Source of the DNA: Candidatus Altimarinota bacterium
GTDB taxonomy: Bacteria; Patescibacteriota; Gracilibacteria; JAUYGZ01
NCBI GenBank assembly: GCA_029233985.1
Contig: JARGOK010000001.1
Location: 409,096 to 433,095, forward strand
Length of the DNA: 24,000 nt
Direction of reading: 5' to 3'
In this document: piece after piece, positions 1-24,000 of the stretch
Layout of the letters: every line of letters starts with the position of its first letter
Position numbering within the stretch: position 1 is the first letter of the stretch
Notes under the pieces: model-generated
The model's input: the letters and a program-made list of their open reading frames with translations, nothing else
Told to the model about the DNA's origin: nothing
Databases searched by the model: none
Made by a program: the position numbers and the translations under genes

Positions 1-1
1 G

Positions 2-148
2 TTGGGAGCCATGATAGATGCTTTTGATTCAACTTCAGATGGAAAAAAACTGAAGGACTTGATAATGAATCGACACAAAAAATCTGAGCAAGTGAATCAG
101 ACCGAGGTCAGTAAACAAGATGAGGAGGTGAAACCAGCTTCGATGTAG
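2..148 (+). CDS. 3' end of an unidentified upstream gene (partial, runs off the window start)
   Basis: Frame 2 is open from the window edge to TAG at 146-148 (49 codons, ...GKKLKDLIMNRHKKSEQVNQTEVSKQDEEVKPASM*). No recognisable domain. Confidence 0.3.
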   Translation: MGAMIDAFDSTSDGKKLKDLIMNRHKKSEQVNQTEVSKQDEEVKPASM

Positions 149-202
149 ACGTTCAATTCATAACACTTCAACGGGTGGCAAATAGGGATATGAAGAAGAG
201 GA

Positions 203-211
203 TGCTATAAT
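203..211 (+). promoter_or_regulatory. Extended -10 promoter (TGcTATAAT) for the MFS gene
   Basis: TGCTATAAT at 203-211 is a perfect TGnTATAAT, 22 nt upstream of the ATG at 233. No good -35, which is usual for extended -10 promoters. Confidence 0.45.
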
Positions 212-232
212 GGTGTCCTCTCTTTTTCATTC

Positions 233-1405
233 ATGAAGAATAATATTCCAAGATTTTATGTCTATTCTGCCTTTGTAGCTCTGAGTTTTTCTTTTGTGGC
301 GATTTTCATGGTCTTTATGAAATCACGAGGGCTGAGCTATACAGAGATAGGGATCATAACTGCCTGGTACTACTCGCTCTTTCTCCTCATTGAAATTCCT
401 ACAGGTATGCTGGCTGACAAGATTGGGAGGAAAAACACTCTCATGATGGGGATGATTTTTATGATCATCGGAATTCTAACAGCATTGAATTCTTATTCAT
501 TCCTAGGGTTTTTTCTTTCAGAAACCATCTTTAGCTTTGCGCGCTCTTTTCAATCTGGCACTGATAGTGCCTTTGTTTACGATCACCTTGCTGTCATGGA
601 ACAGTCTGATGACTATCTTCATATCGAAGGGAAAATTCAAACGGTAGGTTTTTCTGCTCATGTCTTTGGAGGGTTGTTGGGCGCGATGATTGCCTGGTAT
701 AGCCTTCCAGCTGTTTATGCTTTTTCAGCTCTTATGGCTTTGTTGGGACTGATGTCTACACTTCACCTCAAAGAACCACAGATCGTGGACAAACAACACA
801 TGAAACTTGAGACTTTTCGTCGACATTTTATTGATTCACTCCGAGTGATCAATGGGAATCCCCAACTCCTGTGGTTACTATTCTACTCCAGTCTGATCTT
901 TATTCTCCTCCGCACTGGCATCATTAGTTTCATTCAGCCATTTTTGATGTTTTTGGAATTTCCCGACTATGGTTTCAGTTTTTTTGATGCTGTAATGGTT
1001 TCTGGAGCAGCACTTCTCTCTTGGCATGTTCTATACTTTGAAAAAAAACTGGGGAGTAAAGGGGTGTTTTACGTCCTCCCCCTCGCCATTATTATCGGTC
1101 TTGCTGGCATGGGTTTAACCATGAGTATCTGGGGATTGCTGTTCTACTCTCTTACTATGATCAGCTGGTCTTTTCACGCCCCCGTATTCCGAAGCTATCT
1201 CAATGAGCATATTCATGACAGTGGAAAAAGAGCCACGATACTTTCAGTGGAAGGTTTTATCTCTCGAGGACTATTTGCTCTTGTTTCTTTAGCTCTTGGC
1301 TGGGGGTTGGATAATCTTGGCTTGTCAAACTCACTGCTGATCATGTCTGGATGCAGTCTCCTCTGCATGATGATATTATTATACCTCAAACCCAAGCAAT
1401 GCTAG
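233..1405 (+). CDS. MFS-type membrane transporter, substrate unknown
   Basis: 390-aa ORF with many hydrophobic spans. It has an MFS motif-A-like GMLADKIGRKN after the second span. Ends on TAG. Confidence 0.8.
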   Translation: MKNNIPRFYVYSAFVALSFSFVAIFMVFMKSRGLSYTEIGIITAWYYSLFLLIEIPTGMLADKIGRKNTLMMGMIFMIIGILTALNSYSFLGFFLSETIFSFARSFQSGTDSAFVYDHLAVMEQSDDYLHIEGKIQTVGFSAHVFGGLLGAMIAWYSLPAVYAFSALMALLGLMSTLHLKEPQIVDKQHMKLETFRRHFIDSLRVINGNPQLLWLLFYSSLIFILLRTGIISFIQPFLMFLEFPDYGFSFFDAVMVSGAALLSWHVLYFEKKLGSKGVFYVLPLAIIIGLAGMGLTMSIWGLLFYSLTMISWSFHAPVFRSYLNEHIHDSGKRATILSVEGFISRGLFALVSLALGWGLDNLGLSNSLLIMSGCSLLCMMILLYLKPKQC

Positions 1406-2280
1406 AGGACTGACTCCAAATCTTCCTTCATTTTTACAACCGCTTCTCGTGCTGCATCTCCATATTGTTCTGAGGTATGTGCTGATGATTTTTCGTAAGC
1501 GAAGATGATACCTCGTGAACTATTGACGATAGCTCCGAACCCATCTTTATTGAAGCAAGGTTTTACATCTGCCGCACCTCCACCTTGTGCTCCATAACCT
1601 GGAACCAGAAAGATCGAGTTTGGCATGAGTTTTCGAAGCTGCTTGGCTTGATCGGGGTAAGTTGCTCCAACGACAGCACCAATTGAAGTGTATCCCTCTT
1701 TTCCAATAAGGTCCGCTCCCCAAGTGTCGATGAGTTGCCCCATGAGTTCGTAGAGATTGAGATCTTTCTCGATGACTTTTTGGTCCTGAATATCACCTGA
1801 GCTTGGGTTGGAAGTTTTGCAAAGAATGAAGAGTCCTTTTCCATTTTTATCACACTTGTCGACAAATGGTTTAATCCCGTCGAGCCCCAGGTATGGGGTG
1901 ACGGTGAGAGCATCAGAGACGAAGTCCCCTTCTGTATCAAGGTAAGCGTTCGCATAAGCTTCTGCAGTAGATCCAATGTCATTTCTCTTTGCATCGAGGA
2001 GAACCATAAGCCCCTTGTCTTGGGCGTACTGAATTGTTCGCGAAAGCGCTGCTAATCCATCAAGTCCGAGCATTTCATAGAAAGCAACTTGAGGCTTTAC
2101 AATAGGAACGATGTCATGAACCGCATCGATAATCCCTTTATTAAATTCGAAAAACGCAGCGCCTGGTGTTGGAGCGTCTTGCTGGATATGCATAGGAATT
2201 TGTTCGTAGCGTGGATCAAGTCCAACACAGATTGGAGAAGTGGTTTTTATTTTTTTAATGAGTTCGTCAGCGAAGTGCAT
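1402..2280 (-). CDS. pyrF: Orotidine 5'-phosphate decarboxylase (long, type 2 form)
   Basis: 292 aa with ICVGLDPR near the N-terminus and LLDAKRNDIGSTAEAY, which carries the catalytic Lys/Asp motif. Length is typical of type 2 PyrF. Last gene of the pyr run. Confidence 0.9.
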   Translation of the reverse strand: MHFADELIKKIKTTSPICVGLDPRYEQIPMHIQQDAPTPGAAFFEFNKGIIDAVHDIVPIVKPQVAFYEMLGLDGLAALSRTIQYAQDKGLMVLLDAKRNDIGSTAEAYANAYLDTEGDFVSDALTVTPYLGLDGIKPFVDKCDKNGKGLFILCKTSNPSSGDIQDQKVIEKDLNLYELMGQLIDTWGADLIGKEGYTSIGAVVGATYPDQAKQLRKLMPNSIFLVPGYGAQGGGAADVKPCFNKDGFGAIVNSSRGIIFAYEKSSAHTSEQYGDAAREAVVKMKEDLESVL

Positions 2281-2383
2281 AGGAAATATCTGTGAGAAAA
2301 TTACAATATAATGCGTTTATAGAAGTTGTGTGTTGGCCCCCTTTTTCCTCCAGAGGCAGATAGGCTAGAGATCTGGATTGTGT

Positions 2384-3187
2384 TTACCATTCATGCTTCT
2401 TTCCAAGGGCGTCACGATGATACTTTCCAAACTCATCTACCTTTCGAATATACTCGAGAGAGACAACGGGACCTTTTGTACAACTCGTATCCCCTGTTGG
2501 GTCTACAACACACTGCCCGCAAAGTCCAAATCCACATTTCATATATCGTTCGAGAGATATTTGAGCATCGATCTTATGCTTCTCTGCGAGGTTGGCAACG
2601 GCTGCCATCATGACTTCTGGTCCACAAGTCATAATGGTGTCGTATTTTTTTCCTTCCTCGACAAGTTTCTCGAGGATCTGAACATTGTATCCTTTATGTC
2701 CAACAGAACCATCGTCTGTAGAAACATGTAGTGTTGCTCCTTTGAGTTTTTCAACTCGTTCTCTATATATCAATAAGTCTTCTCTCCGAGCTCCTATAAT
2801 GAAATCAATTTCACAACCTGCTTCGACAGCATGTAGTGCTGTGAAGTGAAGTGGGGCTGATCCGAACCCTCCCCCCACCATGGCAATTTTTTGATTTGGC
2901 TGAAACCAGAACCCCTTTCCATATGGTCCTCTTAGTCCTGCTTTATCACCAACTTCGAGCTGAGTTGCTTCGTGAGAAAAAGGACCAACGTCTGCAATTG
3001 TGAGATGAAGTTCTTTTCCATCAGCGTATGCGACTGAGAATGGTTTTTCATCGAGTCTTGGTATCCACATATTAACAAATTGTCCAGGGACAACCTCGTA
3101 ATCGCAGTCGAAGACGAGTGTCCTCATCGTAGGATTTTCTTGAATTACTTTCGTGATCGTATGCATTTGTGGGACATCGTTTTTCAT
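2384..3187 (-). CDS. pyrK: Dihydroorotate dehydrogenase electron-transfer subunit (FAD/2Fe-2S)
   Basis: 267 aa, ferredoxin-reductase-like. C-terminal Cys cluster CGFGLCGQCVV...SC fits the PyrK 2Fe-2S ligand pattern. Adjacent to pyrD. Confidence 0.9.
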   Translation of the reverse strand: MKNDVPQMHTITKVIQENPTMRTLVFDCDYEVVPGQFVNMWIPRLDEKPFSVAYADGKELHLTIADVGPFSHEATQLEVGDKAGLRGPYGKGFWFQPNQKIAMVGGGFGSAPLHFTALHAVEAGCEIDFIIGARREDLLIYRERVEKLKGATLHVSTDDGSVGHKGYNVQILEKLVEEGKKYDTIMTCGPEVMMAAVANLAEKHKIDAQISLERYMKCGFGLCGQCVVDPTGDTSCTKGPVVSLEYIRKVDEFGKYHRDALGKKHEW

Positions 3188-3212
3188 AATAGTTTTTTAT
3201 ATATGAGGTGAT

Positions 3213-3281
3213 GGTGCCATGTCTCCGTACTGGAACCGTGGATTGGTGTTGGGCTCCAGTGCTAAGACGTGGAGCCAATAG
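3213..3281 (-). repeat. Family B conserved hairpin element, copy B1 (intercistronic, pyrD-pyrK spacer)
   Basis: Plus strand has GGTGCCA-TGTCTCCGTAC-TGGAACC (3213-3237), then ATTGG (3242-3246), then a second hairpin GGCTCCA-N11-TGGAGCC (3252-3276), and ends in CCAATAG (3275-3281). It aligns with 16715-16790. It lies inside a minus-strand operon, so it is presumably transcribed on the minus strand. Confidence 0.7.
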
Positions 3282-3286
3282 AAAAA

Positions 3287-4222
3287 TTATTTTTCATTTT
3301 TTAGTACTTCGTGAGTCTTTCCGATAATTTCATTGAAAGACTGTACTCCATTTGCTTCACACCACTCAACCATTTCATCGAGAACAATTTTAAAGGCGTC
3401 TTCTCCTCGATAGTAGAGTGCTGACCCTATCCCAACGAGCGTTGCTCCAGCCATCATCATTTCAATGGCATCTCTTCCTGAAGTCATTCCTCCCATCCCA
3501 ATTATTGGGGCATCTACACAGTCGTAGATATCGAAGACTTTCTTCACCGCCAAAGGCCTGATACCGGGTCCTGATACTCCACCGAACTTATTAGCAAGGA
3601 CTGGTTGAGCCGTATCGATATCGATAACGAGTCCCGGTCCATAAGTATTAATAGCGGTAATACCATCTGCTCCGGCTTCGACAACTGCTTTGGCAACTGC
3701 CTGAATATCTTCAACATTTGGAGAGAGCTTTATAATCAGCGGAACGTCTGTTACAGATTTCAATCTCTTCGTCAGATCCGCAGCTCTTGGACAGTCTGTA
3801 GCAAAAGGTTTTCCATGCTCGTCTTCTACATTTGGACAAGACATATTTACCTCAATCAATTGAGGCTTCAGTTCGTTGATGGCTTCTGTAATAGCTACGA
3901 AATCATCAGCCTTCCCTCCTATGATATTCACAATAAGTGGCGAACCATTGTCTCTCTTTCGATACTCTTCAATTTCAACTTTTGCTTTTTCTATTCCAGC
4001 ATCTGGAATTCCTACAGCGTTGACCATGTAGTCGTCGTTGCAAATAATGACAGGGTTTGCATGACCCTTGTGTTCCTTTAGCCAGATAGATTTGGTCGTA
4101 ATTCCTCCGGCTCCTCTCTTCGCAACATTATCCCAAGTCGATGCAGTCACTCCAAGATACCCTGAGCAAAGTACGAGGGGGTTTGGGAAGCTGACGCCGA
4201 GATAGTTGACTGATGTATCCAT
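3287..4222 (-). CDS. pyrD: Dihydroorotate dehydrogenase catalytic subunit (class 1B)
   Basis: 311 aa with the class 1 active-site Cys motif NMSCPN and the flavin-binding GGVSG and GMGG motifs. It is paired with pyrK. Confidence 0.92.
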   Translation of the reverse strand: MDTSVNYLGVSFPNPLVLCSGYLGVTASTWDNVAKRGAGGITTKSIWLKEHKGHANPVIICNDDYMVNAVGIPDAGIEKAKVEIEEYRKRDNGSPLIVNIIGGKADDFVAITEAINELKPQLIEVNMSCPNVEDEHGKPFATDCPRAADLTKRLKSVTDVPLIIKLSPNVEDIQAVAKAVVEAGADGITAINTYGPGLVIDIDTAQPVLANKFGGVSGPGIRPLAVKKVFDIYDCVDAPIIGMGGMTSGRDAIEMMMAGATLVGIGSALYYRGEDAFKIVLDEMVEWCEANGVQSFNEIIGKTHEVLKNEK

Positions 4223-4245
4223 AAATAATTTACAATTTTTAATGC

Positions 4246-5250
4246 TTAATTTTTAATGACCGACCAGGTCAGCTTTTCTAGAGCTTTAAGAGGGACGACT
4301 CCGAAGTAGTCTGAAGGGACGCTCCACTCTTCTTTTTTCAAGCTCATCGTATCAGAATTTTTTTCCAATTCGTAGAAATTTGCTCCAAAGACGGAAGTGA
4401 AGTTTTCGAGGTGATCCAGCTTGCCGTTCTCTTCAAAGAGTTGAGCGAGAAGTGGAAGCGCTACTGGTGTTGTGTAGACACCTGGCTTTGGATGATCCCC
4501 TTCTTTGTTTTCTTTCAAGTGTGGTGCGCTGTCGGTTCCGAGGAAAAACTTTGGGTTTCCAGAGAGAACTGTTTCGACGAGTGCTTTTCGATCAGATTCT
4601 GACTTACATATAGGTGCACAGAAATTATGAGGATGAAATTCTCCGTTACGCACATCAGAGGTGGTCAGCAGCAAGTGATGAACCGTGATGGTTGCTGCAA
4701 CTTTATCACCCAGGGACTGAACCATTTCGACGGCAGCCTTGGTCGAGGTATGCTCGAGGATAATACGAAGTCGTGGAAAGTTTTCGTGAATCTTTTTTAA
4801 TTGTGGAAGGAAGGCATGCTCTCTTTCTAAATCTTCGACCCCTGGGACTTCTCCGTGAAGGCAGAGAATCAAGTCCTGCTCCTGCATGGCTTCAAAGACT
4901 TCGTAGGAGCTTTCGATGTTGGCGACACCGTCTTCGGAATGGGTGGTGACCCCGACTGGGTAAAATTTTCCTGCGACGGCACCTGCTTCTTTGAGCGCTG
5001 TCATCGAACTCGGATCGAGATTTGGCATGATCTTGAAGGTCATGAGGAAGTCGAGGTCTGTGCCGACGTCTTGCAGTTCTTTTTTGTAAGCTCTTACATC
5101 GTCTGGTGTGACGACCGGAGGGATCGTGTTGGGCATGACCAAGACTCGTCCAAAACTCTTAGAGGTTTCTCTGACGAGATCCTTCATTAAATCTCCCTGA
5201 CGCAAATGTGTATGAAAGTCGTCAGGTCGGATGATGGTAAGTTCTTGCAT
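4246..5250 (-). CDS. pyrC: Dihydroorotase (E. coli-like class II)
   Basis: 334 aa. The N-terminal IRPDDFHTHLRQGD closely parallels E. coli PyrC (RRPDDWHLHLRDGD). VMPN and GTDSAPH motifs are present. Confidence 0.9.
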   Translation of the reverse strand: MQELTIIRPDDFHTHLRQGDLMKDLVRETSKSFGRVLVMPNTIPPVVTPDDVRAYKKELQDVGTDLDFLMTFKIMPNLDPSSMTALKEAGAVAGKFYPVGVTTHSEDGVANIESSYEVFEAMQEQDLILCLHGEVPGVEDLEREHAFLPQLKKIHENFPRLRIILEHTSTKAAVEMVQSLGDKVAATITVHHLLLTTSDVRNGEFHPHNFCAPICKSESDRKALVETVLSGNPKFFLGTDSAPHLKENKEGDHPKPGVYTTPVALPLLAQLFEENGKLDHLENFTSVFGANFYELEKNSDTMSLKKEEWSVPSDYFGVVPLKALEKLTWSVIKN

Positions 5251-5310
5251 AATATGTGTGTATTAGTTCTTCAGTAGTATACGGAAAAAAACTGACAAAA
5301 TGTACCTTTT

Positions 5311-5946
5311 TTATGCAGAGAAATTATCCCACCAAGTAGAAGGGTCTTGTGCGAACTGTTGAACAAGTGAAACTTGGTCTTCTTGAAGGTATCCTTTATC
5401 TTTTACTTCTGTGAGTATTTCTGTGAAATTTGTCAAAGCAGTCAAATTAATCTCTGCTTCGGACATCGCATCTGTAGCTTTTAGCATTTCATATGTAACA
5501 ATGGCAATAATATCTTCAACCGTACCCTGTCCTTCATTTCGAAGTGCATCTGCTGCCTTAATAGAACTCCCTCCTGTAGAGATCAAATCCTCGACGAGCA
5601 CAATTTTCTTGCCTGGCTCGAGATGACCTTCTATTTGCTTCCCAGCTCCGTGATCTTTTGGCTTTGGCCGCACATAAACCATTGGAAGTTTCATTTCGTG
5701 TGCCACAAAAGCTGCCCAAGGAATCCCAGCTGTTGCTGTTCCGGCAATAACCTCAGGATTCATTGGTCGGATCAGTGTGATCATCTCTCTAACAATAGTC
5801 TCTCGTATTGCAGGAAAGGCTATCAACTTACGATTATCACAATAGATTGGAGACTTGATACCTGATGCCCATGTGAAAGGTGGATCGACAGAGATCTTTA
5901 CTGCTTGAGTTTCGAGAAGGCCCTGAGCAATACTGGAAGAATTCAT
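5311..5946 (-). CDS. pyrE: Orotate phosphoribosyltransferase
   Basis: 211 aa with PRPP-binding loop KIVLVEDLISTGGS. Lies in the pyr gene run. Confidence 0.9.
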   Translation of the reverse strand: MNSSSIAQGLLETQAVKISVDPPFTWASGIKSPIYCDNRKLIAFPAIRETIVREMITLIRPMNPEVIAGTATAGIPWAAFVAHEMKLPMVYVRPKPKDHGAGKQIEGHLEPGKKIVLVEDLISTGGSSIKAADALRNEGQGTVEDIIAIVTYEMLKATDAMSEAEINLTALTNFTEILTEVKDKGYLQEDQVSLVQQFAQDPSTWWDNFSA

Positions 5947-6031
5947 AAATATTGATTAGTGTTCGATAAAAGATTATCAGATTTATTCGTATTCACCAAT
6001 CTCTCAGAATATTTTTTTATGATACCTTACT

Positions 6032-8458
6032 TCATTTTTCAGCTACCACCATCTTGATCTCCCCATACGAAATCTTCTCCGAAACGGCTTTTTTGATAGG
6101 TGTGAGAGAAGATGTTCCGATTCGTTGAATTGCTGATAAGATTTCAGCTCTCTTTTCTGAACTTACATACTTTGAACTGTCTAATATTTTCCCAGCCCCG
6201 ATTAGCGCAGCGACATGACTTTCAACAGTACTCGTTTGGATATCTCTTTCTTTTGCGATCTCAGTCAGTGACCTTCCTTTAGAGAGCAGCTCGAAGGTCA
6301 CCATGTGAGTATCTCCTTTGCGAACCTTCTTCTTTGTTCGTTTGATTGGAGCTCGTGATGGTGATTGAAACTCTAAACTATTTAGCTCGCAATGAGGTTT
6401 GATGATTTTCAAGAGTTCCTCACTAAACATCTCAATTTTTTTGTCTCCCATTCCACTCATGGTATGTAGCTGGTCTTTTGTTTGAGGAAAACATTCTGAG
6501 ATCTCTCTAAGAGTACGGTCGCCAAAAATCATAAAAGGAGCAATGTCTTTTGACTGAGCCTCTTTATATCGCCATTGTCGGAGCGTATCAAAGAGCTGTT
6601 GGTCGAAGGATTCTGAGGTGTCACTTGCCTTTTCGATAAAGGAAGGCGTTTGTTTTTCTTGGACCATGATCTGTGACTGTTCTTGGAAGACTTTCTTTCC
6701 TTTTTCAGACACCTCGAGCACTGGGTATTCATCTCCGACGCGATCTAGATAGCCAGACCTAACGAGCTGCTTGATGAGTTTCATGACAGCTGACTGTGTG
6801 TAGTCTTTCATAACCCCGTAGCTAGACCAATTGTAACAATTCCACTGCTCAACTTTTTGGGATTTTGATCCCGTGAGGATAGCTGTCGAGATACCAATCC
6901 CAAACTGTCGAGGAAAACTATTAATACCATTTAATATGACATGTGCTGGATTAGTGATATCTGTCTTTGTGGTAGTGCTTTTACCGTCTTCTGATTTTTG
7001 CAAACAACTACTACAGCCGGAGCATTTTATTTCTTGATGACCAAAGTATTCTTGAATCTTATTTCTCTTACATTGCTCGGTTTCTGCATAGCTCAACATG
7101 TCTTGGAGTTTTTTTTCTGCGAGATGCTTCTTCTGTTCCATTTGTTCGACAGATATATGAACCGGTTTTCCAGAATGCTGATAGACCACTGATGAATCTT
7201 GGAAACTCCTATGAATGCCTCCTTTATCTAAAAGAAGCTTCGTTGCGCTGTCCACCTCCATTTTATTTTTAGCAAAGCTCAGAGAATGGAAATGTATTGC
7301 TGCAGGCTGTTTCTTGAGCATCAGAAGAATCTCTTGAAGGAGTTTCGGTGAAGGATTGTTTCCGTCGATAAAAAACTTCTGAAGCATGACATCCTGACTT
7401 CCATAAAAAAGAACACACTCACTTTGTTCTCCATCACGACCTGCTCTTCCTGCTTCTTGAGTATAATTTTCTAGAGAACCCGGCATATCATAATGAACCA
7501 CAAAACGAACATTGGGTTTATTAATTCCCATCCCAAAAGCATTTGTTGCGACAATGACTGAGGTCTCATCTTTCATAAAGCTTTCTTGAGCTTTCATTCT
7601 CACTTTATCGCTGAGACCAGCATGATAGGCAGCAGATGAGATTTTATTTTCCGCGAGCATTTCCTGTACTTTTTCGACATTTTTTCTAGTAGCACAGTAG
7701 ATGATTCCCGAATGATCTTTTTTTGACGCCAAGTACTGTTGAACCCAGGATATTTTTGAATCAGGCTGATAGCAGGCATAGCTGAGGTTGGGTCTATCAA
7801 AGCTCCCGATGAACTGCTGCTGGTCTTTGAAATCAAGCTGTGTGGATATATCTGTCTTCACCTTATCGGTAGCTGTCGCTGTTAGAGCGAGAAACGGAAC
7901 ATGGTGTTGAGACCGCAAATTTTTGATCTTTTTGTAGGAAGGCCTGAAATCGTGCCCCCACTGAGATACACAATGCGCTTCGTCAATCGCAATGAAGTCG
8001 ATTTTTTGTTCATTAGCTAAGGTGTGAAACAAGGACATGAAAGAATGCGTTTCTAATCTCTCAGGCGCCACATAAACTAATCGATACTTTTGAAGGTGAA
8101 TATCCTTCATTCTTTCAGAAATCTCAGCAGAGTCCAAGGAGCTATTAATACATGTTGCCTCAATTCCTAATTCATTCAACTGGTCCACTTGATCCTTCAT
8201 AAGAGAGATAAGGGGAGAAACTACAAAACTGACATTCCCAAGAACAACTGCTGGGATCTGATAACATAGAGACTTCCCTGCCCCGGTGGGCAGAACGACT
8301 AAGGTATCCTTCTTCGCATAGAGAGAAGTTAGGATCTGTTCCTGGAGTGGCCGAAAGCTTTTATATCCAAACACCGTCTGTAGTATTTCCTTGGACTGAT
8401 TCATCTTTTCTTCCATAATTCGTCGATAATCTCGTAAAATACTTCCTAACGAGCCCAT
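6032..8458 (-). CDS. recQ: RecQ-family ATP-dependent DNA helicase with a C-terminal HTH extension
   Basis: 808 aa with Walker A LPTGAGKS and the DEAH box IDEAHCVSQWGHDFR. It has a zinc-finger Cys cluster CKRN...CSGCSSC, an HRDC-like segment, and an extra C-terminal HTH-like segment (GRSLTEIAKERDIQTSTVESHV). The true start may be a downstream Met (MEEKMNQSKE...). Stops on TGA. Confidence 0.9.
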   Translation of the reverse strand: MGSLGSILRDYRRIMEEKMNQSKEILQTVFGYKSFRPLQEQILTSLYAKKDTLVVLPTGAGKSLCYQIPAVVLGNVSFVVSPLISLMKDQVDQLNELGIEATCINSSLDSAEISERMKDIHLQKYRLVYVAPERLETHSFMSLFHTLANEQKIDFIAIDEAHCVSQWGHDFRPSYKKIKNLRSQHHVPFLALTATATDKVKTDISTQLDFKDQQQFIGSFDRPNLSYACYQPDSKISWVQQYLASKKDHSGIIYCATRKNVEKVQEMLAENKISSAAYHAGLSDKVRMKAQESFMKDETSVIVATNAFGMGINKPNVRFVVHYDMPGSLENYTQEAGRAGRDGEQSECVLFYGSQDVMLQKFFIDGNNPSPKLLQEILLMLKKQPAAIHFHSLSFAKNKMEVDSATKLLLDKGGIHRSFQDSSVVYQHSGKPVHISVEQMEQKKHLAEKKLQDMLSYAETEQCKRNKIQEYFGHQEIKCSGCSSCLQKSEDGKSTTTKTDITNPAHVILNGINSFPRQFGIGISTAILTGSKSQKVEQWNCYNWSSYGVMKDYTQSAVMKLIKQLVRSGYLDRVGDEYPVLEVSEKGKKVFQEQSQIMVQEKQTPSFIEKASDTSESFDQQLFDTLRQWRYKEAQSKDIAPFMIFGDRTLREISECFPQTKDQLHTMSGMGDKKIEMFSEELLKIIKPHCELNSLEFQSPSRAPIKRTKKKVRKGDTHMVTFELLSKGRSLTEIAKERDIQTSTVESHVAALIGAGKILDSSKYVSSEKRAEILSAIQRIGTSSLTPIKKAVSEKISYGEIKMVVAEK

Positions 8459-8628
8459 TGTATGTTCAAAATTTCATATAGAGCAAGAGTGATGGATTGA
8501 CAGGCACATCAAAAAGCTGAAAAAAGAACGTCATTCCGAATAATAGCGCTTCAATCCTGTGAATCTCAAGCTTTTTCTGCTAAATATGGCTCTTTCCTGC
8601 TTATATGACAGCTTATTGGCCCACAATT

Positions 8629-8694
8629 CACAGGTGAGAATCGAAATTCTCACCTGTGGCCTACAACCCATCAGAATTTCGACTCTGATCTTCG
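8629..8694. repeat. Family A twin-hairpin intergenic element, copy A1
   Basis: Hairpin 1 has a 13-bp stem (8629-8641 with 8646-8658) and loop CGAA. Hairpin 2 is ATCAGA-ATTTCGAC-TCTGAT (8670-8689), followed by CTTCG. It aligns with 10848-10910 and 16796-16857 in the same orientation. Confidence 0.85.
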
Positions 8695-8896
8695 TTTCAC
8701 ATGTTCTTTGAAAACATCCTGAGATAAACACGATAACAATTGTGTAAAATTTGTTCATTTTTATGTATAAAAAATGTGTCCTTTTACCACTTTAACACTT
8801 TATATAAGCCATTTAATGGCGTTTTTGTTTTTTTAATAACTGTATACATTATTTATAACTATACACCCATTGTGCAAAACGCTCCCGACCTGTTTG

Positions 8897-8925
8897 TTGC
8901 AGATGTAAAATCTGAACGTTATAGT
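8897..8925 (+). promoter_or_regulatory. Sigma70-type promoter for the downstream non-coding unit
   Basis: TTGCAG (8897-8902), exactly 17 nt of spacer, then TATAGT (8920-8925). It is preceded by a very AT-rich tract. Predicted start is near 8932. Confidence 0.55.
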
Positions 8926-8931
8926 ATAACG

Positions 8932-9440
8932 AAGTAAGGGTGAGGAAACGCACATTGAAAACACCGGAGAAGTAAAAGGTAAAAGAAGAACGTTCCCTCG
9001 CTACGGCGGGGCCAATGTTTCGCCTTATCCACAAATAATAAATAAGGACATGTGAACTGAGCTCGTGGGCTCATTCCTACTCCTTTCTCCGCTTGTCGGA
9101 AATATCTGCTCCTGGAGTTGCAGATTGTATCACTCAGTGCCGGCGCGGCACTTGGAATGTCGTTCTTCTTTTACCCTTTGCTTTTCGTATCCAAGTCCTT
9201 CTGACCAAGGTCTTGGGGCAGCCTCCAATACAAGCTCTGACTCGATCAGAGCAGGCTCGCTTCACTCTTCAGTGCTTCGGCAAGGAATTGAGAAGGAGTA
9301 ACGGTCCGGTAAGACATTAACTACCCCGTAAAGGCAAAGAATCGCTGGTCACGAAAACCAAAACAAAAGTCCGTCAAACCAAAATAAAATGGTGTGAATA
9401 GGACGATATTAATTACCCCGAGCTTGCTCGGGGTTTTTTT
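8932..9440 (+). ncRNA. Candidate large structured non-coding RNA (about 0.5 kb), family unknown
   Basis: The unit is bounded by a promoter (8897-8925) and an intrinsic terminator (9416-9440). A perfect 15-bp long-range helix joins 8978-8992 (GGTAAAAGAAGAACG) to 9161-9175 (CGTTCTTCTTTTACC). There are many local hairpins, including a C(UUCG)G tetraloop at 9275-9280. The region is visibly more G+C-rich than its AT-rich flanks. Its only ORFs are short, overlapping and low-complexity. The 5' end is inferred from the promoter only. Confidence 0.6.
9416..9440 (+). terminator. Rho-independent terminator
   Basis: CCCCGAG-cttg-CTCGGGG is a 7-bp GC-rich stem (9416-9433), followed by TTTTTTT (9434-9440). 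Confidence 0.85.
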
Positions 9441-9534
9441 ATGGGTCCCCTCACGACCCCTAACCCCTTACAAGGGGAAAAACATACACCAAAACGCATA
9501 AAACCTAAAACCTCAGTTACATGAGTATTTTTCA

Positions 9535-9563
9535 TTGAAAAAAAGGGCGGCATGCATGAGAAT
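9535..9563 (+). promoter_or_regulatory. Candidate promoter for tRNA-Arg
   Basis: TTGAAA (9535-9540), 17 nt of spacer, then GAGAAT (9558-9563). The -10 ends 8 nt before the mature tRNA 5' end. Confidence 0.4.
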
Positions 9564-9571
9564 TGACTCAC

Positions 9572-9646
9572 GTCCCCATAGTTCAATGGATAGAATAACT
9601 CCCTCCTAAGGAGTAGATGTAGGTTCGACTCCTGCTGGGGACACCA
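9572..9646 (+). tRNA. tRNA-Arg (anticodon CCU)
   Basis: The sequence folds by hand into a cloverleaf. Acceptor stem is GTCCCCA/TGGGGAC and the D stem is GTTC/GAAT. The anticodon stem ACTCC/GGAGT carries loop CTCCTAA, giving anticodon CCT. The T arm is GTAGG-TTCGACT-CCTGC. Discriminator A and the CCA end are encoded. Confidence 0.9.
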
Positions 9647-9703
9647 ATTTACTATTTACTGCTATGAAAATTTCTAAAATCGACTCTTATTGAGGAATTA
9701 CAG

Positions 9704-10165
9704 ATGGATGAAGGAAAAAAATCATATTATTGCTTTTTCGTATACTATTCATGGTTTACTCACGAAGATTTCCGAATACTACACACTTTCATCGCTCAGA
9801 TTTTATGAGAAATCATTAGAAAGATATTTGGAATTTTTACTAATGGAAATGTATGTATAAAGATCTTAAGAATTTTAAATAGACATCTTTCTGAATTTAT
9901 AGAAGACGAGGAGATAAAAATTAAACATGAAAAAATAAGAAAGGAATATGAAAAGTGGACAATTGAATTCACAAAAAACGTAACTTAATTGTCATTCACC
10001 CAGTTGAAGACAGTATTAAAGATAGTGATAAATTTTTTTCCTAATAGGATTATTGAACTATCGGGATGAGGAACTACTGGCTTTGAATTCGTTACCTACA
10101 GCCTCCTTTTCACAGGCAACATAAAACTAATCACATTAATCCTCAAAATGAACTGGATAAGTTAG
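9704..10165 (+). pseudogene. Possible decayed ORF (unknown product) 3' of the tRNA
   Basis: One frame is open from ATG 9704 to TAG 10163-10165, apart from TGA 9806-9808, TAA 9986-9988 and TGA 10067-10069. The pieces look protein-like (...EIIRKIFGIFTNGNVCIKILRILNRHLSEFIEDEEIKIKHEKIRKEYEKWTIEFTKNVT). I recognise no homology. Confidence 0.25.
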
Positions 10166-10234
10166 CAGCCTATATAGATGAAATTGCCGACTGCTACGAT
10201 CAAATCTTTATTGATCATGGCTTCATAAACTCTC

Positions 10235-10750
10235 TTAAAACTGATTTGCCTCAGCTAATTCCTTCTCGTATTTCCCAATAACCGCTTCGTCGAGGTAATC
10301 GACGAAGAGCTTTCCGTCTAAATGGTCTATTTCGTGCTGAATGATGCGAGCATTCAGCTCTGAGAGCTCGAGGTGTTGCTCGTTTCCTTTTTCATCGAGG
10401 AACCTTACCAGGATGTTTTTGTAGCGCTTTACTGGGGCGTAAACCTCAGGAAGACTTAGGCATCCTTCTTCTCCCATGACTTCCTCATCGGAATGTTTGA
10501 TGATTTCAGGGTTTATAAGAGCCATGACGACATTTTTTTCTCCCACTTTTTCTCCATACTGAAAATTAGCTATAAGGATACGATCTCCTACTCCTACTTG
10601 AGGTGCCGCGAGACCCAGACCATGAGCATTTACCATGGTTTGCTTCATGTTTTTGATGAGCTTGAGGTGCTGCTTTGTCACTTTTTTTACGCTTTTAGCA
10701 ACTTCTCTGAGCACATCATTCTCGGTACCGGTATAAATTGGGAGAACCAT
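10235..10750 (-). CDS. def: Peptide deformylase
   Basis: 171 aa with all three PDF motifs: GLGLAAPQVG, EGCLS and QHEIDHLDG. Confidence 0.93.
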   Translation of the reverse strand: MVLPIYTGTENDVLREVAKSVKKVTKQHLKLIKNMKQTMVNAHGLGLAAPQVGVGDRILIANFQYGEKVGEKNVVMALINPEIIKHSDEEVMGEEGCLSLPEVYAPVKRYKNILVRFLDEKGNEQHLELSELNARIIQHEIDHLDGKLFVDYLDEAVIGKYEKELAEANQF

Positions 10751-10847
10751 TGTTTTGAACTAATTCCTGGGTATTTTAGCGTTTTTTGAGGTATAATACT
10801 AGCTGAAGCTAATGAAACATTAGAAAGGAACCATCCATTAAAATCTA

Positions 10848-10910
10848 GGTGAAAATTGAAATTCTCACCGATGGAACAACAATCGATCAGAATTTCGATA
10901 CTGACCTACG
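10848..10910. repeat. Family A twin-hairpin intergenic element, copy A2
   Basis: GGTGAAAAT-TGAA-ATTCTCACC (10848-10869), then a 15-nt spacer ending CAATC, then GATCAG-AATTTCGATA-CTGACC (10885-10906), then TACG to 10910. It ends 18 nt before the ybeY ATG. Both stem mismatches are A-C on the plus strand, which is G-U on the minus strand. Confidence 0.85.
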
Positions 10911-10928
10911 TATTACACACTATTTCTC

Positions 10929-11414
10929 ATGAAGCTTACTCTAATTGACGACATTAACTTTGGCAGTGATCTCGACCAGGACTTCCATACCCTGACCAGG
11001 CTTGTTGATGAACAACTAGGAACACTTCCTGGACAATTAAACCTTATCCTCTGTGGCGATGAAAAGATTCAAGAGCTGAATAAGGCCTATCGAAAAAAAG
11101 ACAAAGTGACAGACGTGCTCACCTTCCCCTACTTCGAAGGTGAAACTCAAGCGGATGAGCTCTTGGGTGAGATCTACATAGATGTTGATCAGGCTAGGAG
11201 GCAAGCTGGAGCGGTGACTGACGACAAGGAGACCTGGTATCACGAGTGGATGTTTGATGATCACAAGAGTTGGACAGTGAGTTTTGAAATGTATAAATTA
11301 TGTAGTCATGGCTTACTGCACCTAAGGGGCTATGACCACATCGAAGATGATGATTTCCGAGTAATGAAATTACTCGAAGACAAAATCATGAAAAGCCTTA
11401 TGGCAAGCCATTAA
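10929..11414 (+). CDS. ybeY: Endoribonuclease YbeY (rRNA maturation factor)
   Basis: 161 aa with the zinc-binding motif HGLLHLRGYDH and the conserved VTDVLTFPY segment. Confidence 0.88.
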   Translation: MKLTLIDDINFGSDLDQDFHTLTRLVDEQLGTLPGQLNLILCGDEKIQELNKAYRKKDKVTDVLTFPYFEGETQADELLGEIYIDVDQARRQAGAVTDDKETWYHEWMFDDHKSWTVSFEMYKLCSHGLLHLRGYDHIEDDDFRVMKLLEDKIMKSLMASH

Positions 11415-11481
11415 AACTGAGTACATTTTGAGTACTTATGCACTATTTGAAAAGAAAAAGAGAGAAAATAGAAGCTGAGGT

Positions 11482-11510
11482 TTGCAAAGATTTTATCCAT
11501 TAACTATACT
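11482..11510 (+). promoter_or_regulatory. Sigma70-type promoter for ftsA-ftsZ
   Basis: TTGCAA (11482-11487), 17 nt of spacer, then TATACT (11505-11510). The leader to the GTG start at 11605 would be about 90 nt. Confidence 0.5.
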
Positions 11511-11604
11511 CGTTCTGTTAACGTGATTTTTCGCGGATGACCTCCAGAAAAGTCTCTTTTTTCCGTCCCCCTACTTCCTTTTACTCTCTAAACGTTTTTG
11601 AACC

Positions 11605-12834
11605 GTGGCTAAAGACCAACTCATTGCAGGTATCGATATTGGTGGTTCGAAAGTTCGAACAGTAATTGCTGAAGTAGAAGCAGAAACAAGTGCTCTCAAT
11701 GTGATTGGAGTAGGTATTGAAGAATCACATGGGATTAGAAAAGGAAATATCGTGGATATCAATGAAACCATTAAGTCGATCTCTCGCTCATTAGAGTCTG
11801 CAGAACGCATGGCTGGTGAATCAGTTGATACAGCATTCGTTAGTGTCTCTGGACATCACCTCAAAGCGATCCCATCTCGTGGAGTCGTAGCTATTAGTGG
11901 ACAAGAGATCCAACAAGAAGATATCAAACGCGTTTTGGAAGCTGCTCAGACACTTCCCCTTCCAATGAACCGAATTATCATTCGAGTTATTCCTCGGTCA
12001 TTTACTATTGATAATCAAACGAATGTAAAGCAACCCATTGGGATGTCTGGTATTCGATTGGAAGTCGATGCTGAGATTATCACTGGGATTGGTCCCTACC
12101 TCAAAAACATTGAAAAAAGCACTCACCAAGTGGGAATTGATATTGAAGACTGCATCCCTTCTCCACTCGCATCTGCTGATGCCGTCCTTTCAAAAAGACA
12201 ACGAGAACTCGGAGTGGTCAGTATAGATGTCGGACTTTCTTCTACAAGTATTGCTGTCTACGAAGAAGGAACACTCTTGCACACTGTTGTGATCCCAGTA
12301 GGAGGTGAAAATGTGACCAATGATATTGCTATTGGACTGCGAACAAGTATTGATGTGGCTGAAAAACTCAAGATTGAATATGGATCGTGTAATCCAAACG
12401 AAGTCAGTGATCATGAAGAAATCAATCTTTCACTGATTTCCAAACTTGATAACCACAAAATTTCAAAGAAACAATTGATCGAAATTATCGAAGCTCGATA
12501 CCATGAAATCTTTAGCCTTGTACGAGAAGAACTTGGGAAAATTGACCGTGATGGAAAACTCCCTTCAGGAGCTATTTTGACAGGATCTTCTATCAAGATC
12601 GCTGGATGTATGGACTTGGCAAGGAATGTCCTTGGACTCCCCGTTCAGATTGGATTCCCACAAGACGTGGATGGAATTGTAGACCGAATAGATGACCCTT
12701 CTTTTGCTACGATGCTCGGCCTGATAACAATGGGAGTGAAAGCTGAACGACGACGATCTTTTTCTCTCAAATCACTCAACCTCGGTGATACCTTTAAAAA
12801 TGTTGGGAACTTCTTTAAACGACTTGTTCCATAA
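11605..12834 (+). CDS. ftsA: Cell division protein FtsA
   Basis: 409 aa, actin/HSP70-fold, with the N-terminal phosphate loop GIDIGGSKV. It sits immediately upstream of ftsZ. Apparent GTG start. Confidence 0.9.
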
Positions 12835-12881
12835 ACCAACATCCTTTCTTACTTACCACTAATTTTTTATCTCAAAGTCTC

Positions 12882-14096
12882 ATGTCTGACCAACTCAAGA
12901 AAATTTTCTCAGCGAAAAAACCAATGTCACGAATTCCTTCACCACAAGCAAGTGTTGATGCTATCCCTGACATCTCCCCTATGGCAAAAATAAAAGTTGT
13001 CGGTGTTGGAGGTGGAGGTGGAAATGCTCTAAACCGAATGATTGATAGTGACCTTGAAAATGTAGAATTTATTGCGATCAACACTGACGCTCAAGCTCTC
13101 TACTACAACAATGCCCCTCACAAAATCAATATTGGAAAAGCGGTCACGAAAGGACTGGGAGCAGGATCAAATCCAGAAGTTGGAAAACGAGCTGCTGAAG
13201 AGTCTTCAGAAGAAATCCGTGCTGCCCTCGAAGGTTGTGACATGGTTTTTGTTACTGCTGGAATGGGAGGAGGTACAGGATCTGGAGCTGCACCAGTAGT
13301 TGCCGAGATTGCAAAAGAAATGGGAGCTCTTACTGTAGCTATTGTAACCAAACCGTTTACTTTTGAAGGGAAAATGCGGATGAAACATGCTCAACAGTCT
13401 CTCGAAGTATTGCGAGAACGTGTGGATACGCTCATTGTTATTCCAAATGACAAGATCTTAAATATTATCGACAAAAAAACTCCTCTTACGGATGCATTTA
13501 GCATCGTAGATGATGTTCTCCGACAAGGGATCCAAGGTATTTCCGATCTCATCACAGTAGGAGGTCTTATCAATGTAGATTTCGCTGATGTGAAGACTAT
13601 AATGGAAAGCGCTGGTTCTGCCTTGATGGGGATTGGATTTGGAGCAGGAGAAAACCGAGCTGTAGAAGCTGCTCGTGCTGCTATCGACTCACCTCTCTTG
13701 GAGCTGTCTATAGATGGAGCCAAAGGAATCATCTTGAATATTACTGGTGGAAATGATCTCAGCATGTTTGAGATCGATGAAGCTGCACGTGTCGTTACTG
13801 AATATACTTCGGAAGATTCACATGTGATTTTTGGAGCAGTCGTGAATGATGCCTATACTGGTGAACTAAAGGTAACAGTAATCGCGACTGGTTTTGACGA
13901 GCAAGAGCAGGTCAAAAAAATGGAAGAAGACCGCAAGAAAACAATTACTGCTGGATTTGGGATGCGAGGCGCGATGAAAAAACCAATGGGAATAAAAAGT
14001 GGAACTCCTCAGCGTGGCAACCAACCCGCCAACCGTCCATTGACTCGTGAAGAAGAATTGGAGATCCCTGCCTTTATTCGAAAGAAAGTGAAGTAG
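12882..14096 (+). CDS. ftsZ: Cell division GTPase FtsZ
   Basis: 404 aa with GVGGGGGNA and the tubulin signature [10 protein letters not shown]. The C-terminal conserved peptide is EIPAFIRKK. There is an N-terminal extension of about 35 aa before the core. Confidence 0.95.
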
Positions 14097-14117
14097 GCCT
14101 ATGCAAATATGATATTG

Positions 14118-14151
14118 AAGAGCTTCAGGATAATCCTGAAGCTCTTTTTTT
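14118..14151 (+). terminator. Rho-independent terminator after ftsZ
   Basis: AAGAGCTTCAGG-ataat-CCTGAAGCTCTT is a 12-bp stem (14118-14146) that runs into a T tract ending at 14151. Confidence 0.85.
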
Positions 14152-14409
14152 ATAGACCGGCAGTTGTATGCGAATCTACTAATATATGAATACATATAGG
14201 CACGCTCTCCTCCCTTTTGTCATTCTAAGAAACCGATGAATCTTGAGGATGAACCATGAACTATGACTAAGAGGGGTACAAGCATGATTTTAAAATGGAC
14301 TATGAAAAGAATCTGTCAGGAAAGATACTTTGTACCTCACAATTACGCCAAGGCTTGGATGCGCAAGCTGCATGACAGGACTCTTTTATATGACTCCATT
14401 CCTCGGAAC

Positions 14410-16629
14410 CTACTTCACCACTTGCACCAAATCACTTCCATAACTCTTCTCTTGGAACCTCCGGTCGATAATATGAAGCGTTTTCTCGGTGTCTCGCTTG
14501 GTAAAGTTATTGACGATCTCGAGCATATTGTTGATCGTGCTTGGCATGACATAATCCACGAATGCGTTGTTGTATTGTTCTGACCGAGCTACATTTACCG
14601 GATTTCCTGGAGGGTCGAAAGGTACGCATTGGATTACCATATTATCGAAGTCACAAAACTCGTCACCGAAGGCTCGCATGTTTCGGTAGGTGAGGAAGAT
14701 TACTTTATTGTCATTTTCAGATCCAGAAAAACGATCCTTGAGCTTTCCTGTCCCACCACTAATGTCTTCAGCAAAAGCGTCCATGTTTTCACTGATAACC
14801 AGATAGAGGTCAAAGAAGTAACGTTTGAGCATGCTTTTAGAAGAAAAAATGACTCCCGTTTTTCCTTTGAGCTGTGGTAAGAGAGCTGCAAGATAACTGA
14901 TTAAGCCTTGATGCATTTCGTCTCGACCAGACCCTCCGAGTTCACTAATTGGAGGGAGATTGATGGCTATATCTGGCTCGTGCTCAATTGAGATTTTTTC
15001 TGTGTTCTCAGGCAACCAAGAAAAGTGATCTCGAGTGGTGCTAACAAATGTCGTCTTTGTTTGGCTAAAGAGATGTTTATTGAGGAGTACATCTACACTG
15101 AGAGGTGCAGAAGTAATACTGGTACCTCGACGAGGATCAACGCTCAGCCAACGCACCCAACTCGGGTCGGTATTCAGAAAGAAGACCTGGAAGTATTTGA
15201 GATAAGAGCTGACACTATCGTTTTCGGAATGTTTCTCGAGGAGCTCTTGAACTGTTTTTGCCAATGACTGAAACTCATTACTAGAAATAATATTTGGCGT
15301 GAGCCCCACGTGTTCTGTGTACTGAGAAGAAGGAACGAGAACTTTTCCGAGCTGGTCTAGGGTGCTAAAGAATGATTCCCCAGCGTTGTTCCAGTCTTCC
15401 GTATCCATCATATTCTTCCACTGATCTAGAAAGAGCGCTTTCCCAAAACAGCGGGTAGCGTTTTGTTCGATCAACTGAGGCTCGAGGACGACGAGGTGAT
15501 CAAAGTTTTGGATGAGTTCGAGATCATTGAGCAAATTGAAATGATTTGTAATGACTTGCTGACTCTCGAGTGTCTGCTTTAGCAGCTTGCTGTATCCTGA
15601 ATCTTCTTTGCCACGATCTTCATCATCTGCATGAATTCGAGACCAGATTTGCCGCTCTGGATGTGTCAGTCGGAGTTGCTCTTGAGTATTGAATTCTGGA
15701 TAGAGAATGGTTTTGAGAAGAAACATGCTCTCGGCTGTATCGTATTTTTCTTTTTTCTTGAGGACTTCGAGTTTTTCTTCACTGATACAAGAGTAAGGAG
15801 AATGAAGCACCGTTGCTTCAGGCAATAATGATTGCAAGTGCTCGGTTGCATGACCATAACCGGCAATATAAAGTGTCTTTTTATCTGCAGGAAGCATTGC
15901 AGCTATCTGTGGAGCATTTTTTCGTGGTGCGTGTATCAAACTAGAAGGAGCTGATGAACTCAGGTCTTGGTCAGGTTTTGATCCTATGGTTTCTTCAATC
16001 ACATTGCTCTCTGATATTTTGTGGCGATTCGTTGGATGCTCTTGCATGAAGTAGTCGAGCAGTGGCCATTCAGATTTTTTTGTCAGCTCAGTGAGAGCAG
16101 CTCTTTGTTCATCAGATAATTTGGGAAAAGTGTCAGTGAGAATTTCCCAGAGGTAATAGCAGGCCATGACATCAGCCATAGCTCGATGACTGTCTTCGTG
16201 TCCAATATTAAAATACTTGGTATTGGTTTCGAGACTGTGTGATGGTAACTCGGGGTAGAGGATATTTGAGAGCAAATATGTATCCCAAAGTTCATTATTG
16301 TCGAGCTCTATCCCCTTTTCAACTAAGAAATTCCAATCGAACCAGATATTGTGTCCCATAAGAGGGTCGTCTCCGATAAATTCTTTTACCTTTTCCTTCA
16401 AGTCTTTGAAGTCTGGTGCTTCTTCAATATCTTTTGCTGATATACCCGTCAGGTATGAAACATGATTTGAAATTGGAAGTGGGGTAAAGACAAAACTTTC
16501 AAATCGGTCGATTATTTCTCCGTCTCGTACCTTTACCATAGCGATTTCGATAATGTCGCAGGTTTGAGGTTCGAGTCCTGTTGTTTCGAGATCAAGGGAA
16601 ATGTAATTTGAGTAGTTTTTGTCGCTCAT
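14410..16629 (-). CDS. DnaQ-like 3'-5' exonuclease fused to a degenerate DinG/Rad3-type helicase-like region
   Basis: 739 aa. The N-terminal DEDDh exonuclease motifs are intact: SLDLETTGL, GHNIWFDWNFL and HRAMADVMA. The C-terminal part resembles DinG helicase domain 2 (GVIFSSKSMLKRY, VIQCVPFDPPGNP, IIDRRF). No canonical Walker A was found by eye. Confidence 0.75.
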   Translation of the reverse strand: MSDKNYSNYISLDLETTGLEPQTCDIIEIAMVKVRDGEIIDRFESFVFTPLPISNHVSYLTGISAKDIEEAPDFKDLKEKVKEFIGDDPLMGHNIWFDWNFLVEKGIELDNNELWDTYLLSNILYPELPSHSLETNTKYFNIGHEDSHRAMADVMACYYLWEILTDTFPKLSDEQRAALTELTKKSEWPLLDYFMQEHPTNRHKISESNVIEETIGSKPDQDLSSSAPSSLIHAPRKNAPQIAAMLPADKKTLYIAGYGHATEHLQSLLPEATVLHSPYSCISEEKLEVLKKKEKYDTAESMFLLKTILYPEFNTQEQLRLTHPERQIWSRIHADDEDRGKEDSGYSKLLKQTLESQQVITNHFNLLNDLELIQNFDHLVVLEPQLIEQNATRCFGKALFLDQWKNMMDTEDWNNAGESFFSTLDQLGKVLVPSSQYTEHVGLTPNIISSNEFQSLAKTVQELLEKHSENDSVSSYLKYFQVFFLNTDPSWVRWLSVDPRRGTSITSAPLSVDVLLNKHLFSQTKTTFVSTTRDHFSWLPENTEKISIEHEPDIAINLPPISELGGSGRDEMHQGLISYLAALLPQLKGKTGVIFSSKSMLKRYFFDLYLVISENMDAFAEDISGGTGKLKDRFSGSENDNKVIFLTYRNMRAFGDEFCDFDNMVIQCVPFDPPGNPVNVARSEQYNNAFVDYVMPSTINNMLEIVNNFTKRDTEKTLHIIDRRFQEKSYGSDLVQVVK

Positions 16630-16714
16630 GAGAAAGGTTAAATGCCTAGCAAAGATATCAGGTATTGAAGGAACTTGAAACGAATTCTACAGGGTATTGT
16701 TATTAAGGATTGCT

Positions 16715-16790
16715 GGCTCCATGTCGCCGTACTGGAGCCAAAGGGGTATTGGGATCTCGTACGAAGGCATGCGATATGGTCCAACAATAG
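16715..16790 (-). repeat. Family B conserved hairpin element, copy B2
   Basis: GGCTCCA-TGTCGCCGTAC-TGGAGCC (16715-16739), then ATTGG (16748-16752), a variable insert, and CCAACAATAG (16781-16790). It aligns with 3213-3281. It lies between copy A3 and the exonuclease gene start at 16629. Confidence 0.7.
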
Positions 16791-16795
16791 TCATA

Positions 16796-16857
16796 GGTGA
16801 GAATCGAAATTCCCACCGTTGCCGTGCAACCGATCAGAAATTCGATTCTGATCTACG
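16796..16857. repeat. Family A twin-hairpin intergenic element, copy A3
   Basis: GGTGAGAAT-CGAA-ATTCCCACC (16796-16817), a spacer ending CAACC, GATCAGA-AATTCGAT-TCTGATC (16832-16853), then TACG. It has a single stem mismatch, A-C on the plus strand and G-U on the minus strand. Confidence 0.85.
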
Positions 16858-17043
16858 GAAACATATCATTCATTGAGGCATAGAATACAGAACAATAGAG
16901 TTTATGACATTCACCTTGTTCTGCTTTCTCTTTTGATCGACTAGAACATCTAAATGCTCCTTTTTCACGACATTTTTTCTTCTTTATTTCTCTTGTTAGC
17001 CTTTTTGAATTACACTAAAGGAGCTTATTTGAATTCTCTATAG

Positions 17044-19458
17044 ATGGTTTCACGATATTCACAACGACAGACGAGTTCCCGATGGAAAATCGACCGTATT
17101 TCTCTTTTGAAAGGTGTTCTTTTCCTCCTTTTCACAGTGCTTCTGGTGCGTCTCTTTCAGCTACAGGTACTCCAACATGAGGAATACAGTGCATACGCTC
17201 AACAGCGTATGCAAGAGAAAGTCATTACAGCTCGTAGAGGACGTATTCTCTTAAAGGATGGCGAACATGATTTTTTTGAGCTCGCTAATAATGTCTCGCT
17301 TGAGCTGTTGTTTGCTGACCCTTACTTACTCGAGCAAAGAGCCCTTGAGAAAGCACAAATGGCAGTAGAAGACCCGAACAGGGCTGCACGCATGTCTGCC
17401 CCCACCCCGAGTGCAATTGCGCTAGCTATTGGTCCGATTTTGTTTGATATGGTCAAAGAGCGTTCAACATCATGTGATCAAGATGAAGAATGTCTTCGTC
17501 AGGCTATCGATGATACCTTTTTTAGTCAAAAACGAGCACAGGTCTTGAGGGATTATGAAGAACAGAAGCTTTTAGATCTAGAATTTGAGATCCCTGAAGT
17601 ACCCCTAAAGACTGAAGAAGAATTATTGTTGGAATATGTTACGGACCTCGCCCAAAAGCTCTCTAAAACAGAGCGCGACTATGTCATTTTGAAAATCAAT
17701 GTGGGACCTGAAATAATAAAACAAGTCCAAGAACTCACGCTGACAGGAGTCTACACTCGTCCTGAAACGGTTTGGACAAACCCTTTGGAAGTCATTGATG
17801 CCCAAGGTGCTGCTCTTGCCCTTGCCCCCCTACTCGAAATGGATCTGGATGTATTGGAAAGATCCCTCAGTAGACGACCAAACCGCTATGTAAAAGTGAT
17901 GAACCGCATTGATTTTGAAACCGCAGAAAAAATCCGCCAATTGAATATTGCCGGACTTGGGTTTACCGATGAACACTGGAGAAACTATGCCGAACAAGCT
18001 GGGAATCCTTTTGCTCCACAACTGATTGGATTTTTGGATAATGCCTTTAACCCTGTTTATGGGATCGAGAGAAGCATGAACACTGAACTAGCTGGTCAGA
18101 CAGGAGTTATTAAAGGTGAAGTCGACCTCCAGGGACGAACGCTTACTGCACGCTCGAGCTTTATCGAGCAAGCCATTAATGGAACAGATATCGTTCTTTC
18201 GATTGATCAAGTTGTGCAAAACAAAGTGGAAGAACTTCTCAAGAACCAAGTGCTGGAATCACAGGCGAGAGCTGGCCAGGTCATTGTTCAGAATCCTCAA
18301 ACTGGTGAGATTATGGCAATGGCTTCTTACCCAGGATTTAATCCAAATCGCCCAGGTGATACTTATGAAAAAGAAGAATTTGAACTTACAGATGAAGAAA
18401 TTGAGGACTTGGAAGTGAAAACAACGAAGGATGGAGACCGCTACTTTCATTATTACAATCCGGGGTACAAAATCGAAGTTTTTAAGCAAGGTGAAGACCG
18501 CTATTTCAGATATAAAAACAATGGCGAAGGAATCAGTGTCTATAGAAACACCAATGTATCTGATTTTTATGAACCAGGATCAGTATTTAAAGCCATCATT
18601 ATGGCGACAGCAATCGATTCAAAAGAAATTCGCCCAATCGATAATTTCAATGACAGTGGACCAATGGATGTAGATTGCCATCGTGTTTTCAAAGGAACCC
18701 CTGAAGAATATGTAAAATGCGACTACACGATAAAAAACTCTACTCGAAAATACTATGGAATCATGACGATGACCCAAATTCTTGAAAAATCACTGAATAC
18801 TGGAATGGCCTATATTGCCAAAAAAATTGGTCCAAGCCTTCTTTTTGACTACTTACAAAACTTTGGATTTGGAGAAAAATCTGGAATAGAGCTCCCCGAC
18901 GAAAGTGCTGGAAAACTGACCCACTATAGGAATTGGGTTTCTGAATCAGACCTAGTTACCAAAGCATTTGGACAAGGAATTGCCACGACTCCTCTACAAG
19001 TCATCAATGCCTTCTCCGCAGTGATCAACGGTGGGATTTTGTACCAACCAACAGTGATTGCAGGAGCTCTGGACAGATTTGGAGAATACGAAGAGAAAAA
19101 ACCTCAAATTATCCGACGTGTTATTAGCGAACAATCATCGGAAATTATGAAATCTATGCTCATTAGCTCCGTAAAGCGTGGAGTGGCTGAACCAGCCGCT
19201 ATTGAAGATTATAAAATCGGTGGAAAAACAGGTACTTCTCAAATCGCTACCAAAGGACAATATGAAAAAGGAGAAGGGTCAACAATAGCGAGTTTCGCAG
19301 GATTTGCACCATACGATGATCCTCAATTCGTCATTTTGGTGAAAATTGACCGCCCTGTTACCAGTCCATGGGGTGCGACAAATGCTGCTCCACTCTTTCA
19401 GAAGGTTGCATCCTTTCTCTTGGACTACCTGCAAATCACACCAGATGACGTCCAATAA
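17044..19458 (+). CDS. Class B penicillin-binding protein (FtsI/PBP2-type transpeptidase), unusually long
   Basis: 804 aa with an N-terminal TM span. Transpeptidase motifs are SVFK (Ser513), SLN and KTGT. It carries large insertions relative to typical class B PBPs of 580-700 aa. Confidence 0.88.
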   Translation: MVSRYSQRQTSSRWKIDRISLLKGVLFLLFTVLLVRLFQLQVLQHEEYSAYAQQRMQEKVITARRGRILLKDGEHDFFELANNVSLELLFADPYLLEQRALEKAQMAVEDPNRAARMSAPTPSAIALAIGPILFDMVKERSTSCDQDEECLRQAIDDTFFSQKRAQVLRDYEEQKLLDLEFEIPEVPLKTEEELLLEYVTDLAQKLSKTERDYVILKINVGPEIIKQVQELTLTGVYTRPETVWTNPLEVIDAQGAALALAPLLEMDLDVLERSLSRRPNRYVKVMNRIDFETAEKIRQLNIAGLGFTDEHWRNYAEQAGNPFAPQLIGFLDNAFNPVYGIERSMNTELAGQTGVIKGEVDLQGRTLTARSSFIEQAINGTDIVLSIDQVVQNKVEELLKNQVLESQARAGQVIVQNPQTGEIMAMASYPGFNPNRPGDTYEKEEFELTDEEIEDLEVKTTKDGDRYFHYYNPGYKIEVFKQGEDRYFRYKNNGEGISVYRNTNVSDFYEPGSVFKAIIMATAIDSKEIRPIDNFNDSGPMDVDCHRVFKGTPEEYVKCDYTIKNSTRKYYGIMTMTQILEKSLNTGMAYIAKKIGPSLLFDYLQNFGFGEKSGIELPDESAGKLTHYRNWVSESDLVTKAFGQGIATTPLQVINAFSAVINGGILYQPTVIAGALDRFGEYEEKKPQIIRRVISEQSSEIMKSMLISSVKRGVAEPAAIEDYKIGGKTGTSQIATKGQYEKGEGSTIASFAGFAPYDDPQFVILVKIDRPVTSPWGATNAAPLFQKVASFLLDYLQITPDDVQ

Positions 19459-19567
19459 ATTGATCCTATTTGTATTCACAATACGATAACAGTAGGACAA
19501 GATGTTCGTTGTCTCTACTAAGAAGAAATAGAGCCAATAGCCTTCAAGTATGCACATACTAACCCAC

Positions 19568-19596
19568 TTGATATTTTGTCAAATTTATGTTATTAT
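19568..19596 (+). promoter_or_regulatory. Candidate promoter for the PrsW-family gene
   Basis: TTGATA (19568-19573), 17 nt of spacer, then TATTAT (19591-19596), about 50 nt upstream of the ATG at 19646. Confidence 0.4.
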
Positions 19597-19645
19597 TATT
19601 TGATGTCCATATTGGAATATCATACTCTTTTCCTTATCATAGCTC

Positions 19646-20566
19646 ATGCTAAGTATGCCCCTTAGTATTCTCGTTATCATCCTCATGGCTGTAGCACCAG
19701 CTCTTGGGTGGATTGCAGTGTATTATTACCTCGATAGTAGAGACCCTGAACCAAAAGTGGCTATTCTAGTCTCAGTAATTCTTGGGATGCTCTCTACAAT
19801 GCCTATATTTGCTATGCAATATATTTTTGAGACCTTTCCAGACTTTGACCTGCTCTCTATCATTCAGGGGAAAGTGGGCAGTCCTTTTACTTTTGCAGTA
19901 GGATTTCTGGTCTTCGTTGCTGTTTTAGAAGAGTTTTCTAAAGGAGTTGCTTTTCTCTGCTCAGAAAGAATTCATCAAAAAGTCTTTAACCAGGTCGTAG
20001 ATGGGATTGTCTATGCTGCCTGCGTAGGACTTGGATTTGCCATTGCTGAAAATATTTACTATTTTGTCCGAGCTATGGAAACCTTCGAATGGTCCTCTGA
20101 ATTCATTGCTATCTTCACAATACGTTCCTTTGGAACGATGCTGGCACACTCACTCTTTTCTGGTCTTTTTGGATTCTACTTTGCAAAGGCCTATTTTGCT
20201 CCTTTTTTAGAGGTAGATCCAAAAGAACGACCCTCTTTTTTGCGGCGTTTTCCAAAGAATGTAAAAAAAGCAATTAAATTGAATGCGACCTTCTTTTACC
20301 TGATGCCAAAAGATTCGAGAGTAGATATGGAGATTGAACGTAATGCAACTATTATTGAAGGATTTATTGTCGCGATGTTTCTTCATTTCGTCTACAATTT
20401 CTTGATTAAGATCGAACTCTTTGGACAGCACTGGACCTTTTTGATCGTCCCTCTGGTCTTCATCATGTGTTGGTTTGTCTGGAGCAGGTTTTTTGCACAC
20501 ATGTATATCCGAATCGTTGACTTTGTCAGGGTCAGACGAGATGTCTATCGTGTTAAAATGCACTAA
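19646..20566 (+). CDS. PrsW-family intramembrane metalloprotease
   Basis: 306 aa, polytopic, with the conserved EEFSKG (EExxK) motif and His-containing TM motifs (LAHSLFSG, FLHFVYNF) typical of the PrsW/CAAX-like protease family. Confidence 0.7.
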   Translation: MLSMPLSILVIILMAVAPALGWIAVYYYLDSRDPEPKVAILVSVILGMLSTMPIFAMQYIFETFPDFDLLSIIQGKVGSPFTFAVGFLVFVAVLEEFSKGVAFLCSERIHQKVFNQVVDGIVYAACVGLGFAIAENIYYFVRAMETFEWSSEFIAIFTIRSFGTMLAHSLFSGLFGFYFAKAYFAPFLEVDPKERPSFLRRFPKNVKKAIKLNATFFYLMPKDSRVDMEIERNATIIEGFIVAMFLHFVYNFLIKIELFGQHWTFLIVPLVFIMCWFVWSRFFAHMYIRIVDFVRVRRDVYRVKMH

Positions 20567-20584
20567 CATAAAGCGATTAATGGC

Positions 20585-20613
20585 TTGATTAAGGGGCATT
20601 GCGTCTTTAAAAT
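20585..20613 (+). promoter_or_regulatory. Candidate promoter for miaB
   Basis: TTGATT (20585-20590), 17 nt of spacer, then TAAAAT (20608-20613). The predicted start is about 17 nt before the ATG at 20638. Confidence 0.4.
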
Positions 20614-20616
20614 AGG

Positions 20617-20637
20617 CAGGCTATAGAGCCTGTTTTT
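20617..20637 (+). terminator. Weak hairpin plus T-tract after the PrsW-family gene
   Basis: CAGGCT-atag-AGCCTG (20617-20632) followed by TTTTT (20633-20637), abutting the miaB ATG. The stem is short (6 bp). Confidence 0.35.
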
Positions 20638-21984
20638 ATGAAGTACCATGTAGAAGTCCACGGATGCCAAATGAATGTGTCGGATGCAGAACGTATCGCG
20701 ACGGTTTGTGAGCAAAATGGATATACAAAAACCGATGACTGGAGAAAATCTGATGTGCTCATATATGTCAGTTGCTCTATCAAGCAAAAAGCTGAAGACA
20801 AGATCATCGGTCATATGAAGGAACTTGACCAGATAAAGAAAACTCGCCCCCATATGAAAGTTGGTATTACAGGATGTATGGTGAGAGAAACGAGCAGCCA
20901 AGATGATGAGAAAAAAGACAAGATCTTAAAAAGAATCCCTACCGTTGATTTTGTTTTCCGTATGGAAGACCTTGATCAGCTGGATTATTATTTTCGTGAA
21001 GAGACTCCTCTTGATATTGGGAAAGATTTTGGAGATCAGGGGTATCTCGAAGTACCACCAAATCCCATGATGCCATTCAAAGGGAACATCCCTATTATGA
21101 CCGGATGTGATAATTTTTGCACCTTTTGTATTGTCCCCTACTCAAGAGGAAGAGAACAATCTCGTCTCATGTCTGAAATTATTCGAGATGCAAAAGACAT
21201 GGCGGCGAAAGGGGTGACTGAGATTCTTTTGCTCGGACAGAATGTGAATTCTTTTGGAAATAAAAATGATGTCTACGATGAACATTTTTCAGAAGCTGAG
21301 ACACACCCATTCACTCACCTTTTGATTGAACTCAATAAAATCAAAGGACTTAAACGCATTAGATACACCAGCCCAAACCCCAAAGATATAACTGAAGAAC
21401 TGATAGAAGCCATGGCTCAACTCGACAAAGTGTGTGAACACGTCCACATCCCCTTGCAATCAGGTGATGATGAAATGCTAAAACGAATGAACCGTCACTA
21501 TAGTGCAGAACATTTCTTAAGCCTGATCACTTTGATTCGAAAACATATGCCAAGAGCAGGTATTACTACTGATATTATTGTAGGCTTTAGTGGAGAAAGT
21601 GAAGAACAATTTATGAATACGTTTAAAGTCTGCCAACAAGCAAAATTTGATTTGTCATACACTTCAAAGTATTCGGAAAGGAAGCAAACCTATGCTGGGA
21701 GATTCTTAGATGATGATATTGCAAAGGATGAAAAAGACAAACGCTACCATCGTATCAATGACCTCCTGAGAGAAACTTCATTCGAAAGCAATAAAAAATA
21801 TGTTGGAGAAACCTGGGAGATACTCGTTGACAACTTCAAAGATGGATATGCATCTGGAAAAACTCGCACAAACAGAACAGTTCGTTTTCTCACTAATGAG
21901 AAAACCACTGCTGGTGACTATGTAAATGTAAAAATAAAAAAAGCGAGAGAGTGGATCATGGAAGGAGAAATCATAAACTCATAA
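20638..21984 (+). CDS. miaB: tRNA-2-methylthio-N6-dimethylallyladenosine synthase (radical SAM methylthiotransferase)
   Basis: 448 aa with the N-terminal MTTase motif HGCQMNVSDAE and the radical-SAM cluster CDNFCTFCIVPYSRG. The C-terminus is TRAM-like. Confidence 0.88.
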   Translation: MKYHVEVHGCQMNVSDAERIATVCEQNGYTKTDDWRKSDVLIYVSCSIKQKAEDKIIGHMKELDQIKKTRPHMKVGITGCMVRETSSQDDEKKDKILKRIPTVDFVFRMEDLDQLDYYFREETPLDIGKDFGDQGYLEVPPNPMMPFKGNIPIMTGCDNFCTFCIVPYSRGREQSRLMSEIIRDAKDMAAKGVTEILLLGQNVNSFGNKNDVYDEHFSEAETHPFTHLLIELNKIKGLKRIRYTSPNPKDITEELIEAMAQLDKVCEHVHIPLQSGDDEMLKRMNRHYSAEHFLSLITLIRKHMPRAGITTDIIVGFSGESEEQFMNTFKVCQQAKFDLSYTSKYSERKQTYAGRFLDDDIAKDEKDKRYHRINDLLRETSFESNKKYVGETWEILVDNFKDGYASGKTRTNRTVRFLTNEKTTAGDYVNVKIKKAREWIMEGEIINS

Positions 21985-21998
21985 ATTAACACAAACAT

Positions 21999-22748
21999 AT
22001 GCCACATGACTTTTCACCATTTCTCTTTGAAATATATGGTTTTGGAATTCGTTACTATTCTCTCGCTTATCTCCTAGGTGTATTTTTTACTTATATCTGG
22101 CTTTCGCGAGTTGCTGACTATGACAAAAAACTGATTGAAGATTATTCACTGAATGGTTTTTTTGTCATCATTATTGGAGGAAGACTGGGGGAGTTTCTTT
22201 TTTATCAACCTCAGTGGTTTTGGGACCCTCTTCAGATATTAAAAATATGGCAAGGGGGTATGAGTTTTCATGGAGGCTTTATTGCTGTAATTCTTTGGAC
22301 TTGGTACTACCTCAGAAAACACAAATGGGATTTTTGGAAATTCACTGATGCACTCGTGGTACCCGCTGCGTTTGGGATTGCTATGGCAAAGTTTGGAAAC
22401 TTCATGAATGGAGAACTCTGGGGACGACCCACTGATGTCTCTTGGTGCTTTGTCTTCCCATCAGCAGATGATCTTTGCCGACACCCATCCGTAATGTATC
22501 AAGTAATAGGAAATCTTCTGGTCGGAATAGCACTCCTGTGGAGTACCTTTAAGAAACTCCCCAAAGGTGTTTCAACCTCTCTCTTTTTAATCGGCTATGG
22601 CATAGCCCGCGTAACAGTAGAAGTTTTTTGGAGAGAACCAGACTGGTCCTACATGGGAGTCAGCTCAGGTACTTGGCTCAGCTTGCCAATGATTGCAACG
22701 GGACTATTGCTTTTAGTGCTTTCACTAAAAAGACGAGATAAGCAATGA
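21999..22748 (+). CDS. lgt: Prolipoprotein diacylglyceryl transferase
   Basis: 249 aa with Lgt motifs GGMSFHGGF and KFGNFMNGELWGRPT. Stops on TGA. Confidence 0.9.
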   Translation: MPHDFSPFLFEIYGFGIRYYSLAYLLGVFFTYIWLSRVADYDKKLIEDYSLNGFFVIIIGGRLGEFLFYQPQWFWDPLQILKIWQGGMSFHGGFIAVILWTWYYLRKHKWDFWKFTDALVVPAAFGIAMAKFGNFMNGELWGRPTDVSWCFVFPSADDLCRHPSVMYQVIGNLLVGIALLWSTFKKLPKGVSTSLFLIGYGIARVTVEVFWREPDWSYMGVSSGTWLSLPMIATGLLLLVLSLKRRDKQ

Positions 22749-22805
22749 GTGTGCGTCTTTACGGTGCTGTTATATGAGATACCAACACCAAGCATCGCTC
22801 CATTT

Positions 22806-24000
22806 TTAAAACGGTGTTGACTGACCCGAAGCAACGTTAGGGATTTGCACAGGTGAATTTGTAGGAGACTGGTATTCCATAGCCAACCCTTGATGAGTTC
22901 GATCGATATCATAAAACCGAGTATGCTCTGGCTTAAAGACGAGTTCCACTGTTCCAACTGGTCCATTACGATGTTTTCTGATAAGAATATCTGCCAAACC
23001 CTTTCGGTCTGAATCAGGGTCATAATAATCATCACGATAGAGCATCAGCACGGCATCGGCATCCTGCTCAATCGCTCCAGATTCACGAAGATCAGAGAGA
23101 ACTGGTCTTTTGTCAGGTCGGGATTCTACTGCACGGGAGAGTTGCGAGAGCGCAATAACAGGAACATGTAGCTCACGTGCAATCTGCTTGAGGTTCCGAG
23201 AGATTTCAGATATTTCCTGAACTCTATTTTGAGTATTTCCTCCGAGCGACATAAGCTGAAGATAATCGATAATAATCATATCGAGTCCTCGTTCCATCTT
23301 GAGACGACGAACTTTTGAACGAAGCTCGGTGATGGAATTCCCCAAACTGTCATCAATAAAAATATTGGCCTTACTCATCTGGTCCATCACTGTTCCGATC
23401 CGTGCAAAATCAGCATCATCGAGTTTTCCCTTTTTGAGCTTCCAAGAATCGACCATCAAAAGTGATGAAAACATTCTATCCACCAACTGTTCTTTTGACA
23501 TCTCCAGGGAAAAGATAGCGATTGTTTTTCCAAATTTGAGCGACGCATTTTGAGCCATAGAGAGACAAAAAGCTGTCTTTCCCATAGCTGGTCTTCCGGC
23601 TATCACAATCATTTCAGAAGGCTTAAAACCATTCATAATTTTGTCGAGATCGCGAAACCCAGTCATAACTCCCTCGAAAATATGTTCATCACCCTTTTCG
23701 TGAACCTCGGCAAACTCTTCATATCGACTACTCAAAATATCTTTAATATGCACCAAGCTCTGCTTGATCATCTGTTGAGTTACAGCAAAGAGTGCTTGCT
23801 CTGACTTGTCCAAGAGACCATCGAGTTCTTCATCTTCTTCATATCCGTACCCCTTAATCTCATCTCCAGCGGAAATCAGCCTACGAAGTGTTGATTTTGT
23901 TTTTACAATTGTCCCATACTGATAAATATGAGATGCAGTCGGAACTTCCTCTGCCAATGACGCCAAGAAAGTCATTCCTCCTAGTTTTTCGAGAACCTTT
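22806..24000 (-). CDS. dnaB: Replicative DNA helicase DnaB (partial; N-terminus beyond the window end)
   Basis: Walker A GRPAMGKTAF, Walker B IIIDYLQLM and the RecA-like C-terminal domain are present. The frame stays open upstream of the listed Met to the window edge (...KVLEKLGGMTFLASLAEEVPTASHIYQYGTIV matches the DnaB linker region). Confidence 0.93.
   Translation of the reverse strand, partial: KVLEKLGGMTFLASLAEEVPTASHIYQYGTIVKTKSTLRRLISAGDEIKGYGYEEDEELDGLLDKSEQALFAVTQQMIKQSLVHIKDILSSRYEEFAEVHEKGDEHIFEGVMTGFRDLDKIMNGFKPSEMIVIAGRPAMGKTAFCLSMAQNASLKFGKTIAIFSLEMSKEQLVDRMFSSLLMVDSWKLKKGKLDDADFARIGTVMDQMSKANIFIDDSLGNSITELRSKVRRLKMERGLDMIIIDYLQLMSLGGNTQNRVQEISEISRNLKQIARELHVPVIALSQLSRAVESRPDKRPVLSDLRESGAIEQDADAVLMLYRDDYYDPDSDRKGLADILIRKHRNGPVGTVELVFKPEHTRFYDIDRTHQGLAMEYQSPTNSPVQIPNVASGQSTPF

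Follow-up and report, generated by a model that had tools for sequence, protein, structure and literature searches.

Anatomy and possible REP-like nature of a twin-hairpin element in divergent spacers of a Candidatus Altimarinota genome

A double hairpin of 63 nt occurs three times in a 24,000-nt stretch of DNA from a Candidatus Altimarinota bacterium, a Gracilibacteria-like member of the candidate phyla radiation (CPR) (contig JARGOK010000001.1, positions 409,096 to 433,095; the window). The question raised by this locus is whether the element acts as RNA, is bound as DNA by a regulator or is a repeat that has been copied from spacer to spacer. A preliminary description, made from the window alone, preferred a structured RNA read on the minus strand and gave an SOS-like operator pair as the competing reading. 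Neither is supported by the present analysis. We lean, at about even confidence, towards a small palindromic repeat that is specific to the lineage and of the REP/BIME (REPIN-like) type.

Anatomy and placement of the three copies

All three copies (A1 to A3; Table 1) are on the plus strand, as described previously. A1 and A3 are 84% identical over 67 nt and A2 is 79 to 86% identical to either of them, close to the 80 to 85% first estimated. The anatomy given then (two hairpins, a spacer of 15 to 16 nt ending in CAAYC and a CTWCG tail) also stands. Hairpin 1 reads GGTGAGAAT-CGAA-ATTCTCACC and hairpin 2 reads (G)ATCAGAAT-TTCG-AyTCTGAT(C), after which comes the tail. A profile of the three copies found no matches in the window beyond A1, A2 and A3 (E 1e-22 to 1e-24). 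A covariance model of the doublet (R1), made solely from the window copies, scores them at 85 to 90 bits; a second model (R2) represents the unit.

The hairpin 1 core, AGAATCGAAATTCT, recurs in inverted orientation in hairpin 2, and the whole element matches its own opposite strand (E 1e-5 to 4e-7). The inverted arms are 19 nt long and identical at about 15 of 19 positions, and the asymmetric centre TCGAAAT is as conserved as the palindrome arms. Together with folding, this self-match bears out the earlier proposal that the two hairpins are inverted copies with an alternative mutual fold. In A2 and A3 the best fold is a single long hairpin, the two-hairpin fold being the alternative. The outer stems differ between the hairpins (GGTG/CACC versus GATC/GATC), each being conserved. 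All tags face outwards: ATAG, CTAG and ACAG at hairpin 1, and GTAG, GTAG and GAAG (the last in A1) at hairpin 2. The A3 linker is a small palindrome in its own right (GTTGC-CGT-GCAAC).

Variable columns number 7 of 43 in the hairpins versus 10 of 16 in the spacer (Fisher p = 0.001), so the hairpins are the better conserved part. Conservation is not confined to the 14-mer core. Since it extends to the tails, to both outer stems and to some of the linker, comparison of the copies indicates that they are related by descent and are not independently built binding sites.

Table 1. Coordinates of the twin-hairpin copies and of putative promoter motifs around them (positions in the window)
Feature	Position	Strand	Context or sequence
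A1	8632-8694	+	recQ<>RNA-unit spacer
A1 tag	8630-8633		ACAG
A1 hairpin 1	8633-8654
A1 hairpin 1 stem, extended form	8629-8658		13 bp
A1 linker	8655-8668
A1 hairpin 2	8669-8690
A1 tail	8690-8694		CTTCG, reverse complement of C-GAAG
A2	10847-10910	+	def<>ybeY spacer
A2 hairpin 1	10848-10869
A2 linker	10870-10884
A2 hairpin 2	10885-10906
A2 tail	end at 10910		(C)TACG, reverse complement of C-GTAG
A3	16795-16857	+	exonuclease<>PBP spacer
A3 hairpin 1	16796-16817
A3 linker	16818-16831
A3 hairpin 2	16832-16853
A3 tail	end at 16857		(C)TACG
Putative ybeY -10 box	10792-10797	+	TATAAT, then CTAGC; common to relatives
Putative def -10 box	10773-10778	-	TAAAAT; also in the def upstream region of L011
Best sigma-70-like recQ site	8540-8569	-	TTGAGA-18-TATTAT; 10/12 matches
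Promoter of the conserved RNA unit	8897-8925	+	TTGCAG-17-TATAGT; L011 counterpart TTGCAA-17-TATAGT
Exonuclease -10 candidate	16684-16689	-	TAGAAT; sole good candidate

The window has three divergent spacers with one copy apiece, and within it the claim that every divergent spacer carries the element holds (3/3). The claim fails when the contig is extended to 42.5 kb, since five further divergent spacers are all without it. Profile and covariance searches revealed no more doublets in the remaining 34 kb of this contig; the three in the 42.5 kb all lie inside 8.2 kb. On this contig the chance of 3/3 copies falling in divergent spacers is about 0.013 to 0.026, by a post hoc test, while the shared orientation has a P of 0.25 and the clustering within 8.2 kb a P of about 0.1. 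Position is extragenic for all three window copies and for the four units found in relatives (see below). On alignment, a candidate fourth copy (L007, 18553-18622, minus strand; covariance models E about 1, nhmmer E 0.047) was discarded.

No consistent direct repeat flanks the copies: TTCAC is found on both sides of A1 only, with nothing comparable at A2 or A3, and no clean empty site (an insertion-free equivalent) is demonstrable. No regulator gene is located near the element. A second hairpin repeat family is also present in the window. The gene-free stretches near the copies are unusually long.

Distribution and related single hairpins

Seven syntenic relatives (FtsZ 79 to 95% identical) have def<>ybeY and exonuclease<>PBP spacers without the element. 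The nearest of these, L022 (FtsZ 95%), is represented by a 3.8-kb contig with 55 nt upstream of ybeY; hairpin 2 is not in those 55 nt, and the divergence is too great to define an empty site. Among YbeY homologues, identity falls from 100% to 58% with nothing between.

Related single hairpins are present in relatives. In L011, the unit at 2536-2566 (R1 28.6 bits, E 2e-4) reads C-GTAG-CCGAGGAT-CGAA-ATCCTCGGC and stops 1 base short of a pyr gene's stop codon. It is adjoined by GGTTGTAGG, the reverse complement of CCTACAACC from the A1 linker. In L019, the unit at 11124-11154 (R1 22.1 bits, E 2.5e-3) lies in a convergent spacer; A and T runs are present and it doubles as a terminator-like hairpin. 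Two further units are in the pyr operon spacer of L019. Each of the four units follows a stop codon or occupies a convergent spacer; the contexts are co-directional and convergent, and none is a promoter. The relatives' hairpins are scattered, occurring in pyr-operon and ftsZ-downstream spacers.

Throughout the family the loop is CGA(A) and the inner stem is GAGrAT/ATyCTC, with outer stems that covary. Unit types differ by covariation at four stem positions (AT/GC, GC/CG, TA/CG and GC/AT/CG). Across 7 to 10 units 92% of cells are paired, and none of 500 shuffles reached the covariation score. The exact tag GTAG occurs in 3 of 10 units (hairpin 2 of A2 and A3, and L011), its AG being invariant (10/10); GAAG is found in A1 hairpin 2 and in L019_1812, and AAAG and GGAG in the other two L019 units. 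Building a covariance model had been named as a check in the preliminary description. Stems covary across unit types; within the set of three window copies, no compensatory change is seen.

Searches beyond the locus retrieved little. The exact pattern of hairpin 1 gave four chance matches in 185,579 GTDB species genomes (the source assembly is not among them); a DnaJ gene and a terminator are included in these. The exact two-hairpin pattern gave six weak chance matches in JGI metagenomes, an exact-pattern scan of viral contigs gave none, and blastn against plasmids gave no match to the element. A 75-aa open reading frame across A1, compared with 1.8 billion proteins, yielded just two matches, both repetitive-protein noise. 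No Rfam 15 family reached its gathering score across the window, and none had E ≤ 1 over A1 and A2. The genes called in the 42.5 kb and in the relatives' loci include no Y1/RAYT transposase. No description of REPs in this CPR group was found in the literature searched. An attC site was rejected, as RYYYAAC/GTTRRRY ends are missing, and CRISPR is ruled out by the kilobase spacing.

Promoters, strand and rival explanations

The distance from the ybeY -10 box to the ATG is 22 to 36 nt in relatives and 131 nt here, with A2 in between. Because this -10 box is kept in relatives and precedes A2, A2 is probably part of the plus-strand ybeY-ftsA-ftsZ leader and would be transcribed as two stable stem-loops. 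Only 18 nt separate the end of A2 from the ybeY ATG (10929), which leaves no room for a leftward promoter. A2 is 69 nt or more upstream of the def -10 candidate and, on the strength of that putative box, we take it to be outside the def transcript. A1 lies 63 nt upstream of the candidate recQ -35 box and its end is 203 nt upstream of the RNA-unit promoter; it is probably in no plus-strand transcript. A3 is 106 nt upstream of the exonuclease -10 candidate, and to its right (16864-16886) are the -10 candidates TATCAT and TAGAAT. Relative to these putative promoters, the position of the element is heterogeneous among the copies. No T-run follows either hairpin of A1 or A3 on either strand, so these are not intrinsic terminators and that class was rejected; A2 has only a weak terminator-like match, on the minus strand.

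A minus-strand cis-regulatory RNA, forming the leaders of recQ, def and the exonuclease gene and switching between the two-hairpin and the long-hairpin fold, was the earlier preference and is now highly unlikely. It had been argued from three stem disruptions, all A-C on the plus strand. There are in fact seven (in 54 cells), of which just four are A.C, two being A.A and one C.C. The four A.C cells become G.U on the minus strand; the A.A and C.C cells are unpaired on either. Over the three copies, paired stem cells make up 94.4% on the minus versus 87.0% on the plus strand, the minus-strand folds have slightly greater absolute stability, and mutually exclusive folds do exist. However, a G.U bias of 4/4 informative mismatches has a two-sided p of 0.125 (the other three mismatches are strand-neutral), and fold z-scores range from -3.3 to -5.4 on both strands with no strand difference. 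Neither compensatory changes among the three copies nor Rfam matches were found. The reading is also unfit because promoter candidates place A2 upstream of the def promoter and A1 beyond that of recQ. The best -10 candidates of def, recQ and the exonuclease gene are all between gene and element, and a leftward promoter for A2 would fall inside ybeY. Finally, orthologous genes of the relatives have no element upstream.

That the AGAAT-N4-ATTCT palindromes are an operator pair is rather unlikely. Dimers of a lineage-specific transcription factor would bind sites about 38 bp apart, as a tetramer or by looping, and co-regulate divergent promoters; the equally doubtful set of targets would be genes for DNA repair (recQ and the DnaQ-like exonuclease gene) and cell division (ybeY-ftsA-ftsZ and PBP). 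This would account for the presence of 3/3 copies in divergent promoter spacers (at the chance P of about 0.013 to 0.026 given above), for the functional coherence of neighbouring genes, for a centre (TCGAAAT) conserved like the arms and for the location of the element about 70 to 150 nt upstream of putative minus-strand -10 boxes. The ARG box is TGAAT-N4-ATTCA and the Gram-positive LexA box is GAAC-N4-GTTC. The 5-4-5 layout resembles both, with a GAAT-N4-ATTC core twice per element in promoter spacers, but the half-site bases that define the boxes differ, and conservation reaches far past a box. Unlike such operators, the element has no counterpart in the orthologous promoters (seven relatives sampled), and members of its family lie outside promoters in relatives, after stop codons and in convergent spacers. 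Five other divergent spacers of the contig are without it, and no regulator gene is nearby. Outer stems that are conserved, yet unlike each other between the hairpins, point to structure and not to the sequence preference of a protein; stems covary across unit types, and conservation of linker and tail indicates descent. Position relative to promoters also varies, A2 being downstream of the ybeY -10 box and A1 some 200 nt upstream of the RNA-unit promoter. The earlier comparison with an SOS-like operator is thus not upheld, given the absence in seven relatives, the descent-type conservation and the placement of relatives' units behind genes.

A broader form of DNA-level function, in which the doublets have been recruited as cis-elements specific to divergent promoters of replication, repair and division genes in this CPR lineage, as cruciforms or as protein-bound palindrome pairs, is decidedly unlikely. 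They would then sense or absorb negative supercoiling between divergent polymerases or bind a lineage-specific regulator, proposals that we rate as similarly doubtful. Either way, expression of recQ, the DnaQ-like exonuclease gene, ybeY-ftsAZ and the PBP operon would be coupled, which is to be held with the same reserve. Origin-proximal or centromere-like sites, clustered near the origin like parS and bound by a partition or replication protein, are scarcely credible. The 8.2-kb cluster does surround a local minimum of cumulative GC skew and a gene-strand switch at def<>ybeY, one perfect DnaA box is found at 9025-9033, and long gene-free stretches are nearby. Against this, DnaA boxes are not enriched (6 found versus 6.0 expected), the skew mostly follows the direction of the genes and reverses once more inside the 42.5 kb, the element has no likeness to the parS consensus, and the relatives' hairpins are dispersed over pyr-operon and ftsZ-downstream spacers.

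Hairpins acting in plus-strand RNA, as a stabiliser or RNase barrier or as modulators of translation in the ybeY-ftsAZ and PBP leaders (as transcribed REPs do elsewhere), are quite improbable. A2 follows the -10 box that ybeY shares with relatives and precedes the ATG, so it is likely to be in plus-strand mRNA, the loop of hairpin 2 on that strand is UUCG, and -10 candidates are found directly to the right of A3. In addition, units of the relatives lie inside operons right after stops, the classical site of REPs that act at the RNA level (PMC3733652). Yet A1, so far upstream of the next plus-strand promoter, is probably untranscribed on this strand, which is also disfavoured by the four A.C mismatches, and ybeY leaders of 22 to 36 nt suffice in relatives without the element.

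A REP-like repeat compared with known systems

The preliminary description had regarded copies scattered in both orientations and inside genes as the mark of a selfish REP/MITE-like repeat. A REP-like repeat is favoured by the evidence; the copies here share one orientation and are extragenic. On this reading the basic unit is a hairpin of about 26 nt with the 5' tag nnAG (GTAG in the best-kept copies), a stem of 9 bp whose inner part is GAGrAT/ATyCTC, and a CGA(A) loop. Two variants of it, with stems GGTGAGAAT and GATCAGAAT, form a head-to-head heterodimer, tags outward, a linker of about 15 nt between them giving the 63-nt twin hairpin, and this doublet has been copied by descent into three nearby spacers.

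The mode of spread is inferred from what is known of REPs. Hairpins would form while the DNA is single-stranded, to be cut and rejoined by a RAYT/IS200-type Y1/HUH transposase with the tag as guide; local gene conversion may be another route. We infer, too, that the element has no dedicated host function, effects on the host being a by-product of the landing sites. A1 and A3, between divergent promoters, could extrude as cruciforms. Insertion of A2 lengthened the -10-to-ATG spacing of ybeY from about 22 to 36 nt to 131 nt, which may affect how cell-division genes are expressed.

Provided that the REP-like reading is true, a CPR genome of roughly 1 Mb bears palindromic repeat families best known from large proteobacterial genomes, and different genera of the clade retain related units whose stems covary, which widens the range of hosts known for these elements. 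A single-strand (Y1/HUH) transposase, or some similar activity, would then also be indicated for these reduced genomes. Caution is appropriate before such repeats are read as riboswitch-like leaders or operators.

Like MITEs such as the Neisseria Correia element, the element is small and non-coding, has inverted terminal arms, lies near promoters, where it could alter expression. Unlike them, it is only 63 nt long, each of its arms is itself a hairpin and there is no consistent target-site duplication.

REPs are often paired inversely across a linker, forming BIMEs (PMC8266576). Published REP stems are 6 to 13 bp with loops of 2 to 4 nt (PMC3733652), and the palindrome found here is a short stem-loop within the 20 to 50 nt of REPs, with a stem of 9 bp and a loop of 4 nt, in two inverse units with a linker and in extragenic position. 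The commonest REP dimers are head-to-head with GTAG outside, heterodimers are frequent, spacers of head-to-head dimers are conserved, dimers fold as two hairpins or as one long hairpin, and several families are common within one REP-bearing genome (PMC3733652). The second hairpin family of the window agrees with this last point. Typical REPs are found chiefly in spacers of co-directional and convergent genes (PMC3733652), near 3' ends; the four units of the relatives are placed in this way and the window copies are not.

A close likeness is that to the GTAG-tagged REPs, such as SMAG GTAG-6 to GTAG-9 of Stenotrophomonas (Di Nocera et al. 2013, PMC3733652), which are palindromes with stems and loops of similar size. 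Shared with these (PMC3733652) are an unpaired-to-partly-paired 5' tag (of which just the AG is constant here), heterodimers with outward tags, extragenic position, a conserved linker whose ends are complementary or which holds a small hairpin of its own, the two folds, G.T pairs in stems, and stem variants that covary between subfamilies or species. Here, unlike in GTAG REPs (PMC3733652), exact GTAG is limited to 3/10 units, stems are rich in A+T, the linker has about 15 nt (mostly 20 to 100 nt in the published elements), doublets occupy divergent promoter spacers instead of co-directional or convergent ones, and the host is a CPR bacterium with a genome of roughly 1 Mb.

REPs of E. coli (PMC8266576) differ in being 29 to 37 nt, G+C-rich and provided with a conserved bulge, and in numbering hundreds per genome, mainly at gene 3' ends, in the presence of a tnpA-REP gene. 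Their BIMEs likewise consist of a REP and an inverted REP across a linker, and the recognition proposed for the TnpA-REP (RAYT) system, of a folded single-stranded hairpin with its 5' guide tetranucleotide, is the one considered here. CT or CA dinucleotides flank E. coli REPs (PMC8266576) and also the units here, for example the CT of the CTACG tail.

From Pseudomonas REPINs (Bertels and Rainey 2011, PMC3116915; PMC3337134), for which many near-identical copies or a master sequence are signs of replication at population level, the doublet differs in being a heterodimer with clearly different outer stems. In both cases an inverted pair of units is joined by a spacer and can form one long hairpin. 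Pseudomonas singlets are regarded as decayed doublets (PMC3116915; PMC3337134), and single units likewise occur in the relatives of this bacterium.

Structure of the twin hairpin

The three copies of the twin hairpin (A1, A2 and A3) were confirmed at the positions given in the preliminary description, all on the plus strand. MAFFT and local alignments gave 79 to 86% identity over 63 to 67 nt (80 to 85% had been estimated), and a profile made from the copies matched only these three in the window (E 1e-22 to 1e-24). Each consists of hairpin 1, GGTGAGAAT-CGAA-ATTCTCACC, a linker of 15 to 16 nt with CAAYC at its 3' end, hairpin 2, (G)ATCAGAAT-TTCG-AyTCTGAT(C), and the tail CTWCG. The hairpins are indeed inverted copies of one unit, as had been proposed: hairpin 2 inverts the hairpin 1 core AGAATCGAAATTCT, and each of the six sites fits that core with ≤ 2 mismatches. 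This makes the complete element one long, imperfect palindrome, and its profile also hits it on the other strand (E 4e-7 to 2e-5). The alternative fold suggested earlier, a single long hairpin, is the best structure for A2 and A3, while two hairpins are best for A1. Folding z-scores (-3.3 to -5.4) are equal on both strands. Conservation is higher in the hairpins (7 of 43 columns variable) than in the linker (10 of 16; Fisher p = 0.001).

Three stem disruptions, all A-C, had been reported. On an 18-pair model (54 cells across the three copies), seven cells are instead unpaired on the plus strand, four of them A.C (G.U on the minus strand) and three unpaired on either strand. The bias to one strand (4/4 informative mismatches) gives a two-sided p of 0.125, and there are no compensatory changes among A1 to A3.

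Coordinates of the twin-hairpin copies and of promoter candidates near them (window numbering)
Feature	Position	Strand	Remarks
Copy A1	8632-8694	+	twin hairpin, recQ<>RNA-unit spacer
Copy A2	10847-10910	+	twin hairpin, def<>ybeY spacer
Copy A3	16795-16857	+	twin hairpin, exonuclease<>PBP spacer
Candidate ybeY -10 box	10792-10797	+	box recognisable in relatives
def -10 candidate	10773-10778	-	corresponds to TAAAAT box upstream of def in relative L011
Best recQ promoter candidate, TTGAGA-18-TATTAT	8569-8540	-	between recQ and A1
Sole good exonuclease -10 candidate	16684-16689	-	between exonuclease gene and A3

Genes and promoters around the copies

Each of the three divergent spacers in the window carries one copy, but the rule that every divergent spacer does so fails in the 42.5 kb covered of the 94-kb source contig (Logan assembly SRR23604822), where five more lack the element and where nhmmer and covariance models found no further copies. 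Divergent spacers account for 30% of the intergenic length on the contig, and finding 3/3 copies in them by chance has a P of about 0.013 to 0.026 in a post hoc test. Long ORFs in the window stay intact under table 11, which points to the standard genetic code, and the next relatives by FtsZ/YbeY carry the names Altimarinota, Gracilibacteria or Peregrinibacteria.

Seven relatives' loci (FtsZ 79 to 95% identical) share the gene order pyr genes - (RNA unit, tRNA-Arg) - def <> ybeY-ftsA-ftsZ - exonuclease <> PBP, and the element is absent from the orthologous spacers in all seven. The ybeY promoter is recognisable throughout the clade (TATAAT or TATACT, then CTAGC); its box lies 22 to 36 nt from the ATG in relatives versus 131 nt in the window, with A2 between. 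As this -10 box precedes A2 and the ATG follows, A2 most likely lies inside the plus-strand ybeY leader starting at the predicted promoter. At least 69 nt separate the def -10 candidate from A2 upstream of it, and the end of A1 precedes the conserved RNA-unit promoter by 203 nt. Judged from sequence, positions relative to promoters thus differ among the copies, which counts against a common leader-RNA role and above all a minus-strand one. A minus-strand leader of recQ, def and the exonuclease gene, the reading preferred at first, is unlikely: promoter candidates lie between gene and element, and the 18 nt from A2 to the ybeY ATG leave no room for a leftward promoter. An RNA role on the plus strand is possible for A2 and A3 but improbable for A1.

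The RNA unit is a conserved non-coding stretch of about 500 nt (8897-9440, plus strand) directly upstream of tRNA-Arg(CCT) (9572-9646), with a promoter of its own (TTGCAG-17-TATAGT, 8897-8925) and, at 9415-9434, a terminator hairpin with a T-run. Its homologue in L011 (about 6330-6830) has the corresponding promoter (TTGCAA-17-TATAGT) and shares TAACGGTCCGGTAAGAC-TTAACTACC. Rfam contained no matching family at E ≤ 10 and ARAGORN made no tmRNA call; the unit may be a structured RNA that is either undescribed or highly divergent. An A+T-rich stretch of 588 nt (9647-10234; longest ORF ≤ 58 aa) separates tRNA-Arg from the end of def, an unusual length of gene-free DNA given the compactness of the genome.

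RecQ (6032-8458, minus strand; 808 aa) has an extra C-terminal HTH_40/RNase D-like region. In this genome alone its gene stands between pyrE and the RNA unit, the site being empty of recQ in 6/6 syntenic relatives, and A1 is at the edge of this lineage-specific stretch. In the 'exonuclease/DinG-like' protein (14410-16629, minus strand), kept in all relatives, a DnaQ-type 3'-5' exonuclease domain falls within the first ~190 residues; the other ~550 gave no strong helicase-family match (Pfam: RNase_T only). At ~10.8 kb (def<>ybeY) cumulative GC skew reaches a local minimum and the predominant gene strand switches; one perfect DnaA box is at 9025-9033. Origin or centromere-like sites found no support (six DnaA boxes versus 6.0 expected).

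Related hairpins in relatives

R1, a covariance model built from the window copies only, detected related hairpins in L011 (2536-2566; 28.6 bits, E 2e-4) and L019 (11124-11154; 22.1 bits, E 2.5e-3, the top match in 63 kb). The L011 unit, C-GTAG-CCGAGGAT-CGAA-ATCCTCGGC, has a loop identical to that of the window hairpins and an inner stem equal except for one compensated pair. Its CGTAG lead-in is that of window hairpin 2 on the minus strand, and the adjoining GGTTGTAGG is the reverse complement of CCTACAACC from the A1 linker. The L011 hairpin is in a co-directional spacer and stops a single base ahead of the stop codon of a gene in the pyr operon. In L019, GGCGAGGAT-CGA-ATCCTCGC(C) is present twice, plus a variant; two units are in a pyr-operon spacer and one, terminator-like with its A and T runs, is in the spacer where ftsZ and the exonuclease gene converge.

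Across ten units, four to five stem positions are changed on both sides and still paired (AT/GC, GC/CG, TA/CG, GC/AT/CG), while the loop, pairs T-A, G-C and A-T at positions 1, 4 and 5, and the 5' AG are fixed. In a seven-unit alignment 92% of cells are paired and four pairs are changed on both sides, with a covariation score reached by 0/500 shuffles. Stem covariation, together with units at other sites in relatives, indicates that the selected feature is the hairpin itself and that its family is dispersed over non-orthologous sites.

Relatives also have repeats of their own in corresponding spacers: a GCGAGGwT hairpin cluster with tandem GGGGAGGCGAGGTTGC copies (L019 1812-1901, pyr-operon spacer) and short tandem GACCCT/GACTATC-like repeats (L012 14180-14260, exonuclease<>PBP spacer).

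A proposed mobile repeat and its known counterparts

Read most economically, the doublet (two hairpins) would be a selfish or neutral repeat of an ordinary kind. A lineage-specific operator pair (an operator pair, reminiscent of SOS boxes, had been put forward earlier) is improbable: bias to promoter spacers and coherent neighbouring genes keep it in contention, but orthologous promoters lack the element, conservation reaches past any plausible contact surface and family members are placed off promoters. Promoter-spacer placement is atypical, so a recruited function of the doublets is also considered, as a still more doubtful prospect. We are evenly divided over the proposal, taken whole, of a non-autonomous palindromic repeat that spread in RAYT/IS200-like fashion to tolerated sites, with secondary effects on the host. 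The doublet would be copied and pasted via a folded single-stranded intermediate, in the manner of RAYT/IS200-type enzymes, or, less likely, spread by local gene conversion, and its present sites would be those where a very compact genome tolerates insertions. Secondary effects could come from the ybeY-ftsAZ leader, with its two stable stem-loops, and from cruciform-prone DNA between divergent promoters. Strand-biased local transposition could explain why the copies share one orientation and cluster within 8.2 kb; a precedent is the concentration of Marinomonas REPs near the tnpA gene of that genome (PMC8266576). No Y1 transposase gene is encoded in the 42.5 kb of contig or the relatives' loci.

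REPs are palindromes of 20 to 50 nt after a conserved tetranucleotide, usually GTAG, and many are paired inversely, with a linker between, as BIMEs (PMC8266576). GTAG-tagged REPs, described by Di Nocera et al., have stems of 6 to 13 bp and loops of 2 to 4 nt; their dimers are mostly head-to-head with tags outside, heterodimers being frequent, and fold as two hairpins or one, with G.T pairs in stems. Head-to-head linkers are conserved, some with complementary ends, and there are subfamilies with complementary stem changes and several families per genome (PMC3733652). By analogy, the window element, known here from three doublets in 42.5 kb, fits a REP-like head-to-head heterodimer. It departs from the REP definition in that just 3/10 units have the exact GTAG tag, stems are A+T-rich and the linker is short. 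REPs also usually lie behind genes, whereas the window doublets are 3/3 in divergent spacers. The literature searched contained no description of REPs in Patescibacteria. As in genomes with several GTAG-REP families, the window contains a second hairpin family, GGyKCCA-N11-TGGArCC, with two units in the co-directional pyrK/pyrD spacer (3209-3237 and 3249-3277) and a third 55 nt left of A3 (16711-16742), the loops TGTCTCCGTAC and TGTCGCCGTAC being common between units.

Follow-up and report, generated by a model that had tools for sequence, protein, structure and literature searches.

Bacterial noncoding RNAs longer than about 400 nt that contain many conserved helices are rare. The large RNAs with known roles are ribozymes or major ribonucleoprotein cores (rRNA, RNase P, group I and II introns, and tmRNA), and the unexplained OLE, ROOL, and GOLLD RNAs have recently been found to build unprecedented RNA assemblies. 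OLE RNA, which occurs in extremophilic and anaerobic Firmicutes, is thought to be a ribonucleoprotein scaffold and has OapA, OapB, and OapC as partners. ROOL and GOLLD were found near tRNA genes, and their structures have been determined by cryo-EM (PMC12286853). Bacteria of the CPR can also carry housekeeping RNAs too diverged for standard models; namely, the detection of their RNase P RNAs needed sub-noise-cutoff thresholds in 10 of 35 complete genomes, together with extensive manual refolding (PMC8172020).

Within the window, the whole 24,000-nt stretch of DNA analyzed here, positions 8897 to 9441 of the plus strand form a noncoding, stand-alone transcription unit, as judged from sequence inspection, scans, and the comparison of homologues. 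We consider it probable that positions 8932 to 9441 of this strand encode a real, stand-alone structured RNA belonging to a new, previously undescribed family, although no expression data are available. An earlier note, made from the letters of the window alone, had also read this stretch as a stand-alone structured RNA; that reading is now supported by homologues, compensatory changes, synteny, and the lack of both an Rfam family and a conserved open reading frame (ORF).

Using nhmmer, we found eight further distinct homologues, 50 to 79% identical, in related metagenome contigs (L006, L007-10, L011, L013, L014, L015, L051, and L139; E values of 1e-83 to 1e-128). The RNA thus has homologues in eight other related genomes, with compensatory changes, and most pairwise identities are just 50 to 60%. 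The query that yielded useful relatives was the def gene, while L051 was recovered by using the 3' strand of helix P1 as a metagenome search pattern. This pattern scan (at least 120 stretches) had one true homologue, L051, among the matches listed, and more may exist. In the contig scan, the RecQ-like neighbor returned only an unrelated Roizmanbacteria locus as a query; its nearest relatives are 59% identical and not syntenic, and recQ is an insertion specific to this genome. A def relative of 49% identity (L136-138) is also nonsyntenic, and the RNA is absent from the 12 kb examined around it. The exact def protein is labeled Candidatus Gracilibacteria, and as far as sampled the family is confined to one small-genome lineage that carries this label at NCBI. 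All nine sequences come from one clade and are mutually related; the covariation statistics given below are therefore modest.

The promoter of the unit is sigma-70-like, with a weak -35 element that matches the consensus at three of six positions (TTGCAG versus TTGACA). This element falls under the threshold of our consensus scan, and the promoter is therefore missing from the scan output. Yet the TTGCAG-17-TATAGT arrangement lies exactly where the earlier note had placed it, and its -10 element is conserved in most homologues: TATAGT is identical in five of the seven sequences aligned across the promoter region, and an upstream TTG, 17 to 18 nt before the -10 element, is kept in most of them. 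Transcription is inferred to start near 8931 to 8933; both ends of the putative transcript are deduced from consensus elements, without expression data. At the 3' end, the terminator scan confirmed the strong intrinsic terminator that had been proposed, with a stem of eight pairs (six of them G-C) followed by T7. It is found in seven of the nine homologues, where the stem covaries, its sequence differing while pairing is kept, and the U-run stays at the aligned position. L014 and L139 have a shorter tail that ends in its own hairpin and U-run. The interior is also more G+C-rich than its flanks, as the earlier note described (0.44 to 0.54 inside the RNA versus 0.23 to 0.31 at 8700 to 8899 and 0.20 to 0.34 at 9650 to 9999). 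MFE z-scores of -4.1 for the plus strand and -5.2 for the minus strand reveal structure above chance and do not discriminate between strands. In the paired columns, however, G-U cells outnumber A-C cells (53 versus 26), which favors the plus strand.

The curated consensus structure of 69 pairs is 88.9% paired in the nine-sequence alignment, versus 46 to 51% when the partners are slid, and 31 pairs have double (compensatory) changes, versus 9 to 15 when slid; all of 500 shuffles fell short on each of the five measures. Of the 93 pairs in the RNAalifold prediction, 44 carry compensatory changes. Across homologues, equivalent hairpin positions are filled from differing sequence, apart from P1a (L014) and P9 (L014 and L139). 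As far as sequence comparison can show it, the predicted fold is maintained through compensatory substitutions. It is shown, again as a prediction, to have two domains (Table 1): a 5' domain, closed by P1, that holds P1a, P2, P3, and P4, and a 3' domain that comprises P5, the CAGCCUCC linker, P6, P7, an H-type pseudoknot, P8b, an A/C-rich tail with P9, and the terminator.

Table 1. Predicted features of the RNA locus and the neighboring tRNA gene (window coordinates)
Feature	Position	Strand	Remarks
Promoter-like site	8897-8925	+	-35 TTGCAG 8897-8902, 17-nt spacer, -10 TATAGT 8920-8925
Whole predicted transcript	8932-9441	+	~510 nt, noncoding
P1, 5' strand	8968-8992	+	Purine-rich; pairs with 9161-9185
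P1a hairpin	8996-9011	+	UACG tetraloop 9002-9005; in 8/9 homologues, missing from L014
P2, 5' strand	9012-9027	+	CCAAUGUYUCRCC...; pairs with 9140-9155
P3, long irregular hairpin	9044-9085	+	Apical stem 9058-9073; invariant CGUG loop 9064-9067
P4 hairpin	9104-9125	+	Variable sequence and length; folded from unrelated sequence by every homologue
P2, 3' strand	9140-9155	+	CGGNGCGGCACYUUGG; alternative local hairpin 9136-9152 in this window
P1, 3' strand	9161-9185	+	CUUCUUUYMCCYYUUGCUUUU, nearly invariant
P5 hairpin	9190-9217	+	Conserved UGAC in loop
CAGCCUCC linker	9219-9226	+	YAGCCUCC; predicted unpaired
P6 hairpin	9234-9252	+	In 9/9 sequences
P7, long irregular hairpin	9255-9299	+	UUCG tetraloop 9276-9279 in this window
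H-type pseudoknot	9303-9325	+	Invariant block; stem 1 9303-9306/9313-9316; stem 2 9308-9311/9322-9325
P8b, small hairpin	9346-9360	+	GUCA in loop
P9 hairpin	9369-9404	+	In A/C-rich 3' tail; in 7/9 homologues, missing from L014 and L139
Intrinsic terminator	9415-9441	+	Stem 9415-9434, then U7; terminator scan
tRNA-Arg(CCU)	9572-9646	+	Neighbor, outside the RNA; ARAGORN and Rfam

P1, a helix of 21 to 25 bp, closes a 5' domain of about 190 nt. The 15-bp long-range helix described previously (8978-8992 with 9161-9175) proved exact and lies within arms of 26 nt (8967-8992 and 9161-9186) that are 88% complementary and form the longest inverted repeat of the window. The 21 consensus pairs of P1 are 96% paired in the nine sequences, with both-sided changes at three pairs and G-U transitions at five. 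Compensatory changes are also seen in P1a (CGC/GCG versus CGA/UCG and CCCC/GGGG versus CUCC/GGAG) and in P3, which is present in all nine sequences and has both-sided changes at 10 of its 13 consensus pairs. P2 has 10 consensus pairs, 91% paired and nearly invariant, with no covariation; being invariant, P2 and most of P1 remain untested by this measure. In L014, the outer portions of both P2 strands have been deleted together. For L006 and the window, folding allows competing local hairpins in place of P1a and P2. Several hairpins had been proposed for this domain by eye. Those at 8995-9011, 9058-9073, and 9104-9125 are present and have counterparts at the same positions in the homologues, except that the first is missing from L014. 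The hairpin at 9023-9047 is specific to this window and is not a family feature, while that at 9136-9152 can form in the window and L006 but not in the family, where the segment is the 3' strand of P2.

In the 3' domain, all six consensus pairs of P5 have both-sided changes, and the individual P5 folds range from -11 to -16 kcal/mol in the nine sequences. Both-sided changes also occur at four of the six consensus pairs of P6 and at seven of the nine of P7, a helix found in every sequence; its loop is UUCG in four of the nine and different elsewhere. The MAFFT alignment, made without regard to structure, leaves P6 and P7 just 76% paired. The three hairpins that the earlier note had drawn here (9191-9216, 9234-9252, and 9264-9299 with its UUCG loop) are all present, and all the homologues have a hairpin at each of the matching places. 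Further downstream, most homologues have P8b as a hairpin whose loop reads (C)UCGUCA or UGGUCA, and P9 shows compensatory changes such as AAACC/GGnUUU versus AAAUC/GAUUU. The UGAC of P5 and the GUCA of P8b are complementary over 4 to 5 bp at the same place in seven of the nine sequences, and over 6 bp in this window by our own reading. That the two loops may kiss is only a hypothesis, and such loop-loop pairing was no better than that of shuffled loops.

The pseudoknot is built from two short stems, RGUC/GACY (stem 1) and GGUR/YACC (stem 2), which can pair in all nine sequences; its cells are 98.6% paired, versus 29 to 51% with the partners slid. One pair of stem 2 is A-U in five sequences and G-C in four, without exception, and differs on both sides even between the close relatives L015 and L139. 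The closing pair of stem 1 is G-C in five sequences, A-U in three, and G-A in the window. The GGUCCGGUAAGAC block corresponds to a 4-bp hairpin whose 6-nt loop is engaged in the pseudoknot. An all-against-all column scan revealed no tertiary pairs beyond it. A pseudoknot or alternative fold had been suggested earlier from the complementarity of 9077-9089 to 8965-8971 and 9289-9299. Neither pairing is conserved; the putative pseudoknot supported by our alignment is a different one, located at 9303-9325.

The CAGCCUCC linker is invariant at seven of its eight positions, the first base being U in L139, so that the full motif is kept in eight of the nine sequences, and a scan of all column pairs found no conserved intramolecular partner for it. 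Such an element might belong to a regulator that acts in trans by base pairing, whose exposed CAGCCUCCAAG (an anti-Shine-Dalgarno-like CCUCC) would bind GGAGG ribosome-binding sites in mRNAs while the remainder of the RNA gives stability. Several Gram-positive sRNAs pair through C-rich seeds, and a chaperone could be drawn to the single-stranded, A/C-rich tail. Nevertheless, we find this explanation unlikely. A seed-pairing sRNA needs far less structure than this RNA has, with its 510 nt, its pseudoknot, and its conserved helices, at least 11 in number, and generic pairing with Shine-Dalgarno sequences would be unspecific. Moreover, neither the linker nor the pseudoknot flank has a complementary target in the 24-kb window except the RNA's own gene, and many other loop and junction positions are equally invariant.

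The genomic setting of the RNA raises a second possibility. All loci share the order divergent pyrE operon, RNA, tRNA-Arg(CCU), and def-ybeY-ftsA-ftsZ; on one side the RNA adjoins pyrE-pyrC-pyrD-pyrK-pyrF and on the other tRNA-Arg(CCU) and def. The adjacency to tRNA-Arg(CCU), for which the earlier note had only this window, holds in nine of nine loci: the tRNA is located ~10 to 130 nt from the 3' end of the RNA, and in L014 it begins ~10 nt past the RNA. The spacing persists despite insertions on both outer sides (recQ in this genome; genes for an acetyltransferase and for an SLH protein in L006 and L013), and ROOL and GOLLD are likewise found near tRNA genes (PMC12286853). The RNA might therefore be tied in cis to the tRNA, for example, as a long structured leader or co-transcript that controls or aids its expression or processing. 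Yet a terminator separates both genes in every locus, and in the window the consensus scan gives the tRNA its own promoter-like site at 9535-9563. The tRNA is encoded on the same strand as the RNA in six loci but on the opposite strand in L015, L051, and L139, where co-transcription is impossible. The adjacency may simply reflect a short spacer in a generally syntenic region, and we regard a functional link in cis as quite unlikely.

An Infernal search against all of Rfam found no family for the RNA, in agreement with the earlier note, which could assign none. At gathering thresholds, Rfam 15 gave no match to it. At E≤10, using 520- to 570-nt slices of three divergent homologues (the window, L015, and L011), we obtained only weak, nonrecurrent chance matches, located mostly at the terminator end. 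One of these, a PyrR-binding site at the terminator end of L011, beside a pyr operon, was considered and rejected: it scores 27.7 bits against a gathering threshold of 54 and appears in that homologue only, the phosphoribosyltransferase encoded next door is PyrE rather than PyrR, and transcription of the RNA runs in the direction leading off from the operon.

These negative results leave room for an extremely diverged housekeeping RNA (RNase P, tmRNA, SRP, or 6S) that standard models miss, as happens at default thresholds with the RNase P RNAs of CPR bacteria (PMC8172020). The remainder of the 24-kb window contains none of these RNAs, and our search did not extend to other parts of the genomes. 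The RNA resembles RNase P RNA in its size class, its independent gene with promoter and terminator, its long-range helices and pseudoknot, and its relevance to tRNA, a tRNA gene being its neighbor. However, the RNase P covariance models did not match the window, L015, or L011 slices at E≤10, so that even a sub-threshold score is lacking. The P4 strands CR-I (GAGGAAAGUCC-like) and CR-V (ACAGAA...GGCUUA-like) are missing from the invariant columns of the nine-sequence alignment. There is no conserved pairing of the 5' and 3' ends like that of RNase P P1, since the long helix spans only the first ~220 nt, and the resemblance of GGUCCGG to P4 or SRP helix 8 is accounted for by a local hairpin and pseudoknot that covary. 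As in tmRNA, a compact H-type pseudoknot precedes a single-stranded, A-rich stretch, but the RNA has neither a tRNA-like acceptor/T-arm domain nor a conserved tag frame, and the lengths of its indels past the pseudoknot are not divisible by three. ARAGORN detected only tRNA-Arg in the window and only tRNAs in 11 loci, a set that takes in all nine homologues, with no tmRNA in any of them. For SRP RNA, there is neither a model match at E≤10 nor a GNAR-capped helix-8 motif. 6S RNA gave no match either, and its ~180- to 200-nt rod with a central bubble contrasts with a branched, multi-domain fold of ~510 nt. The earlier note had judged the hallmarks of all four families to be lacking, an impression that Rfam at E≤10, ARAGORN, and inspection of the invariant columns bear out, and we deem a hidden housekeeping RNA very unlikely. 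What the locus does meet, at the sequence level only, are the generic criteria for a stand-alone structured noncoding RNA gene: a promoter-like site, a terminator, no conserved ORF, and a covarying structure.

No ORF is conserved among the homologues, in which frame, strand, and position all differ. The two ORFs listed inside the RNA in the earlier note (9065-9301 and 9093-9320) keep neither position nor frame. Indels among homologues have lengths that are not multiples of three, and similarity is seen in all frames, as nucleotide conservation predicts. Rereading the region with code 25 (UGA as Gly) produces no gene. TGA never occurs in frame within the real genes, whereas it is the final codon in 2 of 17; the genetic code is thus standard, with TGA as a stop. 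The RNA is present once in the window and once per locus, always at the same chromosomal site, and it had no match in IMG/VR (pattern scans), among INPHARED phages, or among PLSDB plasmids. A MITE or small mobile element, the reading that many copies of the 15-bp inverted repeat would have indicated, was rejected: the repeat is not multi-copy, with a single copy in each of the loci. The absence of any RNA gene, with a decayed or small-protein gene or a miniature mobile element (15- to 26-bp inverted repeat) in its place, is scarcely credible. Gene callers do place ORFs over the homologous stretch (176 aa for L007, 61 aa for L011), but ORFs differ in frame, strand, and position among homologues, and the long inverted repeat arms change compensatorily, like an RNA helix.

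Regarding the role of the structured RNA, our best guess is a trans-acting scaffold or assembly mechanism built around the pseudoknot and the CAGCCUCC linker, which we offer as a tentative possibility in the absence of partner data. The RNA would act in trans as a folded particle, neither through long antisense pairing nor as a leader. Its functional site would consist of the invariant, mostly unpaired elements, namely, the linker, the strands of P1 and P2, the loops CGUG and UGAC, and the pseudoknot together with the flanking sequence (GAUAAC...UUAACYACC...GAAAAGC). This site could bind a protein partner or make RNA-RNA contacts, an inference without binding data, while the variable hairpins P4, P6, P7, and P9 might serve as struts. 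In this it would resemble ribonucleoprotein scaffolds or the "ornate" RNAs that assemble themselves, of the type of OLE, ROOL, and GOLLD.

A bolder idea, which we think somewhat unlikely, is that the RNA is the founding member of a new "ornate" class with an undescribed, RNA-centered role, perhaps a tRNA-associated RNA-only machine or assembly. It would have been kept in ultra-small CPR chromosomes because it replaces a protein function that reduced genomes lack. If true, such a machine would match the nanocages of ROOL and GOLLD, or a new ribozyme, in ambition. Its retention at one fixed place in genomes of only ~1 Mb, from which much else has been lost, makes the RNA likely to be important for this uncultured lineage, whose biology is largely unknown. 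At present, gene callers annotate spurious proteins over it in relatives. The alignment and pseudoknot provide a concrete start for a covariance model, structure determination, and partner searches.

Among known large RNAs, OLE (about 610 nt) is similar in being a lineage-restricted, chromosomal, highly conserved, large structured nonribosomal RNA. Its architecture is unrelated, and our RNA, whose neighbors are pyrE, tRNA-Arg, and def, has neither an oapA-like gene nor any other partner candidate linked to it. The models of OLE, ROOL, GOLLD, HEARO, and raiA gave no match at gathering thresholds or at E≤10. ROOL and GOLLD belong to phages and prophages, in Firmicutes and elsewhere, where they frequently sit in tRNA islands, whereas this RNA is fixed in the chromosome of a CPR-type bacterium among housekeeping genes and shares with them, in this regard, only the adjacency to one tRNA. 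Like this RNA, ROOL and GOLLD have no known protein partner or function. All three are large (about 0.5 to 0.8 kb), ornate, multi-helix RNAs with pseudoknots, encoded by stand-alone genes near tRNA genes.

The RNA, a predicted transcript of ~510 nt on the + strand (window positions 8932 to 9441), is a self-contained unit with its own promoter-like site and terminator, for which no expression data are available. As the earlier note had described, TTGCAG and TATAGT boxes separated by 17 nt lie 5' of a G+C-rich stretch (0.44 to 0.54, versus 0.20 to 0.34 in the flanking spacers), and an 8-bp G+C-rich hairpin followed by seven T's closes its 3' end. The 15-bp helix reported there (8978-8992 with 9161-9175) matches exactly; it is embedded in 26-nt arms, 88% complementary, that constitute the longest inverted repeat of the window. 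The sequence folds more stably than its shuffles on either strand (z scores of -4.1 and -5.2). We assigned the RNA to the + strand because G-U cells outnumber A-C cells in the paired columns of the nine-sequence alignment (53 versus 26) and because the promoter and terminator are oriented that way.

RecQ proved a poor handle for syntenic relatives; deformylase relatives (67 to 85% identity) led to metagenome loci with the same gene order. The search of related genomes proposed in the earlier note gave an nhmmer match to the RNA in every syntenic locus (L006, L007 to L010, L011, L013, L014, L015, and L139), with L007 to L010 counted as one sequence. Another locus, L051, was among the matches listed when metagenomes were scanned for the 3' strand of helix P1, which is invariant. 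This yielded nine distinct sequences, mostly 50 to 60% identical in pairs. A def relative at 49% identity is nonsyntenic, and the RNA was not found in the DNA fetched for it; the family is so far narrow, with nine sequences from one clade.

All nine loci have the RNA flanked on one side by the pyrE operon, which is transcribed divergently, and on the other by tRNA-Arg(CCU). Six loci carry the tRNA on the strand of the RNA; in the other three (L015, L051, and L139), it lies on the opposite strand, inverted in place, so that the tRNA and RNA genes converge and have the terminator region in common. A functional tie of the RNA to tRNA-Arg cannot be excluded. In the relatives, the RNA directly adjoins pyrE; recQ is an insertion between the two that is peculiar to the window genome. 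Its closest homologues, 59% identical, are in unrelated, nonsyntenic contexts, which suggests horizontal acquisition.

Other intergenic features were observed nearby. Between tRNA-Arg and def lies a geneless spacer of ~590 bp (20 to 37% G+C); in L014 and L015, the tRNA abuts def. At 55 nt downstream of tRNA-Arg, the 3' end of the tRNA recurs in degenerate form (TCGACTCTTATTGAGGA, 76% identical), perhaps as a scar left by an element formerly integrated at tRNA-Arg. Furthermore, a ~70-nt element, which was not detected in the loci fetched from relatives, occurs three times in one orientation (79 to 86% identical), each copy carrying a 14-nt near-palindrome, AGAATCGAAATTCT, with the inverted form, AGAATTTCGAYTCT, ~25 nt later. 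Since two of its three neighbors are DNA repair genes, it could be the operator pair of a damage response regulon; alternatively, it could be a REP-like element.

Could the region instead encode a protein or belong to a mobile element? Stop-free stretches differ in frame, strand, and position across the nine sequences, the weak similarities between them are spread over all frames, as nucleotide conservation predicts, and most alignment gaps have lengths not divisible by three. The RNA is thus conserved noncoding sequence, and the automatic gene calls over two homologues are very probably false proteins. Genetic code 25 was considered because an NCBI MAG labeled Candidatus Gracilibacteria encodes, on a 1.04-Mb contig, a protein identical to the window's deformylase; this group is known to read UGA as glycine. 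Rereading the RNA region with this code created no gene; none of the 17 genes of the window has an in-frame TGA, and two end in TGA, which behaves as a stop in this genome. The element is single copy at each locus, contrary to the multicopy (MITE) origin that the earlier note had kept in view, and neither pattern scans of IMG/VR nor searches of INPHARED phages and PLSDB plasmids gave a match to the RNA.

The RNA has a conserved multidomain fold with a pseudoknot. RNAalifold on seven sequences gave 93 pairs, 44 with compensatory changes. We also used invariant anchors to divide each homologue into segments, folded these separately, and kept the column pairs common to at least five of the nine. 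In the resulting 69-pair consensus, 88.9% of cells are paired (46 to 51% when partners are slid by 1 to 3 columns), 31 pairs changed on both sides (9 to 15 when slid), and the covariation score is 0.366 (0.10 to 0.14 when slid); none of 500 shuffles reached any of these values. P2 and most of P1 are little tested by covariation because they are nearly invariant; in L014, the two P2 strands lack their outer halves together.

The most conserved block, AAC-RGUC-C-GGUR-N-GACY-YNAAC-YACC, contains the pseudoknot, whose cells are 98.6% paired, versus 29 to 51% with partners slid. Stem 1 (RGUC/GACY) closes with a G-C pair in five sequences and an A-U pair in three, the window having G-A at this position. 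Stem 2 (GGUR/YACC), between the hairpin loop and a downstream strand, is paired in all nine; at one of its pairs, five sequences have A-U and four have G-C. Both sides of this pair differ between the close relatives L015 and L139 (76% identical), so the change arose more than once. No other tertiary pairing emerged when all columns were scanned against one another. A UGAC:GUCA complementarity between the P5 and P8b loops, found at the equivalent position in seven of the nine sequences, is no better than that of shuffled loops.

The hairpin that the earlier note placed at 9136-9152 is real in the window but not a feature of the family. Local hairpins in 9005-9024 and 9136-9152 (GGCGGGGC/GUUUCGCC; GUGCCG/CGGCAC) compete with P1a and P2 in the window and L006 only, where the minimum-energy fold prefers them. 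They could represent an alternative conformer or mere drift in this sublineage.

Features of the RNA and its neighborhood (window coordinates unless a relative's locus is named)
Feature	Location	Strand	Remarks
pyrE, pyrC, pyrD, pyrK, pyrF			Farther left, beyond recQ
RecQ-type helicase	6032-8458	-	Left neighbor of RNA; 808 aa; DEAD, Helicase_C, RQC, HRDC, HTH_40 domains
~70-nt element, copy 1	8628-8701		Upstream of recQ
TTGCAG / TATAGT	8897-8902 / 8920-8925	+	Promoter-like
P1	8968-8992 / 9161-9185	+	Closes 5' domain; purine versus pyrimidine strand
P1a	8996-9011	+	5' domain; UACG loop
P2	9012-9027 / 9140-9155	+	5' domain; long-range helix
P3	9044-9085	+	5' domain; CGUG loop invariant
P4	9104-9125	+	5' domain; variable
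P5	9190-9217	+	3' domain; UGAC loop
Linker CAGCCUCC	9219-9226	+	3' domain; only first base varies (U in L139)
P6	9234-9252	+	3' domain
P7	9255-9299	+	3' domain; UUCG loop in window
Pseudoknot	9303-9325	+	3' domain
P8b	9346-9360	+	3' domain
P9	9369-9404	+	3' domain, within A/C-rich tail
Terminator	9415-9434 (hairpin)	+	3' domain, after A/C-rich tail
tRNA-Arg(CCU)	9572-9646		Only RNA near the stretch recognized by Rfam or ARAGORN
Spacer	9647-10234		Between tRNA-Arg and def
tRNA 3'-end copy	9680-9696		Degenerate
def (peptide deformylase), ybeY, ftsA, ftsZ			Right of RNA
~70-nt element, copy 2	10847-10917		def/ybeY gap
~70-nt element, copy 3	16791-16864		Between DinG-like DnaQ-exonuclease/helicase and penicillin-binding protein
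Inverted tRNA-Arg(CCU)	L015 6529-6603; L051 9828-9902; L139 1777-1851
Gene call over RNA	L007 11709-12239		176 aa; no Pfam match
Gene call over RNA	L011 11188-11373		61 aa; no Pfam match

No family had been assigned to the RNA, and Rfam 15 returned nothing for it at gathering thresholds. At E values of ≤10, a scan of 8450-9700 gave weak chance matches far below threshold, none on the RNA core, and 520- to 570-nt slices of three divergent homologues gave weak, nonrecurring ones, mostly at the terminator end. Because some RNase P RNAs of CPR bacteria are known to escape default thresholds (PMC8172020), we checked the defining features of candidate families by hand. RNase P RNA might be suspected from the GGUCCGG block, which the covarying local pseudoknot explains; the CR-I/CR-V strands are missing from the invariant positions, and the two ends do not pair with each other. 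As for a pyrimidine leader, a weak PyrR site match is confined to the terminator of a single homologue; transcription is directed away from the pyr operon, and the neighboring phosphoribosyltransferase is PyrE, not PyrR. Against a tRNA leader stand the terminator at each locus and the position of the tRNA on the other strand in three. The RNA lacks the tRNA-like domain and tag frame of tmRNA and the helix 8 motif of SRP RNA, and its branched fold is unlike the 6S rod. Full-text searches found no such RNA described in Gracilibacteria or Patescibacteria. We regard it as a new family, one that fits into no known kind, with the caveats that the family is narrow so far, that its expression has not been documented, and that the four universal small RNAs remain unconfirmed elsewhere in these genomes. 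That it is a real, stand-alone structured noncoding RNA of such a family seems to us quite likely.

We infer that the RNA may act in trans as a folded particle. Its invariant unpaired elements, namely, CAGCCUCC, the pseudoknot and its flanks, and the CGUG and UGAC loops, would provide a contact surface for a protein or another RNA, with the variable hairpins as structural struts. A scaffold or assembly mechanism is likewise inferred and remains a tentative, rather doubtful proposal; a base-pairing role of the anti-Shine-Dalgarno-like CCUCC cannot be excluded. For the inferred trans-acting particle, with its invariant surface and strut hairpins, the closest analogues are OLE, which serves as an RNP scaffold, and the self-assembling ROOL and GOLLD RNAs, likewise found beside tRNA genes (PMC12286853). 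Model searches excluded membership in any of the three, and the genomic setting differs: ROOL and GOLLD are associated with phage, whereas this RNA resides in chromosomal housekeeping synteny.
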